A stretch of DNA of 64,000 nt from Vicinamibacterales bacterium. Its GTDB lineage: Bacteria > Acidobacteriota > Vicinamibacteria > Vicinamibacterales > UBA8438. Position 1 is the first letter of the stretch, and the number at the start of each line of letters is the position of its first letter. Position numbers and translations under genes: made by a program. Below, one piece after another: positions 1 through 64,000 of this stretch. The DNA is taken from positions 2,842,130-2,906,129 of the forward strand of contig OZ251506.1 of NCBI GenBank assembly GCA_965242835.1. Reading direction: 5' to 3'. The notes beneath the pieces are model-generated. The model saw nothing but the letters and a program-made list of their open reading frames with translations. It was not told where the DNA came from and did not search any database.

Positions 1-265
1 CCGAGCTGTCGAACATCTCGCCGTTCGTGTGCCAGCCGCTGTAGTGGACGGTGACGGTCGACGTCGGGCCGGGATGCGTGGTTCCCGTGCCCGGCGTGAC
101 GACCTTCGACGCGAGGCCGGACGCCGTGCGCTCCGCGTCGGCGGGCGGCGCGGCGACGTCGGGCGGCGCGGGGACGGAGCGCTGCGCGGCGGCCGCCGCG
201 GCCAGGCCGAAGACGAACAGGGCGGCCAGGATCGGAACGGACGACGACGAGGTGTTGATCATCAT
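1..265 (-). CDS. FKBP-type peptidyl-prolyl cis-trans isomerase, N-terminal part (gene runs off the window start)
   Basis: Not in the ORF track because it has no stop in the window. Reverse translation from ATG at 265 gives MMINTSSSSVPILAALFVFGLAAAAAAQ (signal peptide), then ...STVTVHYSGWHTNGEMFDSS, the FKBP core motif. Confidence 0.75.
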   Translation of the reverse strand, partial: MMINTSSSSVPILAALFVFGLAAAAAAQRSVPAPPDVAAPPADAERTASGLASKVVTPGTGTTHPGPTSTVTVHYSGWHTNGEMFDSS

Positions 266-370
266 GGTGGCGCGATCTTATCGCAGTATCATGAGACGGA
301 TGCCGGCTGCCGGCCGGCGTCGGGCGGCGGTTGGCGCGCGGCCGGGGCGCCGCGGTCGGCGTTTCCCGTC

Positions 371-765
371 GGCGCGTTCGTAAACAGGTCTTGTGGCGTC
401 ACGGTCGGGGCGTTGCGGCCGGCGCGTTCGTAAACAGGGCTTGTAGCGGCGCGGCCGGGGCGGCGCGGCCGGCGTCGACGTCGTGACGGGCCGGCGCCCG
501 GGTTTGCGGGGGCTCGTGGCGTTCCCGCTGGCGTACCGCGGCCGGCGTTTTCCGCCGGGGCGCCGCGGCAGGTGTCGACGTCTGTGACGGGCCGGTGCCC
601 GGGTTCACGGGGCTTGTGGCGTTCCCGCCGGCGTACCGCGGCGGCGTTCCCGCCGGGGCGCCGCGGCCGGCGTCGGCGTCGTGACGGGCCGGCGCCTGGG
701 TTCACGGGGGCTCGTGGCGTTCCCGCCGACGCGCCGCGGCCGGCGTTCCCGCCCGCGCGTGTTTC
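371..765. repeat. Intergenic degenerate tandem array: 2 x ~50 bp (371-470), then 3 x ~100 bp (471-570, 571-668, 669-~765)
   Basis: Direct reading. Units start ggcg(c/t)...; the cores gtcgacgtc(g/t)tgacgggccgg and (c/t)ttgtggcgttcccgc recur. The array lies between the divergent FKBP and beta-propeller genes. Confidence 0.8.
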
Positions 766-836
766 GGGCACGGCGTACAGGCTTGTCGCGTCGCGGCCGG
801 GGTTCCGCGGCGCGCGTTTTCGCAAGGCGGTGACCG

Positions 837-2192
837 ATGGGGAAGGGTTTCCTGTTCCGTGCGTTCGTTCCGGCGCTGTCGGCGGCGCTCTCCGCCGCGC
901 CGGCGGCGGCGCAGTCCGGTTCCGACGCCGCGGCCTCCGGCGACTGGCCCCAGTGGCGCGGGCCGCTGGCGACCGGCGCCGCGCCGGCCGGCGATCCGCC
1001 CGCGCGCTGGAGCGAGACGGAGAACGTGCGCTGGAAGGTCGAGATTCCGGGCCACGGGCAGGCGTCGCCCATCGTCTACGGGAACCGCGTGTTCGTCCTG
1101 ACGGCGGTTCCCGGCGGTCCCGGAGACGGCGCGGGCGACGGCTTCTTCTCGCGCCTCCGGCGGCGCTTCATGGGCACGGTCGGTTCCGGCGACCTGCTGC
1201 GCTTCGTCGTCCTCGCCGTCGACCGCCGCGACGGGTCGCTGGTCTGGGAGCGGACCGCGGTGACCGAGCAGCCGCACGAAGGCCGGCACAACACGGGAAG
1301 CTGGGCGTCCGGGTCGGCGGTGACCGACGGAGAAGTGGTCTGCGCCTTCTTCGGGTCGCGCGGTCTCCACTGCTACGACGTGGACGGCGAACCGCTGTGG
1401 AACCGCGACTTCGGCGACATGCGCATCCGCATGGGCTTCGGCGAGGGGGCCTCGCCGGCGCTGCACGGCGATGCGATCGTCGTCGTCTGGGACCACGAGG
1501 GGCAGTCGTTCGTCACCGCGCTCGACAAGCGGACCGGGGCCGAGCGGTGGCGCACCGACCGGGACGAGATGACCTCCTGGTCGACGCCGCTCGTCGTCGA
1601 GCACGCGGGCGGAACGCAGGTGGTGACCAGCGCCACGGACGGCGTGCGCGGCTACGACTTCGAGACCGGCGAACTCCTGTGGGAAGGCGAGGGCGTGACG
1701 ACGAACGCCATCCCGTCGCCGGTCGCCGCCGGGGGCGTCGCCTATCTGATGAGCGGCTACCGCGGCAACCGGCTCTACGCGGTCGACCTGTCGGCGGCGC
1801 GCGGGCGCATCTCGGACGGCGGAGCGGTCGTCTGGTCGCTCGACCGCGACACGCCCTACGTGCCGTCGCCGGTGCTGCACGACGGCATCCTGTACTTCAC
1901 GAAGAGCAACTCCGGGGTGCTCTCGGCCTACGACGCCGCCAGCGGGGAGAACCTCTACGGCCCGGTGCGGCTGCCCGGCATCCGCGACGTCTACGCCTCG
2001 CCGGTCGTCGCCGGCGGCCGCCTCTACGTCACGAGCCGCGACGGCGTCACGCTGGTCGCGAAGGCCGGCCCGGAGTTCGAGGTCCTGGCGACGAACCGTC
2101 TCGAAGACGACTTCGACGCCTCGCCGGCCGTCGCCGGCGGGGAGATCCTTCTCCGCGGCCGGCGCTACCTGTACAGCATCGCGGCGGATTGA
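837..2192 (+). CDS. PQQ-like beta-propeller repeat protein (BamB/YfgL-like fold), secreted
   Basis: ORF 837..2192. Signal peptide FVPALSAALSAAPAAAQ; repeated W-x-x motifs such as DWPQWRGP, GNRVFV, GSLVWE, GELLWE and GILYF are typical of PQQ_2/PQQ_3 propellers. Confidence 0.85.
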   Translation: MGKGFLFRAFVPALSAALSAAPAAAQSGSDAAASGDWPQWRGPLATGAAPAGDPPARWSETENVRWKVEIPGHGQASPIVYGNRVFVLTAVPGGPGDGAGDGFFSRLRRRFMGTVGSGDLLRFVVLAVDRRDGSLVWERTAVTEQPHEGRHNTGSWASGSAVTDGEVVCAFFGSRGLHCYDVDGEPLWNRDFGDMRIRMGFGEGASPALHGDAIVVVWDHEGQSFVTALDKRTGAERWRTDRDEMTSWSTPLVVEHAGGTQVVTSATDGVRGYDFETGELLWEGEGVTTNAIPSPVAAGGVAYLMSGYRGNRLYAVDLSAARGRISDGGAVVWSLDRDTPYVPSPVLHDGILYFTKSNSGVLSAYDAASGENLYGPVRLPGIRDVYASPVVAGGRLYVTSRDGVTLVAKAGPEFEVLATNRLEDDFDASPAVAGGEILLRGRRYLYSIAAD

Positions 2193-2371
2193 CGATGCGG
2201 CGTCCGGGATCGGCGAGCCGGCGCGTGGAGATCGCGGCCGACCCGTCCCCGGTTCGTCCGTCCTGGAATTCGGACGGCGCCCGGGAGCGTCGGGCGGTCA
2301 TGACGTTGGCCCGCGATCGTGCGCGCGGTGCGTGAAGTACAATTCGGTGCGAGGCTGTCGAGGGGAGGACG

Positions 2372-2677
2372 ATGGGGCGGATCCAGGCACGTGAACGGCG
2401 GATGACGCCGGCGATTTCGCTCCAGGAGCTCCGCCGGCCGCTCCGGCGCCGGGAGCAGCGCCTGCCGGCTGGCAGGGGGCGGGACGTCCTGAACGCCCTG
2501 GGCCGCCTCGTGGAGCAGGGCGACGAGCAGGCCGAAGCCGTGGCCGAGGCGCTGGCGTGCGCGCTGATCTGCGAGGCGATGACGACACGCCTGATCGACG
2601 AACGCCGTGGAGCCGTGCCGGAGTTCATCGGGAGGATCAGGAAGGCGGTCGATGCGTTCGAGGCGAACCTCCATTGA
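2372..2677 (+). CDS. Hypothetical small protein (101 aa)
   Basis: Strong SD (gaggggagga) just upstream of the ATG and a TACAAT -10-like box at 2338-2343. Composition is plausible in the C-terminal two thirds. No family recognised. Confidence 0.5.
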   Translation: MGRIQARERRMTPAISLQELRRPLRRREQRLPAGRGRDVLNALGRLVEQGDEQAEAVAEALACALICEAMTTRLIDERRGAVPEFIGRIRKAVDAFEANLH

Positions 2678-2887
2678 ATGAGACGCCGCGGCCCCGGGAC
2701 CCGGCGCTCGATCCCGAAGTGGTCGGGGAGGATCAGCCGCGCGCCGGCAAGACGGATTCCAGTCCTCGGGTGTTTCAGGAGATCTTCGCGAGCTTCGCCA
2801 GGAGCAGCGGTCCCGCGTATCACCCGATCTTCCCGGCAACGCTATAATCGCGCCGCGCGGCGGGTCCCGCGCCGCCGCGCGAATCCG

Positions 2888-4213
2888 ATGCGCATCATCT
2901 CGATCACCGCCGGCGCCGGCGGCATGTACTGCGGAAGCTGCATCCGCGACAACACGCTGGCGAAGGCGCTGCGGCGGCTCGGGCACGACGTGCTGCTGGT
3001 GCCGCTGTACACGCCGCCGCGCACGGACGAGCCGAGCGTCAGCGAACAGCGGGTGTTCTTCGGCGGCATCAGCGTCTACCTCGAACAGTACTCCCGCCTG
3101 TTCCGCGGCACGCCGTGGCTGGTCGACCGGCTGTGGGAGGCGCCGTGGCTGCTGCGCGCCGTCTCGCAGCGCGGCGTGCGGACGCAGCCCGAGCAGTTGG
3201 GGGAGCTGACCGTCTCGGTGCTCGAAGGCCGGCACGGCCGCCAGCGCAAGGAGTTCGAAAAACTCGTCCACTGGCTGCGTTCGGAACCGAAGCCGGACGT
3301 GATCGACGTCTCCAACTCGATGCTGATCGCGCTGGCGCCGGCGTTCAAGGAGGCGCTCGGTTGCGGCGTCTGCTGCACGCTGCAGGGCGAGGACGTCTTC
3401 CTGGACCATCTCGACGAGCCGTACCGCTCCCGGGCGCTGGCGCTGATACGGGAGCACGCCCGGTCGGTCGACCGCTTCGCCGCGGTCAGCGACTACTACG
3501 CCGGCCACATGGCGCGGTACCTGCGCATCCCCGGCGCGAAGCTGGACATCGTGCCGCTCGGCATCGACGCCGAAGGCTACCCGGCGGCGGCGCGGGACGA
3601 GTCCCGACCGTTCACCATCGGCCATCTCGGCCGGATCGCGCCGGAGAAGGGCATCCACCTGCTCTGCGACGCCTACCACCGCTTGCGCGCGCGCGGCGGC
3701 CTGGAGGGCTGCCGCCTGGAGCTGGCGGGCTATCTGGGACCGGAGCACCGGGCGTATCTGGACGGCATGCTGCGCCAGGTCCGCGAGTGGGGCCTGGAGG
3801 CGGAGGTCCACTACCGCGGCGTGCTGGAGCTCGACGACAAGGTGGCGTTCCTGCAGCGCCTCGACGTGTTCGCGGCGCCGGCCACCTACGACGACCCGAA
3901 GGGGCTGTCGCTGGTGGAGGCGATGGCGTGCGGAACGCCCGTGGTCGCGGCGCGGCGCGGCACCTACGTCGAGCTGCTCGAGCGCACCGGCGGCGGCGTG
4001 CTCGTGCCGCCGGAAGACGCCGAGGCGCTGCAGGTCGAGTTGTCGCGGATGCGCGCCGACGAGCGATGGCGCGGCGAACTGGCGGCGCGCGCCGCCGCCG
4101 GCGTCCGCGAGCACTACAGCGCCGCGGTCATGGCCCGCCGCGCCGCCGACGTGTATCGGCGCGTCAGTCCGTCGCCGGCGGAAGACGCCGACTCGGGGTC
4201 CGGCCGCGCATAG
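2888..4213 (+). CDS. Glycosyltransferase, GT-B fold (family 1/4)
   Basis: Internal start MRIISITAGAGGMYCGS within ORF 2678..4213. C-terminal motif GLSLVEAMACGTPVVAARRG with EL is typical of the Glycos_transf_1 family. A TATAAT sits at 2844-2849. Confidence 0.85.
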   Translation: MRIISITAGAGGMYCGSCIRDNTLAKALRRLGHDVLLVPLYTPPRTDEPSVSEQRVFFGGISVYLEQYSRLFRGTPWLVDRLWEAPWLLRAVSQRGVRTQPEQLGELTVSVLEGRHGRQRKEFEKLVHWLRSEPKPDVIDVSNSMLIALAPAFKEALGCGVCCTLQGEDVFLDHLDEPYRSRALALIREHARSVDRFAAVSDYYAGHMARYLRIPGAKLDIVPLGIDAEGYPAAARDESRPFTIGHLGRIAPEKGIHLLCDAYHRLRARGGLEGCRLELAGYLGPEHRAYLDGMLRQVREWGLEAEVHYRGVLELDDKVAFLQRLDVFAAPATYDDPKGLSLVEAMACGTPVVAARRGTYVELLERTGGGVLVPPEDAEALQVELSRMRADERWRGELAARAAAGVREHYSAAVMARRAADVYRRVSPSPAEDADSGSGRA

Positions 4214-4865
4214 CGGCCCCGCGCGCAGGATCGCGCGGCCGCGGCCCGCCTTGCCGGGGGCGGGCGCCGTCCCCGTTGCGCCACGTCCAGGCCAGCGCGG
4301 CGAGGATTCCGATCCCCAGCAGCCGCCGCGGACCGCTGACGAAGACGACCGCGCCGTTGGCGATCATGAACACGAAGGCGCCGCGGACCGCCGTGGTCCA
4401 GACGGCGGGGCGCCGCGCATGGTGGAGCGGCCCGAGGCGCCACCAGAGTCCTTCGCCGATCCAGATCGCCGTGAATCCGTAGTTCACCCACAGGCCGCCG
4501 CCCCAGTGGAGGCCGACGAGCGCCTCGGTGCGCGCCGCGGTATGGGCCCAGGCGGCCGCGTGGCTCCAGTCGTGGTGGAGGGCGAAGGCGGCGGCGACGT
4601 GGGCCAGGTAGGCCAGCGCGCCCAGCAGCCAGACGGGCCGCGCCCAGGCCGCCGCCGGCCGCCGCGCGCGGCCGTACTCGCCGGCGGCGTAGAGGGCCAG
4701 CGCGGTCCAGATGGTGACGGCGACGGCGGGGGCGGCGGGCGTCGGCGGATGCACCCCGGGCACCTTACCGCACCCGGCCGCGGCCCCGACCCGATTCCCG
4801 GCGCCGCGGCACGGCCCGCCGACGCCGGTGAGGTCGACGCCCGCCTCCGACATGACGATGCCCAC
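4164..4865 (-). CDS. Hypothetical polytopic membrane protein (start uncertain)
   Basis: About five hydrophobic spans (AVAVTIWTALALYAAG, VWLLGALAYLAHVAAAFAL, GLWVNYGFTAIWIGEGLWW, GAFVFMIANGAVVFV, LLGIGILAALAWTW). Both termini are low complexity. The 3-prime end overlaps the GT gene by 50 bp. Confidence 0.45.
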   Translation of the reverse strand: MGIVMSEAGVDLTGVGGPCRGAGNRVGAAAGCGKVPGVHPPTPAAPAVAVTIWTALALYAAGEYGRARRPAAAWARPVWLLGALAYLAHVAAAFALHHDWSHAAAWAHTAARTEALVGLHWGGGLWVNYGFTAIWIGEGLWWRLGPLHHARRPAVWTTAVRGAFVFMIANGAVVFVSGPRRLLGIGILAALAWTWRNGDGARPRQGGPRPRDPARGAAMRGRTPSRRLPPATD

Positions 4866-5048
4866 CGTCCGGCGCCGCGGCTACGGCCCGCCGACGCCGG
4901 TGAGGGCCTCTGCGAGGCGGCCGGCCCCCGATCCGATTCCCCGGCGCCGCGGCCACGGCGCCCGGATCTCCCCCGGATCGCGTGCGCCCCGGCGCCCGCC
5001 GCCTGCGACGTGCAACCCCGACGTCCGTTCGACCGATAGAATGGGCCG

Positions 5049-6125
5049 ATGCAGCCCACCTGGCCGGCGCGGCGCCGATGGCTGGGCGCCTGTCTGGCGC
5101 TGTTCGCGCTGCCGGGGATGGTCGCCGCCGCGGGGTCTCGCGCGCCGGGCGCCGGCGACGCCCCCGCGCTCGACGCCGTCCACCGGGCGCGGATCCTCGA
5201 ACGGGCGGCGAACCTGCCGCGCCTGCGCAGCCTGCTGGTCTCGGTCGGCGGGGCGCGGATCGAGGAGCACTACTTCAACGGGGCGTCCGCCCGGCGCGCG
5301 GCCAACCTCAAGTCGGCCTCGAAGACGATCATCGCGATCCTGGTCGGCATCGCCATCGACCGCGGCTACCTGAAGGGCGTCGAGCAGCCGATCGTCGACT
5401 TCTTTCCGGACGAGCTGGCCGGGGCCGATCCCGTCCGGCGGTCCATCACCGTGGAGGACCTGCTCACCATGCGCTCCGGTCTCGAGACGACCTCGAACCG
5501 CAACTACGGGCGCTGGGTGCGGAGCCGGCACTGGGTGCGCCACGCGCTGAGCCGGCCGCTGGTCGACCGGCCGGGCGGCCGGATGATCTACAGCACCGGC
5601 AGCACGCACCTGCTGTCGGCCGTCCTGACGCGGGCCGCCGGGATGAGCACGCTGGAGTTCGGACGGCGGCGCCTGGCGCGGCCCCTCGGCATCGCGCTGC
5701 CCGCGTGGACCCGCGACCCGCAGGGCGTCTACCTGGGCGGCAACCAGATGGCGCTGACGCCGCGGGCGATGCTCGCGGTCGGCGACCTCTTCCGGCGCGG
5801 CGGGGAGAGCGGCGGGCGGCAGGTGGTCTCGCGCGACTGGATTCGCCGGTCGACGATACCGCGCACGCGGTCGCGGTTCAGCGGCCGGCGCTACGGCTAC
5901 GGCTGGTGGATTCGTTCGCTGGCCGGCCACCGGACGTACTACGCCTGGGGCTACGGCGGCCAGTTCATCTTCGTGGTTCCCGATCTCGACGCCGTGATCG
6001 TCGTGACGTCGTCGCCGAATCCGGGCCCGGGACGGCGGAGCCACCGGCGCGAGCTGGACGAGCTGATCGCCTGCGACCTCGTGCCCGCCATCCGGCGGGC
6101 GGCGGAAGCGGCGGAAGCGGCGTGA
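5049..6125 (+). CDS. Serine hydrolase, beta-lactamase/transpeptidase-like family
   Basis: Signal peptide, an S-x-x-K motif (SASK) and a YST motif (MIYSTGSTHLL); length about 358 aa. Confidence 0.85.
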   Translation: MQPTWPARRRWLGACLALFALPGMVAAAGSRAPGAGDAPALDAVHRARILERAANLPRLRSLLVSVGGARIEEHYFNGASARRAANLKSASKTIIAILVGIAIDRGYLKGVEQPIVDFFPDELAGADPVRRSITVEDLLTMRSGLETTSNRNYGRWVRSRHWVRHALSRPLVDRPGGRMIYSTGSTHLLSAVLTRAAGMSTLEFGRRRLARPLGIALPAWTRDPQGVYLGGNQMALTPRAMLAVGDLFRRGGESGGRQVVSRDWIRRSTIPRTRSRFSGRRYGYGWWIRSLAGHRTYYAWGYGGQFIFVVPDLDAVIVVTSSPNPGPGRRSHRRELDELIACDLVPAIRRAAEAAEAA

Positions 6126-6202
6126 ACGGCGGCGCATCGACGACTTCGGCGCCCGTCCGCGGCGCGGCCGCGGAACGGGCGCGGCGGGGGAGGAGGCAGC
6201 GC

Positions 6203-7213
6203 ATGACGACGCGATACGCACGGCGGTTCGGCGGGGGCGTCCTGGTCGCGATCCTCGCCGCCGGCCTCGGCGGGCCGGCCGCGCTCGGTCAGCAGGGCGG
6301 GGACCTGCCGGTCGTGAGCCAGGAGCGGTACGACGCCTGGTTCGACGAGCTCTCCAACTGGGGGCGCTGGGGGCCGGACGACGAAATGGGCGCGCTGAAC
6401 CTGATCACCCCGGAGAAGCGGCGGGCCGCCGCGGACCTGGTGACCGAGGGGTTCACCGTGTCGCTCGCCTCGATAGCCAACCGGGAGCGGACGCTCGACA
6501 ACCCGTGTCCGATCGAGTGGAGGATGGTGAGCGCGTCGCCGGGCGGCGCCGCCGACACGATCAACTATCCCTGCATCCACGGTCCCGGCACGACGCACAT
6601 CGACGGCTTCGCGCACCGCTTCTTCGACGGGAAGATGTGGAACGGCTACCCGATCGCCGAAACGGTCACCATGGAGCGCGGAGCGACGAAGAACGCCGTC
6701 CTGACGATGCGGCACGGGATCGTGACGCGCGGCGTGCTGTACGACGTGGCGCGCCTCGCGGGGCGCCCGCACCTCGAACCGGGCGAGCGGATCACCGTGG
6801 CCGACCTCGAGGCCTGGGAGGCGCGGACGGGCGTCCGGGCCGGTCCGGGCGACGCGTTCCTGCTGCGCTGGGGCCGCTGGGCGCGCCAGGACGCGATCGG
6901 CCCCTTCGACACCGGGGCCGAGGCGGCGGGTCTCGACAACACGGTGATCCCGTGGCTGCGCGAGCGGGACGTGGCGATCGTCGGGTGGGAGACGCCGGGC
7001 TACGCGCCGCAACCGCCGGGCGACCTGCCGCGGCTGGCCCTGCACGACTTCGCGCTGACCATGCTCGGCGTCCACCTGCTCGACCGCGCCGACTTCGACG
7101 ACCTGGCCGAGGCGGCGGCCGAGCGGAACCGCTGGGAGTTCATGCTGACCGTCGCGCCCCTGCCGATCCCGAACGGGACCGCCTCGCCGGTGAACCCGAT
7201 CGCGATCTTCTGA
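6203..7213 (+). CDS. Cyclase family protein (kynurenine formamidase-like fold), secreted
   Basis: Internal start MTTRYARRFGGGVLVAILAAG within ORF 4982..7213. The HGPGTTHIDGFAH motif matches the cyclase HxGTHxDxPxH signature. Confidence 0.85.
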   Translation: MTTRYARRFGGGVLVAILAAGLGGPAALGQQGGDLPVVSQERYDAWFDELSNWGRWGPDDEMGALNLITPEKRRAAADLVTEGFTVSLASIANRERTLDNPCPIEWRMVSASPGGAADTINYPCIHGPGTTHIDGFAHRFFDGKMWNGYPIAETVTMERGATKNAVLTMRHGIVTRGVLYDVARLAGRPHLEPGERITVADLEAWEARTGVRAGPGDAFLLRWGRWARQDAIGPFDTGAEAAGLDNTVIPWLRERDVAIVGWETPGYAPQPPGDLPRLALHDFALTMLGVHLLDRADFDDLAEAAAERNRWEFMLTVAPLPIPNGTASPVNPIAIF

Positions 7214-7244
7214 AACGCGGACCACGACCGAAACGAGGAGAGAC

Positions 7245-8786
7245 ATGACGAAACCGACCAGCCTGTTCGCGGCCGTGCTCGTAGCCTGGACGACGGCGTG
7301 CGGCGGGGCGCCGGAACCGCCCCCCGAGGAAGCGGACGCGGGCCCGGCCGCGGAGCCGGCCGGCGAGGGGTCCATCCTGCGGCTCGATCGGCGGCTCGAC
7401 TCGCTCGTCCCGCCCGGCGCGGCCATCGAGAAGGTGGCCGAGGGCTACACGTTCACGGAGGGGCCGGTCTGGATCCGGGGAGAGCAACGGCTGCTCTTCT
7501 CGGACGTGCGGGCCAACGCCATCCACCAGTGGACCGAGGCGGACGGCGCGAGTCCGTTCCTCGACCCGGTCTTCGATGGGGACCGCGAAGGGCTGCGGTC
7601 GATCTCGTCCAACGGCCTGACCTTCGACGGCGAGGGCCGGCTGATCATCTGCGAGCACGGCGCCCGCCGCATCTCGCGGCTCGAAGAGGACGGCAGCCGC
7701 ACGGTGGTGGTCGACAGCTTCGAGGGCGGACGCCTGAACAGCCCCAACGACGCCGTCTTCGGCTCCGACGGCTCGCTCTACTTCACCGATCCGCCGTACG
7801 GCCTGGAGGGACTCGAGGAGTCGCCGCTGCGCGAGCTCGACTTCAACGGCATCTACCGCCTGCGGCCGGATGGCGAGCTGCAACTGCTCGTGCGCGACCA
7901 GACCCGTCCGAACGGCATCGCGCTGTCGCCCGACGAGTCCACGCTCTACGTCGCCAACTCCGACCAGGACCAGAAGGTCTGGATGGCGTACGACCTCGAC
8001 GAGGACGGCGCCTCCAACGGGCGGGTCTTCTTCGACGTCAACGACCAGACCGCGGCCGGGGCCGCCGACGGACTGAAGGTCGACCTGCGCGGCAACCTCT
8101 TCGCCACCGGCCCGGGCGGCGTCTGGGTGTTCGGGCCGGACGGCGTCCACCTCGGGACCCTCCTGATGCCGGAGGTGACCGCCAACGTCGCCTGGGGCGG
8201 CGACGGGCGCACGCTCTACATGACGGCGAGCACCGGCGTCTACCGTATCGAGCTGGCCACCGCGGGCGCGATTCCGGGCAACCCCGTCGTGGTGATGGAG
8301 ACCACGATGGGCGACGTCACGATGGAGCTGTTCGCGGACCGGGCGCCGGTCTCGGTCAACAACTTCCTGCAGTACGCCTACGCCGGCTTCTACGAGGACA
8401 CCGTCTTCCACCGCGTGATCGAGGACTTCATGATCCAGGGCGGCGGGATGGGGGCGGACCTCGTGCCGAAGATCGCCCGCGAGCCGATCGCCAACGAGGC
8501 CGCCAACGGCCTCGGCAACCGGCGGGGCACGGTCGCCATGGCCCGGACGAACGCCGTCCACAGCGCCACGTCGCAGTTCTTCATCAACCACGCGGACAAC
8601 GGGGGCCGCGGCCTCGACCACCGCGGCCCGGCGCCGGACGAGTACGGCTACGCCGTCTTCGGCGAAGTGACCGCCGGCATGGACGTCGTCGACGCCATCG
8701 CCGGGGTCGAGACGACCGCGCAGGGCGGGCACGGGAACGTGCCGGTGACCCCGGTCGTGATCGACGCGATCACCGTGCAGCCGTAG
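7245..8786 (+). CDS. Lipoprotein fusing an SMP-30/gluconolactonase/LRE-like propeller to a cyclophilin-type PPIase
   Basis: Lipobox LVAWTTAC. N-terminal LNSPNDAVFGSDGSLYFTDPPYG and LYVANS motifs. C-terminal VVMETTMGDVTMELFADRAPVSVNNFLQY...FHRVIEDFMIQGGG (cyclophilin). Confidence 0.85.
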   Translation: MTKPTSLFAAVLVAWTTACGGAPEPPPEEADAGPAAEPAGEGSILRLDRRLDSLVPPGAAIEKVAEGYTFTEGPVWIRGEQRLLFSDVRANAIHQWTEADGASPFLDPVFDGDREGLRSISSNGLTFDGEGRLIICEHGARRISRLEEDGSRTVVVDSFEGGRLNSPNDAVFGSDGSLYFTDPPYGLEGLEESPLRELDFNGIYRLRPDGELQLLVRDQTRPNGIALSPDESTLYVANSDQDQKVWMAYDLDEDGASNGRVFFDVNDQTAAGAADGLKVDLRGNLFATGPGGVWVFGPDGVHLGTLLMPEVTANVAWGGDGRTLYMTASTGVYRIELATAGAIPGNPVVVMETTMGDVTMELFADRAPVSVNNFLQYAYAGFYEDTVFHRVIEDFMIQGGGMGADLVPKIAREPIANEAANGLGNRRGTVAMARTNAVHSATSQFFINHADNGGRGLDHRGPAPDEYGYAVFGEVTAGMDVVDAIAGVETTAQGGHGNVPVTPVVIDAITVQP

Positions 8787-8854
8787 CGGGAACCACGGGC
8801 GCTTCGTGCCGTACAATACGCGGCATGCCACTTGATTTCACGGCGGTCGGTTTG

Positions 8855-8872
8855 CCCCCCCCCCCCCCCCCC
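8855..8872 (+). repeat. Homopolymeric C18 tract followed by GGAA + G6 (possible C6:G6 hairpin with GNRA loop)
   Basis: Direct count from tttg-C18-ggaagggggga. Lies 38 nt downstream of a TACAAT box (8812-8817) and 70 nt upstream of the GTG start of the adhesin-like gene. Confidence 0.95.
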
Positions 8873-8942
8873 GGAAGGGGGGAGCAGGGTCGCGGCTGCC
8901 GGTAACCCTGCCGCGCGGCCCGACGCGCAAGGAGCTTCATCC

Positions 8943-10647
8943 GTGTCCCACGACCTTGGTCTTCCCCGACCGAACCGGCTCGCTTCGCGGGCCCGCCCGG
9001 GCGTCGCCGGGCTGGCGCTCGCCGCGGCGGTGCTGTCCGCGCCGTTCGCCGATGCGCAGACGGTCTCCATCACCTCCACCCCCGCCCAGCGGCTCCACCT
9101 ACGGCGCCGGCGAGACCATCACCACCCGGCTCAGCGGCCTCGCCTCGCTCGAGGGCGGCAACCCCAGCATCGCCACGATGAGGCTCGACGTCGGCGGCGT
9201 GGAGCGTCAGGCGAGCAGCACCACCTCCTTCGTCAGAGGCATCACGCAGGTGAACTTCTCCTACACCGTCACCGTCGACGATCGCGACACCGACGGCATC
9301 ACCATTCCGGCCAACTCCGTCGACACCGGCGGCAGCACCTGGAGAACCCTGGGCGCCGCGATCATCAACCGCAACCACGCCGCTCTGAGCAACCAGGCCG
9401 GGCACCGGGTGGACGGGTACCGGGGGACGCCGGGGGTGATCGGCCTGGAGCTGAATTCGCCGCTCGGGGCGGTTCCGTACTTCGAGCGGGGCGACGCGAT
9501 CGACGCCACGGTGCGGTTCACCCAGGCGGTGGACGTGACGGGGACGCCGCAACTGGCGCTGGCCATCGGTTCGAACACCCGGCAGGCGTCCTACGTCGGC
9601 GGCACGGGCACTACGAGGCTGGTGTTCCGCTACGTCGTGGTCTCGACGGACGACGACCCCAACGGCCTCAGCATCGCGGCGAACGCGCTGACCGGGGGGA
9701 CGATCCGGGTGGCGGGCGGCACGACGAACGCCACGCGGGGGCTGGGCGCCCGCGCCGTCTCGAACAGCGCGGGCCACCTGGTGGACGGCTCGCTGCTGAC
9801 GCCGGCGGCGGTGAACGGGGCGTCCATCACGAGCCGCCCGCGGGCGGGGGGTTCGTACGGACCGGGCGAGCGGATCGAGGTCGATGTGCGGTTCTACCGG
9901 GCGGTGGCCGTGTCGGGGACGCCGCAACTGGCGCTGACCATCGGCAGGGAGACCCGGCAGGCGGACTACGCCTCGGGCACGGGCACGATGACGCTTTCGT
10001 TCTCGTACGTGGTGGCGGCGAACGACGTGGACGAGAACGGCGTCGGCGTGGCCGCGGACGCGCTGACGCTCAACGGCGGGGAGATCGACGACGCGCGCAG
10101 CGCCACGACGCCGGCGAACCTGGACCTGGGGAGGAACGCGATCCGCGACGCCGCCGGGCACCGGGTGAACGACACCCTGGGCGGCCCGCCCGGGCCGGCG
10201 CCGCCCGAACCGCCGGCGGGAGTGGAGACGGCTTCGGCCGGCGACGGCAGCGTGACCATCTCCTGGGCGCATCCGGGAGATCCGGACGTCGCCTCCTACG
10301 AATACCTGCTGCAACGGGCGGGGCGCGCGGTCGGGGACTGGCGGACGGTCCCGGGCAGCGACGCCGACACCACCAGCGTCACGATCGACCTGACGACCGG
10401 CGAAGCCCGCGCCGTCAACAACGCCGCGCCGCCGGCCGAATGGACCATCCTGCTTCGCGCCCGCGACCGGAACGGGAACGCCGGGGGCATCGCCAGAACG
10501 ACCGTGACCGCCGCGGGAACGCCCGTGCCGGCCGTTCCCGCGGCGTGGCTGGGGGTGCAGGCGTTGCTGCTGCTCCGCGTTTACCGGAAGAGAAGCCGAA
10601 TGCTCCGCCGCCCGCCGGCCGGCGGGAGAGGCCGGCAGACCGGCTGA
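8943..10647 (+). CDS. Secreted/cell-surface repeat protein (3 adhesin-type Ig-like repeats + FN3-like domain + C-terminal hydrophobic anchor); reading frame broken once near 9079-9087
   Basis: GTG 8943 frame gives signal peptide RPGVAGLALAAAVLSAPFADAQTVSITSTPA. The continuation GSTYGAGETITTRLSG is in the frame of ORF 8956..10647. Repeats share GTPQLAL(A/T)IG..TRQA.Y..GTGT..L.F.YVV...D.D.NG. Tail: VPAVPAAWLGVQALLLLRVYRKRSR. Confidence 0.7.
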
Positions 10648-10750
10648 CGTTTCCTCGCCGCCGCCGTTCGGCCGTCGAACCGCGCACCGGCATCGCGGGC
10701 GGGCCGCGCCGCTCTCGAAGCGCGGATCCGCCGCGCGATGCTCGTCAAGG

Positions 10751-10849
10751 CCGCCGTCCCTCGCCGCGCGGGCGAGCGTCGCGGCCGGCGCGAGGGCGTC
10801 GGCCACAACCGCCGTCCCTCGACGCGCGGGCGAGCGTCGCGGCCGGCGC
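10751..10849. repeat. Two 41-bp direct repeats (10751-10791, 10809-10849; 1 mismatch), each with an internal CTCGCC...GGCGAG hairpin
   Basis: Direct reading: ccgccgtccctcg(c/a)cgcgcgggcgagcgtcgcggccggcgc. Confidence 0.8.
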
Positions 10850-10860
10850 CCCTCCTACCA

Positions 10861-10934
10861 TTGACGAAACACGACTTGACAAAAAACGACTTGACAAAAC
10901 ACGACTTGACGAAACACGGCGTCCGCCCCATACT
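10861..10934 (+). promoter_or_regulatory. Four in-phase 15-bp tandem repeats, each carrying TTGAC(A/G); the last one is 17 bp from a CATACT -10-like box, 6 nt before the ATG
   Basis: ttgacgaaacacgac / ttgacaaaaaacgac / ttgacaaaacacgac / ttgacgaaacacggc (10861-10920). CATACT at 10929-10934; ATG at 10941. An AT-rich island in a GC-rich context. Confidence 0.55.
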
Positions 10935-10940
10935 GCGGCG

Positions 10941-12386
10941 ATGGCGGCCTTCGTCGGGCGGGACACGGAACTGCGGCTGCTGGCGCAGGCGTTCGAGTCC
11001 CCGCGCTCGGCGCTGATCCCGATCTACGGCCGGCGGCGGGTCGGCAAGAGCGAGCTCATCCTGCGGTTTCTGGCCGGCAGGCCCGGCGTGTACTACCTGG
11101 GGCAGCAGTCGGCGGCCGGGCTGCAGGTGCGCGAGTTCCTGGCCGAGGCGGGCCGCGTGCTCGACGTGCCGTTGCTGGCGGAGCTGCGCGTCGGCGACTG
11201 GCGGCAGGCGCTGCTCACCGTGACCAGGCAATGGACGGCGGCCCATCCGGGGGCGAAGCTCGTCCTGGCCCTGGACGAATTCCAGTGGATGGCGGCGGCC
11301 AGCCCCGGCCTCCTCTCGGCGTTGCAGCACTGCTGGGACCGGGAGTGGAAGAAGTCGGGCTCCGTCGTGCTGCTGCTGTGCGGTTCGTACCTCGGGTTCA
11401 TGGAACGCGAGGTGCTCGGCAAGGCGAGCCCCCTGTTCGGCAGGCGCACCGCGCAGATCCACCTGCAGCCGTTCGGCTATCTCGATGCGGCCCGGTTCCA
11501 TCCGCGCTGGTCGCCCGAAGACCGGGCGAAGGCGTACTTCCTGGTCGGCGGCCTGCCGCAATACCTGCTCTGCCTCGACGACGCCCGGTCCATCGCCCGG
11601 AACGTGCGCCGCGCCCTGCTCGACGAGTTCGCGCCGCTGTTCCACGAGCCGGAGTTCCTGCTGCGCGAGGAACTGCGCGAGGTCGCGCCGTACCACGCGG
11701 TGCTCTTCGCCGTCGCGTCCGGCCACGGCGCCGCGCCGGCCATCGCCGCCGCCGCCGAGCTGCCCGAGCGCAACCTGCCCTACTACTTGCAACAACTCGT
11801 GAACCTCGGCTACCTGCGGCGCCGCTACCCGCTCGACCGCCGCCGGCCGAATCCGAAGCAGGTGCGCTTCGGCATCGACGACCCGCTGCTGCGCTTCTGG
11901 TTCCGCTTCGTGTTCCCCAACCGGAGCGCGATCCGCGGCAGCGGCCCCGAGCGGGTGTTCGCCGACCGCATCGCCCCGGAGCTCGACGCCTGGTTCGGGT
12001 CCGGCTTCGAACGGCTGTGCCGCGAGGCGCTGCCCCTCGTCTACGCGGCCGAGGGGGTCACCGCGGGGTTCGAGGTGGGCGAGTACTGGAGCCGCCCGCG
12101 GCGGAACGCGGCCGGGGCCGCTTCGCCCGACGCGCCCCCGGCCGCGCAGATCGACGTCGTCGGACTGCGCGACGACGACTGGACCGACCTCGGCGAGTGC
12201 AAGTGGGGCGCCGTGCCGTCGGCCCCGGCGCTGGAGGCCGAGCTCGACCGGAAGGCGCGCCTCTACCCCAACCGCCGCGGCGCCACGATAGGCCGCCGCT
12301 GTTTCGTGCGCCGCAAGCCGGCCTCCCGGTCCTCGGCGCCCGGCTGGTACTCGCTTCGGGACCTGTACGCGCTGGACGCCGCGTAG
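10941..12386 (+). CDS. ATP-binding protein, archaeal-type ATPase (Arch_ATPase-like) with C-terminal DUF234 (PD-(D/E)XK-like) domain
   Basis: C-terminal part of the composite 8832..12386 ORF. FVGRDTELRLL, Walker A IYGRRRVGKSELI, Walker B LVLALDEFQ, wHTH-like LQQLVNLGYLRRRYP, and IDVVGL...LGECKWG (D..ExK). Confidence 0.85.
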   Translation: MAAFVGRDTELRLLAQAFESPRSALIPIYGRRRVGKSELILRFLAGRPGVYYLGQQSAAGLQVREFLAEAGRVLDVPLLAELRVGDWRQALLTVTRQWTAAHPGAKLVLALDEFQWMAAASPGLLSALQHCWDREWKKSGSVVLLLCGSYLGFMEREVLGKASPLFGRRTAQIHLQPFGYLDAARFHPRWSPEDRAKAYFLVGGLPQYLLCLDDARSIARNVRRALLDEFAPLFHEPEFLLREELREVAPYHAVLFAVASGHGAAPAIAAAAELPERNLPYYLQQLVNLGYLRRRYPLDRRRPNPKQVRFGIDDPLLRFWFRFVFPNRSAIRGSGPERVFADRIAPELDAWFGSGFERLCREALPLVYAAEGVTAGFEVGEYWSRPRRNAAGAASPDAPPAAQIDVVGLRDDDWTDLGECKWGAVPSAPALEAELDRKARLYPNRRGATIGRRCFVRRKPASRSSAPGWYSLRDLYALDAA

Positions 12387-12422
12387 CGCCCGCCAAAAGC
12401 GTCGCCTTGCGGCTTCCGCGCC

Positions 12423-12846
12423 TCAGGCTCGCGATCCGCCGAACAGGCCGGCGAGCCAGCCCCAGAACCCGCGCCGGCGCGTGGTCACGAGGCCCGTCTC
12501 GGACGGGACGTCGATGACTTCGCCGGAGACCGCCGGCGCGTCTTCGTCGTCGGCGTCGGGTTCGGGGGCCGGAGGCGGCTCCGGCGGCGCGGTCCGGACC
12601 AGCGGCGGCCCGCCGAGGCGGACGGTGACCAGCACCTCGCCGGGAGCGGGGACGCTGGCCGCCGGCAGGCCGCCCCCGGAACGGGCGGCGAGCGCGGCGA
12701 CCAGCACGCTCTCGGCCGCCTCGAAGACGCCCGGGACGCCCCGGCCGGCGGCCAGGGCTCCCGGGACGTCCCGGAACGAAATCGTCGAGTCGGGCGTCCC
12801 GCGCTCGATACGGCAGGGATAGCTGGCGGTGCGTGCGGACTGCATG
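12423..12846 (-). CDS. Hypothetical protein (140 aa), downstream of the epoxide hydrolase
   Basis: Internal start MQSARTASYPCRIERG in ORF 12423..14330. Acidic/Pro linker and RRRGFWGWLAGLFGG tail. No family recognised. Confidence 0.45.
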
Positions 12847-12871
12847 ACTTCAGGTATCGAAACGCGCCCGC

Positions 12872-14140
12872 TCACCGCAGCCCGCGGAAGAACTTGCGGA
12901 CGTCCTCGGTCAGCAGCTCGGGTTCCTCGAGCGCCGCGAAGTGTCCGCCCCGCGGCATCTCCGTCCAGTGCGTCACGTTGAAGGCCGCCTCGGCCCACGC
13001 CCGCGGCGGAATGAACAGCTCCTTCGGGAAGATGGCACAGCCCACCGGCGTCTCGACGTAGCCCATCTCCCGGCTCGGCGGCGTGTGGCGCGACTCGTAG
13101 TAGATGCGGGTCGACGACGTGATCGTCTGGGTGGCCCAGTAGATCGTGACGTTGGTCAGCAGCTCGTCCTTCGTGAAGCGGCTCTCGACGTCGCCCTCGC
13201 AGTCGCACCACGTGCGGAACTTCTCGACGATCCAGGCGGCCAGCCCGGCCGGCGAGTCGTTCAGGCCGTAGCCGAGCGTCTGCGGCTTGGTCCCCTGGAT
13301 GTTGCTGTAGCCGCGCTCGTCGGCGAAGAACTCCTGCCGCTCGCGGGTGCGGGCCAGCTCCTCCGGCGGCACGCCGGCGGCCGGGTCCTCCACGCCGGCC
13401 GGCGGGCCCGCGGTCACCATGTTGATGTGCACGCCGACGACGCGGTCGGGATGCTGCACGGCCTGCCAGCGGCTGATGATGCTGCCCCAGTCGCCCCCCT
13501 GCGTCCCGTAGCGGTCGTAACCCAGGCGCTCCATCAGCTTGCCGATGACTTCCGCCATCTTCTCCGGGTTCCAGCCGCGGCCGGCCGGCTTGTCGGAGAA
13601 GCCGTAGCCGGGGATCGACGGGGCCACGACGTGGAACGCGTCGGCCGCGTCGCCGCCGTAGTTGGTCGGATCGACCAGCAGCGGGATGATCTTGTAGAAC
13701 TCCATGATCGATCCGGGCCAGCCGTGCGTGATGACCAGCGGCAGGGCGTCCTCGTGGGGCGAGCGCTGGTGGATGAAGTGGACGTCCAGCCCGTCGACGT
13801 CCGTCTTGAAGTGGTCGAAGCCGTTCAGCAGCCACTCCTGGCTCCGCCAGTCGAACTCGTCCCGCCAGTAGGCGAGCAGCTCCTCCAGGTATTCGCGGTC
13901 GGTTCCGTAGTCCCACGCCGTGCCGGGCAGGTCGTCGGGCAGCCGCGTGCGGGCCAGCCGCTCCCGCAGGTCGACCAGCACCTCGTCGGGCACGTCGATC
14001 GTGAACGGGCGGACGGCCTCGGCGTCGCCGGCCGCGTTCTCTTCCTGCGCGGCGGCGGGGGCGGCGAGCGCGAAGGCGGCCGCCGCCGCGAGCGGCGCGG
14101 CGCGGCGAATCGGGGCGAATCGGGGCAGGGTCATGAGCAC
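12872..14140 (-). CDS. Epoxide hydrolase (microsomal EH-like, alpha/beta hydrolase with EHN N-terminal domain)
   Basis: HGWPGS oxyanion motif, GGDWGS nucleophile elbow, N-terminal FDWR..E..LN.F.HF segment, signal peptide. Confidence 0.9.
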   Translation of the reverse strand: MLMTLPRFAPIRRAAPLAAAAAFALAAPAAAQEENAAGDAEAVRPFTIDVPDEVLVDLRERLARTRLPDDLPGTAWDYGTDREYLEELLAYWRDEFDWRSQEWLLNGFDHFKTDVDGLDVHFIHQRSPHEDALPLVITHGWPGSIMEFYKIIPLLVDPTNYGGDAADAFHVVAPSIPGYGFSDKPAGRGWNPEKMAEVIGKLMERLGYDRYGTQGGDWGSIISRWQAVQHPDRVVGVHINMVTAGPPAGVEDPAAGVPPEELARTRERQEFFADERGYSNIQGTKPQTLGYGLNDSPAGLAAWIVEKFRTWCDCEGDVESRFTKDELLTNVTIYWATQTITSSTRIYYESRHTPPSREMGYVETPVGCAIFPKELFIPPRAWAEAAFNVTHWTEMPRGGHFAALEEPELLTEDVRKFFRGLR

Positions 14141-14196
14141 ACCTTTCGTTCAGGGCGGCCCCTATAATGCCACGAACGAACAGGAGGGCCCGATCG

Positions 14197-14670
14197 ATGC
14201 CGAAGACATGGCTCGCCCGCGCGCTCGTTCTCGGCTGGATTCCGACGCTCTTCGTCGCCGGCGGCGCGCGCTGGTTCGGCGAGCCGGCCGCGTCGGCGCA
14301 GGAGCGGACGCCGATCCGGGTGACCCGCATCTACACCGGCGAGGACGGCCGGACCCACGCCGAGGAGTACGACGTCCCGCTCACCTCGTCGCGCGGGGCC
14401 ACCGAGCTGTCCGACCCGGTCGCGGTGACCGGCGTCCAGTTCCGGCGGACTTCGCCCGACTACTTCATCGACTGGCACACGGCCCCGCGCCGGCAGTTCG
14501 TCATCACGCTGGCCGGGGAGAGCGAGGTCGAGATCGGCGACGGAACGACGATCCGGCTGCACCCGGGCCACATCCTGCTGGCCGAGGACACCACCGGCCA
14601 GGGCCACGTCTCGCGGGCCGTCGGCGACGAGGACCGCATCTCGATCTTCCTGCCGCTCGCCGAGCGGTAG
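14197..14670 (+). CDS. Cupin-domain protein, secreted or membrane-anchored
   Basis: AGGAGG at 14182-14187, 9 nt before ATG 14197; TATAAT at 14163-14168. Beta-barrel-like C-terminus WHTAPRRQFVITLAGESEVEIGDG...HPGHILLAEDTTGQGH. Confidence 0.75.
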   Translation: MPKTWLARALVLGWIPTLFVAGGARWFGEPAASAQERTPIRVTRIYTGEDGRTHAEEYDVPLTSSRGATELSDPVAVTGVQFRRTSPDYFIDWHTAPRRQFVITLAGESEVEIGDGTTIRLHPGHILLAEDTTGQGHVSRAVGDEDRISIFLPLAER

Positions 14671-14797
14671 CGGCGTCCGCTCCGGCGCGTCCCGCGGCTT
14701 CCCGGGGCGCGCCTCGGCGCGGGACGCCGTGGCCCGGAGCAAGGCCGAGAGGAACGACAGGACCGGACCGGCCGTGACCCGGACGGAAGGAGACGCC

Positions 14798-15636
14798 GTG
14801 GCGGAGGAATTTCCGGACTTGACGGTGGCCTTGAAGAAAGCGGTCGATGAAGCCGGACGTGATCTCGGCAAGGTCAACGTGCTGATCGCCGGCCGCTCCG
14901 GCGTCGGCAAGAGCACACTCGTCAACAGCGTCTTTCGCGGCCGGCTGGCGACGACGGGTCAGGGGGAGCCGGTCACGAAGACGACGCGGCTGATCTCGAA
15001 GCAGGGCGTCCCGCTGGCGATCTGGGACACGCGCGGTCTGGAGATGGCCGACTTCGACGAGACGCTCGGCGAGTTGACGCGGTTGGTCGAGGAGCGGGCC
15101 GGGGAGCCGGACGCGCGGAACCGCGTTCACGTCGCCTGGCTCTGCGTGCATGAAGATGGACGCCGTGTCGAAGAGGCCGAAAGGAAGCTGTGCCGGGCGT
15201 TGAAGGAGCACGTGCCGGTGCTCGGCGTGATCACCAAGTCGCGCCGGGACGACGGGTTCCGCGCCGAGGTGCAACGGCTGCTGCCGGAGGCCGGGAACGT
15301 GGTCCGTGTGCGGGCGATCGCGGAAGAGTTCGACGAACCCGGCCGCGCGCTGCCGCCGATGGGGCTGGAGGATCTCGTCGAGGCGACGGCCGAGATGGTT
15401 CCCGATGCGGTCGTCGCTGCATTCGAGGCCGCACAGAAGGTCAGGCTGCAAGACAAGACACGCTGGGCGAGGTCTACGTCGCGTCGCTCGTCGCCGTGTC
15501 CGGCAGGAGCGGCGGGGCGACGCCGGAGATGGATGCCGTGCGGACGGAGTTCACGAAACGGGTGAAGAAGGCGACGGACCGTTCCTGGCTCGGGAAGATG
15601 AAGTCCGTCGTCCGCGAGCGGCTCGGCCGCCGGTGA
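14798..15636 (+). pseudogene. YfjP/YeeP-like small GTPase, frame broken by a 5-bp tandem duplication (CAAGA x2 at 15449-15458)
   Basis: GGAAGGAG SD before GTG 14798. G1 GRSGVGKST and G3 DTRG present. After ...AAQKVRLQD the sense continues in the frame of ORF 15190..15636 (TLGEVYVASLVAV...KSVVRERLGRR). Removing one CAAGA restores a single frame. Confidence 0.7.
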
Positions 15637-15785
15637 ATGCCGCCGGCCGGTTCCTGCGCGGTGCGCCCGGGCGTCCGGCCGGCTCGACGCACTTGACGCC
15701 GCCCGGTCCGCCGTCGATCATGAGGCGTCGGCGGCCGGCGCCGGGGCCGCCGGCCCACGGAACTCTTGTGACGAGGAGCCGTACG

Positions 15786-17585
15786 ATGCAGAAGCAGTGG
15801 CGTGAATCGCGATCCGTTCCCGGAATCGCGCTGGCCGTGACGGTTCTCCTTGCGGCGCCGGCCGGCGCGGGCGCGCAGCCGGCCGCCGGCTTCGTCCCCG
15901 TCACCGACGCGATGCTCCAGGACCCGGCGCCGGGCGACTGGCTGACGTGGCGGCGGACGCTGGACGGCTGGGGCTACAGCCCGCTGGACGAGATCGACCG
16001 GGACAACGTGCGCCGGCTGCGGATGGTCTGGACGCGGGGGCTCGCGGAGGGACGGCAGGAGGGCACCCCGCTCGCCTACGGCGGCGTCCTCTACATGCCG
16101 CAGTCGAGCGACGTGATCGAGGCCATCGACGCGGTCACCGGCGACCTGATCTGGAGCCACCGGCGCGACCTGCCGGAGGACGTCTACGAGTACGTCGGCG
16201 GCAACGCCCGCAACAACCGGAACATCTCCCTCTACGACCGGTTCATCGTCAACACCAGCGACGACGACTACATCTTCGGGCTCGACGCCGCGACCGGCGA
16301 GATCGCCTGGGAGACGCGCATCTTCGACTACCGGGAGATCCCGGCCGGACACAGCTCGGGACCGATCATCGCCGACGGCAAGGCGATCTCCGGGCGGAGC
16401 TGCCGCCCGCGGGGCGGACCCGAGTCGTGCGTGATCGTGGCCCACGACGCCCGCACCGGCGAGGAGCTGTGGCGGCGGCGGACGGTGCCGGCCCCGGGCG
16501 AGCCGGGCGACGAGACGTGGGGCGGGGTGCCGTTCGAGGAGCGCATCCACGTCGGCACGTGGATGCCGGGCAGCTACGACCCGGAGCTGCGGTTGTTCTA
16601 CCAGGGCACGTCGGTCACTTCGCCGGCGCCGAAGTTCATGCTCGGGGGCGTCGACAACACGCACCTGTACCACAACTCCACGCTGGCCCTCGACGTCGAC
16701 ACCGGCGAGATCCGCTGGCACTACCAGCACCTGAACGACCACTGGGACCTCGACCATCCGTTCGAGCGCATCCTCGTCGACACCGCGGTGGCGCCCGACC
16801 CGTCCGAGGTGAGCTGGATCAACCCGCGGATCGAGCCGGGGGAGGTCCGCCGGGTGCTGACCGGCATCCCCGGCAAGACCGGCGTCGTCTACACGCTGGA
16901 CCGCGAGACGGGCGAGTTCCTGTGGGCCACCCCGACCGTCGCGCAGAACGTCATCAGCAGCATCGACGGCGCCACCGGGGCGGTGACGGAGAACGCCGAG
17001 GTGGTCTTCAACGCGGTGGGGCAGGAGGTCTTCGCCTGTCCGACCTGGAACGGCGGCAAGGACTGGGAGGCCGGCGCCTACAGCCCGCTGACCAACACGA
17101 TGTACATGCCGCTGCGCAACACCTGCGCCCGCATGCTGGCGACGCGGACGTTCGCCGACGACACGCCGGCCGCCCCGACGGAGAGCCGTTCGGCGATCTA
17201 CGCCATCGCCTACCGCCACCAGTTGGCGCCGGGCAACGACAACGCGGGCACCGTGCGGGCGATCTCGGCGGAGACCGGCGAGACCGTCTGGCTCCACGAG
17301 CAGCGCGCGGCCACGCTGTCGCTCGTGGCGACGGGCGGCGGCCTGGTCTTCGGCGGCGACGTCAACGGGCGGTTCAAGGCATTCGACCAGGAGACCGGCG
17401 AGGTGCTGTGGGAGATCAACCTCGGCTCGCCGGTCAGCGGCTTTCCCATCAGCTACGCGGTCGACGGCAAGCAGTACCTGGCGGTCGGCACGGGCACCGG
17501 CGGGACGTCGTCGCACTTCAGCCGGTTGACCCCGGAGCTGCGGCCGAGCGCGGGGAACAACCTCTTCGTGTTCGCGCTGCCGTGA
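15786..17585 (+). CDS. PQQ-dependent dehydrogenase (quinoprotein alcohol/sugar dehydrogenase family), periplasmic
   Basis: Internal start MQKQWRESRS with GAGGAG SD. Motifs: DAMLQDPAPGDWLTWRRTLDGWGYSPL, GVLYMP, TGDLIWS, WDLDHP, W-repeat propeller. Confidence 0.9.
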   Translation: MQKQWRESRSVPGIALAVTVLLAAPAGAGAQPAAGFVPVTDAMLQDPAPGDWLTWRRTLDGWGYSPLDEIDRDNVRRLRMVWTRGLAEGRQEGTPLAYGGVLYMPQSSDVIEAIDAVTGDLIWSHRRDLPEDVYEYVGGNARNNRNISLYDRFIVNTSDDDYIFGLDAATGEIAWETRIFDYREIPAGHSSGPIIADGKAISGRSCRPRGGPESCVIVAHDARTGEELWRRRTVPAPGEPGDETWGGVPFEERIHVGTWMPGSYDPELRLFYQGTSVTSPAPKFMLGGVDNTHLYHNSTLALDVDTGEIRWHYQHLNDHWDLDHPFERILVDTAVAPDPSEVSWINPRIEPGEVRRVLTGIPGKTGVVYTLDRETGEFLWATPTVAQNVISSIDGATGAVTENAEVVFNAVGQEVFACPTWNGGKDWEAGAYSPLTNTMYMPLRNTCARMLATRTFADDTPAAPTESRSAIYAIAYRHQLAPGNDNAGTVRAISAETGETVWLHEQRAATLSLVATGGGLVFGGDVNGRFKAFDQETGEVLWEINLGSPVSGFPISYAVDGKQYLAVGTGTGGTSSHFSRLTPELRPSAGNNLFVFALP

Positions 17586-17726
17586 GCGGAGGGTCGGCGC
17601 CCGACCGGCCGGGAACGCCGCGCGCCGCCTCGCGGCCGGGGAAGTCGTTTTACACGTCCGAGCCCTGCCGACCAGCGACTCCGGCCGTGAGCCGCGGGCG
17701 GCCAGCCGGTCGTCGTTCGCCCTCGG

Positions 17727-18356
17727 TCAGGCGCCGGGCCGCGGAGCGTCGAACAGGGCCGTCACGTCGACCGCGAATCCGGCGAGCAACGGCGAGGTCG
17801 TCGTGTCGCCGGGCGCGAATACGCCGTGTTCGACGTATTCGTTCCCTTCCAGCGCGAGCACGGTGATCGTTTCGTCGCGGGGGTCGACGATCCAGTACTC
17901 CGGAATGCCCGCCTCGGCGTAGTCGGCGCGCTTGACGACCAGATCCCGGGCCGGGTCGTCCGGGCTGACGACCTCGGCCACCAGGTCCGCGCCCAGCCAG
18001 TAGCGGTCCCGGCCGCGGGCGTCCGAACGGTCGCGGAGCAGCAGCAGGTCGGGTTCGCGGAACTTGCCCTCGCGGACGCGCAGCCGCAGGGCGGCGAACA
18101 GCACGACGCCCCCGCGCGGCGCGACGTGCGCGTGGAACAGGCGATGGAGAAGCGCGAGGATCGCCTGGTGGGTGAAGGTCGGCATCGGCAGCTCTTCGAC
18201 GTGGCCGTCGGTGAACTCGACCAGGCGTCTGCACCTGTCCGTGAGCCACAGGTACTCCTCGTCGCTCCAGGCGCCCTGGGGCGGCAGGATCTCGCGCAGG
18301 AGGGCGTGCAGCCCTTCCGGCGACGCGGCGGCCGGCGGCGCATCGGCGACCGTCAT
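17727..18356 (-). CDS. Uma2-family (DUF820) PD-(D/E)XK-fold endonuclease
   Basis: Internal start MTVADAPP in ORF 17727..18485. Motifs EEYLWL, EFTDGHVEELPMPTFTHQ, REPDLLLL, ADLVAEVVSPDD, K..DYAEAGIPEYWIVDP. TACGAT box 6 nt upstream of the ATG. Confidence 0.85.
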   Translation of the reverse strand: MTVADAPPAAASPEGLHALLREILPPQGAWSDEEYLWLTDRCRRLVEFTDGHVEELPMPTFTHQAILALLHRLFHAHVAPRGGVVLFAALRLRVREGKFREPDLLLLRDRSDARGRDRYWLGADLVAEVVSPDDPARDLVVKRADYAEAGIPEYWIVDPRDETITVLALEGNEYVEHGVFAPGDTTTSPLLAGFAVDVTALFDAPRPGA

Positions 18357-18492
18357 GCCTCCATCGTACCGCCGGGAGCGTGCGGCGGCAAGACGCGCAC
18401 GGCCGCACGGTGGCGGCGGTGGCGGCGATCTCCAGCTTGCGCGTCGAGTCCCGCGGCGCGGGGCAGGGGACGACGTGCAGGTCATCGTTCGT

Positions 18493-19650
18493 CTATCGGG
18501 TCTGTCGGTGCGCCGCCAGCTTGCTTCCCGCTTCCAGAACGAACGTCGTCAGCGACGGTATGCCGGCGCTCCAGGCGATGGGCGGCATTTGTCCCGGCGG
18601 GTCCCAGACGTAGCCCAGGCGGTTCAGGGCCTTGAGCGCGAGGTTGCGAGAGTCCGCATCTTCGATGCCGGTCCTTGCGAGCGCGTCGTCCAGCTCGTGC
18701 TCCGGTACGGCGGCGTCCGGACCATCCTGAAAGAGAGGGGCGACGGCCATGGCGGCCGCGAGCAGTCCGCCGTCGCGCAGTTCCTTGTATCGGATCTGAT
18801 AGTAGTCGGCCATGCGGGCCGCCACGCCGGGCCGCGACGCGTCGACGGCGGCCATCGTGATGGTGGTCTCGCCCGTGGCCCCATGGTGCCGCCACAGCGC
18901 ATCGCCCCAAAGCTGGATGAAGTACGAGTAGCGCTGGCCGTGTTCGACGACGGCCGTCAGGGCGCACTCGTCGATGGCGACGCCCTGTTCCTCCAGCGGC
19001 TTGGCCAGTGCTTCCCGGGCGGCGGGGGCGTCGAGGAGGCCGACGCCCAGCAAACCCTCGCCCAGCCGCGACCAGAACGACGCTTCCATCCGGCTCAGGC
19101 GATCCGGCAGCCCCGGCGTGCCGGCCAGCACCAGCAGGAACGGCGCGGCGGCGCGAACCTGCTGGCTGGCGTTGAGCAACGCGCGGCCGACGCCGCTCTC
19201 CAGCGTGTGCGCTTCGTCTAGCAGCACGGCCAGCGGCCTTCGGCGGCAGCGCGCCGTCAAGGCCCGCACGAGGTCCCGGTTCACGGCGCCGTCGGTTTGC
19301 CACTCGGCAGAGGCCATCGACGCCACGCCGACCTTGCGCGGCAGCCATCGGGCGATGCCCCGTCTCGGCGCCAGCGCGTCCGCGAGGGCCTGGTGGCTGG
19401 AGATGCGATCCGGCGTCAGAAACACGACGTCCACCGACGCCTCGTTGCAAACGCCCTGGAACCAGTTCAGCAGCACGGTCTTGCCGTTTCCGCGCGGACC
19501 CAGCAGGACGACGTTGTGGGGGGGCGCGGTCCCGGCGGCAAGGTCCGCGAGGCAGCGCGACAGCACCGCTTGCTGGACCTCGCGCCCGGCGAGCGTGGGC
19601 GGCGGCGCGCCGTCGCCGGGCCGGAAGAGGCGCGGCGCGATCGTGCTCAT
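18493..19650 (-). CDS. AAA+ ATPase (Orc1/Cdc6-like / AAA_16-like) with C-terminal wHTH-like tail; paralog of 59767..60945
   Basis: LAGRE...L, Walker A LLGPRGNGKTVLL, Walker B LAVLLDEAH, LVLAGTPGL, C-terminal LNRLGYVWDPPGQMPPIAWSAGIPSL. Roughly half of positions are identical by eye to the second copy over the full length. Confidence 0.8.
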   Translation of the reverse strand: MSTIAPRLFRPGDGAPPPTLAGREVQQAVLSRCLADLAAGTAPPHNVVLLGPRGNGKTVLLNWFQGVCNEASVDVVFLTPDRISSHQALADALAPRRGIARWLPRKVGVASMASAEWQTDGAVNRDLVRALTARCRRRPLAVLLDEAHTLESGVGRALLNASQQVRAAAPFLLVLAGTPGLPDRLSRMEASFWSRLGEGLLGVGLLDAPAAREALAKPLEEQGVAIDECALTAVVEHGQRYSYFIQLWGDALWRHHGATGETTITMAAVDASRPGVAARMADYYQIRYKELRDGGLLAAAMAVAPLFQDGPDAAVPEHELDDALARTGIEDADSRNLALKALNRLGYVWDPPGQMPPIAWSAGIPSLTTFVLEAGSKLAAHRQTR

Positions 19651-19805
19651 CGCGTGGCCAGTATACGCCGCCCCTTTTCGACCCGCGCGGGCCGGCCGGT
19701 CTCGACAGCCGCCCGCGAGCCGGCATACCCTTGCACCTGCGCCGGGAAACGGGCGGCGGCGCCGCGCCGCGCGTTCGGACGGGACAGCGAGAGGAGACGC
19801 CGACG

Positions 19806-20600
19806 ATGCCGAGGTTCGCCGCCAACCTGACGATGATGTACAACGAGGTCGACTTCCTCGACCGCTTCGCGGCGGCGGCCGGCGCCGGTTTCCGGGGCGT
19901 CGAGTACCTGTTTCCCTACGACTTCTCCAGGGAGGAGCTGGCCGGGCGTCTGGCCGACCACGGGCTCGAGCAGGTGCTGCACAACCTGCCGGCGGGCGAC
20001 TGGGCCGCCGGCGATCGCGGCATCGGCTGCCTGCCCGAGCGGGTGGGCGAGTTCCAGGACGGCGTCGGGCGGGCCGTCGACTACGCCCGCGCGCTGGACT
20101 GCCCGCGCGTGAACTGCCTGGCGGGGATCGCCCCGGAAGGCGCCGACCGGGAGCGGTTGACCGACACCTTCGTCACCAACCTCCGCTTCGCCGCCGGGAA
20201 GCTCGGCGAGGCCGGGATTCAGCTTCTCGTCGAACCGATCAACACGCGGGACGTTCCGGGGTTCTTCCTGACCGGGACCGCGCAGGCGAACGCCGTCATC
20301 GACGCCGTCGGATCCGACAACCTCGCGCTGCAGTACGACGTCTACCACATGCAGATCATGGAGGGGGACTTGGCGCGGACCATGCAGGACAACCTGGCGC
20401 GCATCTCCCACGTGCAGCTCGCCGACAACCCGGGCCGGCACGAACCGGGCAGCGGCGAGATCAACTACCCGTTCCTGTTCGACTTCCTCGACCGCATCGG
20501 CTACTCGGGCTGGATCGGCTGCGAGTACAAACCGGCCGCGGCGACGGCGGAGGGGCTGTCCTGGGCGGCTCCCTGGCTCGGCGCCGGGGCCTCGCGCTGA
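19806..20600 (+). CDS. Hydroxypyruvate isomerase (Hyi/OtnI family, TIM-barrel)
   Basis: Internal start MPRFAANLTMMYNEVDFLDRF. Motifs FRGVEYLFPY, LLVEPIN, LQYDVYHMQIMEGDL, GWIGCEYKP. Confidence 0.9.
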   Translation: MPRFAANLTMMYNEVDFLDRFAAAAGAGFRGVEYLFPYDFSREELAGRLADHGLEQVLHNLPAGDWAAGDRGIGCLPERVGEFQDGVGRAVDYARALDCPRVNCLAGIAPEGADRERLTDTFVTNLRFAAGKLGEAGIQLLVEPINTRDVPGFFLTGTAQANAVIDAVGSDNLALQYDVYHMQIMEGDLARTMQDNLARISHVQLADNPGRHEPGSGEINYPFLFDFLDRIGYSGWIGCEYKPAAATAEGLSWAAPWLGAGASR

Positions 20601-20625
20601 ACGCTTCCCGGAGGGACACCGACTC

Positions 20626-21522
20626 ATGGCGAAGGTAGGCTTCATCGGACTCGGCATCATGGGCCGCCCCATGGCGGGGCATCTGCAGAACGGCGGGCAC
20701 GCGTTGTTCGTCCACGACCTGGTTCCGATTCCCCGGGAGCTGGTCGACGGCGGCGCCGCCGTCTGCGGCAGCGGCCGGGAGGTGGCGGAACGGTCGGAGA
20801 TCGTCATCACGATGGTGCCCGACACCCCCGACGTCGCGGCCGTCCTGTTCGGGGACGGCGGCGTCGCCGAGGGCCTGTCCGCGGGCAAGACCGTCGTCGA
20901 CATGAGCTCCATCTCGCCGATCGAGACCAAGGGCTTCGCCGAGCGGATCAACGCGCTCGGCTGCGAGTACCTCGACGCGCCGGTGTCCGGCGGCGAGGTC
21001 GGCGCCAGGGCCGGCAAGCTGACCATCATGGTGGGCGGCGCCCAGGCGGCGTTCGACAGGGTGAAGCCGCTGTTCGACCTGATGGGCGCCAACGTCACGC
21101 TGGTCGGCGGCAACGGCGACGGGCAGACCACGAAGGTCGCCAACCAGATCATCGTGGCCCTGACGATCGAGGCGGTCGGCGAGGCGCTGCTGTTCGCGTC
21201 GAAGGCGGGGGCCGACCCCGCCCGGGTGCGGCAGGCGCTCATGGGCGGGTTCGCCTCGTCGAAGATCCTCGAGATCCACGGCGAGCGCATGATCGCCCGC
21301 ACGTTCGATCCGGGGTTCCGGATCAACCTGCACCAGAAGGACCTGAACCTCGCGCTCGGCGGCGCCCGCGCGCTGGGCCTGTCGCTGCCCAACACGGCGG
21401 CCTGTCAGGAGCTGTTCAACTGCTGCGCCGCCCACGGCGGTTCGGCCTGGGACCACTCCGGCATGGTCAAGGCCCTGGAGATGCTGGCCGGCCACGAGAT
21501 CGGCCAGGGCGGCGGGAGCTGA
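20626..21522 (+). CDS. 2-hydroxy-3-oxopropionate (tartronate semialdehyde) reductase
   Basis: MAKVGFIGLGIMGRPMA Rossmann motif, DAPVSGGEVGA, KVANQIIVA. Adjacent to hyi, as in glyoxylate/glycerate loci. Confidence 0.9.
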   Translation: MAKVGFIGLGIMGRPMAGHLQNGGHALFVHDLVPIPRELVDGGAAVCGSGREVAERSEIVITMVPDTPDVAAVLFGDGGVAEGLSAGKTVVDMSSISPIETKGFAERINALGCEYLDAPVSGGEVGARAGKLTIMVGGAQAAFDRVKPLFDLMGANVTLVGGNGDGQTTKVANQIIVALTIEAVGEALLFASKAGADPARVRQALMGGFASSKILEIHGERMIARTFDPGFRINLHQKDLNLALGGARALGLSLPNTAACQELFNCCAAHGGSAWDHSGMVKALEMLAGHEIGQGGGS

Positions 21523-21566
21523 GCCTGCTGGAGCGGCCCGGCCGCGGCCGGGCGGCGGCGGCCGGC

Positions 21567-21881
21567 TTGACTTCGGCTCGCCGATGCTTCATGAATAGGT
21601 GGATGGCGTCGTTGAAGCAGGCCGTGGCGGCGGCTGCCGCACTGCTCGTCGTGCTGGCGTCGGTGGGCAGCGCTCTCCACGAGCATGACGCCGACGTGCA
21701 GGCCGCCGGTCACGCGGACTGCGATGCGTGCCATCTCCGGCATCTGGCCGGTGTCGAAGCCGCCGGCGCGCCCGCGCCGGCGGCGCCGGATCCGGTAGCC
21801 GCCGCCGTCGTTTCCGTCTTCCCGGCCGCCGGCCGGCCCGCCGAGCTCGGCATCGCTCCGACGCGCGGCCCTCCCGCGTAG
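21567..21881 (+). CDS. Small His/Cys-rich membrane-anchored protein, DUF2946-like (start uncertain)
   Basis: TM span AVAAAAALLVVLASV, then HEHDADVQAAGHADCDACHLRH and a C-terminal APTRGPPA tail. Its position directly upstream of a TonB-dependent receptor is typical for DUF2946 as I remember it. Confidence 0.5.
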   Translation: MTSARRCFMNRWMASLKQAVAAAAALLVVLASVGSALHEHDADVQAAGHADCDACHLRHLAGVEAAGAPAPAAPDPVAAAVVSVFPAAGRPAELGIAPTRGPPA

Positions 21882-22134
21882 CCGCTTCCTCGCAATTCCC
21901 AGTTCCCCGCGGCGTCCCGTACCCGCACGACCGCCGACGGCCGGGGCCGGCGTCGGCGCCGGCCCGCCTGTCGTGCGTGCGTCGGCGCTCGCGGATCGAC
22001 GTTCGGCGCCTTTCGACGCCGGAGCGGCGCGATCTCGACGGATCCTCCGGGATCGACGGGGACGCCGTCCGTCCGCATCGTCGAGATCGGCAGAAATCCC
22101 GGCCGCCGCGCGCGGCGCCGGTGGAGGAGAAACC

Positions 22135-24591
22135 ATGCGTATTCGTCACCATGCCGCCGCCGCGGCTCTCGCCTGGAGCGCCGCGGCGGCCGCCGGGCCA
22201 GGGACGCCGGGCTCGGCCTTCGCGTTCGAGGAGACCGCTTCGATCCAGGGCGTCGTCGTGGCCGAGGACGGCGGCGCGCCGCTGCCGGCCGCCGTCGTGG
22301 TCCTGGACGGCGCGGCGACGTCGACCACGACGGGAGCGGACGGCAGGTTCACCCTCGCCGGCGTCCCCGCCGGAACGTATCGGCTGACCGTGACGCGGGA
22401 AGCCTTCGCGGCGCTCACGGCGACGGTGACGGTGACGGCCGGACGGCCCGTGCTTCTCGACCTCCGGCTCCCGGCGCTGCAGTTCGAGGAGCGCGTCGTC
22501 GTGACGGCGACGCGGACCGAACGGGCGGTCACCGAGGTCGCGGCCAGCGTCACGATACTGGACGCGGAGACCATCGAGGCGTCGGCGGCCCGCAACCTGC
22601 AGGACCTGCTGCGCCGGACGCCCGCCGTCGATCTGGCGGAGACGTCGGGCATGGCCGCCCGCGCCAACTCGTCGCTCGTCATGCGCGGCGTCCCCGGCAC
22701 CAAGCGGGCGCTGCTTCTGGTGGACGGGCTGCCGGCCAACGACCTGGGCCTCGGCACCCTGGCCGCGCTGAGCCTGGTGCCGCTGGAATCGGTGGAGCGC
22801 GCCGAGGTGGTCCGCGGGCCGTTCTCGAGCCTCTACGGCGCCAACGCCTTCGCCGGCGCCGTCAACGTGATCACCCGCCCCGGCGAGGGGCCGCCGGACG
22901 CCGGCTTCTTCGCCAGCGGCGGCTCGGCCGGCTACTACCAGCTCGGGGCGTCGGCGCGCGGGGAATCCGGTCCCGCCGCCTGGGCCGTCACGGCCGATCG
23001 CCGCCGGATCGACAACGTCTACGACCGCGACACCCGCACGGTCCCGGGCGTCGCCGACGACGGCAGCCTGCAGCCGCGGACGGTCCCGTTGCGCAACGTC
23101 GGGTACGAGGACGTGCGGATGACGGGCCGGCTGGACCTCGCGGTCTCCGAGGCGTGGGACCTGACGCTGCTGCCGCGGATCTCGAGCTACGAAACCGGCC
23201 TCGACCTGTCGTCCCGTCTGCCGGCGGCGGTCGAAGAGCACAAGCGGGACACCGCGGTCAATCTGGGCGGGATCCTCCGCCATGACGGGGCCGGCGCGCT
23301 GTCGGCGCGGATCCGGACGAGCTACCGCTACTCGAACCAGAGTCTCTTCCAGGAGAACTTCACGCTCGCCCCGACGCGGCAGACGGTCGTCGTCGATCCG
23401 CCCGGACCGGCCGTCCGCGAGTCGGTGACGCGCGGCGTGTTTCCGTTCGCGGCGCTCACCGGGCAGGACACCGGTTTCCACAACGTGCTCGTCGAACCGC
23501 AGCTCGCCTGGACCCCGAACCTCGCCCACACCGTCGTCTTCGGGGCGAGCTACACGGGCGAGCGCGGCGCGTTCGGCGACAGCGTCATCGCCGACCGTTC
23601 CAACCTGCTCGGCTCGGACGAGGCGCTCGCGCGGGTGGCGGCGGGCATCCAGGCCGGCATGGCCGCCGGAGGCGCGCCCAACCCGGCCGTCACGCTGGTC
23701 CGCGACCCCGCGATCGGCGACGTCTTCCCCCTCTCGCAGGGCCGCCGGGAGCGGTTCGACGTCCTTTCGGCGTACGTGCAGGACGAGTGGCTGCCCGCGG
23801 GTCGGCTGCGGCTGGTGCCCGGGCTGCGCTACGACCGGCACTCGGAGTTCGGATCGGTCGCCTCGCCGAAGGTCGCGCTGCTGTACGCGCTGACGCCGGC
23901 GACGCGGATCCGCGCCTCCGCCGGCCGCGCCTTTCGCGCGCCGAGCCTGTTCGAGCTGTTCGGCAACGTCGTCTTCCACGGCCCCATCCCCGGATTGCCG
24001 AACCCGGATCTGAAGCCCGAGCACATCACCTCGTTCGACGGCGGGATCCAGCACGAGGTCGGCCGCGCGCTTCGAACCGAGATGAACGTCTTCCACAACG
24101 ACATGACGGACCTCATCCAGCTCGTGATCTCGCCGCGGCGCGATCACTTCGACTGGGTCAACGTCGCCGAGGCGCGCTCGACCGGGCTGGAGCTGGTGGC
24201 GAACGGGCAGGCGGCCTCGTGGCTCGGCTACTACGCCAACTACGCGTACACGGACAGCGAGGATCGCGCGGCCGGCGCGCCGCTGGCGCTGGTGCCGCGG
24301 CACAAGGTCAACACGGGAGTCCAGTGGAACGCGGCGCTCGGGTCGTGGCGCCTGACCGGTTCCGTCGATCAGCGCTGGGTCGGCGAGCGGACGCAGAGCT
24401 CCCAGGGCGTCCCGGTCCTGCTCGACGGGTACGCGCGCACGGACCTCGCGATCCACCTGCACCCGAACGACGGCCTGCGCGTGGGCGTCCACGTGCTGAA
24501 CGTGCTGGACGCCGACTACCAGGAGACCGCGGCGAGCCCGACGCTCGGCCGCTTCGTGTCGATGAGCCTGACGGTGACGCCGTTCCGCTAG
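22135..24591 (+). CDS. TonB-dependent receptor with N-terminal carboxypeptidase-regulatory-like domain
   Basis: GGAGGAG SD. IQGVVVAEDGGAPLPAAVVVLDG...TGADGRFTLAGVPAGTYRLTV (CarbopepD_reg), then plug (VVVTATRTERAV..VAASVTILDAE, LVMRGVPG, LVDGLP) and a long beta-barrel. Confidence 0.9.
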   Translation: MRIRHHAAAAALAWSAAAAAGPGTPGSAFAFEETASIQGVVVAEDGGAPLPAAVVVLDGAATSTTTGADGRFTLAGVPAGTYRLTVTREAFAALTATVTVTAGRPVLLDLRLPALQFEERVVVTATRTERAVTEVAASVTILDAETIEASAARNLQDLLRRTPAVDLAETSGMAARANSSLVMRGVPGTKRALLLVDGLPANDLGLGTLAALSLVPLESVERAEVVRGPFSSLYGANAFAGAVNVITRPGEGPPDAGFFASGGSAGYYQLGASARGESGPAAWAVTADRRRIDNVYDRDTRTVPGVADDGSLQPRTVPLRNVGYEDVRMTGRLDLAVSEAWDLTLLPRISSYETGLDLSSRLPAAVEEHKRDTAVNLGGILRHDGAGALSARIRTSYRYSNQSLFQENFTLAPTRQTVVVDPPGPAVRESVTRGVFPFAALTGQDTGFHNVLVEPQLAWTPNLAHTVVFGASYTGERGAFGDSVIADRSNLLGSDEALARVAAGIQAGMAAGGAPNPAVTLVRDPAIGDVFPLSQGRRERFDVLSAYVQDEWLPAGRLRLVPGLRYDRHSEFGSVASPKVALLYALTPATRIRASAGRAFRAPSLFELFGNVVFHGPIPGLPNPDLKPEHITSFDGGIQHEVGRALRTEMNVFHNDMTDLIQLVISPRRDHFDWVNVAEARSTGLELVANGQAASWLGYYANYAYTDSEDRAAGAPLALVPRHKVNTGVQWNAALGSWRLTGSVDQRWVGERTQSSQGVPVLLDGYARTDLAIHLHPNDGLRVGVHVLNVLDADYQETAASPTLGRFVSMSLTVTPFR

Positions 24592-24655
24592 GAGGCTGGT
24601 CCGCGGTGCGGGAGCGGTGGCGCAAGGGGCGCGGCGACGGACGGAGGGAGACCCG

Positions 24656-27600
24656 ATGACTGCCGGAACGAGACCGGGACGAACGACCACGGCGCGGGCA
24701 TGGCTGGACGGCCCGTGGCGGCATCGCCGGCGGATCGCGGCGGCGGCGCTCGCGGCGGCGGCGCTCTGGAGCGGCTTCGCCGTCTGGCAGCGGCATCTCG
24801 CCGTGACCCGGGTCGCCTTCGTCAACTTCCCCGGCTTCCAGCTCGCCCGCATCGAGCGCGCGCGCCGCGGCGGGGCGGTGCGCGTCGAAGCTCTGGACCT
24901 GGAGTCGCTGCACCGCGCCGCCGACTATCCGGTCGTCTACGTGTTCGGCCGCGGCCTGCAGCTCGACCAGGCGCAGCTCGCGCAGTTGCGCGAAGCGGAT
25001 CGCCGCGGCGCGCGCCTGTTCGTGCAGGGGGCCACGAATCCGACCCTCGACGTCACCAACCTGCGCGGCCGGGAGCTCGACGCCGTCAGCGGCTATCTCG
25101 AGTTCGGAGGCGCGGAGAACTACGCCCGGCTGCTCAACTTCTCGCGCGCGGCGCTCGACGGCAAGACGTTCCGCTCGGAGCCGGTGCAGCCCCCCGTCGA
25201 GCGTTCCATGGACGTCCTGTTCCATCTGGAGGACGATCGGACGTTCGAGACGGTCGACGCCTTCGAAGGCTGGTACGAGGCGCAGGGACTCGTGAAGCCC
25301 GGGCGCCCGAAGATCGCCCTGCTCACCAGCGTGCCCGGCCCCTTCAACGCCAACCGCGATCACGTGGACGCGTTCATCCGCGCGCTCGAAGACCGCGCGT
25401 GGAACGTCTACCCGCTGGCCGCCACCGAGAAGCGGCTCGACTTCCTGCGGCGGATCGAGCCGGATCTGGTGGTGCTGATGCCGCACGGCCGGCTCACCCT
25501 GGGCCGGGCCGACGAGGCCCTCGCCTGGCTGCGCGAGCGCGACGTCCCCATGCTGACGCCGGTGTCGGTGTTCCGGAACCACGACGACTGGATGGCCGAC
25601 CAGCAGGGCATGGCCGGCGCCATGCTCACGATGAGCGTCGTCCTTCCCGAACTCGACGGCGGGGTGGCGCCCTACGCGGTGGCGGCGCAGTTCACCGACG
25701 CCGACGGCTACGAGATCTTCGAAGCGCTGCCGGAGCGCCTCGACACGTTCTGCGACCTGATCGAGCGCTGGCTGACGCTGAAGACGAAGCCCAACCGCGA
25801 CAAGCGCGTGGCCGTCTACTACTACAAGGGTCCGGGCAGGAACGCCATGACCGCCGGCGGCCTGGAGGTCGCGCCGAGTCTGCTGAACCTGCTGCGCTCC
25901 CTGCGGGACGCCGGCTACACGGTCGACGGACTCCCCGGGACGGAGGACGAGTTCCGGCGTCTCATCCAGACGAAGGGGCCGGTCCTCGGGCCGTACGCGC
26001 GCGGCGCGTTCGAGGAGTACCTCGCCGCCGGGGATCCGGCGCTGGTGCCGGCCGGCGAGTACGCCGCGTGGCTGGAAGCGGATCTCGATCCGGGAATGCG
26101 CGACGCCGTCGTCGGGCGCCACGGCCCCGCCCCCGGCGAGTACATGACGGTCGGGGACGGCGAGGAGACCGCGCTGGCCGTCGCCCGCGTGCGGTTCGGC
26201 AACGTCGTCCTCCTGCCGCAGCCCCTGCCGGGCGTCGGCGACGACACGTTCCGGCTGGTCCACGGCGTGCAGAAAGCGCCGCCGCATCCCTACGTCGCCT
26301 CCTACCTGTGGACCCGGAACGCCTTCGAGGCCGACGCCGTCGTCCACTTCGGCACCCACGGCAGCCTGGAGTTCACGCCCTGGCGGCAGGTCGCCCTGTC
26401 GGCCTCCGACTGGCCGGACGCGCTGATCGGCGGGATCCCGCACGTCTACGTCTACGTCATGAGCAACGTCGGCGAAGGGATCATCGCCAAGCGGCGCTCC
26501 TACGCGGCCACGGTGACGCACCTGACGCCGCCCTTCATGGAAGGCGGTCTGTACGAGGGGCTGCGTCCGTTGCGGGACCGGCTCGACGGCTATCGCGGCG
26601 CGGCCGACGGCCCGGTCCGGACGGAGCAGGCGCGCACCGTCCGGCGCCTGGCGACGGAGATGAACCTGCACGTGGACCTCGGTCTGGACCCCGGCGCGGA
26701 GTGGTCGGCGGACGACCTGTTCCGCCTGAGCAACCACGTCGAGACCATCGGCGGGGAGAAGGTCGCGCGGGGGCTCTACACGCTGGGCGGCGTCTTCACG
26801 CCGGAGGAGATCGACGCGACGGCGGAGCTGATGGCGATCGACCCGATCGCCTACGCCCTGTCCCGCATCGACGTCGTCGAGTCCGCGGTCGACGCCGCCG
26901 AGCTGGAGGACGAGGTGTTCTTCGAGCGCCGCTACCGCCGGCGCGCGCGGCGGGCCTACGCGCGGCGCGCGGCGGGCCGGGACGCCGGGACGGTGCTCTC
27001 CGGCCTGGTGGCGGAGGAGGATCTGCGGCGCGCCCACGCTTGGCGGGAAGCGGCGCGCCGGCCGTCGGACGACGACGTCATCCGCGGCTTCATTTCGATG
27101 GGCGCGCCGGCCCGCGCGCGGCCCGACGCCGCCCCATCGGAATCCCGCGCCGCCGATCTGGAGGACCTGGTGGCGCGCATCCGGCCCCATCCGAAGAAGG
27201 TCGAGTTCGTCGAGAGGCTGCAATCGGAGCAGGAGTTCGCGCGGATGTCGCAGATCCTCGATCCGGCGCGGCTCGAACGCGCCAGGACCATCGCCGCGGT
27301 CATCCCGCCGATGGCCGAGGCGCTGGAGACGGCCGAGGACCCGGACGTGTTCGCCCTCCTCGAGGCGATGCAGGACCCGTCGCTCCGCGAACGGACCTTC
27401 ACGCTGCTGAAGGACCCGGGCCTCGTCGACCGGGTCGAGGAGGAAAGGCGGCGGCTGGCGGCGGAGCGGCTCGCGTTCGCGCTCGAGGCGCCGCGGGTCG
27501 AGGCGCTCGAGCGGGCCTGGGGCCGCGAGTCGGCCGGCGGTCTGCTGACCGCCGCCACCGCCGACGTCGAGCGGGCGCTCTCGGCGATGGCCTTCTACCG

Positions 27601-29443
27601 GGAGCACCGCGCGGCGCTCCGCGGCCAGCTTCCGGACGTCGACGCGCCGCCGGCGGGCCGTCTGCGGCGGATTCTCGCCGACCCCGCGTTCGACCGGCGC
27701 CTCGCCGCCGCCGCCGACGCCGCGACGATCGAGCTGCAGGAGCGCGCCGCCCGGGACGCCGAGTTCGCCCGGGCCGTCCTGACGCTGGAAGCGGCCGTGG
27801 CCGGCATCGACCGGCATCGCGACGCCCTGCGCGACAGCCCGGATCTGGAGCGGCGGAGCGTGGTGCGCGCCCTGGCCGGCGGCTACGTCGAGCCTTCGCC
27901 CGGCGGGGACCCGATCGTCAATCCGGACGCCGTGCCGACCGGGCGCAACCTCTACGCCATCGACGCCGAGAAGACGCCGTCGCCGGAGGCGTGGGCGGTG
28001 GGACGCGAGCTGGCGGAGACGCTCCTCGACGAGCACCGGCGGCGGCGCGGCGCCTGGCCCAGGAAGGTGGCGTTCACCCTCTGGCCGAGCGACTTCATCG
28101 GAACCGAGGGCGCCACCATCGGGCAGATCTTCCACCTGCTGGGAGTCGAGCCGGTCTGGGATCCGTTCGGGCGGGTCGCGGACCTGCGCCTGATCCCGGA
28201 GGCGGACCTCGGCCGGCCCCGCATCGACGTCGTCGTCCAGACCGCCGGCCAGCTCCGCGACCTCGCCGCGAGCCGCCTCGCGCTGATCAACCGCGCCGTC
28301 GCTATGGCGGCCGGCGCGCGCGGCGCCGACGCGCATCCGAACTTCGTCCGGGATGGACGCCGCCGCGCCGAGGAGGTGATGAAGGAGAAGGGCCTGTCGC
28401 CCGCCGACGCGCGCCGCTACTCCACGCTGCGGGTCTTCGGCGGGGTCAACGGAAACTACGGGACCGCCATCATGGAGATGGTCGAACGGGGCGACCGGTG
28501 GGAGGACGGCGCCGAGGTGGCCGGCCAGTACCTGCGCAACATGGGCGCGGTCTACGACGAGGGCGAGCTCTGGAGCTTCTACGCCGACGGCGTCTTCGAG
28601 GCGGCCCTGGCCGACGCCGAGATCGTCGTGCAGCCGCGGGAGAGCCATACCTGGGGAGCGCTGAGCCTGGACCACGTCTACGAGTTCATGGGCGGGCTGA
28701 GCATGGCCGTCCGGCACGTGACCGGAAGGGACCCGGACGCGTACTTCAACGACTTCCGGAACGCGCAGCGGCCGCGCGTGACGGACCTGGACGAGACCGT
28801 CTGGACCGAGGCGCGGTCGACGCTGCTGAACCCGGCCTGGGTCGGCGAGATGCAGGAGGGCGGGGCCTCGTCGGCCGAGCGGTTCGCCGAGACGTTCCGC
28901 AACACCTACGGGTGGAACGTGATGAAGCCGGCGGCGATTGACGACGCGCTCTGGAACGAGTTGTACGACGTGTACGTCGACGACCGCCACGACCTCGGGG
29001 TCGAGGCGTTCTTCCGGCGCGAGAACCCGTACGCCCTGCAGGAGATGACGGCGGTGATGCTCGAGACGGTGCGCAAGGGCTACTGGGACGCCACGCCGGG
29101 ACAGGTCGCGGCGCTGGCCGAGCTGCACACCGGTCTGGTGCGGGAGTTCGAGGCCGGCTGCGGCGGGTTCGTCTGCGACAACGCGGCCCTGGCGTCGTTC
29201 ATCGCCGAGCAGGCCCCGCCGGACCTCGCGTCGGCGTACCGCGGCGAGTTGCGGCGGGCGCTGACGTCGAGCGTGGAGCTGACCGAGGCGAGCGTGGTGC
29301 TGGCGGAGCAGGAGACGCGGCCGGCCGACGCGCCGGCGAACCGGCCGGGCCCGGACCGCGCCGCCTGGGTGGGCGCCGTCCTCGTCGCGGTCCTGTTCGC
29401 GGCCGCGCTGTTCGTCCTGCGGAGGCGGCGGGGCGCGAGCTGA
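24656..29443 (+). CDS. CobN/Mg-chelatase-family protein, membrane anchored at both ends (HmuS-like context)
   Basis: GGAGGGAG SD before ATG 24656. N-terminal TM IAAAALAAAALWSGFAVW; CobN motifs HFGTHGSLEFTPW, YVYVMSNVGEG, LYAIDAEKTPSPEAW; C-terminal TM AAWVGAVLVAVLFAAALFVL. Confidence 0.9.
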   Translation: MTAGTRPGRTTTARAWLDGPWRHRRRIAAAALAAAALWSGFAVWQRHLAVTRVAFVNFPGFQLARIERARRGGAVRVEALDLESLHRAADYPVVYVFGRGLQLDQAQLAQLREADRRGARLFVQGATNPTLDVTNLRGRELDAVSGYLEFGGAENYARLLNFSRAALDGKTFRSEPVQPPVERSMDVLFHLEDDRTFETVDAFEGWYEAQGLVKPGRPKIALLTSVPGPFNANRDHVDAFIRALEDRAWNVYPLAATEKRLDFLRRIEPDLVVLMPHGRLTLGRADEALAWLRERDVPMLTPVSVFRNHDDWMADQQGMAGAMLTMSVVLPELDGGVAPYAVAAQFTDADGYEIFEALPERLDTFCDLIERWLTLKTKPNRDKRVAVYYYKGPGRNAMTAGGLEVAPSLLNLLRSLRDAGYTVDGLPGTEDEFRRLIQTKGPVLGPYARGAFEEYLAAGDPALVPAGEYAAWLEADLDPGMRDAVVGRHGPAPGEYMTVGDGEETALAVARVRFGNVVLLPQPLPGVGDDTFRLVHGVQKAPPHPYVASYLWTRNAFEADAVVHFGTHGSLEFTPWRQVALSASDWPDALIGGIPHVYVYVMSNVGEGIIAKRRSYAATVTHLTPPFMEGGLYEGLRPLRDRLDGYRGAADGPVRTEQARTVRRLATEMNLHVDLGLDPGAEWSADDLFRLSNHVETIGGEKVARGLYTLGGVFTPEEIDATAELMAIDPIAYALSRIDVVESAVDAAELEDEVFFERRYRRRARRAYARRAAGRDAGTVLSGLVAEEDLRRAHAWREAARRPSDDDVIRGFISMGAPARARPDAAPSESRAADLEDLVARIRPHPKKVEFVERLQSEQEFARMSQILDPARLERARTIAAVIPPMAEALETAEDPDVFALLEAMQDPSLRERTFTLLKDPGLVDRVEEERRRLAAERLAFALEAPRVEALERAWGRESAGGLLTAATADVERALSAMAFYREHRAALRGQLPDVDAPPAGRLRRILADPAFDRRLAAAADAATIELQERAARDAEFARAVLTLEAAVAGIDRHRDALRDSPDLERRSVVRALAGGYVEPSPGGDPIVNPDAVPTGRNLYAIDAEKTPSPEAWAVGRELAETLLDEHRRRRGAWPRKVAFTLWPSDFIGTEGATIGQIFHLLGVEPVWDPFGRVADLRLIPEADLGRPRIDVVVQTAGQLRDLAASRLALINRAVAMAAGARGADAHPNFVRDGRRRAEEVMKEKGLSPADARRYSTLRVFGGVNGNYGTAIMEMVERGDRWEDGAEVAGQYLRNMGAVYDEGELWSFYADGVFEAALADAEIVVQPRESHTWGALSLDHVYEFMGGLSMAVRHVTGRDPDAYFNDFRNAQRPRVTDLDETVWTEARSTLLNPAWVGEMQEGGASSAERFAETFRNTYGWNVMKPAAIDDALWNELYDVYVDDRHDLGVEAFFRRENPYALQEMTAVMLETVRKGYWDATPGQVAALAELHTGLVREFEAGCGGFVCDNAALASFIAEQAPPDLASAYRGELRRALTSSVELTEASVVLAEQETRPADAPANRPGPDRAAWVGAVLVAVLFAAALFVLRRRRGAS

Positions 29444-29454
29444 CGCGGGGAGAC

Positions 29455-30129
29455 ATGGAAGCGGCACTCGACGTCGCCGCGGGGACGGGCGTCATCCTGT
29501 TCGTGCTGGCGACGGCGTTCATCGATCGTCCGTGGGGGCGGTTGCTGACCGCCGCCGCCGCGGCGGCGATCGCCTGGGCCGTGCACCCGATCGCCGTGCG
29601 CCACAGCCTGACCGCCTTCATCGGCGGTCTGGACGACGCCGGCGTTCGGACGCTGGCGGCCGTCCTGGCGTTCGACGGCGTGCTCGGCTGCGCCGGGGCC
29701 GCCGCGTTGCTGCGGGCGCCGTACCGTCCGCCGGCGCGCCGCTGGCGGCGGCTGGCGGCGCACCACGTCGGCGTCGTCCCGCTGCTCGCGCTGTTCTACC
29801 TGGAGACGAAGGCGTTCGGCGCGTCGGAATGGTCCTTTACGGCGACCGCGCTGGGGCTGTGCCTCGCCGTCGCCGCGGTCGGTCTGGCGGGGAGCGCGGC
29901 GGTTCGACGGCTCCTGCCGCATCGGGAACCGCGGATCGAGCTGCGCCTGCTCGCGCACGTCGGGCAGGTGGCGCTGGCCGCCGGGCTGACGGCGTTCGCC
30001 CGGCCGGGGGGAGTGGAGAGCACGGCGCCGCCGCTCGAAGCCGGACCCCACGCCGTCGTCGCCGGCGCGGCGGCGCTCGGGGTCCTCATCGGGTACCGGA
30101 GCCACCGGCGGCGCCTGCGCCGCGGCTGA
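29455..30129 (+). CDS. Hypothetical polytopic membrane protein in the receptor/CobN-like operon
   Basis: Five to six hydrophobic spans. Start is 11 nt after the CobN-like stop; its stop is 4 nt before the ExbB-like start. Confidence 0.6.
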   Translation: MEAALDVAAGTGVILFVLATAFIDRPWGRLLTAAAAAAIAWAVHPIAVRHSLTAFIGGLDDAGVRTLAAVLAFDGVLGCAGAAALLRAPYRPPARRWRRLAAHHVGVVPLLALFYLETKAFGASEWSFTATALGLCLAVAAVGLAGSAAVRRLLPHREPRIELRLLAHVGQVALAAGLTAFARPGGVESTAPPLEAGPHAVVAGAAALGVLIGYRSHRRRLRRG

Positions 30130-30133
30130 GTCC

Positions 30134-30605
30134 ATGGAACTGTTGACGCGCGCGTTGTATCTGCTCTCGACCGGACTGCTGGTCCCGGTCATCGTCCTGT
30201 TGCTGGCGCTCTTCGTCCGATCGTTGTTGCTCGCCGGAAGCACGTACGGCGCCTGGCTGTCGCGGCTCCGGTTCCGCTCCGCGCTGCGGCCGCTGCTCGA
30301 CCGCGTGGGCCGCGACGACGTGGAGGCCGTGCTGCGGGACGCCGACCTGCCCCCCGAACCGCGGTGGTCGACGGCGATCGAGCGCCTGGCGGCCCACGGC
30401 CGGTCCGCCACGCAGCGCGAGAAGGTGCTCGCCGACTTCGAGGCGGGCTGCGAGGCGGATCTGGCCCCGGCGCGGACCATGGCCAGGCTGGGCCCGATGC
30501 TCGGCCTGATGGGGACGCTCATACCGATGGGACCGGCGCTGGTCGGGCTGGCCGCCGGGGACGTGGCGGCGATGGCCGAGAACTTGCAGGTGGCCTTCTC
30601 CACCT
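30134..30605 (+). pseudogene. MotA/TolQ/ExbB-family proton-channel gene, 3-prime truncated
   Basis: LYLLSTGLLVPVIVLLLALF, then ARLGPMLGLMGTLIPMGPAL..MAENLQVAFST. Family similarity stops near 30605; the remaining ORF (to 30781) is Ser/Pro/Thr junk read from the next gene out of frame. Confidence 0.7.
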
Positions 30606-32559
30606 CGGCGCGGAGCAGCTCGCATCCGACGCCGTCTTCACGGTGGAGGACGCCTTCAACCGCACCGCCAACGCCTTCACGGGCACGGCCCAGTTCGGGG
30701 CCTACAGCATCCGCGGCGTCAACAACAACGGCCTCGATTCCGGTTTCGGCAACGCCAACGCGCTGGCCTCCATCCTGCTGAACCAGACGGCCGTCGGCCC
30801 GCGCACCGGCGACTACCTGAACCCGTCGCTCTTCGACGTCGGCTCGGTGGAGATCCTGCGCGGCCCGCAGTCGACGCTGCAGGGACCCAACGCCCTCATC
30901 GGTTCGGTGCTCATCAATTACAACAAGGCGGCGTTCGACGGCTGGGACGGGCGGGTCAGGCTCGAAGGCGGGGGGCTCGGCGCGCGCCGCGTGCAAGTGA
31001 TGCAGAACGCGGAGATCGTCGACGACGTCCTCGCCGCGCGCGTCACCTTCGAGGACCGCTACGCCCGCGGGGCGGTCACCAACAGCGTCAGCGGCGCGGA
31101 CGACGTGCAGCGGACCGACGAGCGGACCATCCGCACGCAGTTCTCCCTCCGGCCGCGGGCCGACGACCGGGCGCGGTTCGACTTCACGTGGCTGCGCAAC
31201 GACTCCGACTCGAATCCGTTCGGCATGGTCGTGGCCGACGACGCCGCGGGGATCACCCTGGAGGACCGGCGGCAGCCGTGGAACCAGCCGGACCGCTACC
31301 CGTCGAAGCTCGACTTCCTGAACCTGGAGGCGCACGTCGCGCTCGACGAGCACTGGACCCTCGACGCCGTCACCGGCTACAGCCGGTTCGACCTCACGCA
31401 GAACTTCGACGGCGACCTCAGCCCGTTCGACTTCCTCGCCGTCGACGCCGCGGGCGACGACACGATCCTGAGCCAGGAGGTGCGCGCGTCGTACCGGGGC
31501 GACGCCCTCGACGCGCTGGTCGGCGTCTTCCATTCCCGGGGCGACTACGGTTTCGGGTTCCGGGGGACCGGGATCTTCCCGGACGGCATGGGCGGCGTGG
31601 CGCCGTTCAACCGCGAGACCAGACTGCTGGAGGAGGTCGACCAGACCGGCCTGTTCGGGCGCGCGGAGTGGGCCGCGGGCGACCGCCTGCTCGTCACCGG
31701 CGGCGTGCGGCTGAACCGCGAGACGCGGCGCAACGACAACTACGCCGACAACAACGGGGCGGTGAGCGACCTGAACGCCGAGAAGACCTTCCTGCAGGTG
31801 CTGCCGTCCGGCTCGGCCGCCTGGAGCCTGACGCCCGCCACCTCCCTCGGCGCGTCGTACGCCCGCGGCTACAAGGCCGGGGGCTTCGCGTTCGCCGTCT
31901 TCCTCGGCGTCGCGGAGGCCTACGGCGAGGAGTTCACCGACAACTACGAGGTGTTCGTCCGGCACCGGACCGCCGACGGCCGGCTGACGCTGAACGCCAA
32001 CGTCTTCACCATCGACTGGCGGGAACAGCAGATCCCGTACACGGCGGAGGGCGGCTTCCCCGGATTCGACGCGCTGATCACCAACGCCGGCCGGTCCGCC
32101 CTGCGCGGCGTCGAGATCGAGGCGGAGTACCGCCCCGGCCGCGCGCTGAACCTGTTCGCCTCGTTCGGCGTCACCGACTCGGAGTTCATCGACTTCGTGC
32201 TCGACGGCGAAGACCTCGCCGGCCGGGCGTTTCCGCAGTCCCCGGCCTGGAACGGCGCGGTGGGGCTCGGCTGGCGGGCGCCGGCCGGCTGGTTCGCCAG
32301 CGGCACGTTCAGCTACACCGACGACGCCTACACCGAGATCTCGGCGCCCGTGCTGACGCGGGTCTCGAGCCGGAGCCTCCTGAGCGGCCGCGCCGGCTAC
32401 GAATGGTCGGGCTGGTCGTTCTACGTCTGGGGAACCAACCTGCTCGACGACCAGTACGAGCTGGGGCTGTTCGACGGCCGCGCCTTCGGGCTGGGAGGCG
32501 CGTACGGGCGGATGGCCGACCCGCGGGCCGTCGGCGCCGGGATCGACGTCGGCTGGTAG
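30606..32559 (+). pseudogene. TonB-dependent receptor lacking signal peptide, TonB box and first part of the plug
   Basis: In the frame of ORF 30364..32559, sensible sequence begins GAEQLASDAVFTVEDAFNRTANAFTG..YSIRGVNNNG..VEILRGPQS (mid-plug). A full barrel follows, ending in the canonical aromatic terminus GIDVGW. Confidence 0.8.
32445..32559 (+). repeat. Copy 1 of a 115-bp direct repeat (last 38 codons + stop of the TonB receptor)
   Basis: cgacgaccagtacgagctggggctgttcgac...gatcgacgtcggctggtag. Identical to 33438-33552 except for 1 mismatch. Confidence 0.95.
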
Positions 32560-32566
32560 CTTTCGG

Positions 32567-32594
32567 CCGCCCGCGTCCCGGGCGGCGCGGGCGG
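32567..32594 (+). terminator. GC hairpin after the receptor stop (9-bp stem ccgcccgcg/cgcgggcgg, 10-nt loop), no U-tract
   Basis: Direct reading. A related 10-bp-stem hairpin follows repeat copy 2 (33560-33592). Confidence 0.35.
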
Positions 32595-32608
32595 GGAAGG
32601 AGGACCGG

Positions 32609-32740
32609 ATGCTGACGAAAGACGCGGTCCGGCGCTGGTACGTCGTCCACAAGTGGACCAGCCTGGTGAGCACGATCTTCGTCCTGATCGCCTGCGTCAC
32701 CGGACTGCCGCTGGTGTTCCACCACGAGATCGACCACTAG
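32609..32740 (+). pseudogene. PepSY-associated TM-helix protein (PiuB-like), N-terminal 43 codons only
   Basis: GGAAGGAGG SD. MLTKDAVRRWYVVHKWTSLVSTIFVLIACVTGLPLVFHHEIDH then TAG. These proteins are normally about 350-500 aa, and the downstream sequence is unrelated. Confidence 0.6.
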
Positions 32741-32821
32741 CCCGCCGACGGCCCGGAACGAGGCGGTCTGCTCGGAGGCGGCCGCTACGACGAAGGCTTC
32801 ATGGGGGTTCATGACGATGCT

Positions 32822-33022
32822 TCACATCGAACTGTTCGCGCCGATCAGTCCGTAGTGCTCGGCGACCGCGTGGCGGAGCACGTCGGGCGTGACGACATAG
32901 TTCTCGATCTCGTAGCGTTTCCAGTAGACGACCCGCAGGCCGCCCTTGTCGGCCGGCCTGCCGGGCACGCTGTGGACGGCCGAACCCGAGTTCGACCCGC
33001 GCGCCGGACGGCCGGACCGCTG
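32822..33022 (-). pseudogene. Start-less C-terminal gene remnant, possibly DUF4435/OLD-Toprim-like
   Basis: Open frame without a start codon. It ends ...GGLRVVYWKRYEIENYVVTPDVLRHAVAEHYGLIGANSSM. The W-K-x-x-E-I-E-N-Y motif near the C-terminus is what I remember from DUF4435-type proteins (memory only). Confidence 0.3.
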
Positions 33023-33047
33023 CTACAATGGAACAACGGGAGGATAC

Positions 33048-33350
33048 GTGACCGAGATCACCTTCACCGCCGGGCAGCTGCTCGCCGCTCTCGTCGGGAT
33101 CTCGACCATCATCGGCAGCGGCATCTTCGCCGCGTTCCACGCGCTGCGCAACGACGTGCGCGACCTGAAGCGCGACCTGAAGCGCGACCTGAAGGAGACG
33201 GCCGACGCGATGCAGCACGAGAACCGCGTCGCCCACGCCGCGATCACCAAGAACATCGAGCGGGTCGAAGGTCAACAGGAAAAGAGCCTCGACCGGCTGT
33301 ACGGACTACTCTCGAACGTCTTCCCGCGCGCCGCCGCCGAACAGGCGTAG
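33048..33350 (+). CDS. Small N-terminal-TM + coiled-coil protein (100 aa) containing an in-frame (RDLK)x3 repeat
   Basis: GGGAGGA SD 3 nt before GTG 33048; TACAAT at 33023-33028. TM span LLAALVGISTIIGSGIFAAF; 12-bp perfect repeat x3 at 33159-33194. Confidence 0.55.
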   Translation: MTEITFTAGQLLAALVGISTIIGSGIFAAFHALRNDVRDLKRDLKRDLKETADAMQHENRVAHAAITKNIERVEGQQEKSLDRLYGLLSNVFPRAAAEQA

Positions 33351-33437
33351 GCTCACGGTCCGCGTCCACCGGCCCGCCGCCAGAGGGTGATCCTGCCAGG
33401 AGCAGAGGGCCCGCGGTCGGCGGGAAACGGGCGCACC

Positions 33438-33552
33438 CGACGACCAGTACGAGCTGGGGCTGTTCGACGGCCGCGCCTTCGGGCTGGGAGGCGCGTACGG
33501 GCGGATGGCCGACCCGCGCGCCGTCGGCGCCGGGATCGACGTCGGCTGGTAG
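33438..33552 (+). repeat. Copy 2 of the 115-bp direct repeat (orphan receptor 3-prime end)
   Basis: Same sequence as 32445-32559 (cgcgggccg versus cgcgcgccg is the only difference). It is not preceded by receptor coding sequence. Confidence 0.95.
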
Positions 33553-33610
33553 GCCGCGGCCGCCCGCGCTTCCCGAGCAGGGGCGCGGGCGGGAATTCAG
33601 GGAGAGGTCG

Positions 33611-34507
33611 ATGCAGGACACCGGCGAAGGCTTGCGGGTCACGGGACTGACGAAGACGTACGCGGGCGGCGTGCGCGCCCTCGACGGCGTGGACCTGGCG
33701 GTCGGACCGGGCCTCTACGGTCTGCTCGGCCCGAACGGGGCCGGCAAGAGCACGCTGATGCGGACGCTGGCCACGCTGCAGAAGCCCGACCGCGGCTCGA
33801 TCACGCTCGACGGCGTCGACGCGCTCGCCGACCCCGACTACGTGCGCCGGCGGTTGGGCTACCTGCCGCAGCAGATCGGCACGTACCCGACCGTCACCGG
33901 GCGGCAGCTCCTGGAGCGCTTCGCGTGGCTGAAGGGGCGGACGGACGCCGCCGAACGCCGGCGCGAGGTGGCGCGGCTGCTCGAACGCGTGAACCTGCGG
34001 CAGGACGCGGACCGCGCCGTCGCGACCTGGTCGGGCGGCATGCTGCGGCGGTTCGGCATCGCCTTGGCCCTGGTCGGAGCCCCGCGGCTGCTGATCGTCG
34101 ACGAGCCGACGGCCGGCCTCGACCCCGCGGAACGGAGCCGCTTCCACCGGGTGCTGGCCGACGTCGCGGCCGACGACGTCGTGCTGCTGTCGACGCACAT
34201 CGTCGACGACGTCGAGAGTCTCTGCGAGCGGCTCTCGATCCTGGCGGAGGGGCGCATCGTCGCCGAGGGGACGCCGGCCGCCCTGATCGCGCCGCTCGAA
34301 GGGCGCCTCTGGTCCCGCGTCGCGCCGCGCGGCGAGCCGTTGCCGGAAGGCGGGCTGCGCGTGTCGGCGACCCCCGCCGGCTCGCGGGTGGTGGTCGAAG
34401 CGCCGGCGCCCCCGGACGGGGCGTGGGCGCCGCACCCGGCGTGTCTCGAAGACGTGTACCACGCGGCGATCGCGCGGGCCGGCGTGGCCGGCGAGGAGGC
34501 GGCATGA
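33611..34507 (+). CDS. ABC transporter ATP-binding protein
   Basis: Internal start MQDTGEGLRVTGLTKTY. Walker A GPNGAGKST, signature WSGGMLRR, Walker B LLIVDEPTAGLD. Confidence 0.9.
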   Translation: MQDTGEGLRVTGLTKTYAGGVRALDGVDLAVGPGLYGLLGPNGAGKSTLMRTLATLQKPDRGSITLDGVDALADPDYVRRRLGYLPQQIGTYPTVTGRQLLERFAWLKGRTDAAERRREVARLLERVNLRQDADRAVATWSGGMLRRFGIALALVGAPRLLIVDEPTAGLDPAERSRFHRVLADVAADDVVLLSTHIVDDVESLCERLSILAEGRIVAEGTPAALIAPLEGRLWSRVAPRGEPLPEGGLRVSATPAGSRVVVEAPAPPDGAWAPHPACLEDVYHAAIARAGVAGEEAA

Positions 34508-37500
34508 CGACCCTGCGCTTCGTGGCGGTCGAGGCCTGGCACGAGTTCCGCGCCGGCTGCCGGGGACCGCTCGTCACCCTCGTCTTCCTGGGACTGATCG
34601 CCTATCTGCTGCTGGTGCTGCTCAACGCGGACTACGTGCGCGAGATGGGCGCGACGGACGTGCCGCGCAACAGCCCGCACCTCGTCTACCTGATGACGAG
34701 CGGGCAGGCGGTCTGGCTGATCTTCGTCTGGGCCTGGCTGTTCGCGCAGCCGGTGGTCCGCGACCGGACGGCGCGCCTGCACGAGGTGGTGCTGTCGGCG
34801 CCGGTCTCGCTGCCCGCGCTCTTCGCGGGGCGCTACCTCGGGGCGCTCGTCCTCGGCTGCCTGCTCGTCACGGCGACGGGCGTCGGGTTCCTGCTGGTGC
34901 CGCCGCTCGGCGCCGCCGGCCTGTTCGCGCCCGACTCGGTGGGGCCGCGGCCGCTGTTCGCGATCGGCCACTCGCTGCTGATCTTCACGCTGCCGTCGGC
35001 AGCCGGGCTCGGCGCGCTGTTCCTCTGCGCGGCCATCCGCACCCGCGGGGTCGCCGGGCCGTTCGCCCTGGCGGCGGTCCTGATGCTCGTCTGGATGGTG
35101 TCGATGGTGGTGGTGCGGGGCGGCGACGCGAACCCGGTGCTGGCGACCGTCCTCGACCCCTCGGGGTTCGCGGAGGCGGAGGAGCAGACGAACCTGTGGA
35201 CGCCGCGCGAGAAGGCCGCCGGCGTCCTGCGGATGACGCCGCCGCTGATCGCCAACCGCCTGGTCTGGACCCTCCCGGGGCTGCTGCTGCTGGGGATCGT
35301 GCTGCGGCGGGCGGGGCGGGAAGGGCTGGTGCTGGAAAGGGCGCCCGGCGGGCGGGCGGGCCGCGAGTCCCGATCCGCCGCCGAGGCGCCGCCGGCGGAC
35401 GTCGGCGCTCCGCTCCCCGGCCCGGCTGGCCGGCCGTCGTGGGTCCGCGTGGCCGCGAGCGAAGCGGCGTGGCACTTCGCCCTCTCGTTCCGGGGCTGGG
35501 GAACCCCGCTGGCCCTGGGCATGCTGGCGGCGATGGGCGTGGGCGGCTCCTTCGTGCACGTCGTCCTGCACGCGGACGGCCCGCTCGTCCCGCGCCCCGA
35601 TCTGATCGAACCGCTGGCGGTCGAGTTCTTCTACCTGGTGGTCGTCTCCATGGTGGCGGCGTTCGTCGGCGTCATGGCGCGCCGGGACGAGAGCGCCGGC
35701 TACGCCGAGATCGTCGACGCCGCGCCCGCGCCGCTCGGCGCCCGCGTGGCGGGCCGGGCGCTGGCCGCCGCCGCCGTCACGGTCGTCTTCGCCCTGACCC
35801 CGACGCTCGCGGTGTGGATCGTGACGGCGATCGCGGCGCCCGACGCCTTCAGCCTGCTCGACCCGCTGCTCTACTTCGGTCTGCTGCTCGCGCCGGCGCT
35901 GCTCGAGCTCTGCGCCCTGGTGCTGGCCGCCCACGCGCTGATCCGGCACGCCGGCGCGGCGCACGCCGCCGGGATCATCTGCGCCTTCTTCGTGGTGGTC
36001 AACCACGAGCTGGGGGTCGTCACCTGGCCGCCGGCCGAGGTCGGCGTCCCGGCCCACGTCACCCTCTCCGAGTTCGCCGGCTGGGCGCCGTGGCTTTCGC
36101 ACGTGCTGGCGGCCGACGTCTACAAGCTGGCCCTGGCCGCCGTGATCGTCGCCTTGGCGTGGCTGGCCTGGCCGCGCGGGACCGCGCTCACCCTTTCCCT
36201 CCGCTGGCGGGCCGTGCCGGGCCGGGTGCTCGGCGGCGCCGGCGTGCTGGCGGCGGCCGGGGCCGTGCTGGCGGTGGTGACCTACGGCGTGCTCCACGAG
36301 CAGTTCGTGACGCGCGGCGGCTACCGCTCCGCGGCGGCCGAGACGGCCGACGACGCGGCGTGGGAGGCCCGCTGGTGGGACTCGGCGGCGCCCTTCACGG
36401 CGGCGGGAGGCGAGGTCGCGGTCTCGATAGACCCCTCCGCGCGGTCGGCCGCCGCCCGCTGGCGGCTCGAAGACGTCCGCTCCGCGTCGGGCGCGCTGCA
36501 CGGTTCCCTGCCGCACGGCTCGCGGCCGCCGCGGGCCACGGTCGACGGCCGGCCCGTTCCGGTGACCGTGGCGTTCGACCACTTCGAGCTGCCGCTCGGC
36601 GCGTGCGGGGCGGCGGCCCCGGCCGGAGAGGACGGGGCGCCCGCCTCCGGCGCGGAAGGCTGCTCCGTGGAGCTGGAGGTGGCGGTGCGGGGAGAGGGCT
36701 GGTCGGCCGAGGGAGAGAGCCCCTGGCTGCACCCTTCCGGCGTATGGCTCCGCGCGGCCGACCTGTTGCCGACGCTGGGCCACGACCCGGACCGGCTGCT
36801 GCGCGCGCCGCGCGAACGCGACGCGCACGGACTGGCGGCCGAACCGGCCGCCGCGGCCGCCGGGGCGCTGGCGCCGGCCCTCGGCGTGGCGCCGGCCGGC
36901 GACTGGCGCTGGACCGTGACGTTCGCCGGCGCGGAGGGGCCGGACGATGCGCCGTCCGGGGGAGCGCGGGCGTCCCGCCCGCGTGTCGCGGCGGCGTCGG
37001 GTCGCACCGGCGGCCCGCTCGACTTCGCCGCCGCGTGGTGGCCCGGCGCGCCGGCCGAAACCCGCCGCCGCGATGGCGTGACGGCGCTGCACGGGCCGCA
37101 CCGCGCGCGCGACGCGGGCGGCGTGCTCGACGACGTGGCGGCCATGCGCGCCTGCGTGGCCGCGGCCCTCGGGGGCGCGCCGGCGGTCCGCACCGTGCTG
37201 CAGGCGCCTCGCGAGCGGGGCTCGACCGCCCTGCACGGCGACCTGCTCTGGTTGCCGGAGCATGAAGGGTGGGACGTCGCCGGCGAGGGTTTCGGGCGCT
37301 GGCGTCGGCGGGCGGTGATCGCCGCCGCGCTGGCCGCGCGCCGGCTGGCCGACGGGGCCGACCTGCGCAAGGAGCCGGGCGCCGGCTGGCTGCGGACCGG
37401 CGTCCCCGGCTGGGTGGGCATGGAGTGCGTCCGGCAGGAGGACGGCGCGGACGCCTGGCTGGCGCTGCAGGAGCGCGAGAGCGACCGGGTCGTCGAGGCG

Positions 37501-37995
37501 TTCGGCGCGCTCGACGCGCCGGCGACCAACGTGGCCGCGGCCGGCGACGTCCCGTGGGTGCGGCGTTACGCCCCGCTGGCGGCCACCGGGTGGCTCGCCG
37601 CGGCCGGTCCCGCCGGGGCCGCGGAAACGGTCGGCGCGGTGGTCGCCGCGGCCCGGGCGGGCGCGCCGCTCGCCGACGCCCTCGCCCGGACGGCCGGCCC
37701 CGACACCGCCGCGGCGCTGCTCGGCCCGCCCGGGTCGTCCGACCTCGTGGTCACGCCGGCGGAGCGGGCCCTGGGCGTCGAAGGCCGGCGCTGGATCTGG
37801 CGCGGCGGCGGCTGGGAACCGGCCGCGGCGCCGGTGGACGTGGTGCAGCGCTTCGACGACGGCAGCGGCGCCCGGCGGCGGATCGGCCCGGCGCCGGCGA
37901 CGGTCTCTCCCGCCGCGCCCTTCACGCTGATCGACGCCCGGCCGTCGTTCGAGCGCACGCCCGTCGACAACGTCTGGCGGGGCGTGCGCGACTGA
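34504..37995 (+). CDS. ABC-2-type permease with very large C-terminal extracytoplasmic region
   Basis: ATGA overlap with the ATPase stop. About 12 hydrophobic spans in the first ~620 aa, then ~540 aa soluble. This architecture is usually annotated permease/M1-peptidase, but I see no HEXXH motif here. Confidence 0.75.
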   Translation: MTTLRFVAVEAWHEFRAGCRGPLVTLVFLGLIAYLLLVLLNADYVREMGATDVPRNSPHLVYLMTSGQAVWLIFVWAWLFAQPVVRDRTARLHEVVLSAPVSLPALFAGRYLGALVLGCLLVTATGVGFLLVPPLGAAGLFAPDSVGPRPLFAIGHSLLIFTLPSAAGLGALFLCAAIRTRGVAGPFALAAVLMLVWMVSMVVVRGGDANPVLATVLDPSGFAEAEEQTNLWTPREKAAGVLRMTPPLIANRLVWTLPGLLLLGIVLRRAGREGLVLERAPGGRAGRESRSAAEAPPADVGAPLPGPAGRPSWVRVAASEAAWHFALSFRGWGTPLALGMLAAMGVGGSFVHVVLHADGPLVPRPDLIEPLAVEFFYLVVVSMVAAFVGVMARRDESAGYAEIVDAAPAPLGARVAGRALAAAAVTVVFALTPTLAVWIVTAIAAPDAFSLLDPLLYFGLLLAPALLELCALVLAAHALIRHAGAAHAAGIICAFFVVVNHELGVVTWPPAEVGVPAHVTLSEFAGWAPWLSHVLAADVYKLALAAVIVALAWLAWPRGTALTLSLRWRAVPGRVLGGAGVLAAAGAVLAVVTYGVLHEQFVTRGGYRSAAAETADDAAWEARWWDSAAPFTAAGGEVAVSIDPSARSAAARWRLEDVRSASGALHGSLPHGSRPPRATVDGRPVPVTVAFDHFELPLGACGAAAPAGEDGAPASGAEGCSVELEVAVRGEGWSAEGESPWLHPSGVWLRAADLLPTLGHDPDRLLRAPRERDAHGLAAEPAAAAAGALAPALGVAPAGDWRWTVTFAGAEGPDDAPSGGARASRPRVAAASGRTGGPLDFAAAWWPGAPAETRRRDGVTALHGPHRARDAGGVLDDVAAMRACVAAALGGAPAVRTVLQAPRERGSTALHGDLLWLPEHEGWDVAGEGFGRWRRRAVIAAALAARRLADGADLRKEPGAGWLRTGVPGWVGMECVRQEDGADAWLALQERESDRVVEAFGALDAPATNVAAAGDVPWVRRYAPLAATGWLAAAGPAGAAETVGAVVAAARAGAPLADALARTAGPDTAAALLGPPGSSDLVVTPAERALGVEGRRWIWRGGGWEPAAAPVDVVQRFDDGSGARRRIGPAPATVSPAAPFTLIDARPSFERTPVDNVWRGVRD

Positions 37996-38064
37996 TCGCG
38001 GTCATCCCGCGCCCGCCCGGGCGCAGGTGACGACGGCCGGGAACGTCCGCGTCGCGGTCACGGA

Positions 38065-39636
38065 TCAGCGTTGCGCGTTCGCCCGCTCGCGCTCGACGAG
38101 CCGCCGCCGCAGGATCTTTCCGGAGGGGACCTTCGGGATGGCGTCGATGAACTCGACCCGGCGCACCTTCTTCTGCGGAGCGACCCGCGCGGCGACGTGC
38201 GCCATGATCTCCTCCGCGCCGGCCGAGGCTCCCTCGCGCAGCACGACGAAGGCCTTCGGGACCTCGCCGGCCTCCTCGTCCGGGCTCGGGACGACGGCGG
38301 CGTCGGCGACCGCGGGATGCGTCTGGACCACGGCCTCCAGCTCGGCCGGGGCCACCTGGAACGCCTTGTACTTGATCAGCTCCTTGAGCCGGTCGACGAC
38401 GTACAGGTAGCCGTCGGCGTCGGCCCGGCCGACGTCGCCGGTGCGCAGCCAGCCGTCGTCGCCGATCATCTCGCGGGTGGCCTTCGGGTTGTGGAGGTAG
38501 CCCTTCATCACCTGCGGCCCCCGTATCCGGACCTCGCCCGGCGCGCCGGGGGCGGCGTCCCGGCCGGTGGCGGCGTCGACGATGCGCCACTCGGTGTTGG
38601 GCAGCGCGGAGCCGACCGAGGCGATGCGGATCTCCTGCCGCGGCGAGTTGGTGTGGGTGACGGGGCTCGTCTCCGTCAGGCCGTAGCCCTGGCGGACGAG
38701 CATGCCCTCGTTGCGCGCGGCGGCGGCGCGGGCCACCGACTCGGGCAGCGGCGCGGCGCCCGACATCACGTTCTTCAGCGACGAGACGTCGAACCGGTCC
38801 ACCAGCGGATGTCTGGCCAGGGCGAGCACGATGGGCGGCGCCAGGTAGGCCGTCGTCACCCGGTGCTTCTGCAGCAGGCCGAGGAACTGCTCGAGGTCGA
38901 AGCGCGGCATCGTGACCACGGTCGCGCCGGCCCGCAGCGCGGCGCTCATGATCACCGTCATGCCGTAGATGTGGTAGAACGGCAGGACGCCGATGAGGGT
39001 GTCCTCCGTCGCGATGCCCTCCTGGGCGCAGATCTGCGAGACGTTGGCCACCAGGTTGTAGTGCGTCAGCATGACGCCCTTCGGCATGCCGGTGGTGCCG
39101 CTCGAGTAGGGCAGGGCGGCCAGGTCCTCGCGCGGGTCGATCTCCACCGCCGGCGGGTCTCCCCCGGCCGTCAGGGAGGCGAACGGCGTCGCGCCCTCCG
39201 CCTCGCCGAAGACGAAGATCTCTTCGACGGCGGTCCCTTCCGCCCCCTTCCGGGCCGCGTCGAGGAACGGCGGGACGGTCAGGAGGAACCGGGCCCCGGA
39301 GTCCCGGAGCTGCCGGGCGACCTCGTCGGCCGTATAGAGCGGGTTCATCGTGGTGACGACCCCGCCGGCGGCCGAGACGCCGAAGAACGCGGCGGCGTAC
39401 TCGGGCAGGTTGGGACTGTAGACGGCCAGCACGTCCCCGCGCCCGAAACCGCGCTCGGCCAGGCCGGCCGCGGCCGCGCGCGCCGCGGACCGCAGCCGCG
39501 CGTAGGTCAGGGTCCGGCCGCCGGGCCCGTCGATCAGCGCCGGCTTGTCCGGCCAGCGGCCGGCGTGCTCGAACACGTGCTCGTGCAGCGGCCGGACCGG
39601 GATTTCGACGTCGGGCAGCGGGCTCCTGTAGATCAT
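38065..39636 (-). CDS. AMP-dependent acyl-CoA synthetase/ligase (4-coumarate-CoA-ligase-like)
   Basis: YSSGTTGMPKGV AMP-binding motif, GYGLTE, TGDVGRADADGYLYVVDRLKELIKYK, C-terminal PKVPSGKILRR. Confidence 0.9.
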   Translation of the reverse strand: MIYRSPLPDVEIPVRPLHEHVFEHAGRWPDKPALIDGPGGRTLTYARLRSAARAAAAGLAERGFGRGDVLAVYSPNLPEYAAAFFGVSAAGGVVTTMNPLYTADEVARQLRDSGARFLLTVPPFLDAARKGAEGTAVEEIFVFGEAEGATPFASLTAGGDPPAVEIDPREDLAALPYSSGTTGMPKGVMLTHYNLVANVSQICAQEGIATEDTLIGVLPFYHIYGMTVIMSAALRAGATVVTMPRFDLEQFLGLLQKHRVTTAYLAPPIVLALARHPLVDRFDVSSLKNVMSGAAPLPESVARAAAARNEGMLVRQGYGLTETSPVTHTNSPRQEIRIASVGSALPNTEWRIVDAATGRDAAPGAPGEVRIRGPQVMKGYLHNPKATREMIGDDGWLRTGDVGRADADGYLYVVDRLKELIKYKAFQVAPAELEAVVQTHPAVADAAVVPSPDEEAGEVPKAFVVLREGASAGAEEIMAHVAARVAPQKKVRRVEFIDAIPKVPSGKILRRRLVERERANAQR

Positions 39637-39707
39637 CGTCCTCTCCAGCGCGGTCGGCGGCTCGGGATTCCGCCCCGGGGCGCCGCCGCGGCCGGCCCGC
39701 GGGTCAT
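39633..39707 (-). other. 24-codon upstream ORF created by a duplicated SD+ATG region; its TGA overlaps the ligase ATG (ATGA)
   Basis: 27-bp repeat catcgtcctctcc(a/g)gcgcggtcggcgg at 39634-39660 and 39705-39731 (reverse: GGAGAGGACGATGA). uORF peptide: MTRGPAAAAPRGGIPSRRPRWRGR. Confidence 0.3.
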
Positions 39708-39775
39708 CGTCCTCTCCGGCGCGGTCGGCGGGGCCGGCGCCCGCCGCGCATCGCGCGGGTCCCGGCCGCCGCGCG

Positions 39776-40567
39776 TCAGGCGAGCAGCGTGCCGCCGTCC
39801 ACCGGGATCACCGCGCCGTTGGTGTACGCCCCGGCCCGCGAGGCCAGGTAGATCGCGACGCCGGCCATCTCTTCCGGGCGCCCGATGCGTCCCAGCGGAC
39901 AGGCGGCGGCGACGTCCGCCCCGTGCCGCCGCAGCACGTCGGCCGTCATCCGGCTCTCGAAGAATCCGGGGGCCACGGCGTTCACGGTGACGTTGCGGGG
40001 GCCGAGCTCGACGGCCAGCGTGCGCGTCAGGTGGTGCACGGCCGCCTTGCTCGCCGCGTAGGCGAACGTGCCGGTCCGCACGAGGCGCTGCACGTGCAGG
40101 CCGTCCATCGAGCCGACGTTGATGACGCGGGCCGGGTCGCCGGCCGCCGCGCCGCGCTCGAGCAGCGGCGTCAGGTCGCGCGTCAGCAGGAACGGCGCCG
40201 ACACGTTGAGGCCGAGCACCTTGTCGAACGCCGCCGCGGGGTACTCGGCGTACGGCGCGCCCCAGGCCGCCCCGGCGTTGTTGATCAGCACGTGCAGGCG
40301 CTCCTCGCGCGCGCCGAGCGCCTCGACCAGCGCCGCCCGCCCCGCTTCGGCCGCCACGTCCGCCGGCAGCGAGCGGCACGGACCCGACGCCGAGAGCTCG
40401 GCCGCCGCCCGGTCGCAGGCGTCCTTCTTGCGGGACGAGACGTAGACGGTCGCGCCGGCCTGCAACAGCCCCTCCGCCATCATGCGCCCGATGCCGCGCG
40501 AACCGCCGGTGACCAGCGCCACCTTGCCGGACAGCGAGAAGAGGGACGATACGTCGATGTCCGTCAT
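39776..40567 (-). CDS. Short-chain dehydrogenase/reductase (SDR) family oxidoreductase
   Basis: TGGSRGIG cofactor motif, NNAG, catalytic YAASK. Confidence 0.9.
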   Translation of the reverse strand: MTDIDVSSLFSLSGKVALVTGGSRGIGRMMAEGLLQAGATVYVSSRKKDACDRAAAELSASGPCRSLPADVAAEAGRAALVEALGAREERLHVLINNAGAAWGAPYAEYPAAAFDKVLGLNVSAPFLLTRDLTPLLERGAAAGDPARVINVGSMDGLHVQRLVRTGTFAYAASKAAVHHLTRTLAVELGPRNVTVNAVAPGFFESRMTADVLRRHGADVAAACPLGRIGRPEEMAGVAIYLASRAGAYTNGAVIPVDGGTLLA

Positions 40568-40601
40568 CGGACCGTCGCGGGGCGTCGGCGCGCGGCCTCG
40601 G

Positions 40602-40907
40602 TCAGGCGCTCCAGTCGAGCAGGCGGAGCACGGCGACGATCAGCCCGCCCACGGCGAGCATGCGCCACGTCAGATCGGCGCGAAGCTCGGCGAGCCCGGC
40701 CCTGAACTGATCGGGGCTCACGTGCTCGCCGTGCTCGGCGGCCTGCCGGACGGCGTTGGCGATGGCTTCGGCCTGCGCGGGCGTGAGGTCGGCGTCGGTC
40801 AACGCGCGGGCGACAGCGAGGGTGTCGAACAATCGGGCGCCTCCCCCCTGCCGGCCGGAACTGCCGCGGCCGGTCGTGTCGTGTCTTGCGGCGGGCACTT
40901 CACTCAC
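40602..40907 (-). CDS. DUF1640-like small coiled-coil protein with C-terminal TM anchor
   Basis: LFDTLAVARALTDADLTPAQAEAIANAV...LRADLTWRMLAVGGLIVAVLRLL. A partial paralog lies at 50509..50682. Confidence 0.65.
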   Translation of the reverse strand: MSEVPAARHDTTGRGSSGRQGGGARLFDTLAVARALTDADLTPAQAEAIANAVRQAAEHGEHVSPDQFRAGLAELRADLTWRMLAVGGLIVAVLRLLDWSA

Positions 40908-40923
40908 TGCAAGAATACTACGT

Positions 40924-41319
40924 TCAGTCCCATTCCTTCTCGACGCCGTGGCCGCGCGCCGGGTCGCCGTGCAGCGGGGTGACGAACCCCAGCAGGCAGC
41001 CGTCCGAGCCGTCCTTCAGCCGGTGGCAGCGCACCCGGACGGGATCTCCCGGCAGCACGAAGTCGCGCTCGATGCCGTTGCGGGCGAGCCCGGCGGGGTT
41101 GGTGGCCTCCAGGGCCCAGAGGGCGGGCTCGCCGCCGTCTCCGCCGGGCGCTTCCAGGAAGATCCAGGAGTGCGGGTTGATCCAGTGGACCTCGGTGACC
41201 GTGCCCTCCACGTGGGTGAAGTCGCTCAGTTCGTAGTTGCCGTGCGAATGGTGCGCCCCGGCCGGGACGACGAGGGAAGCCGCGAGGACGGCCGCGCCGG
41301 TCGGGATTCTGAAGGTCAT
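40924..41319 (-). CDS. DUF6152-like secreted protein
   Basis: Internal start MTFRIPTGAAVLAASLVVPAGAHHSHGNYE...GTVTEVHWINPHSWIFL. The signal peptide plus AHHS...NPH pattern is what I remember for DUF6152. Confidence 0.65.
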   Translation of the reverse strand: MTFRIPTGAAVLAASLVVPAGAHHSHGNYELSDFTHVEGTVTEVHWINPHSWIFLEAPGGDGGEPALWALEATNPAGLARNGIERDFVLPGDPVRVRCHRLKDGSDGCLLGFVTPLHGDPARGHGVEKEWD

Positions 41320-41320
41320 G

Positions 41321-41977
41321 TCAGCGGACTCGGGGAGGCGGAGGAAAGCCGTTGGTGTACACCGACTCGTAGCGGATGCCGGCGCCGCCGGCGTCCAGGA
41401 AGCGCAGCGACTGCTGGAACAGTTCCGGCCCCGGCCGGCCCGCGGGCGCCGTCGCCTCGAGGACGTACAGGCGGTTCTCGTGCATGTAGACGGCCGCGAA
41501 CGTGCGGGAGCCGTCCGCGTTGGTGAGCTGCAGGTGGCGTCCCTCGACGAGATCGACGAAGTTCCAGCCGAAGAACGTCGGCCTCGCGCCCCGCCGCAGG
41601 AAGCGCCAGACCGCGTACTCCGGGGCGCCGCGCACGTCGACGATCCACGACCCGACGCCCGTGTAGGACGCGCCCGTGCAGCCGGTGTGCGCGTCGGGAG
41701 GGCAGTTCCGCGCGCGCTCCGCATGGATCCGCTCGGCGTCCGTGTAGTCGGCCACGGTCACCGAGTAGCGGATCGGGCCGTCCTCGCAGGCGTGGATCCG
41801 GGCCGGGAACTCGGCCTCGTACTCCGACGTCCAGGTGGTCTCCTCCACGGACGGTTCGCAGGGCAGGTTGACGCTGAAGAAGTCCGCCCGGCTGGCGTGC
41901 TCCGTCCAGCCCTGGGTGAAGAGCGGCCCCGGTGCTCCGAGGAGCAACAGCGCCGGAACGAGTCGCATCGGACGCAC
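41321..41977 (-). CDS. Hypothetical secreted protein (218 aa)
   Basis: Signal peptide MRLVPALLLLGAPGPLFTQG; balanced composition with four Cys. Its stop abuts the start of the next gene. Confidence 0.65.
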   Translation of the reverse strand: MRPMRLVPALLLLGAPGPLFTQGWTEHASRADFFSVNLPCEPSVEETTWTSEYEAEFPARIHACEDGPIRYSVTVADYTDAERIHAERARNCPPDAHTGCTGASYTGVGSWIVDVRGAPEYAVWRFLRRGARPTFFGWNFVDLVEGRHLQLTNADGSRTFAAVYMHENRLYVLEATAPAGRPGPELFQQSLRFLDAGGAGIRYESVYTNGFPPPPRVR

Positions 41978-42046
41978 GGCTTCACCTCCGTTCGACAGCC
42001 GCCGGCGTGTCCGCCCGCGCCGCGTTCGCCGGAAGGCGGTGAACGG

Positions 42047-42587
42047 TCACTCTCCGACGTGCGGCCGGAGGCGCGCGTGGAAGTCCCGCTCGCTGGCGCA
42101 GGCGAGCGCCGCGGCGAAGACGACGCGGCCGGGCACGCCGTCCGGGATGCCGGTGATCGAGTCCACCGAACAGGGGATGCCCCGCGCCCGCAGCACGTCG
42201 CGCACCGCCTCCGCCCGGCCTTCCGCCCGGCCCTTCGCCTCGCCCTCCGCGCGGCTCTGGTCCCGTAGCGAATACAGCAAGGGATCGTCGTCCGGCCCCC
42301 GTGCCGTCCCGTTCGCCCAGCGTCCGGCCCAGGTGCTCCAGACGCTGGGCGGGACTCTCGTGGGCCGCGGTGGTCGGCGAGCGGACCTGCCAGGCGGTCT
42401 CGGTCTCGGCGTCCCAGACCTCCAGCCGCCCCTCGTAGCGGTGGTACTCGCCGCGCGTCAGGGGAAACGCCTCGCAGCCGGCGAACTCCATCTCGGACAG
42501 CGGCGGCATCGGCACGGCGGCCGGCGCCCTGTCCGGCTTGCGCTTCGCGGGCGCGACCGATACGGGCGTCCAGGGCGTGAAGGCCAT
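42047..42587 (-). CDS. Small protein with Uma2-like N-terminal segment and DUF4351-like (EGEAKGRAEGRAEA) C-terminus; split by a C5-run frameshift at 42296-42300
   Basis: ORF 41982..42587 is sensible up to ...LGERDGTG; ORF 42047..42280 and its upstream frame continue PDDDPLLYSLRDQSRAEGEAKGRAEGRAEAVRDVLRARGIP. TATAAT (42598-42593) lies 5 nt before the ATG. Confidence 0.5.
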
Positions 42588-42799
42588 ACCGCATTATAGG
42601 CCGCGGCATCCGCGGAGCAACCGATGTCGATCGGAGCGGGCGGTGATCGTCGACGGCCCCGGCCGGGAGGTCATCGCCGCGAGCGATGCCGGCATCGCGG
42701 CGCGTTGCCGCGGGCGCAGGCCGGGGATGCGGTTCCTTCGGCATGGCGGCGTGGTCCGGGTGCGGCCCGTTCGCGTGGCGCTCACGGGTCGAGGCCGCC

Positions 42800-44486
42800 G
42801 ACGTCGAAGAACGCGGCGTCCGCCGGCCTCGCCCTTGCGGCCCATCCGGTTCGGCGTCGCCGCGCGCCCGACCCACAGGGCGATCTCGAACGGCCACTCG
42901 CCCAGGCGCTCCGGCGCCCGTTCGCGTTCCAGCTCCAGGGCGCAGACCAGCGCGGCGGCCCGGCCGAGCTGATCGAGCGTCAGCAACCGCAACGTGTAGC
43001 GCATCAGCACCGACAAGCCCCGGCCGGCGTCGTCGGGACAGCGCAGGCGGCGGAGCGCGAGCGTGAAGGCCGCGAGTCCCAGATAGGCTTCCGTCTTGCC
43101 GCCGCCGGTGGGGAAGAACAGCGGGTCGACGACGTCGCGTTCGGGGTGCGCGGGGTCGGCGACGCCGCGCAGGTTCATCAGGACGTAGGCGAGCTGGAAC
43201 GGACGCCACGCCGGGGCGGCGACCGCGTGCGGCGGCCGCCCCTGCTCCTGCGCCCGCCGCCGGCGCGCGGCGGCGGCCAGCGCCCGGTTGGCGACGCGGA
43301 ACGCTTCGAGCACGTCCGGTTCGGCCAGCAGATCGATACCGGCCCGGATGCGGTCCGCGGCGGCGCCCGCCCGCCGCGCCAGCTCGTCGGCGACCTGCCG
43401 GCGGCGGCCGGCGAAGGCCGCCGCGGCCCGTTCCTGCTCCGCGACCCAGCCGCGGTACCGCTCCACCAGCGGTTCGAGGCGCGCTCTCGCGGCCCCGGCG
43501 CCATCGAGGCCGCCGAGCGCCTCCATCCCGAACTCCACGCCCTCGATGGGCGACGGCTCGACCCGCGGCACGCCCGCTTGCGGCATCCATTCGGTGCGGA
43601 CGCGGCGGCACGCGCCGTCGACGAGGTCGGCGCAGGTCGAGACGTTGTGGCCGACCGCGTACTCGGCGGCGTCGCGGTGATGCAGGTCGGCCAGGCGTTC
43701 GTCCCAGTCCGCGCTGTCCAGGCCGGTCAGGTCGCGGCGCGGCATCAGCGGGCGATCCGCCTCGACGCGCATCTCGACCTGGAACGCGAACGCGACGTCC
43801 TGCTCTTCGTCGTCGGAAGCCGGCGCCCGGCGGTTCACCGTGAACAGCGAGACCGCCCGGGCCTCCCGGAATCCTTCGAGCGTCCGCACCCGCGTCGGCC
43901 GCACGAGGCAGGCCACGGCGAGGCCGTCCGGCAGTGGGAACGAGGTCGACCGGCCGGCGGGGACGGCATCGAGGTCGACGGCCACGGCGCCCGCGCCGGG
44001 TCTGCGCCTCCAGGGCGCGAGGCGGCGCGAACGCCGGGCGCCGGACGCCACGACACGGCGACGTCAAGGCGCCGGGTCTCCGCGTCCGCCAGGATGCCGA
44101 GGCCCATCGACGACGGCAGGAAGCGCCGCTTGCGGCTGCCGCGATCCGGCGCGCCCGAATCGTCGCCGCCGTGGACCGGCTCGGCCGGCTCGTCGAGTTC
44201 CTCCTCGCTGTCCTGCGCCCGCTGCTCTTCCGGCGCGCCGCTCGGGACCAGAAAACCGGTCAGATACCACCGCGACGGCGCCTGCGGCAGGCGCTCGCGC
44301 TGCAGGGCCGCGTCGTCGGGCCGCGGGCCGAGCAGATCGATCCGCAGGGCGTCGCACAGGTAGCGCCGCACCGAGGCGCCGTCGGGCGGCGGGTTCGCGG
44401 AGGCCCGGGCGCGACCGGTATTCCGACGACCGCATCAGCCGCACCGAGGCGCCGTCGGGCGGCGGGTTCGCGGAGAGAGGGGGCAT
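42800..44486 (-). pseudogene. SF2 helicase remnant, DISARM DrmA-like (N-terminal region + Walker A only); 5-prime duplication, at least one frameshift, 3-prime truncated
   Basis: MPPLSANPPPDGASVR / RRYLCDALRIDLLGP...WYLTGFLVP...SSMGLGILAD (ORF 43835..44371), then the frame of ORF 42594..44051: AVSLFTVNRR, FFPTGGGKTEAYLGLAAF, MRYTLRLLTLDQL, EIALWVGRAATPN. Sense is lost near 42.8 kb. The lower boundary is approximate. Confidence 0.55.
44365..44475. repeat. Perfect 38-bp direct repeat (44365-44402 and 44438-44475), period 73 bp, inside the 5-prime end of the DrmA-like gene
   Basis: gccgcaccgaggcgccgtcgggcggcgggttcgcggag occurs twice. The 73-bp offset shifts the frame and puts a TGA after the first copy. 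Confidence 0.95.
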
Positions 44487-44659
44487 GATGGCGTCCGGTT
44501 TCCGCGCGCGGAAGCGCCCGGCGCCGACGCGCGTCGCGGGCAACGATACCGCAAGCGGCGCGGGCTGTTGAGGGGTCGGTCGACCGGCGGAGTCGCAAGG
44601 CGGCGATTCACGGCAGCCGGCGGGAGGGGATGTAGAATGAAGGGCCGGGAGCGAGAATC

Positions 44660-45118
44660 ATGACGACTGCAACGAGCAGGGAGCCGCGGCTGGCCGCCGA
44701 ACAGATTCTCTGGCTGCGGCGCGGGACGGAAACGACGCCGATGCACGTCCTGAAGCTCGTGTACATCAGCCACGGATGGACGCTCGGGCTGTACGGGCGA
44801 TCGCTCATCAACGAGCCGGCCGAAGCGTGGCGCTACGGCCCGGTGGTGCCCAGCGTCTACCACCGCTACAAGTCGTTCCGCGGAGACGCCATCACGACGG
44901 AGCCGGTGGACCGGTCGGACGCGTTCGACGACGAGCAGCGCGACGTCATCGAGCAGGTTCACGAGGTCTACGGCGACTTCACGGCCCTGCAGCTGTCCGC
45001 CCTCACGCACAAGCCGGGCACCCCCTGGGACGTCACCTACCGGGAATACGGCGCGGGCGTGATCATCCCGAACGAGTTGATCCGGGACTACTACGAGCGT
45101 CTGGCGGAGCAGGCGTGA
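44660..45118 (+). CDS. Panacea-domain (DUF4065, SocA/GepA-like) protein, putative PanA-type antitoxin
   Basis: MHVLKLVYISHGWTLGLYGRSLINEPAEAWRYGPVVPSVYHRYKSF is the DUF4065 core as I remember it; 152 aa. Confidence 0.85.
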   Translation: MTTATSREPRLAAEQILWLRRGTETTPMHVLKLVYISHGWTLGLYGRSLINEPAEAWRYGPVVPSVYHRYKSFRGDAITTEPVDRSDAFDDEQRDVIEQVHEVYGDFTALQLSALTHKPGTPWDVTYREYGAGVIIPNELIRDYYERLAEQA

Positions 45119-45393
45119 CGGCCCGCCGGGGCACGGTGGCCCGCGAACCGACGCCGGAGCCGCGGGCAGCCGCGGCGATCGCCGAGTTGAAGACGCTGAT
45201 CGGCGGCCAACGGGAGGCCACCGGCGACCTTCGCGAGCGCGTGAAGGGGCTGGAGTCCGAGTCGAAGCACTACGCGACCAAGGCCGATCTCGCCAACGTC
45301 AAGGTCTGGGCGATGAGCGGCGTCGTCGCCGCGCTTCTGTCGCTCCTCGTCGCTTTGGGCGTCGCGTTCGTCCGCCTGACCGTCGGCCCCTGA
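45115..45393 (+). CDS. Small coiled-coil protein with C-terminal TM helix (92 aa), GTGA-overlapped with the Panacea gene; candidate membrane toxin
   Basis: GTG 45115 overlaps TGA 45116-45118. ...IAELKTLIGGQREATGDLRERVKGLESESKHYATKADLANVKVWAMSGVVAALLSLLVALGVAFVRL. Architecture resembles DUF1640/XhlA-type proteins. Confidence 0.55.
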   Translation: MTARRGTVAREPTPEPRAAAAIAELKTLIGGQREATGDLRERVKGLESESKHYATKADLANVKVWAMSGVVAALLSLLVALGVAFVRLTVGP

Positions 45394-45579
45394 CGTCGCC
45401 TTGATCGGAACTCCTCGCCGCGGACCCCCGCCGAGCGACGCGGACGTCCGAGTCGATGGAACGCATTTACAAGGGGTCGATGCGGTGACGGTCGACTGCG
45501 AAACGCCAGAGGGTCGGATGCCCGGCGAAGAGCCGAAGCGGGTCCGGCGCGGTGACGATCCATGTTGGGAACGTTCTAC

Positions 45580-45607
45580 TTGACACGAAAACGGGACCTG
45601 CTATATT
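45580..45607 (+). promoter_or_regulatory. Sigma70-like promoter for higB: TTGACA - 16 nt - TATATT, with the ATG 6 nt after the -10 (leaderless geometry)
   Basis: TTGACA 45580-45585, TATATT 45602-45607, ATG 45614. Lies in a visibly AT-richer 220-bp intergenic region. Confidence 0.55.
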
Positions 45608-45613
45608 TTCGGA

Positions 45614-45907
45614 ATGCGGGTCATCGCGAAGAGGCCGCTCCGCGCATTATGGGAGCGCCATCCGGCAGCCAGGGAGCCGTTGCGCGCCTGGCTCCGGGAG
45701 GTTGAACGAGCGGACTGGGATACGCCGGCCGCGGTGAAGGCGCGGTACCCCGCGGCCAGCATCGTCGGCGGCGGCCGCGTGGTGTTCAACGTCAAGGGCA
45801 ACGCCTACCGGCTGGTGGTGAGGATCCGGTACGAGCTCCGCATCGTCTACGTGCGGTTCGTGGGCACGCACGCGGAGTACGACGCCGTGGACGTCGAGGA
45901 GGTGTGA
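45614..45907 (+). CDS. higB: Type II toxin HigB (HigB_toxin / RelE-fold mRNA interferase family)
   Basis: MRVIAKRPLRALWERHP..A...L.AW...V..A.W..P..VK..YP.AS.VGGGRVVFNVKGNAYRLVVRIRY....VYVRFVGTHAEYD matches the family pattern almost position for position. Confidence 0.9.
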   Translation: MRVIAKRPLRALWERHPAAREPLRAWLREVERADWDTPAAVKARYPAASIVGGGRVVFNVKGNAYRLVVRIRYELRIVYVRFVGTHAEYDAVDVEEV

Positions 45908-45909
45908 AG

Positions 45910-47121
45910 ATGGCCGACATCCGCCCGGTTCGGACCGAAGCCGACTACGAGACCGCCCTCGCCCGGATCGACGAGATCATGGACGCCGATCCCGACAGCC
46001 CCGACGCCCGGGAGCTCGACGTGCTGGTCGACCTCGTCGAGCTGTACGAGAGCAGGCACGAGCCGATGGGGCATCCCGACCCGGTGTCGGCGATCGAGTT
46101 CCGCATGGATCAGGCGGGGCTGAAGCGGCGCGACCTGATCCCGTTCCTCGGAAGCCGCGCGAAGGTTTCCGAAGTCCTGTCCGGGAAGCGCGCGATCACC
46201 ATGCCGATGGCGCGCGCGCTCCACGAGCACCTTGGGATTCCGGCCGACGTCCTTCTGCGCCAGTCCGGAAAAACACCGCGGGACGGGTCGGCGGACGTCG
46301 AATGGACCCGGTTTCCGCTCGAGGCGCTTGCGAAGCGCGGCTGGATTCCGGCCGTTCCCGACCTGGCGGCCCGGGCCGAACAGCTCGTCGGGGGGCTGAT
46401 CGAGCAGGCCGGCGGCCAGCGCGTGGCCGATGCCGCGCTTTACCGCAAGACCGACACCCTGCGCGCGAACGCCAAGACGGATCCATACGCGCTCCAGGCG
46501 TGGTGCTGGCAGGCGTTGGCGGAGGCGGCCGAAAGGCGGCCGGACGTCGACTACGCGCCCGGAACCGTGACGCTCGACTTCCTGCGGCAGGTCGCCCGGC
46601 TGAGCTGCTCGCCGGACGGACCGAAGCGGGCGCGGGAATTCCTGCACGGCAACGGCATACCCTTCGTCATCGTCGAGCACCTCCCGAAGACCTATCTCGA
46701 CGGCGCGGCGCTCCGTCTCGGCGACGGCCGGCCGGTGGTCGCGCTGACCTTGCGCCACGACCGGCTCGACAACTTCTGGTTCTGCCTGCTGCACGAGCTG
46801 GCCCACGTCGGCCGGCACCTGAACGCCGGAGACGATCAGGTGTTCGTCGACGACCTGTCCTTGCGCCGCCTCGAGGGCGGACGCCAGGACCCGCGGGAGA
46901 AGCAGGCCGACGAATGGGCCGAGGAAGCGCTCATCCCGCGCGAGGCGTGGGAAACCAGCGACGTCCGGGAACGCCCGACGCCGATGGCCGTGCTGAGTCT
47001 GGCGCAGGCGTTGCAAGTGCATCCGGCGATCGTCGCGGGCCGGGTACGGCACGACACGGGCAACTACCGGCTGCTGTCGCAGTTCGTCGGCACCGGCGAG
47101 GTGCGGCGGCAGTTCTGCTGA
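45910..47121 (+). CDS. Fusion of HigA-type HTH antitoxin (COG5499-like) with an ImmA/IrrE (COG2856) zinc metallopeptidase domain
   Basis: GAGGAGG SD. N-terminus IRPVRTEADYETALARIDEIMDA..P..PDARELDVLVDLVELYE..H.P....DPV.AIEFRMDQAGL...DL...LGSRAKVSEVLSGKR.ITM.MARALHE.LGIPADVLL. C-terminal half has FCLLHELAHVGRH (HEXXH) and E.QADEWAEEALIP. Confidence 0.85.
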   Translation: MADIRPVRTEADYETALARIDEIMDADPDSPDARELDVLVDLVELYESRHEPMGHPDPVSAIEFRMDQAGLKRRDLIPFLGSRAKVSEVLSGKRAITMPMARALHEHLGIPADVLLRQSGKTPRDGSADVEWTRFPLEALAKRGWIPAVPDLAARAEQLVGGLIEQAGGQRVADAALYRKTDTLRANAKTDPYALQAWCWQALAEAAERRPDVDYAPGTVTLDFLRQVARLSCSPDGPKRAREFLHGNGIPFVIVEHLPKTYLDGAALRLGDGRPVVALTLRHDRLDNFWFCLLHELAHVGRHLNAGDDQVFVDDLSLRRLEGGRQDPREKQADEWAEEALIPREAWETSDVRERPTPMAVLSLAQALQVHPAIVAGRVRHDTGNYRLLSQFVGTGEVRRQFC

Positions 47122-47133
47122 AAGGGTCATCCG

Positions 47134-47463
47134 ATGTCATTCTGGTCTGCCGAAACGCTTGCGAAGAAGCTGCCGGATCTGAAGCTGATCGACCCTTACG
47201 ATCCGGATGCCGTCGACTGTGCGGCCTACACGCTACGGGTGGGCAACGAGGTCTATGTCAGTCCGGATCAGAAAATCAAAAATCCCGACCGGCACACCAG
47301 GCGGACGCTGGCTGACAGGGAGTGCTTTTCCATTCCACCAGGGCAATTCGCGTTTCTCCTGACACAGGAAACCGTCGCAGTGCCGGACGACGCGATCGCT
47401 TTCCTGTCGATCAAGGCTCGCACAAAGTTTCGCGGGCTGATCAACATCTCCGGGTTCCATGTC
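47134..47463 (+). pseudogene. dCTP-deaminase/dUTPase-fold gene, 3-prime truncated (first ~110 codons only)
   Basis: YTLRVGNEVYV, IPPGQFAFLLTQETVAVPDDAIAFLSIKARTKFRGLINISGFHV, then the expected DPGF is missing and the frame reads antisense helicase sequence. Visibly lower GC than the surroundings. Starts 12 nt after the higA-immA stop. Confidence 0.7.
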
Positions 47464-47465
47464 TG

Positions 47466-48424
47466 TCCCTCGAGGACCTTCACGCCGCGGCAGAAGCGCT
47501 GCGGATCGAGGATCTCGAGCAGCGCCGAGAAACTGTTGGAATGGCCGTTGTGAGGCGTCGCCGACAGGAACAGCCGGTGCTCGAAACGCGGCGCCACGTC
47601 GCGGACGGCCCGCGTGGTCTGCGAGTCGATGGCGTAGCGGGCGCCGCTCGACGGCGCGGCGTTGTGCGCTTCGTCCAGGATCAGAAGGGACCGCGGGGCG
47701 AAGTCTCCGAGCCAGTCGCGCAGGCCGGCGGCCCAGGTCTCGTCGATCAGCAGCCGGTGCGAGACCAGAAACCGCGAATGCGTCGTCCAGGGGTTGACCG
47801 CGAAGCCCCGCTCGCGCCGCGTGCGCGTCACGTGCGCGCGGTCGAGGATGGTGAACGCGAGGCCGAAGCGCGCCTCCATCTCGTCGCGCCACTGTTCCAG
47901 CATGGCGGGCGGGCACGCCACCACGATCCGGTCGACGCGCCGGCGCAGCAGCAGTTCGCGGGCGATCAGCCTCGCCTCGATCGTCTTGCCGAGGCCGACG
48001 TCGTCGGCGATGAACAGGTTGACGCGCGGCAGGCGCAGCGCAGCGCCTTCCACAGCGGCTCGAGCTGGTAGGCGTCGATGCGGATCCCGGCGCGGAACGG
48101 CGCCTGGAACAGGTTCGGGTCGGTTGCCGTGACGCAGTTCCACGACAGCGTGCGCAGGTAGGCCGCGAACAGCGCCGGCTCGTCGAATTCCTTCCTGGCG
48201 ACGGCGCTCCAGCCGTCGTCGTCCAGGACCCGCGCGTCCAGTTCGTGCTCCCAGAGCACGGCCAGCGGCTGCCCCTGGGCGTCGTCGTCGAGACAGGACA
48301 GGCGGACGAGCGTCGCCTCGCCGTCCGCGCCGGGTGCCGAGACGTCCTCGACGAGGTAGCGGCGCTGTCGGACGAAGGCCACCCGGCCCGGTTCGGGAGC
48401 GATCCGGCGTTCGCGGCGGTTCAC
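47466..48424 (-). pseudogene. SNF2-family helicase remnant (DISARM DrmD-like): N-terminal region + SNF2_N only, 5-bp duplication frameshift, 3-prime truncated
   Basis: GTG 48424: VNRRERRIAPEPGRVAFVRQRRYLVEDV...RIDAYQLEPLWKAL (frame of ORF 47966..48943), then LRLPRVNLFIADDVGLGKTIEA...LLILDEAHNA...LFLSATPHNGHSNSF..LLEILDP (ORF 47268..48143). No helicase C-terminal domain. Confidence 0.75.
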
Positions 48425-48592
48425 GTGCGCGCGGATCGTATTACGACGTTCGGTACGAGGCCGCGCGGGAGCCGTAGCGGACTTCCGGCGAAGGGCGGCG
48501 CCGCTTCCGGTGGGGGCGGCGCCCCGGCTGGCGGAAGCCGCGGCGGACGAGTAGACTGGCGGGGCGGCTCCGGCCCGAACCATGCTCCGCTC

Positions 48593-48732
48593 GGGAACCG
48601 AAAAGATGCGCCCGTTCCTGACCGCGCCCCTGGCCGCCGGGAACCGAAACAGGATGCGCCCTCGCGGCGGGCAGCTTTCCGTCGCCGTCCCGCCGACGCC
48701 CCTGGCCGCCGGGAACCGAAACAGGATGCGCC
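48593..48732 (+). repeat. Triplicated translation-start region of the CMD gene (three in-frame ATGs at 48606, 48654, 48726, each preceded by gggaaccgaaa(c)a(g)g)
   Basis: Perfect 34-bp repeat cccctggccgccgggaaccgaaacaggatgcgcc at 48627-48660 and 48699-48732 (period 72), plus a shorter, diverged copy at 48593-48612. Confidence 0.9.
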
Positions 48733-49994
48733 TGTTCAGGATCGCGGCGCTGGCCGCCGCGCTCGCCGTGGCGGCGCCCCCCGCCGTGCCGCGGGCGGCG
48801 GGGACCGCCGCGGCGCAGGATCCGGTGGTCGCGCCCGCGCCGCCGCGGGTCGCGCCGATCTCCCCGGATGACCCGGCCGCGTGGACCGGCGAGGTGCGCG
48901 CGGGGCTCGCGTCGTTCGGCGGCGACCCGGAGCGGGCGACCAACCTGCTCCGCGCACTGGCCCGGCATCCCCCCGCGCTGCGCGGCCTCGGACCGCTCGC
49001 CGCCTACCTGCGCCGGCGCACCATGGTTCCGGCCGTGGACCAGCTCCTGATGGGGCTGCGCGCCGCCTGGCTGTGCCGTTCCGAGGCGACGTGGGCGGAG
49101 CTGGCCGCCGAGGCGCGCGGCTTCGGACTCGGGGACGCCGACCTGCGCCGGGTGGCGGAAGGGCCGGACGCCGGGTGGGGGCCGTGGGACGGCCTGATGC
49201 TGCGCGCGATGGACGAGCTGCACCGCGACGCGTTCCTGAGCGACGCCTCCTGGGACGAGCTGGCGACGCGCTACAACGCGCCGCAGCTCGTCGACACGAT
49301 CTTCGGCGGCGCGGAGTTCGTCCTGCTGGCGACGCTGGCCAACGCCCTCGGCGTGCGGCCGGACGAGCGGTTCGCCGACCGCCTGCCGGCCGGCGTCGAG
49401 CGCGCGGCCGGCCCGGCCCGCGCGGCCCCGGCGCGTCTCGGCGCGCCGCGGCTGGACCCGCTGCCGCGCGGCGCCTGGTCCGACGAGGTCCGCGGTCTGC
49501 TCGATCCCGGCGGCGCCGGCCGCCCGGTGTCCGCCTTCGACGCCACGCTGGCCCGCCACCCGGCCCTCCTCCGCCCGTGGGCGGTGCGGTCGGCCTACGT
49601 CCGGAGCGGCTCCACGCTGTCCGGCCGCGCGCGCGGGATCCTGATCCTGCGCAGCGCCTGGCTCGGCGGGTCGGAGTCCGGGTGGTCGCGGCACGTGGAG
49701 GCGGCGCGGCGGGCCGGGATGACCGGCGGCGAGATCCGGCGGGTCGCGGCGGGCGCGGATGCGCCGGGCCGGGACCCGTTCGAAGCGGCGCTTCTCCGGG
49801 CGGCGGACGAGCTGCACCGCGGCGCCGCCGTCTCGGACGCCACCTGGGCGGCGCTCGCCGCGCGCTACGGCGCGCCGGCGCTGATCGACGTCGTGATCAC
49901 CGCCGCCGCCGCCCGGGCGTCGGCGATCGTCCTCAACTCGCTCGGCGTGCCGCCGGCGCCCGGAGGTCCGCGCTTTCCCGACGCGCCGCGCTGA
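48726..49994 (+). CDS. Carboxymuconolactone decarboxylase (AhpD-like) family protein, two CMD domains, secreted
   Basis: Third ATG gives the signal peptide MRLFRIAALAAALAVAAPPAVPRAAG. Two similar halves (..LMLRAMDELHRDAFLSD..WDELA..Y....LVD.. and ..ALLRAADELHRGAAVSD..WAALA..Y....LID..). Confidence 0.8.
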   Translation: MRLFRIAALAAALAVAAPPAVPRAAGTAAAQDPVVAPAPPRVAPISPDDPAAWTGEVRAGLASFGGDPERATNLLRALARHPPALRGLGPLAAYLRRRTMVPAVDQLLMGLRAAWLCRSEATWAELAAEARGFGLGDADLRRVAEGPDAGWGPWDGLMLRAMDELHRDAFLSDASWDELATRYNAPQLVDTIFGGAEFVLLATLANALGVRPDERFADRLPAGVERAAGPARAAPARLGAPRLDPLPRGAWSDEVRGLLDPGGAGRPVSAFDATLARHPALLRPWAVRSAYVRSGSTLSGRARGILILRSAWLGGSESGWSRHVEAARRAGMTGGEIRRVAAGADAPGRDPFEAALLRAADELHRGAAVSDATWAALAARYGAPALIDVVITAAAARASAIVLNSLGVPPAPGGPRFPDAPR

Positions 49995-50120
49995 CGGGAC
50001 GGCCCGTCCGCCGGGCCGGTGCCGCGGCCCGTCTCCCGAGGCGACGCCTTCCGCGTCGGATCGGAGGACGGCGTGCTTGTCCTCCGCCGTGGACGAGGCA
50101 GTCCCCCGTCCTCCGCGGGC

Positions 50121-50408
50121 CTACGCCTGCCGCGGGTAGATCGGCTTCGTCTCCAGGATCTCCCAGCGCTCGAACACTTCGTCGACGAGGTAGGGATCCC
50201 GCGCGAAGGTCGCCTTCGCATCCGCCAGGCTGTGCGCCTCCAGGATGATCAGGCTGCCGGCCGCGTTCCCGCCGCCGTCGAGGAGCGGGCCGCCGTGCCG
50301 CAGGCGCCCGGCCTCGTCGAGCCGGTTCATGTGCTCCAGGTGCGCGGGCCGGGCGCGACGGCGGCGTTCCGGCGAGGGGTCGCGAGCGATCAGGGCGTAG
50401 AGCGGCAT
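50121..50408 (-). CDS. YciI-family protein
   Basis: MPLYALIARD....R...RP.HLEH...L...G.L..GGP......AGSLIILEA.S...A.....DPY. 95 aa. Confidence 0.85.
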   Translation of the reverse strand: MPLYALIARDPSPERRRRARPAHLEHMNRLDEAGRLRHGGPLLDGGGNAAGSLIILEAHSLADAKATFARDPYLVDEVFERWEILETKPIYPRQA

Positions 50409-50508
50409 GGCTTGGTTCTCTCCCGCCGGCCGTCGATGAAGCGCCCGGGCGCCGGCCCGGCGGGCCCGGTCAGTCGCGTCGGCGGCGGACGCGGCGCGCC
50501 GGCTTCGG

Positions 50509-50682
50509 TCAGCCGCTCCAGTCGAGCAGCCGGAGCACGGCGACGATCGACCCGCCCACGGCGAGCATGCGCCACGTCAGATCGGCGCGGAGCGCGGCCA
50601 GCCCCGCGTTGAACCGGTCGGGAGTCACGTGCTCGCCGTGCTCGGCCGCCTGCCGGACGGCGTTGGTGATGGCGTCGGGCAT
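50509..50682 (-). CDS. Truncated paralog (57 aa) of the DUF1640-like gene at 40602..40907
   Basis: MPDAITNAVRQAAEHGEHVTPDRFNAGLAALRADLTWRMLAVGGSIVAVLRLLDWSG. About 170 bp of high nucleotide identity (most positions by eye) to 40602-40770. TATGCT box 9 nt upstream of the ATG. Confidence 0.5.
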   Translation of the reverse strand: MPDAITNAVRQAAEHGEHVTPDRFNAGLAALRADLTWRMLAVGGSIVAVLRLLDWSG

Positions 50683-50745
50683 TCCAAGGCAAGCATACGA
50701 CATCCCGGCCGGCATCCCGCGCCGGTGCGGTATCGTAGGGGAACC

Positions 50746-52077
50746 ATGGACGAGCACCAGCGCCGGGTCGGCGGCGACGAGCGCGCGGGCACCGCCGGGC
50801 GGGCGCGCGGCGAGCGGGACCGGCGCCGGGCGATCTGGTCGTGGTGCCTGTACGACTGGGCGAACTCGGCGTTCACGACGCTGGTCGTCACCTTCATCTA
50901 TTCCGCCTACTTCACGGCCGCGTTCGCGGACGACCCCGGACGGGGCACCGCGCTGTGGTCGCGCGGCATCACGGCGAGCGCGCTGGCCGTCGCGGCCCTG
51001 GCCCCGCTCGCGGGCGCGCTGGCCGACCGCGGCGGCCGGCGCCGGTACCTGATCCTCTGCTCGCTGGTCTGCGTCGCGGCGACGGCGGCGCTGACCTTCG
51101 TGCGGCCGGACCAGGCCAACGCGGTCGTGATCGCCCTCGGGGTGTTCGTCGTGGCCAACGTCGCGTTCGAGCTCGGCCTGGTCTTCTACAACGCGTTCCT
51201 GCCGGCCATCGCCGCCCCGGAGCGCATCGGCCGGATCTCCGGCTACGGGTGGGGACTGGGCTACGTCGGGGGCCTGCTGGCGCTGGTGGCGGCGCTGGTG
51301 GTCTTCGTGCCCGAGACGCCGCCGTTCGGCATCCCGACCGACGGCGGGTTCAACCTGCGGGCCACCAACCTGCTGGTCGCCGGCTGGTTCCTGCTGTTCG
51401 CGGTCCCCGCCTTCGTCTTCCTCCGCGACGAGGCCCCCGCGGGCGGCGGGGTGAGCGTGCGGCGCGCCTTCACGGACCTGGCGGCCACCGCGCGCCATCT
51501 GCGGCGCTACCGGCAGGTCGGCCTGTTCCTGCTGGCGCGCCTGTTCTACAACGACGGTCTGGTGACCATCTTCGCCTTCGGCGGAATCTACGCGGTCGGC
51601 ACGTTCGGCTTCGGCTTCGAGGACCTGGTGACGTTCGGCATCGTCATCAACGTCGGGGCCGGTCTCGGCGCGCTGGCGTTCGGCTTCGTCGACGACCGCA
51701 TCGGCGGCAAGGCGACGGTCGGGCTGAGCGTGGCGGCGCTGGCGGGGGCGACGCTGCTGGCCGCGGCGGCGCAGACGCGGACCGCGTTCTGGGTGGCGGC
51801 GGTGGCGGTCGGCGTCTTCGCCGGGCCCAACCAGTCGGCCAGCCGGTCGCTGATGGCGCGCTTCGTCCCGGCGAAGCACGAGTCGGAGTTCTTCGGCTTC
51901 TTCGCCTTCTCCGGCAAGGTGACCTCGTTCCTCGGCCCGGTCCTGCTCGGCGTGCTGAGCGACGTCTACAGCCAGCGCGTCGGGGTGGCGAGCCTGCTGG
52001 TCTTCTTCCTCGTGGGCGGCCTGATCCTCCGGCGCGTCGACGAGCGGGAGGGCGTCGCCGCGGCCGGCCGCGCGTGA
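50746..52077 (+). CDS. MFS transporter, UMF1/Atg22-like family
   Basis: Internal start MDEHQRRVGG. WSWCLYDWANSAFTT is the hallmark N-terminal motif; about 12 TM spans. Confidence 0.85.
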   Translation: MDEHQRRVGGDERAGTAGRARGERDRRRAIWSWCLYDWANSAFTTLVVTFIYSAYFTAAFADDPGRGTALWSRGITASALAVAALAPLAGALADRGGRRRYLILCSLVCVAATAALTFVRPDQANAVVIALGVFVVANVAFELGLVFYNAFLPAIAAPERIGRISGYGWGLGYVGGLLALVAALVVFVPETPPFGIPTDGGFNLRATNLLVAGWFLLFAVPAFVFLRDEAPAGGGVSVRRAFTDLAATARHLRRYRQVGLFLLARLFYNDGLVTIFAFGGIYAVGTFGFGFEDLVTFGIVINVGAGLGALAFGFVDDRIGGKATVGLSVAALAGATLLAAAAQTRTAFWVAAVAVGVFAGPNQSASRSLMARFVPAKHESEFFGFFAFSGKVTSFLGPVLLGVLSDVYSQRVGVASLLVFFLVGGLILRRVDEREGVAAAGRA

Positions 52078-52203
52078 CGGGCCGGCTCGCCGGCCGGAGG
52101 GGGCGCGTCGGCGCGGTCCGGTCCGCGGGCGGTGATAGAGTAGAGCCGAAGGACGCGCGCGGCGCATCGAAGCGCCGGGGCGCGTCCGTTTGGGGAGGTC
52201 GTC

Positions 52204-52968
52204 ATGCAACGTCACGTCAGCGGTTTCGCCGCGCTGCTCGCCGGCGCGATCCTCGCGCCCGGCGCCGCGTCCGTCACCCTCGCGCAGGAGGAGACCTCGT
52301 GGATGCGGGTCGACGTCCTGCAGGTCCAGCCCCGGGAGCTGGACGACTTCATCGAGATGCAGCTCGAAGAGGTCAATCCGGCGCTGCGGCGGGCCGGCGT
52401 GCCGTGGCGCTCGGCGTGGCGCACGGCGGAGTTCGGGAACACGTACGAGCGGCTGTTCGTGACGCCGGTCGAGAGCCTGGCCGAGCTCGACTTCGGCGGT
52501 CCGCTGGCGCGCGTCCTCGAGCCGGACCGCCTGGCGCGGATCCGCGACCGCGTGCGCCGGACCCTCTCCGCCCGGCAGAGTTACGCGGTGCGCTACCGTT
52601 CCGACCTGAGCGTCGAATCCGACGACGTCAGCGGTCTGTCGCTGGCCTGGATCACGACCCTGCAGGTGGCCCCGGGCCGGCTCGCCGACTGGGAGGCGTT
52701 CCTGCGGGAGAACCTCACGCAGTTCCGCGGCGCCGACGTGGTCTTCGGCGTCTACGAGCGCGTGTTCGGGCCGGGGCCGGCGGTGTGGCAGATCGTCGAG
52801 AACCACTCCAGCTTCGCCGAGCTCGATCGCCCCACCATCCTGCAGCGGACCTTCGGCGAACAGGCGGACGAGGTCGCGGCCCGCCTGGCCGGCGTCCTCC
52901 TGTCCATCGAGCGCAGCGTGCTGCGCTACGATCCCGAGCTGAGCTTCTCCACGCCGGCGGCGCGGTAG
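52204..52968 (+). CDS. Hypothetical secreted protein (254 aa), two similar halves
   Basis: GGGGAGG SD, signal peptide FAALLAGAILAPGAASVTLAQ, balanced composition. No family recognised. Confidence 0.65.
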   Translation: MQRHVSGFAALLAGAILAPGAASVTLAQEETSWMRVDVLQVQPRELDDFIEMQLEEVNPALRRAGVPWRSAWRTAEFGNTYERLFVTPVESLAELDFGGPLARVLEPDRLARIRDRVRRTLSARQSYAVRYRSDLSVESDDVSGLSLAWITTLQVAPGRLADWEAFLRENLTQFRGADVVFGVYERVFGPGPAVWQIVENHSSFAELDRPTILQRTFGEQADEVAARLAGVLLSIERSVLRYDPELSFSTPAAR

Positions 52969-53092
52969 CGCGCCCCACCGGGCGTCGCCTTGCGGCGGCG
53001 GTCGGGTGGCGGCCGGGCGGCGAACCCGCGTAGCGGAGGGGGTTCCGCCGGCGCGTTGCGGCCCGCCGGAACCCGGTTCGAGAAGGCGCGCG

Positions 53093-54808
53093 CTACTCGT
53101 CGAGCGCGAAGACGAAGAGCCCGTTGCCCCCGACCGGACGCTTCTCCTCCGGCATCAGATCGGCCGGGATCATGCCGCCCCAGCTCGCGCCGCCGGCGCC
53201 GACCGGCACCGCCACGTACTGCCGGCCGTCGACCGCGTAGCTGATCGGGAACCCCTGGACGGAGGTCGGCAGCCGCCGGCGCCAGAGGATCTCGCCGTCC
53301 GCGGCGTCGAAGGCGTAGACGTAGCGGTCCCAGCTTCCCGCGAACGCCAGCCCCCCGGCGGTGGTCAGCGCGGCGCTGTTGATCGGCGTCTTGAAGCGCT
53401 GCCGCCAGAGGACCTCGCCGGTGCGGATGCTCATCGACAGCAGCTCGCCGAGCTGCCCCGGGCTGTCCGGGTGGAAGTGGTTGGTGCGCCGCACCGGGCC
53501 GGTCCCGCCGCCCCCTTCGACGCGGTCCACCGGCCCGAAGACGGCGGTCTCGCAGTTGAGGTTGATGGGGATGACGAAGGCCTCGGTCGCCGGGTGGTAC
53601 GCCATCGCCCGCCAGCTCTTGAAGCCGGCGGTGCTCGGGCACCAGAAGATCTCCTCGTAGAGCTCGGGGATCATGCCCTCCCGGTAGGTGACCGCGCCGG
53701 TCTCGGGATCGACGTCGGCGAAGGTCTGGTAGCCGAGGTCGTGCGCGTTGCGGAACGCGCCGGTCTCGACGTCGAGCTCCCAGAGCACCGCCATCTTGCC
53801 CATCGTGAAGACCGAGCGCCGCCCGCCGTAGTCGACCAGGATCCGCTCGAAGACCTCGTCCATGTCGAGGGTCTCGCCGGGGATGTGCTGGAAGTACCAC
53901 TTCATCGCGCCCGTGTCGGGGTCGAGCGCGAGGGTGGAATTCGTGTAGAGCGCGTCGCCGTCGGTGCCGCGCGCCGCCCGCGCCCACGGCTTGGCCTGCG
54001 ACGTGCCGTGGAACAGGGTGCGGGTGACCGGGTCGTAGCTGCCCGGAATCCACGAGTCGCTCCCGGCCCGGAACATGACCGGCAGGTCGCCCCACGAGTC
54101 GCCGCCCCGCTCGCCGGGCAGGGCGATGGTGGAGGTCCGCCAGCGCTCCTCGCCGGTGCGCGCGTCGAGCCCCACGATGTAGCAGGTGTCGTCGCGGTAG
54201 CGCCCGCAGCCGGTCAGCCCCGAGACCACCTTGCCGTCGGCGACGATGGATCCGCTGGAGTACTGGAAACCGGCCCCGCGGCCGACGTCGGCGTCCCAGA
54301 CCGCCTCGCCGGTGCGCGCGTCGAGGGCGATGACGTGCGCGTCGGCGGTGTTCAGATAGACCTTGTCCTCGTAGATGGCGATGTTGCGGTGCGCGCGGCC
54401 GGGCGGCGGGCCGCCGAAGCTGTTCCCCGGCGGCGGCGCGTCGCGGCGGTACTCCCACAGGAAGTCGCCGGTGGCGGCGTCGAGCGCCTGCACGATCTCG
54501 CCGGGATTGGCGATGTACAGCACGCCGTCGTGCACCAGCGGCGTGGTCTGCTGCGAGCCCGGCCCCAGGCTCCAGCTCCACGCCAGCCGCAGCCGGTCCA
54601 CGTTGTCCGTGGTTATCTGGTCGAGGGGGCTGTGGCCCTGGCCGTCGAGCGTGCGCCGCCAGCTCAGCCAGTCGGACGGCGGCGGGTCGCGCAGCGCGTC
54701 GTCGGTGACGGGGGTGTAGTCCTCCCCCTGGGCGCCGGCGGGCGCGGCCGGAGCGGCGCCGAGCGCGGCGGCGAGGACGGACGTTGCGAAGAGGTTGCGG
54801 CGTGTCAT
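53093..54808 (-). CDS. PQQ-dependent dehydrogenase, second paralog, periplasmic
   Basis: Internal start MTRRNLFATSVLAAALGAAPAAPAGAQ. Motifs DDALRDPPPSDWLSWRRTLDGQGHSPL, GVLYIANPG, TGDFLWE, TGEVLWRQ. Confidence 0.9.
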   Translation of the reverse strand: MTRRNLFATSVLAAALGAAPAAPAGAQGEDYTPVTDDALRDPPPSDWLSWRRTLDGQGHSPLDQITTDNVDRLRLAWSWSLGPGSQQTTPLVHDGVLYIANPGEIVQALDAATGDFLWEYRRDAPPPGNSFGGPPPGRAHRNIAIYEDKVYLNTADAHVIALDARTGEAVWDADVGRGAGFQYSSGSIVADGKVVSGLTGCGRYRDDTCYIVGLDARTGEERWRTSTIALPGERGGDSWGDLPVMFRAGSDSWIPGSYDPVTRTLFHGTSQAKPWARAARGTDGDALYTNSTLALDPDTGAMKWYFQHIPGETLDMDEVFERILVDYGGRRSVFTMGKMAVLWELDVETGAFRNAHDLGYQTFADVDPETGAVTYREGMIPELYEEIFWCPSTAGFKSWRAMAYHPATEAFVIPINLNCETAVFGPVDRVEGGGGTGPVRRTNHFHPDSPGQLGELLSMSIRTGEVLWRQRFKTPINSAALTTAGGLAFAGSWDRYVYAFDAADGEILWRRRLPTSVQGFPISYAVDGRQYVAVPVGAGGASWGGMIPADLMPEEKRPVGGNGLFVFALDE

Positions 54809-54982
54809 GAAGTCACTCCCGAGTTCCTTTCGTTTCCGGGCCCGCATCGGCCGGGCGGCGAGGCTGCCGTCCATGCCCCTGCCGAGGGAGACACGGGCGC
54901 TCCGTGCGCACGGACAGGATCGATCCGAATCGGCCGCGCGGTCAACCGCCGGACCCCGGGGCGTCCGCTTCCGGGGCGGTTC

Positions 54983-55705
54983 TCAGGCCCGGACGATCTG
55001 CCGCACGACGATCGCCGCGCCGGTCAGGGCCACGACGGCCAGGACCGCCGGCCGCGTGCGGCCACGGTCGATCCACGGCGCGACGCGGCGCGAGAGGGCG
55101 AGTCCGGCCAGCATGCCGGGCAGCATCACCAGCGCCAGGCGCAGCTCGCCCGCGCCGAAACGGCCGACGATCCACAGCGCGGCCAGCGACACGATCGTCC
55201 CCACCACGAAGAACCCGGAGATCGTGCTCCGGATGCGCGCTCCGGAGGCGTCCTGGTAGAGCAGCGCCAGCGGCGGGCCGCCGACCGCCGCGACCGTGCC
55301 GAGCAGCCCCGAGACCACGCCGGCGGCGACCAGGGCGCGGCCGGTCGGCTCGAACCGCAGCCCGGACACGCTCAGGGCCACGGCGGCCAGGATGAACGAC
55401 CCGAACAGGAGGACGAGCGTGTCGGCGGCCACGGCCGCCAGCACGCCGCCCGCGGCGACCGTCCCGGCGATGCGCCCCAGGATCGCCCACTTGATGCCGC
55501 GCACGTCTATCGCCCGCCGCTCGCGGCAGGCCATCAACAGCGTCAGGACCAGGGTGCAGACCAGGATGGGGGCCGGGACGAAGCGCGGGTCGAGCAGGAT
55601 GAGGAGCGGCGCGGCCAGCAGTCCCATGCCGAAACCGATCGCCCCCTGCAGCGTCGCCCCGACGAACGTGAGCGCCGTCACGAGCGCGACTTCGGCGAAG
55701 GACAA
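54983..55705 (-). CDS. TauE/SafE-family anion exporter
   Basis: Eight hydrophobic spans. N-terminal FVGATLQGAIGFGMGLLAAPLL is typical for TauE. Confidence 0.85.
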   Translation of the reverse strand: MSFAEVALVTALTFVGATLQGAIGFGMGLLAAPLLILLDPRFVPAPILVCTLVLTLLMACRERRAIDVRGIKWAILGRIAGTVAAGGVLAAVAADTLVLLFGSFILAAVALSVSGLRFEPTGRALVAAGVVSGLLGTVAAVGGPPLALLYQDASGARIRSTISGFFVVGTIVSLAALWIVGRFGAGELRLALVMLPGMLAGLALSRRVAPWIDRGRTRPAVLAVVALTGAAIVVRQIVRA

Positions 55706-55870
55706 GACGCGGCAAGTTTACCGCGGGACCCCGGACGGCCGGCGGGCCGGGGGCTGGCGGGCCGCCGGCACGACGGTAACGTGGACGGCGCCGGACTGGT
55801 GACCCGGCGTGCCCGGACGCCTTCGACGAGGCGTCGCACCCGGCCCCGTTCCTCGCGGTAGACTGGACGA

Positions 55871-56551
55871 ATGAGCGGCGCTCCCGTCCGGCCGCGGCCG
55901 GCCGCCTCGGTGATGCTGATGCGGACCGGCGCCGGCGGCCTCGAGATCCTCTTTCTGCGGCGCAACCCGACGCTGGCCTTCCACGGCGGCTACTGGGTGT
56001 TCCCCGGCGGGCGGATCGACGACGCGGACGCCGACCCGGAGTCGCCCGGCGACCAGGCCGCGGCGGCGCGCCGGGCCGCCGTGCGCGAGGCCCGCGAGGA
56101 GGCCGGCGTCGACGTCGCGGCCGACGCGCTGGCGTTCGCCGTCCACTGGACGACGCCGGAGGTCAGCCCCATCCGTTTCGCCACCTGGTTCTTCGCCGCG
56201 CCGGCGCCGGCCGCGCGCGTCACGGTGGACGGCGGCGAGATCCACGCCCACCGCTGGCTGCCCCCGGCCGAGGCTCTCGCGCGGCAGCGGGCCGGCGAGA
56301 TCGCGCTGGCCGCGCCCACCTTCGCCCTGACGACGCGGATGGCGGACTTCGACGACGCGGACGCGGCGCTGGCCGCCGTGGCGGAGTGGCCCGAGGAGCG
56401 GCTGCTCGGCGACCTGCTCGACGTGGAAGGCGGTCAGGTGGCGCTGTACCACCAGGACGCGGCGCACGGCGGCGGCCCGCTGGACCGGCCGGGACCGCGG
56501 CACCGGCTGTGGATGGTGGAGTCGGGCTGGCGCTACGAGCGGGCGTTCTGA
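55871..56551 (+). CDS. NUDIX hydrolase
   Basis: FPGGRIDD...AAVREAREEAGV matches the Nudix box GX5EX7REUXEEXGU. Confidence 0.8.
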   Translation: MSGAPVRPRPAASVMLMRTGAGGLEILFLRRNPTLAFHGGYWVFPGGRIDDADADPESPGDQAAAARRAAVREAREEAGVDVAADALAFAVHWTTPEVSPIRFATWFFAAPAPAARVTVDGGEIHAHRWLPPAEALARQRAGEIALAAPTFALTTRMADFDDADAALAAVAEWPEERLLGDLLDVEGGQVALYHQDAAHGGGPLDRPGPRHRLWMVESGWRYERAF

Positions 56552-56705
56552 CCCGCTCCGCCGCGCGGATTCCCCGGCGGCGGCGACCGAGGTCGGAGGG
56601 CGTCGCGAGCGGTCGTTCCGACCCGCTCTTCCGCGCGGATTCCTCGGCGGCGGCGACCGAGTCGAGGGCGTCGCGAGCGGTCGTTTCGACCCGCGCTCCC
56701 GCTCC
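56546..56705. repeat. About 2.3 tandem copies of a ~69-bp unit starting at the NUDIX stop codon
   Basis: tt(c)(t/c)gacccgctc(t)(c/t)ccgcgcggattcc(c/t)cggcggcggcgaccgag(g)tcg(g)agggcgtcgcgagcggtcg occurs at 56546 and 56616; a partial third copy starts at 56683. Confidence 0.85.
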
Positions 56706-56776
56706 GCGTCCGGCGTCGGTCTCGCAGCGCCGGTTGCGCGCCGCGTCCTCGCGCCGACGGCCTTCGCGTCCGGCGT

Positions 56777-57280
56777 CTATTCCGTCGCCGCGGCGTCGAA
56801 CGGCTCGATCGTGCCGTACATCAGGCCGCCGTACTCGCCGTGGTCCCACGTGCCCGCGTAGCGTTCGTCGTGGAAGACCACGCGCGCGCCGAACTCCTCG
56901 CCGAGGCCGGGGATGGCGAAGTCGGTGATGCTGACCATCGGCGTGTCGCCCGCCCAGACCATCGGCACCACCACCGGCAGCGTGGCGTCGACGCTGCCGT
57001 AGGTCAGGCGCACGTCGAACCGCCAGCGGTCGCCCTCCAGCTTGGTGACCTCGCTGATCTCGTAGCGCTCCGGCAGGCCGTCGCGCCGCTCCTGCCCCTC
57101 GATGGTGAAGTGGCCCACGAGGACGACGTTGCGCATCCGTTCCGTGAACTCGCGTTCGAGGTCCGTGAGGGAGGCGGGGGCGGCCTCCTGCCCGGTCCCC
57201 GTGGCCGCCGTCAGCCATCCGAGGCCGAACACGGCGGCCAGCACGACGCCGGCGGCGGCGATCTTCGTCACGGCATTCAT
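56777..57280 (-). CDS. Hypothetical secreted/anchored protein (167 aa)
   Basis: Internal start MNAVTKIAAAGVVLAAVFGLGWL in ORF 56777..58876. Balanced composition (FTIEGQERRDGLPERYEISEVTKLEGDRWRFDVRLTYG). Confidence 0.65.
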   Translation of the reverse strand: MNAVTKIAAAGVVLAAVFGLGWLTAATGTGQEAAPASLTDLEREFTERMRNVVLVGHFTIEGQERRDGLPERYEISEVTKLEGDRWRFDVRLTYGSVDATLPVVVPMVWAGDTPMVSITDFAIPGLGEEFGARVVFHDERYAGTWDHGEYGGLMYGTIEPFDAAATE

Positions 57281-57360
57281 CGCAGTCGACCTCCCGGAAA
57301 TGGCGCGATGCGCGATTATAGCCGGTTCGCGCCGCGCGCCGCGGCTCGGCGGGGCCGGGT

Positions 57361-58530
57361 TCAGGCGCCGCCCCCGGCGGCCTGCCACCGCAGCCAGTGG
57401 TCGGCCAGGACCAGGGCGACCATCGCTTCCGCCATCGGGACGAAGCGGGGGAGCAGGCACGGGTCGTGGCGGCCCTTCGTGGCGATGGTGGCCGGCGCGC
57501 CGCCGCGGGTCACCGTCTCCTGCGGTTGCGGCAGGCTGCTGGTCGGCTTGACCGCGGCGCGCAGGACGATCGGCATCCCGCTGGAGATGCCGCCGAGCAT
57601 GCCGCCGTGCCGGTTCGTACGGGTGGCGACGCGCGCCGCGGCGGCGCGCCCGGAGCCCTCGGGCGCGGCCTCGCCGCCGCCGGCCCGCCCGGCGCCGCCG
57701 GGCGCGTAGAACAGGTCGTTGCACTCCGTGCCGCGCAGCGCCGCGCAGCCGAACCCGACCCCGTACTCGACGCCCAGCACCGCCGGGAGGCTGAACAGGG
57801 CCTTGCCGAGGTCCGCCTTCAGCTTGTCGAAGACCGGCTCGCCGAGCCCGGCCGGCACGCCGGTGGCCGCGACCTCGGCCACGCCGCCGATCGAGTTCCG
57901 CTCGCCGCGCATCCGCTCGATCAGCGCCACCATGCGCCCGGCCGCCGCGGCGTCGGGGCAGCGCACCACGTTCGGCCGGCCGTCCGGGAGCCGCTCCACG
58001 GCGTCGAGGGTCACCGCGGCCGGGTCCGGCACCTCCGCCGCGACGTCCCCGACCTGCCGCACGTAGCCGACGACCCGCCCCCCGAACCGCGCGGCGATCA
58101 GCTTCTTCGCGATCGCGCCGGCCGCGACGCGGACCGCCGTCTCCCGCGCGCTCGCCCGCCCACCGCCCCGGTAGTCGCGGAAGCCGTACTTCGCGTCGTA
58201 GCCGTGGTCGGCGTGGCCGGGGCGGTACTTGTCGCGGATGGCGGCGTAGTCGCGGCTGCGCTGGTCGCGGTTGCGCACCAGGACGGCGATGCTCGCGCCG
58301 GTCGTGCGGCCCTCGAACACGCCGGAAAGAATCTCCGGCTCGTCCGGCTCGTCGCGCGGGGTGACGATGGCGCTCTGGCCCGGGCGCCGGCGCGCCAGAT
58401 CGGGGATCAGGTCCTCGACGCCCAGAGGCAGCCCCGGGGGGCAGCCGTCGACGATGACGAGGTTGCCGGGGCCGTGCGACTCGCCGGCGGTGGTGATCCG
58501 GAAGGCTTGCCCGAAGCTGTTGCCCGGCAT
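57361..58530 (-). CDS. aroC: Chorismate synthase
   Basis: MPGNSFGQAFRITTAGESHGPG, GRTTG, RPGHADHGYDAKYG..DYRGGGRASARETA, GG(M/I)LGGISSG. Confidence 0.95.
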   Translation of the reverse strand: MPGNSFGQAFRITTAGESHGPGNLVIVDGCPPGLPLGVEDLIPDLARRRPGQSAIVTPRDEPDEPEILSGVFEGRTTGASIAVLVRNRDQRSRDYAAIRDKYRPGHADHGYDAKYGFRDYRGGGRASARETAVRVAAGAIAKKLIAARFGGRVVGYVRQVGDVAAEVPDPAAVTLDAVERLPDGRPNVVRCPDAAAAGRMVALIERMRGERNSIGGVAEVAATGVPAGLGEPVFDKLKADLGKALFSLPAVLGVEYGVGFGCAALRGTECNDLFYAPGGAGRAGGGEAAPEGSGRAAAARVATRTNRHGGMLGGISSGMPIVLRAAVKPTSSLPQPQETVTRGGAPATIATKGRHDPCLLPRFVPMAEAMVALVLADHWLRWQAAGGGA

Positions 58531-58617
58531 CGCGGGAAGGATGGTACCCCCACGCCTCCCCGAACGTCGACCGCCGGGACCGCCGGTGCCGGCCCGTCAC
58601 GCGCCTCCGGTTTCCGG

Positions 58618-59564
58618 CTACCGTTCGAGCCCCGGATCGAGTCCCCGGAGGTGCGGGTCGAACGCGCGCTTCATCGCCGCCGCGGCCTGGTTGATTTCGC
58701 GCATCTTCGCCGGGTCGACTTCGTCCTCGCGGTCGGCGGGGACCGCGTAGCGGATGACCCAGCGGCCCGCGGCGATCCGTCCGTCCCATTCGAGGGGCCG
58801 CGGAAGGCCGGCGGCGGCGAACGCCCGATCGATTTCGTCCCGGCGCTCGGCCAACGCGTCGATCGCCGCCGTCCATCGGCCTTGCGCGTTGGTGACGACC
58901 ACCCGGGCCTCCCGGCGGTTGACCGCGACCCGGTAGAGCAGCCCCGCGCCCCGCGCATGCGTGTGCTGCACCCCGTCGGCCCTCGGCGCGAGGTCCCTGA
59001 ACGGCGAGTCGATCCCTTCGTCCCGCGCCTGCGCGAACAGGGCGGCCATGAAGTCACGTCTCCGACGCTGCGCCGGCGTCAGGTCCAGGCCGGCGTCTCC
59101 GTCGACCAGCGCGTCTTCGGACGGCCCGGCGACGACCGTGAACAGGGGGCGGCCGGGGAGTCGCCGATCCGGACGGCGCGCACGGTGACCATCCAGATCC
59201 GCCCCCCGCCGCGGGCGTTCAGGGTCTCCACGGCCTTGACGTGCTCCCGCCTGGCCTCTTCCACGATCCAGATCGCGCGCTGGACCTCGCGGTGCGAAAG
59301 ATAGGTCACGAGCTGGCCCAGGTGGCGATGGTCGCTCCGGCCGTACTGGTTCTCGACGACGACGTCGCCGAAGTCGGTTTCCGCCACCAGGTCGATGCGG
59401 AAGTCGCCGGCGCCGACCTCGCTCCGGGCGTTGCTCAGGCCCAGTCCGAGCACCTTGTCGAGCTCGACGACGTGCGACCGCAGCCACGGGGTGAAGTCGG
59501 CGTTCTCGGTCGGCCAGACGTCGCGGATCGACACCGTCTCGATGAATCCGACTTCCAGGGGCAT
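58618..59564 (-). CDS. PD-(D/E)XK nuclease-fold + DUF4268 protein; frame broken in a G5 run (59145-59149)
   Basis: ORF 59079..59564: FRIDLVAETDFGDVVVENQYGRSDHRHLGQLVTYL...VRAVRIGDSPAAP. The continuation LFTVVAGPSEDA...LLYRVAVNRREARVVV...RPLEWDGRIAAGRWVIRY is in ORF 58618..59487. Confidence 0.7.
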
Positions 59565-59766
59565 GCGCGGGGGCGGGGGCCGGGCGGCCGTTCCAGCCCC
59601 GGACTGTACGCAGCGCCGCCGGCCGTCGTCAAGGCTGGTCGGACCCCGCCCCCGGCCGATGGGCAGCCGCGGCCGACCCGACCGACCACCGTCCGGCGCG
59701 CCGCGCTGTATGCGGCGGCCGCCGTTGCCCGCGGCCGGTCGGGCGCCGCCGCGGGCGCGGCGACGA

Positions 59767-60945
59767 TCAGCCCGTGGCCGGCGCGCCGCTCTCTCCGCGG
59801 TCCCGGCCGTGCGCAGCGGCGGCGGTCTGGTCCAGAACGTGCTGCATCAGCGAGGGGATGCCGGGGCTCCAGACCACCGGCGGCAACTGCCCCGGCGGGC
59901 GCCAGACGAAGCCGAGCCGGTTCAGCTCCTCGCGGGCCGCGCGCCGGCCGGAGGCGTCCAGACCGGCGGCGGCCAGCGCGGCGTCGACGTCCCCGTCGGC
60001 GGCGGTGGCGTCCAGGCCGCCCCGGAACGCGGACGCCACGGACAGGGCCGCCGGCAACAGTCCGCCCGCTTCCAGTTCCCGGCGCCGGCTCTCGTAGTAT
60101 TCCGTCACCCGCCGTGCGACGGCCGGGCGGGCCGCGGCGGCATGGACGGCGGTCAGCCGCGTCTCCCCCGTGGCCAGACGCTGGTTCCACAGCGCCTCGC
60201 CCCAGAGCTGGACGAAGTAGGCGTAGCGCTGGCTGTGCTCGATGATCGGGTCGAGCGCGTCGGCGTCGATGCCGACACCCTGTCCGGCGAGCGGGCCGGC
60301 CAGCGCTTCCCGGGCGGCGCCGCCGCTCAGGCGGCCGATGCCGAGCAGGCCGCTGCCCAGACGGTCCCAGAAGGAAGCGTTCATCCTGCCGAGATGCGCC
60401 GGCAGCCCCGGGGTGCCGGCCAGCACCAGCAGGAACGGCGCCCGGGCGCGAACGTCCTGACTGGCGTTCAGCAGGAGCTGGCCGACACCCGGGTCCAGCG
60501 TATGCGCTTCGTCGAGCAGCACGGCCACCGGCTTCCTGCGGCAGCGGGCGGTCAGCCGGTCCGCGAAGCCGTGCGCCGAGACGGAGGACGCCTCCCGTTC
60601 GACCTTGCCCGACCCCGTGACGCCCCATTTCGCAGGCAGCAGCCGGCGGAGGCCGGTGGCGGGCAGCAAGGCATCGAACAGGGCCCGTTCCGTGCGGACC
60701 CGGCTGGGGGCCAGACGGGCCGCGTCGACGCGAACCGCGCCGCAACGGCGTTCGAACCAGTTGAGCAGCGCCGTCTTGCCGTTGCCGCGCGGCCCGACCA
60801 GCACGACGTCGTGCGGCGGCGCCCGGCCGCCGAGCAGGTCCGACAGGCACAGCGACAGCGTCTCCTGCTCCCGCTCGCGCCCGGCCAGCACGGGCGGCGT
60901 GGCGCCGGCGCCGGGGGTGAAGAGCCGCCGCTCCGGCGTATCCAC
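59767..60945 (-). CDS. AAA+ ATPase, paralog of 18493..19650
   Basis: GTG start. LAGREREQETL, Walker A LVGPRGNGKTALL, Walker B VAVLLDEAH, LVLAGTPGL, C-terminal LNRLGFVWRPPGQLPPVVWSPGIPSL. TACACT box 6 nt upstream of the GTG. Confidence 0.8.
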   Translation of the reverse strand: MDTPERRLFTPGAGATPPVLAGREREQETLSLCLSDLLGGRAPPHDVVLVGPRGNGKTALLNWFERRCGAVRVDAARLAPSRVRTERALFDALLPATGLRRLLPAKWGVTGSGKVEREASSVSAHGFADRLTARCRRKPVAVLLDEAHTLDPGVGQLLLNASQDVRARAPFLLVLAGTPGLPAHLGRMNASFWDRLGSGLLGIGRLSGGAAREALAGPLAGQGVGIDADALDPIIEHSQRYAYFVQLWGEALWNQRLATGETRLTAVHAAAARPAVARRVTEYYESRRRELEAGGLLPAALSVASAFRGGLDATAADGDVDAALAAAGLDASGRRAAREELNRLGFVWRPPGQLPPVVWSPGIPSLMQHVLDQTAAAAHGRDRGESGAPATG

Positions 60946-61022
60946 GCGGGCAGTGTACCGTCGACCGCTCGTCCCTGAACCGTGGGTCGTCCCTGCTTCG
61001 CCGCTCTCCGGAGGAAATCGTC

Positions 61023-63506
61023 ATGGGGGTTCTCGACGTCGAATACGGCGCCGGCCATGCGCGGCTCGAAGAACTGCTGCGCTCCATCGACCGGCCGGGC
61101 GACTTCTGCGCCCACGGCAGGCTGTTCGCGCCCATGCCGCGGCTGGAGGTCGAGGGCGCCGGCATGGTGTCCTTTCCGGTGCCCGAGGCGCAGGTGCGCG
61201 CCCTGATCGAGGCGGCCGAGCGGGCGCCCTACGGCAAGGGGCCGGAGACCCTGGTGGACGCCTCGGTCCGCGACTGCTGGCAGATCGACGCGGAGCGGGT
61301 GCGGCTGGGAGGGGGCGCGTGGCCGGAGACGTTCGCGCGCATCCTCGACACCGCCGCGGCGGGTCTCGGCTGCCCGGGCGAGCGGCTCGACGCCAGGCTC
61401 TACAAGCTGCTCGTCTACGAGCCGGGCGGGTTCTTCCTGCCGCACCGCGACACCGAGAAGGCCGACGGCATGATCGCGACCCTCTCTGTCTCGCTGCCGG
61501 CCGCGGGCGCCGGCGGCGAGCTGCTCGTCCGCCACAAGGACCGCGAGGTCACCGTCGACATGCGCGCGGAGGAGCCTTCCGAACTGGCGTTCGCGGCCTT
61601 CTACGCCGACTGCGCGCACGAGATCCGGCCCGTGCTCGAGGGCCATCGCCTCTCGCTGGTCTTCAACCTGTGCCTGCGCCCCGGAGACCGGGACACGCCG
61701 CGCGAGGCGCCCGACTACAGCCGGCAGATCGCCGAGGTCGCGCGGCGCCTCGCCGCGTGGAGCCGCGAGGAAGGCGCGGCCGACAAGCTGGTCTGGCTGC
61801 TCGACCACGAGTACAGCGAATCGGGGTTGTCCTTCGCCGCGCTGAAGAACTCCGACGCGGCCGTGGCGCAGGTCCTGACGCCGGCGGCGGAGCGCGCCGG
61901 GTGCGAACTGTACGCGGCCGTCGTCCACGTCGAGGAGTCCGGCGAGGCGACGTTCCACGGCGACGACGTCGGCGGGTACGGAGGAGACTGGGACGAGGGC
62001 GACGTCGCGGACGTGGACGTCGAAGAGGTGTACGACGACGAGCGCTGGCTCGACGGCTGGGCGGGTCGGGACGGCGGCCGGCCGCCGTTCGCGGAAATCC
62101 CTCTGGAGCCCGGCGAGCTGCTGCCCGCGGGCGCGCTCGACGGCGCCAGGCCGGACAGTCAACGGCTGCACGAAGCCTCGGGCAACGAGGGAGCGACCCT
62201 GCACCGCGCCTACCGCCGCGCCGCCATCGTGATCTGGCCGCGGGCGAAGGCCCTGGACATCGTCGCCAGCGCCGGGATCGAGGGCGCCGTCGCCTGGGTG
62301 GCGGAGACGCTCGACCGCAACGGCGGGGTGGTGGACGACAGGATCGGGGGTCTCGTCTCGCGGCTGATCGGCCTCTGGGCCTCCACCCTGAAAGGCCGCG
62401 GCAAGAGAGCCCGCATCGGGACGTTCGACCCGCGCGGCGACGCGGACGGCCGCGCGCCGTCGAGCACGAGCGGCAACGAAGCCCGCGTCGGGATGCTCGA
62501 CCTGCTGTGCAGGATCGGGGACGAGGCCCGCCTCGGGCGTTTCCTGCGCGAAGTGGTCCTGCCGAGCTACGGCGGCGGCGAGAACGAAGCCTTGTCGGTG
62601 GCGCTAGCCGTGGCCGGGCCGAAGGCCGCCGGGCGTTTCCTGCCGGCTCTGGTCGAAGCGCACTTCGCACGGAACCCCGGGGACACGCTCGCGCTCCTGC
62701 GCTGTCTCGGCGAGGCGCACGGCGACCCCGCGAGCCCCGACGCCTCCTGGGACGGCGCGCTCCGGAAAGGCGTGCGCGCGGCCCTCGCCGCCCTGCCCGG
62801 CGCGCTGGCGGGCCGCGCGAAGGGCCGCGTTCCGAAGCCGGATTCGGAATGGAGGTTCAACCGGGGCTCCGTTCGGGGCCACGCCGTCGGGGACGCGGAG
62901 GTGCGCGACCTCTTCGCACTGGCCTGGCGTTGGAGATTGACGAAGGAGGCCGCAACGGCGGCCGACGCCGTCGTCGGCCACCCGCGGGCCGTCACGCCGG
63001 ACCGCGCCCTGCCCGCGGCGCTGCGGGCGCTGCACGCGGAAACGGGCCTGGCGGACGCCGCCCCCTTCGCGCTGCTGTGGCGCCATGCCGCGGACTTCCT
63101 GCTGGCGCGCAGCGCGACGCCCCCCGAGGCGCCGAAGAACTGGAAGATCGCCGCCCCCGTCAGGTGCCGTTGCGAGCACTGCGCGAAGCTGCGGGCCTTC
63201 TGCAAGGACCCCGTGGCGGAGACGGCGCGCTTCCCGTTGCGCAAGGAGTTGCGCGCCCACCTGCACCAGATCATCGATCGCCACCGGCTCGACCTCGAGC
63301 ACGTGACCGAACGCCGGGGCAGCCCCTACACCCTCGTGTGCACCAAGACCCGCGCGAGCCACGAGCGGCGGCTGGCCGAGTACGCCGGGGACGTATCGAA
63401 CATGCGCGCGCTGGCCGATTCCGCGCCGGGCGGGAAGCAGGCGGAACGGTGCGTGGCCGATCTCGGACGGCTTCGCGGGGCGATCGCGGCGGCCGGGAGA
63501 GGCTGA
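61023..63506 (+). CDS. Large (827 aa) protein with N-terminal 2OG-Fe(II) oxygenase (prolyl-4-hydroxylase-like) domain, helical middle and Cys/His-rich C-terminal module
   Basis: GGAGGA SD. YKLLVYEPGGFFLPHRDTEK (HxD), GGELLV, FYADCAHEIRPVLEGHRLSLVFNL (distal His, Arg). C-terminus: VRCRCEHCAKLRAFCKD...GSPYTLVCTKT. Confidence 0.75.
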   Translation: MGVLDVEYGAGHARLEELLRSIDRPGDFCAHGRLFAPMPRLEVEGAGMVSFPVPEAQVRALIEAAERAPYGKGPETLVDASVRDCWQIDAERVRLGGGAWPETFARILDTAAAGLGCPGERLDARLYKLLVYEPGGFFLPHRDTEKADGMIATLSVSLPAAGAGGELLVRHKDREVTVDMRAEEPSELAFAAFYADCAHEIRPVLEGHRLSLVFNLCLRPGDRDTPREAPDYSRQIAEVARRLAAWSREEGAADKLVWLLDHEYSESGLSFAALKNSDAAVAQVLTPAAERAGCELYAAVVHVEESGEATFHGDDVGGYGGDWDEGDVADVDVEEVYDDERWLDGWAGRDGGRPPFAEIPLEPGELLPAGALDGARPDSQRLHEASGNEGATLHRAYRRAAIVIWPRAKALDIVASAGIEGAVAWVAETLDRNGGVVDDRIGGLVSRLIGLWASTLKGRGKRARIGTFDPRGDADGRAPSSTSGNEARVGMLDLLCRIGDEARLGRFLREVVLPSYGGGENEALSVALAVAGPKAAGRFLPALVEAHFARNPGDTLALLRCLGEAHGDPASPDASWDGALRKGVRAALAALPGALAGRAKGRVPKPDSEWRFNRGSVRGHAVGDAEVRDLFALAWRWRLTKEAATAADAVVGHPRAVTPDRALPAALRALHAETGLADAAPFALLWRHAADFLLARSATPPEAPKNWKIAAPVRCRCEHCAKLRAFCKDPVAETARFPLRKELRAHLHQIIDRHRLDLEHVTERRGSPYTLVCTKTRASHERRLAEYAGDVSNMRALADSAPGGKQAERCVADLGRLRGAIAAAGRG

Positions 63507-63527
63507 CCGCCGGGAGAGGCCGACCAT

Positions 63528-63590
63528 TTCGACCTTGCCGATGCCCCGTGACGCCCCGTTTCGCGGGCTTCGCGGGCAGCAGTCGGCGGA
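63528..63590 (-). pseudogene. About 60-bp relic of a third copy of the AAA+ ATPase gene (internal segment), carrying a 9-bp tandem duplication
   Basis: ttcgaccttgccgatgccccgtgacgccccgtttcgcgggc/ttcgcgggc/agcagtcggcgga aligns with 60598-60650 of ATPase 2 (codons ...LRRLLPAKWGVTGSGKVE...). Confidence 0.5.
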
Positions 63591-63608
63591 TATGACCTCG
63601 TCCGGGCG

Positions 63609-64000
63609 CTACTCCGACGTCGGAGGCGAGAGATCGACGGCCCAATTCCTGAGTTGCGCGTCGAGCTCCGGCCGATCGAGCAGCGTGAGCAATTCCTCCT
63701 GACGGGGTTGTCCGAGGACCACGCGGTAGGCGGCGAGTTGGCGCTTGAGGCGCTCGAAGGCCTCGACCTCGGCCGTGTACGGCAGTTGGAGCACGTGGCG
63801 CTCCACCCGATGCCTGCCCGGCGCGATCCAGTGCGGCTCCAGGTCGGGGCGGAGCTCGGCGCGCGCGGCCTGATCGGCCCGCTCGAAGATCAGCGTCCAG
63901 AGGTCGTCGCCCGCCCGCCAGGACCGCAGCGCATCGTCGGCGTGGGCTTCGGCGACGTTGCGGCGCACGGCATGGCCCTTGTAGCGGTGCACGCGGCCCT
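63609..64000 (-). CDS. Hypothetical protein, C-terminal part (the frame is still open at the window end)
   Basis: ORF 63609..63992, with no stop upstream to position 64000. ...LWTLIFERADQAARAELRPDLEPHWIAPGRHRVERHVLQLPYTAEVEAFERLKRQLAAYRVVLG. No family recognised. Confidence 0.4.
   Translation of the reverse strand, partial: GRVHRYKGHAVRRNVAEAHADDALRSWRAGDDLWTLIFERADQAARAELRPDLEPHWIAPGRHRVERHVLQLPYTAEVEAFERLKRQLAAYRVVLGQPRQEELLTLLDRPELDAQLRNWAVDLSPPTSE

What the first reader, a model, noticed from the sequence alone, without database searches (positions are those of the whole stretch)
45580..47463. HigB with a HigA antitoxin fused to an ImmA/IrrE metalloprotease, followed by a dCTP-deaminase-fold gene
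- **Toxin:** HigB is canonical.
- **Unusual antitoxin:** Its partner is 405 aa. The first ~115 aa are the standard HigA/COG5499 HTH antitoxin; the remaining ~290 aa are a COG2856 Zn-peptidase with an intact HELAH motif.
- **Why it matters:** ImmA/IrrE proteases normally cleave a cognate HTH repressor in response to stress. Fusing one to an antitoxin suggests a built-in, signal-controlled way to inactivate the antitoxin.
- **Possible third component:** A dCTP-deaminase/dUTPase-fold gene starts only 12 nt downstream, but it is truncated after ~110 codons.
Basis: partly seen in the sequence, partly recalled or inferred. Interest (0 to 1): 0.55.

Follow-up and report, generated by a model that had tools for sequence, protein, structure and literature searches.

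The report
Known HigB plus HigA-protease defence pair
The HigB toxin gene followed by a HigA antitoxin fused to an ImmA/IrrE zinc protease is real and intact. It is a member of a large, already described family (the A and B genes of the E. coli anti-phage system PD-lambda-2), and the truncated dCTP-deaminase gene beside it is debris from a neighbouring gene cluster, not a third component.

Summary
**Observation: confirmed.**
- higB is 45614-45907 (PF09907, E 5e-31).
- A 403-aa gene follows at 45910-47121. Residues 1-117 match E. coli K-12 HigA. The C-terminal part is an M78 (ImmA/IrrE) peptidase with invariant HEXXH and Glu330.
- A Dcd-fold ORF starts 12 nt later and loses homology after codon ~111 of 227.

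**The architecture is not new.**
- Both proteins match the PADLOC models PD-Lambda-2_A (1e-41) and PD-Lambda-2_B (3.4e-141) end to end.
- Makarova 2009 described RelE-family toxins next to Xre-COG2856 fusions.
- Vassallo 2022 showed PD-lambda-2 gives abortive-infection defence, that B alone is toxic, and that A neutralises it.
- The fusion has over 6,000 homologues and 622 clusters at 50% identity (E ≤ 1e-30). HigB lies directly upstream in 79 of 80 genome loci across more than ten phyla.

**The dcd gene does not belong to the pair.**
- It is absent from 80/80 genome loci.
- Intact copies travel with a TIR-Nmad2-MazG_C cluster, with or without higB.
- Here a deletion joined it to a truncated DISARM drmD.
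- The canonical third gene, PD-lambda-2C (Beta_protein), is absent.

**Verdict:** ordinary new member of a known kind. The protease's role remains unresolved.

The parts
45580..45607 (+). Sigma-70-type promoter, TTGACA-16 nt-TATATT (11 of 12 matches, with TG before the -10). The -10 ends 6 nt before the higB ATG, so the transcript is probably leaderless or nearly so.
   Evidence: One search found two promoter-like sites in 4.4 kb against 0.3 expected. The upstream sequence is conserved at a fixed distance from the start codon across related loci. The transcription start itself is inferred, not measured.
45567..45572 (+). GGGAAC box 1, at -47 from the higB start codon. Candidate operator half-site for the HigA-like HTH.
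   Evidence: GGGANC starts at -47/-46 in 49 of 77 loci. 71 of 77 loci have at least one box and 47 of 77 have at least two. Binding has not been tested.
45593..45598 (+). GGGACC box 2, at -21, inside the promoter spacer. Candidate second operator half-site.
   Evidence: GGGANC starts at -21/-20 in 46 of 77 loci.
45614..45907 (+). higB (PD-lambda-2_A type), 97 aa. RelE-superfamily ribosome-dependent mRNA endonuclease of the E. coli K-12 HigB/YgjN type.
   Evidence: PF09907 E 5.4e-31. PADLOC PD-Lambda-2_A E 1.1e-41, profile 1-97 of 97. PDB 5ifg_A E 5e-7. The FN(V/I)KGN.YRL and GTHAEYD motifs are at least 90% conserved in 83 sequences and shared with E. coli HigB.
45910..46260 (+). Fusion protein residues 1-117: HigA-like antitoxin part, comprising the N-terminal HigB-binding helices and the XRE helix-turn-helix.
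   Evidence: PDB E. coli HigA, residues 8-114 against 20-130. Foldseek 6kmq_B and 6jq4, probability 1.0, 30% identity. HTH_31 and HTH_3 match residues 69-117.
46261..46308 (+). Fusion protein residues ~118-133: variable, low-confidence linker between the HigA part and the protease part. This is the most plausible site for a cleavage that would separate the two.
   Evidence: pLDDT is below 50 for residues 119-128. The consensus is poorly defined here. The cleavage itself is pure inference from where ImmA, IrrE and CapP cut their repressors.
46309..47121 (+). Fusion protein residues ~134-403 plus the stop codon: a helical region followed by the ImmA/IrrE (M78, COG2856) zinc metallopeptidase. HELAH lies at 46792-46806 and Glu330 at 46897-46899.
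   Evidence: PF06114, 22.6 bits, residues 275-378. PADLOC PD-Lambda-2_B E 3.4e-141, residues 3-404 against profile 1-396 of 402. Foldseek CapP 7t5t probability 1.0, PprI 8slm, IrrE 3dti. H295, E296, H299 and E330 are invariant in 62 sequences.
47134..47466 (+). 5' half (codons 1 to ~111 of ~227) of a Dcd/dUTPase-fold dCTP-deaminase-like gene. It is a pseudogene fragment and a remnant of neighbouring cargo, not a component of the pair. The nominal ORF runs on to 47553 by reading antisense through drmD.
   Evidence: PF22769, profile positions 3-103 of 153. 80% identical to L082 DCD residues 1-113. blastn homology to L082 ends at 47469. Sequence comparison.
47463..47470 (.). Deletion or rearrangement junction where the 3'-truncated dcd meets the 3'-truncated, convergent drmD.
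   Evidence: Searches place the end of dcd homology. One search places the end of DrmD homology at residue ~223 of the minus-strand ORF, about 47475. Read-level support could not be checked.
47470..48560 (-). Context, not part of the module: N-terminal ~311 of 1021 residues of the DISARM SNF2 helicase DrmD, with an internal frameshift.
   Evidence: NCBIfam NF038317 positions 119-311 and positions 2-123 in another reading frame.

Best explanation
**What it is**
- Window 45553-47121 carries an intact, horizontally acquired two-gene module of the PD-lambda-2 A/B type.
- It consists of a HigB RNase toxin gene followed by a 403-aa protein.
- That protein joins a complete HigA antitoxin/HTH domain to an ImmA/IrrE-family zinc metallopeptidase.

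**Shown here**
- The family membership of both proteins.
- Integrity of all conserved residues.
- Strict higB-fusion gene linkage across phyla.
- A strong promoter abutting the higB start codon, with two conserved GGGANC boxes.

**Inferred mechanism**
1. The HigA part binds and neutralises HigB.
2. As a dimer, it represses the promoter through the GGGANC boxes.
3. In the resting A-B complex the protease is held inactive. This fits the E. coli result that B alone is toxic and A rescues it, so inhibition is mutual.
4. On a trigger such as phage infection or DNA damage, the M78 domain cuts an XRE-type HTH chain just after the HTH, as ImmA, IrrE and CapP do. Here that is most likely its own or its dimer partner's linker (residues ~118-133).
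5. This lifts repression and frees HigB, which arrests translation (abortive infection or addiction).

**What is not part of it**
- The dcd fragment is the stump of a neighbouring DCD-TIR-Nmad2-MazG_C cargo cluster.
- That cluster was lost in a deletion that also truncated a DISARM drmD.
- The pair survives intact amid pseudogenes, as an addictive module would.
For: **Identity**
- assign both proteins to their families.

**Family size and full-length architecture**
- over 6,200 hits; the top 120 are all 401-421 aa.
- 622 clusters at 50% identity with E ≤ 1e-30; nearly all of the top 150 align end to end.

**Linkage**
- HigB is immediately upstream in 79 of 80 genome loci from Acidobacteriota, Binatia, Alpha- and Gammaproteobacteria, Nitrospirales, Spirochaetia, Chloroflexota and others.
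- It is also upstream on RefSeq plasmids, as a bare pair.
- Eleven viral contigs carry the full-length fusion; their upstream genes were not examined.

**Catalytic residues**
- Conserved in the protease and in HigB.

**Promoter and boxes**
-.

**Flexible linker**
-.

**Experimental precedent**
- PD-lambda-2 gives abortive-infection defence; B is toxic and A rescues it (PMC9519451).
- ImmA/IrrE/CapP proteases cut their HTH partners on DNA damage (10.1101/2022.04.27.489752; PMC2701414).

**dcd is not part of the module**
-.

**The pair outlasts its neighbours**
- drmA and drmD are frameshifted or truncated.
- The SMODS cargo is degraded in about 8 of 14 loci while higB and the fusion stay intact.

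**Foreign origin**
- GC is 0.60-0.70 here against 0.73 for the window.
Against: - No experiment exists for this locus.
- Self-cleavage has never been shown for any PD-lambda-2B homologue.
- In E. coli, HigB-like A was reported as the neutraliser and not as a toxin. The RNase may therefore not be the killing activity.
- The canonical third gene (Beta_protein), required for defence in E. coli, is absent here. Anti-phage function of the bare pair is unproven.
- The protein lacks the GAF-like sensor domain of IrrE and CapP, so the trigger cannot be transferred by analogy.
- The operator is inferred from conservation only. No palindrome was found in the window's own promoter.
- Only 16 of 77 loci pass a strict promoter criterion.
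Confidence: 0.6

Rival explanations
1. **Gatekeeper model.** The pair is mainly a CapH/CapP-like transcriptional switch fused into one chain, with a toxin attached. It controls whatever defence cargo sits directly downstream in the same transcript. Candidate cargos are CBASS, the DCD-TIR-Nmad2-MazG_C cluster, and Beta_protein in E. coli. In this window the cargo has been destroyed.
For: - A CBASS-type cyclase (SMODS; PADLOC Cyclase up to 2.6e-128) starts 12 nt after the fusion stop in about 14 of 80 loci. A TM effector-like ORF follows it in seven of them.
- In sister contigs the cargo changes exactly at the stop codon: 100+129-aa ORFs in L081, DCD in L082, and unk166-TIR in L083.
- PD-lambda-2C is needed for defence but not for neutralisation.
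- The protease fold is closest to CapP.
- Lau et al. report CapH-CapP fusions, including a vapC-like gene plus fusion in front of DISARM.
Against: - Many loci have housekeeping or no co-directional genes downstream: acyl-CoA dehydrogenase, PhyH, PPTase.
- Bare pairs occur on small plasmids.
- The CBASS association is one lineage, with over 80% identical cyclases.
- CapH/CapP sit divergently upstream of their operon, not co-directionally.
- The cargo often decays while the pair stays intact.
Confidence: 0.25
2. **Reversed roles.** The M78 protease is the real toxin or effector and cleaves a host or phage protein. The HigB-like protein has become its inhibitor, docking on the HigA-like domain. 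RNase activity is secondary or lost.
For: - E. coli PD-lambda-2B alone is toxic and PD-lambda-2A rescues it.
- The protease active site is invariant.
- Makarova 2009 listed COG2856 as a predicted toxin.
Against: - HigB keeps the FNxKGN and THxEYD motifs shared with catalytically active E. coli HigB at 90% or more across 83 sequences. This would be unexpected for a mere inhibitor.
- Overexpression toxicity of a DNA-binding protease can be indirect.
Confidence: 0.2
3. **The first reader's three-gene system.** HigB, HigA-protease and the dCTP-deaminase-fold protein work together, and the window holds a broken copy.
For: - The spacer is 12-14 nt.
- Intact higB-fusion-DCD arrangements exist in L082 (227 aa) and L084 (245 aa).
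Against: - No dcd homologue lies within 6 kb in 80 of 80 genome loci.
- DCD occurs with unk160-TIR-Nmad2-PIN-MazG_C but without higB/fusion in L085 and L087.
- L083 keeps the pair and the TIR cluster but has deleted DCD in frame.
- PADLOC has no model that matches it.
- The known defensive dCTP deaminase has a different fold: a kinase plus a Zn cytidine deaminase.
Confidence: 0.04
4. **Inert relic.** The pair here is a leftover in a decaying island and does nothing.
For: Its neighbours (drmA, drmD, dcd) are pseudogenes. The canonical C gene is absent.
Against: - Both ORFs are full length with every invariant residue.
- The promoter scores 11 of 12.
- Third-position GC is 0.90-0.92, typical of coding sequence.
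Confidence: 0.1

Closest known systems
PD-lambda-2 anti-phage system of E. coli ECOR42 (Vassallo et al. 2022, PMC9519451; proteins RCO93357.1, RCO93356.1, RCO93355.1)
   Same: - The gene order is the same, with the HigB-like gene first.
- The second protein has the same architecture: a HigA-like HTH followed by a C-terminal ImmA/IrrE peptidase of about 400 aa.
- Both window proteins match the PADLOC A and B models end to end (1e-41 and 3.4e-141).
   Different: - No third gene of the Beta_protein (PF14350) family is present, and that gene is required for defence in E. coli.
- A truncated Dcd-fold gene follows instead.
- The host is a 73% GC organism, not an enterobacterium.
- No functional data exist.
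E. coli K-12 HigB/HigA (YgjN/YgjM; PDB 5ifg, 6kml)
   Same: - The toxin belongs to the same Pfam family (PF09907) and has the same C-terminal THxEYD motif.
- The whole of HigA (residues 20-130) aligns to residues 8-114 of the fusion.
- The toxin gene lies upstream of the antitoxin gene.
   Different: The antitoxin here carries about 285 extra residues, including a zinc protease. Stand-alone HigA is about 25 times more common than the fusion among plasmid hits.
XRE repressor plus M78 protease switches: ImmR/ImmA (ICEBs1), DdrO/IrrE (Deinococcus), CapH/CapP (CBASS), and the CapH-CapP fusions that Lau et al. 2022 report with a vapC-like gene in front of DISARM
   Same: - An HEXXH+E metallopeptidase of the same fold is paired with an XRE-type HTH.
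- Fusions of the two, with an adjacent TA toxin, are already reported.
- They are associated with defence islands, including CBASS and DISARM.
   Different: - There is no GAF-like sensor domain.
- The HTH part is a bona fide HigA that also binds a toxin.
- The module is co-directional with its downstream genes rather than divergent.
- The DISARM genes here are convergent pseudogene fragments, not a regulated operon.
RelE/PIN toxin plus Xre-COG2856 fusion operons predicted by Makarova, Wolf and Koonin 2009 (PMC2701414)
   Same: This is exactly that class. A RelE-superfamily toxin sits next to an HTH-Zn-peptidase fusion, and the authors predicted a TA system with an added proteolytic regulatory layer.
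   Different: Nothing of substance. This locus is one more instance.

Membership tests
PD-lambda-2 defence system | First gene encodes a HigB-like (PF09907) protein | tested here: met
   PF09907 E 5.4e-31. PADLOC PD-Lambda-2_A E 1.1e-41, profile 1-97 of 97.
PD-lambda-2 defence system | Second gene encodes a HigA-like Xre HTH fused to a C-terminal ImmA/IrrE peptidase | tested here: met
   PADLOC PD-Lambda-2_B E 3.4e-141, residues 3-404 against profile 1-396 of 402. Domain evidence.
PD-lambda-2 defence system | Third gene of the P4 Beta_protein family (PF14350), required for defence | tested here: not met
   The gene after the fusion is a Dcd-fold fragment. The other ORFs examined between 38 and 53 kb are Panacea, a 92-aa ORF, drmA/drmD fragments and housekeeping genes. 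The rest of the window was not scanned. No Beta_protein was seen among the scanned downstream ORFs of related loci; the table listed only 25 of 33 families, and L084-L090 were not scanned.
PD-lambda-2 defence system | Abortive-infection protection against phage; B toxic alone and neutralised by A | not testable with these tools
   Known only for the ECOR42 system.
Type II HigBA toxin-antitoxin (E. coli K-12 type) | RelE-fold toxin with conserved catalytic motifs, encoded upstream of and adjacent to its antitoxin | tested here: met
   The higB stop at 45905-45907 lies 2 nt before ATG 45910 and overlaps GTG 45904. Motif conservation. PDB match.
Type II HigBA toxin-antitoxin (E. coli K-12 type) | Antitoxin homologous to HigA over its toxin-binding and HTH parts | tested here: met
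Type II HigBA toxin-antitoxin (E. coli K-12 type) | Antitoxin is a small single-function protein of about 100-140 aa | tested here: not met
   The protein is 403 aa and has a protease domain.
Type II HigBA toxin-antitoxin (E. coli K-12 type) | Autorepression through an operator in its own promoter | tested here: inconclusive
   Conserved GGGANC boxes lie at -47/-46 and -21/-20 in most of 77 loci. There is no palindrome in the window and no binding data.
ImmA/IrrE (M78, COG2856) protease-repressor switches | HEXXH plus a downstream Glu zinc site in an M78 fold | tested here: met
   H295, E296, H299 and E330 are invariant. PF06114 scores 22.6 bits against a cut-off of 22. Foldseek matches CapP and IrrE.
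ImmA/IrrE (M78, COG2856) protease-repressor switches | GAF-like C-terminal sensor domain, as in IrrE and CapP | tested here: not met
   The chain ends about 25 residues after the M78 core. The model shows only short helices after residue 383.
ImmA/IrrE (M78, COG2856) protease-repressor switches | Signal-dependent cleavage of the partner XRE repressor | not testable with these tools
   The partner HTH is present in cis. The cleavage is inferred only.
CapH/CapP regulators of defence operons | Located upstream of the regulated operon and on the opposite strand | tested here: not met
   The module is co-directional with its downstream genes in the window and in related loci.
dCTP deaminase (Dcd, TIGR02274/PF22769) | Complete dUTPase-fold domain including the C-terminal catalytic half | tested here: not met
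   Only profile positions 3-103 of 153 are present, equal to residues 1-111 of a 227-aa homologue.
Defensive dCTP deaminase (Tal et al.) | N-terminal kinase domain plus a zinc-dependent cytidine-deaminase domain, over 350 aa | tested here: not met
   The fold and size are different (for the definition; for the window protein).

The most novel reading that the evidence does not exclude
**Proposed reading**
- The HigB/HigA-M78 pair is a portable 'gatekeeper' cassette.
- It is a self-repressed, probably leaderless operon.
- It addicts its host.
- It also gates transcription of interchangeable defence cargo spliced in 12-14 nt after its stop codon.

**Candidate cargos**
- Beta_protein in E. coli.
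- A CBASS cyclase plus TM effector in about 14 of 80 loci.
- A DCD-TIR-Nmad2-MazG_C cluster in this lineage.

**What it would explain**
- Why PD-lambda-2C is needed for defence but not for neutralisation.
- It would also define a general toxin-armed regulator class for defence islands.
Probability: 0.22. Interest if true: 0.55.

Novelty: new member of a known kind. Interest (0 to 1): 0.22.

Why it matters
**For annotation**
- Pairs annotated as 'HigB family toxin' plus 'ImmA/IrrE family metallo-endopeptidase' are PD-lambda-2 A/B homologues.
- In this sampling they were never followed by the canonical C gene, so tools that require all three genes may miss them.

**For biology**
- The open question is not this locus. 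It is what the protease in this very widespread, highly conserved family does, and why the E. coli B protein is toxic on its own.
- The family has 622 clusters at 50% identity. The closest homologues are 64-94% identical and come from more than ten phyla.
- The conserved promoter and operator layout and the variable cargo position noted here give concrete handles for experiments.

**For this window**
- The pair marks a decayed defence island in which only the addictive module has survived.

Tried and rejected
1. **dcd as a third component.** tblastn of the fragment against 80 related loci gave 0 hits. Context look-ups showed that it belongs to another cluster.
2. **Any conserved third gene.** Clustering and Pfam/PADLOC scans of downstream ORFs found only one recurrent lineage-specific CBASS cassette. 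Everything else was heterogeneous, and no Beta_protein appeared.
3. **Fusion as an assembly artefact.** Rejected on the basis of thousands of full-length homologues and RefSeq plasmid annotations.
4. **Sequence-only PDB searches.** Single sequence and profile searches reached HigA but no M78 structure. The protease assignment needed Pfam, PADLOC and the fold search.
5. **Palindromic operator.** An inverted-repeat search of 45450-45650 found only a trivial palindrome inside the higB coding start. The conserved elements are directly repeated GGGANC boxes.
6. **RNA element or sRNA antitoxin.** Rfam found nothing in 40-50 kb at gathering thresholds.
7. **Functional link to the flanking DISARM genes, as in Lau et al.** Rejected. 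drmD is convergent, frameshifted and truncated at the junction, drmA is frameshifted, and no drmMI, drmB or drmC was seen among the ORFs examined in this stretch.
8. **Later mechanistic work on PD-lambda-2.** None is in the searchable library.
9. **Strict promoter test across loci.** Only 16 of 77 passed, so the leaderless reading is firm only for the window and its close relatives.
Full report
**What is in the sequence**

The window is 73% GC. Three co-directional ORFs lie between 45.5 and 47.6 kb.

- **higB, 45614-45907 (97 aa).** It matches PF09907 HigB_toxin at E 5.4e-31. It matches E. coli K-12 HigB (5ifg_A) over residues 1-91.
- **Fusion gene, ending at 47121.**
  - The start is either GTG 45904, overlapping the higB stop, or more likely ATG 45910, giving 403 aa.
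  - The ATG has a GAGGAGG 7-8 nt upstream, homologues are 401-421 aa, and the public gene call for this exact sequence is 403 aa.
  - Residues 8-114 align with residues 20-130 of the 138-aa E. coli HigA.
  - Pfam finds weak HTH_31/HTH_3 at residues 69-117 and Peptidase_M78 at residues 275-378, at 22.6 bits against a cut-off of 22.
- **Structure model.** An AlphaFold2 model built on 62 homologues has pLDDT 80.
  - The first ~118 residues superpose on E. coli HigA (Foldseek probability 1.0).
  - About 180 C-terminal columns superpose on CapP (7t5t, probability 1.0) and on IrrE/PprI.
  - H295-E-L-A-H299 (46792-46806) and E330 are invariant.
  - Residues 119-128 are a low-confidence linker.
  - There is no space for the GAF-like domain of IrrE and CapP.
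- **dcd-like ORF, ATG at 47134.** This is 12 nt after the fusion stop codon. It is Dcd-fold (PF22769, profile positions 3-103 of 153).

**It is a known system**

- PADLOC models PD-Lambda-2_A and PD-Lambda-2_B match the two proteins end to end, at 1.1e-41 and 3.4e-141.
- PD-lambda-2 was recovered from E. coli ECOR42 in a functional selection (Vassallo et al. 2022, PMC9519451). The paper reports:
  - gene A is HigB-like;
  - gene B is a HigA-like HTH fused to an ImmA/IrrE peptidase;
  - gene C belongs to the P4 Beta_protein family (PF14350);
  - the system acts by abortive infection;
  - B alone is toxic and A rescues it;
- The architecture was already noted by Makarova et al. 2009 (PMC2701414). 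They found Xre-COG2856 fusions next to RelE and PIN toxins and proposed a LexA-like proteolytic layer.
- Lau et al. 2022 report CapH-CapP fusions, including one with a vapC-like gene in front of a DISARM operon.
- No later mechanistic study of PD-lambda-2 is in the searchable library.

**How common and how tightly linked**

- A word-indexed search returned over 6,200 homologues. The best 120 are all 401-421 aa and 69-94% identical.
- An exhaustive search of 50%-identity representatives gave 622 clusters at E ≤ 1e-30. Nearly all of the top 150 align end to end.
- Eighty genome loci were fetched, from Vicinamibacterales, Binatia, Alpha- and Gammaproteobacteria, Nitrospirales, Spirochaetia, Chloroflexota, Thermodesulfobacteriota, Gemmatimonadota and others.
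- HigB lies immediately upstream in 79 of those 80 loci.
- RefSeq plasmids carry the bare pair, annotated 'HigB family toxin' plus 'ImmA/IrrE family metallo-endopeptidase'.
- Eleven viral contigs carry the full-length fusion.
- Among plasmid hits, only 22 of 542 records have the long form. The rest are stand-alone HigA. The fusion is therefore a minority form of HigA, but a large family in its own right.
- HigB keeps the FNxKGNxYRL and GTHAEYD motifs at 90% or more across 83 sequences, and these are shared with E. coli HigB.

**The dcd gene**

- No dcd homologue lies within 6 kb of the fusion in any of the 80 genome loci.
- The window's closest relatives are metagenomic contigs. DNA 45553-47469 is 91% identical to L082, and homology stops inside dcd.
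- L082 carries the intact arrangement:
  - it runs higB, fusion, DCD (227 aa), a 160-aa ORF, ThsB-like TIR, Nmad2, PIN and MazG_C;
  - an HMUDK_hel gene follows on the opposite strand.
- The window fragment equals residues 1-111 of that DCD at 80% identity.
- L084 also has fusion-DCD.
- L085 and L087 carry DCD with the same TIR-Nmad2-MazG_C genes but without higB or the fusion.
- L083 keeps the pair and the TIR cluster but has deleted DCD, leaving its first 12 codons fused in frame to the next gene.
- DCD is therefore a member of the neighbouring cluster and is dispensable for the pair.
- It is also not the known defensive dCTP deaminase, which is a kinase plus a zinc cytidine deaminase.

**Local history**

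- At about 47463-47470 the dcd stump abuts the 3'-truncated, convergent DISARM drmD:
  - NCBIfam DrmD positions 119-311 of 1021 are in one reading frame;
  - positions 2-123 are in another.
- To the left lies drmA, split by a frameshift:
  - positions 2-126 fall in the ORF at 43835-44371;
  - positions 148-573 fall in the ORF at 42594-44051.
- Between them sit a Panacea/SocA-type antitoxin gene (44660-45118) and an overlapping 92-aa ORF with a hydrophobic tail.
- Housekeeping genes flank the stretch at about 40.6 kb and 48.6 kb. No drmMI, drmB or drmC was seen among the ORFs examined in that stretch.
- GC falls to 0.60-0.70 across 44.6-47.5 kb.
- The higB-fusion pair is the only clearly intact defence-type module in a decayed island.

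**Regulatory anatomy**

- A TTGACA-16-TATATT promoter (11 of 12 matches) spans 45580-45607. It ends 6 nt before the higB ATG, which suggests a leaderless mRNA.
- The upstream regions of 77 loci, aligned on the start codon, show GGGANC boxes at -47/-46 (49 loci) and at -21/-20 (46 loci). In the window these are 45567-45572 and 45593-45598.
- These are candidate HigA-domain operator sites. Only 16 of 77 loci pass a strict promoter test, so this remains an inference.

**What follows the pair elsewhere**

- The downstream genes are heterogeneous.
- The one recurrent case is a CBASS-type cyclase starting 12 nt after the stop, in about 14 of 80 loci. A TM-protein ORF follows it in seven.
- It is a single lineage with over 80% identical cyclases. 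It is intact in only five or six of those loci, while higB and the fusion remain whole.
- Beta_protein did not appear in any of the downstream scans.

**Mechanism**

- *Shown:* identity of both proteins, linkage, conserved active sites, promoter and boxes.
- *Inferred:*
  1. The HigA domain neutralises HigB and represses the promoter.
  2. The A-B complex keeps the protease quiet, consistent with B alone being toxic in E. coli.
  3. A trigger makes the M78 domain cut after the HTH, most likely in its own or its partner's linker. This derepresses the operon and frees HigB.

**Verdict**

The architecture is already described and has been validated experimentally in E. coli. This locus is an A/B-only member with a destroyed neighbour, so interest is low. 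Residual value lies in the unresolved role of the protease and in the variable-cargo pattern.

Noticed in passing
window 40900-44371 (-) and 47470-48560 (-): Remnants of a class 1 DISARM system.
- drmA is split by at least one frameshift. NCBIfam DrmA positions 2-126 fall in the ORF at 43835-44371, and positions 148-573 in the ORF at 42594-44051.
- drmD has an internal frameshift and is cut off after about residue 311 of 1021.
- No drmMI, drmB or drmC was seen among the ORFs examined here; housekeeping genes flank the stretch.
- The frameshifts could also be sequencing errors.
   Followed up: partly
window 44660-45393 (+): A Panacea/SocA-type antitoxin gene lies at 44660-45118 (PF13274, E 2e-19). 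It overlaps a 92-aa ORF at 45115-45393 that has a coiled-coil-like middle and a hydrophobic C-terminal helix. This is probably a PanA-type toxin-antitoxin pair with a small membrane toxin. Neither protein had a PADLOC hit.
   Followed up: partly
L082 4603-9724; also L083, L084, L085, L087: A recurrent gene cluster.
- Its members are DCD (about 220-245 aa; the L082 copy has a C-terminal transmembrane helix), a 160-aa unknown protein, ThsB-like TIR, Nmad2, PIN, MazG_C and HMUDK_hel.
- UDG appears in one case.
- It sometimes lies next to MmeI-like enzymes and to HTH/M78 pairs.
- It looks like an undescribed nucleotide-centred conflict system.
- One full-text search that combined Nmad2 with MazG, TIR and dCTP deaminase listed no paper containing 'Nmad2'.
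   Followed up: partly
L023, L024, L026, L027, L030, L031, L037, L043, L044, L047, L049, L058, L068, L070 (about 7237 onward): A CBASS-type SMODS cyclase starts 12 nt after the fusion stop codon, followed in seven loci by a TM-protein ORF (SLATT-like by eye). It is a single lineage. Roughly eight of the fourteen copies are truncated or frameshifted, while higB and the fusion remain intact.
   Followed up: partly
window 45553-45613 and the equivalent region of L001-L083: The sequence upstream of higB is conserved at a fixed distance from the start codon across phyla: ...TTGGGAAC..TACTTGACA....GGGAAC...TATAT..ATG. This implies a leaderless or minimal-leader transcript and directly repeated GGGANC boxes about 26 nt apart.
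   Followed up: partly
L083 3656-4156: This 166-aa ORF is an in-frame chimera. The first 12 codons of DCD (MSFWSAETLAKQ) are joined to the 160-aa gene that follows DCD in L082. It is an independent clean deletion of DCD in a sister lineage.
   Followed up: yes
L081 640-2862; L082 1733-3051; L083 974-1981; L084 9010-10331; L085 4282-5606: Additional HTH plus Peptidase_M78 genes lie in the same islands, some with an Inhibitor_I42-like region and some fused. Several ImmA/IrrE-type modules therefore stack in tandem next to the HigB pair.
   Followed up: no
window 44600-47500: GC content drops to 0.60-0.70 against 0.73 for the window. The minimum, 0.597, is over the dcd fragment. This is consistent with recent horizontal acquisition of the block.
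   Followed up: yes
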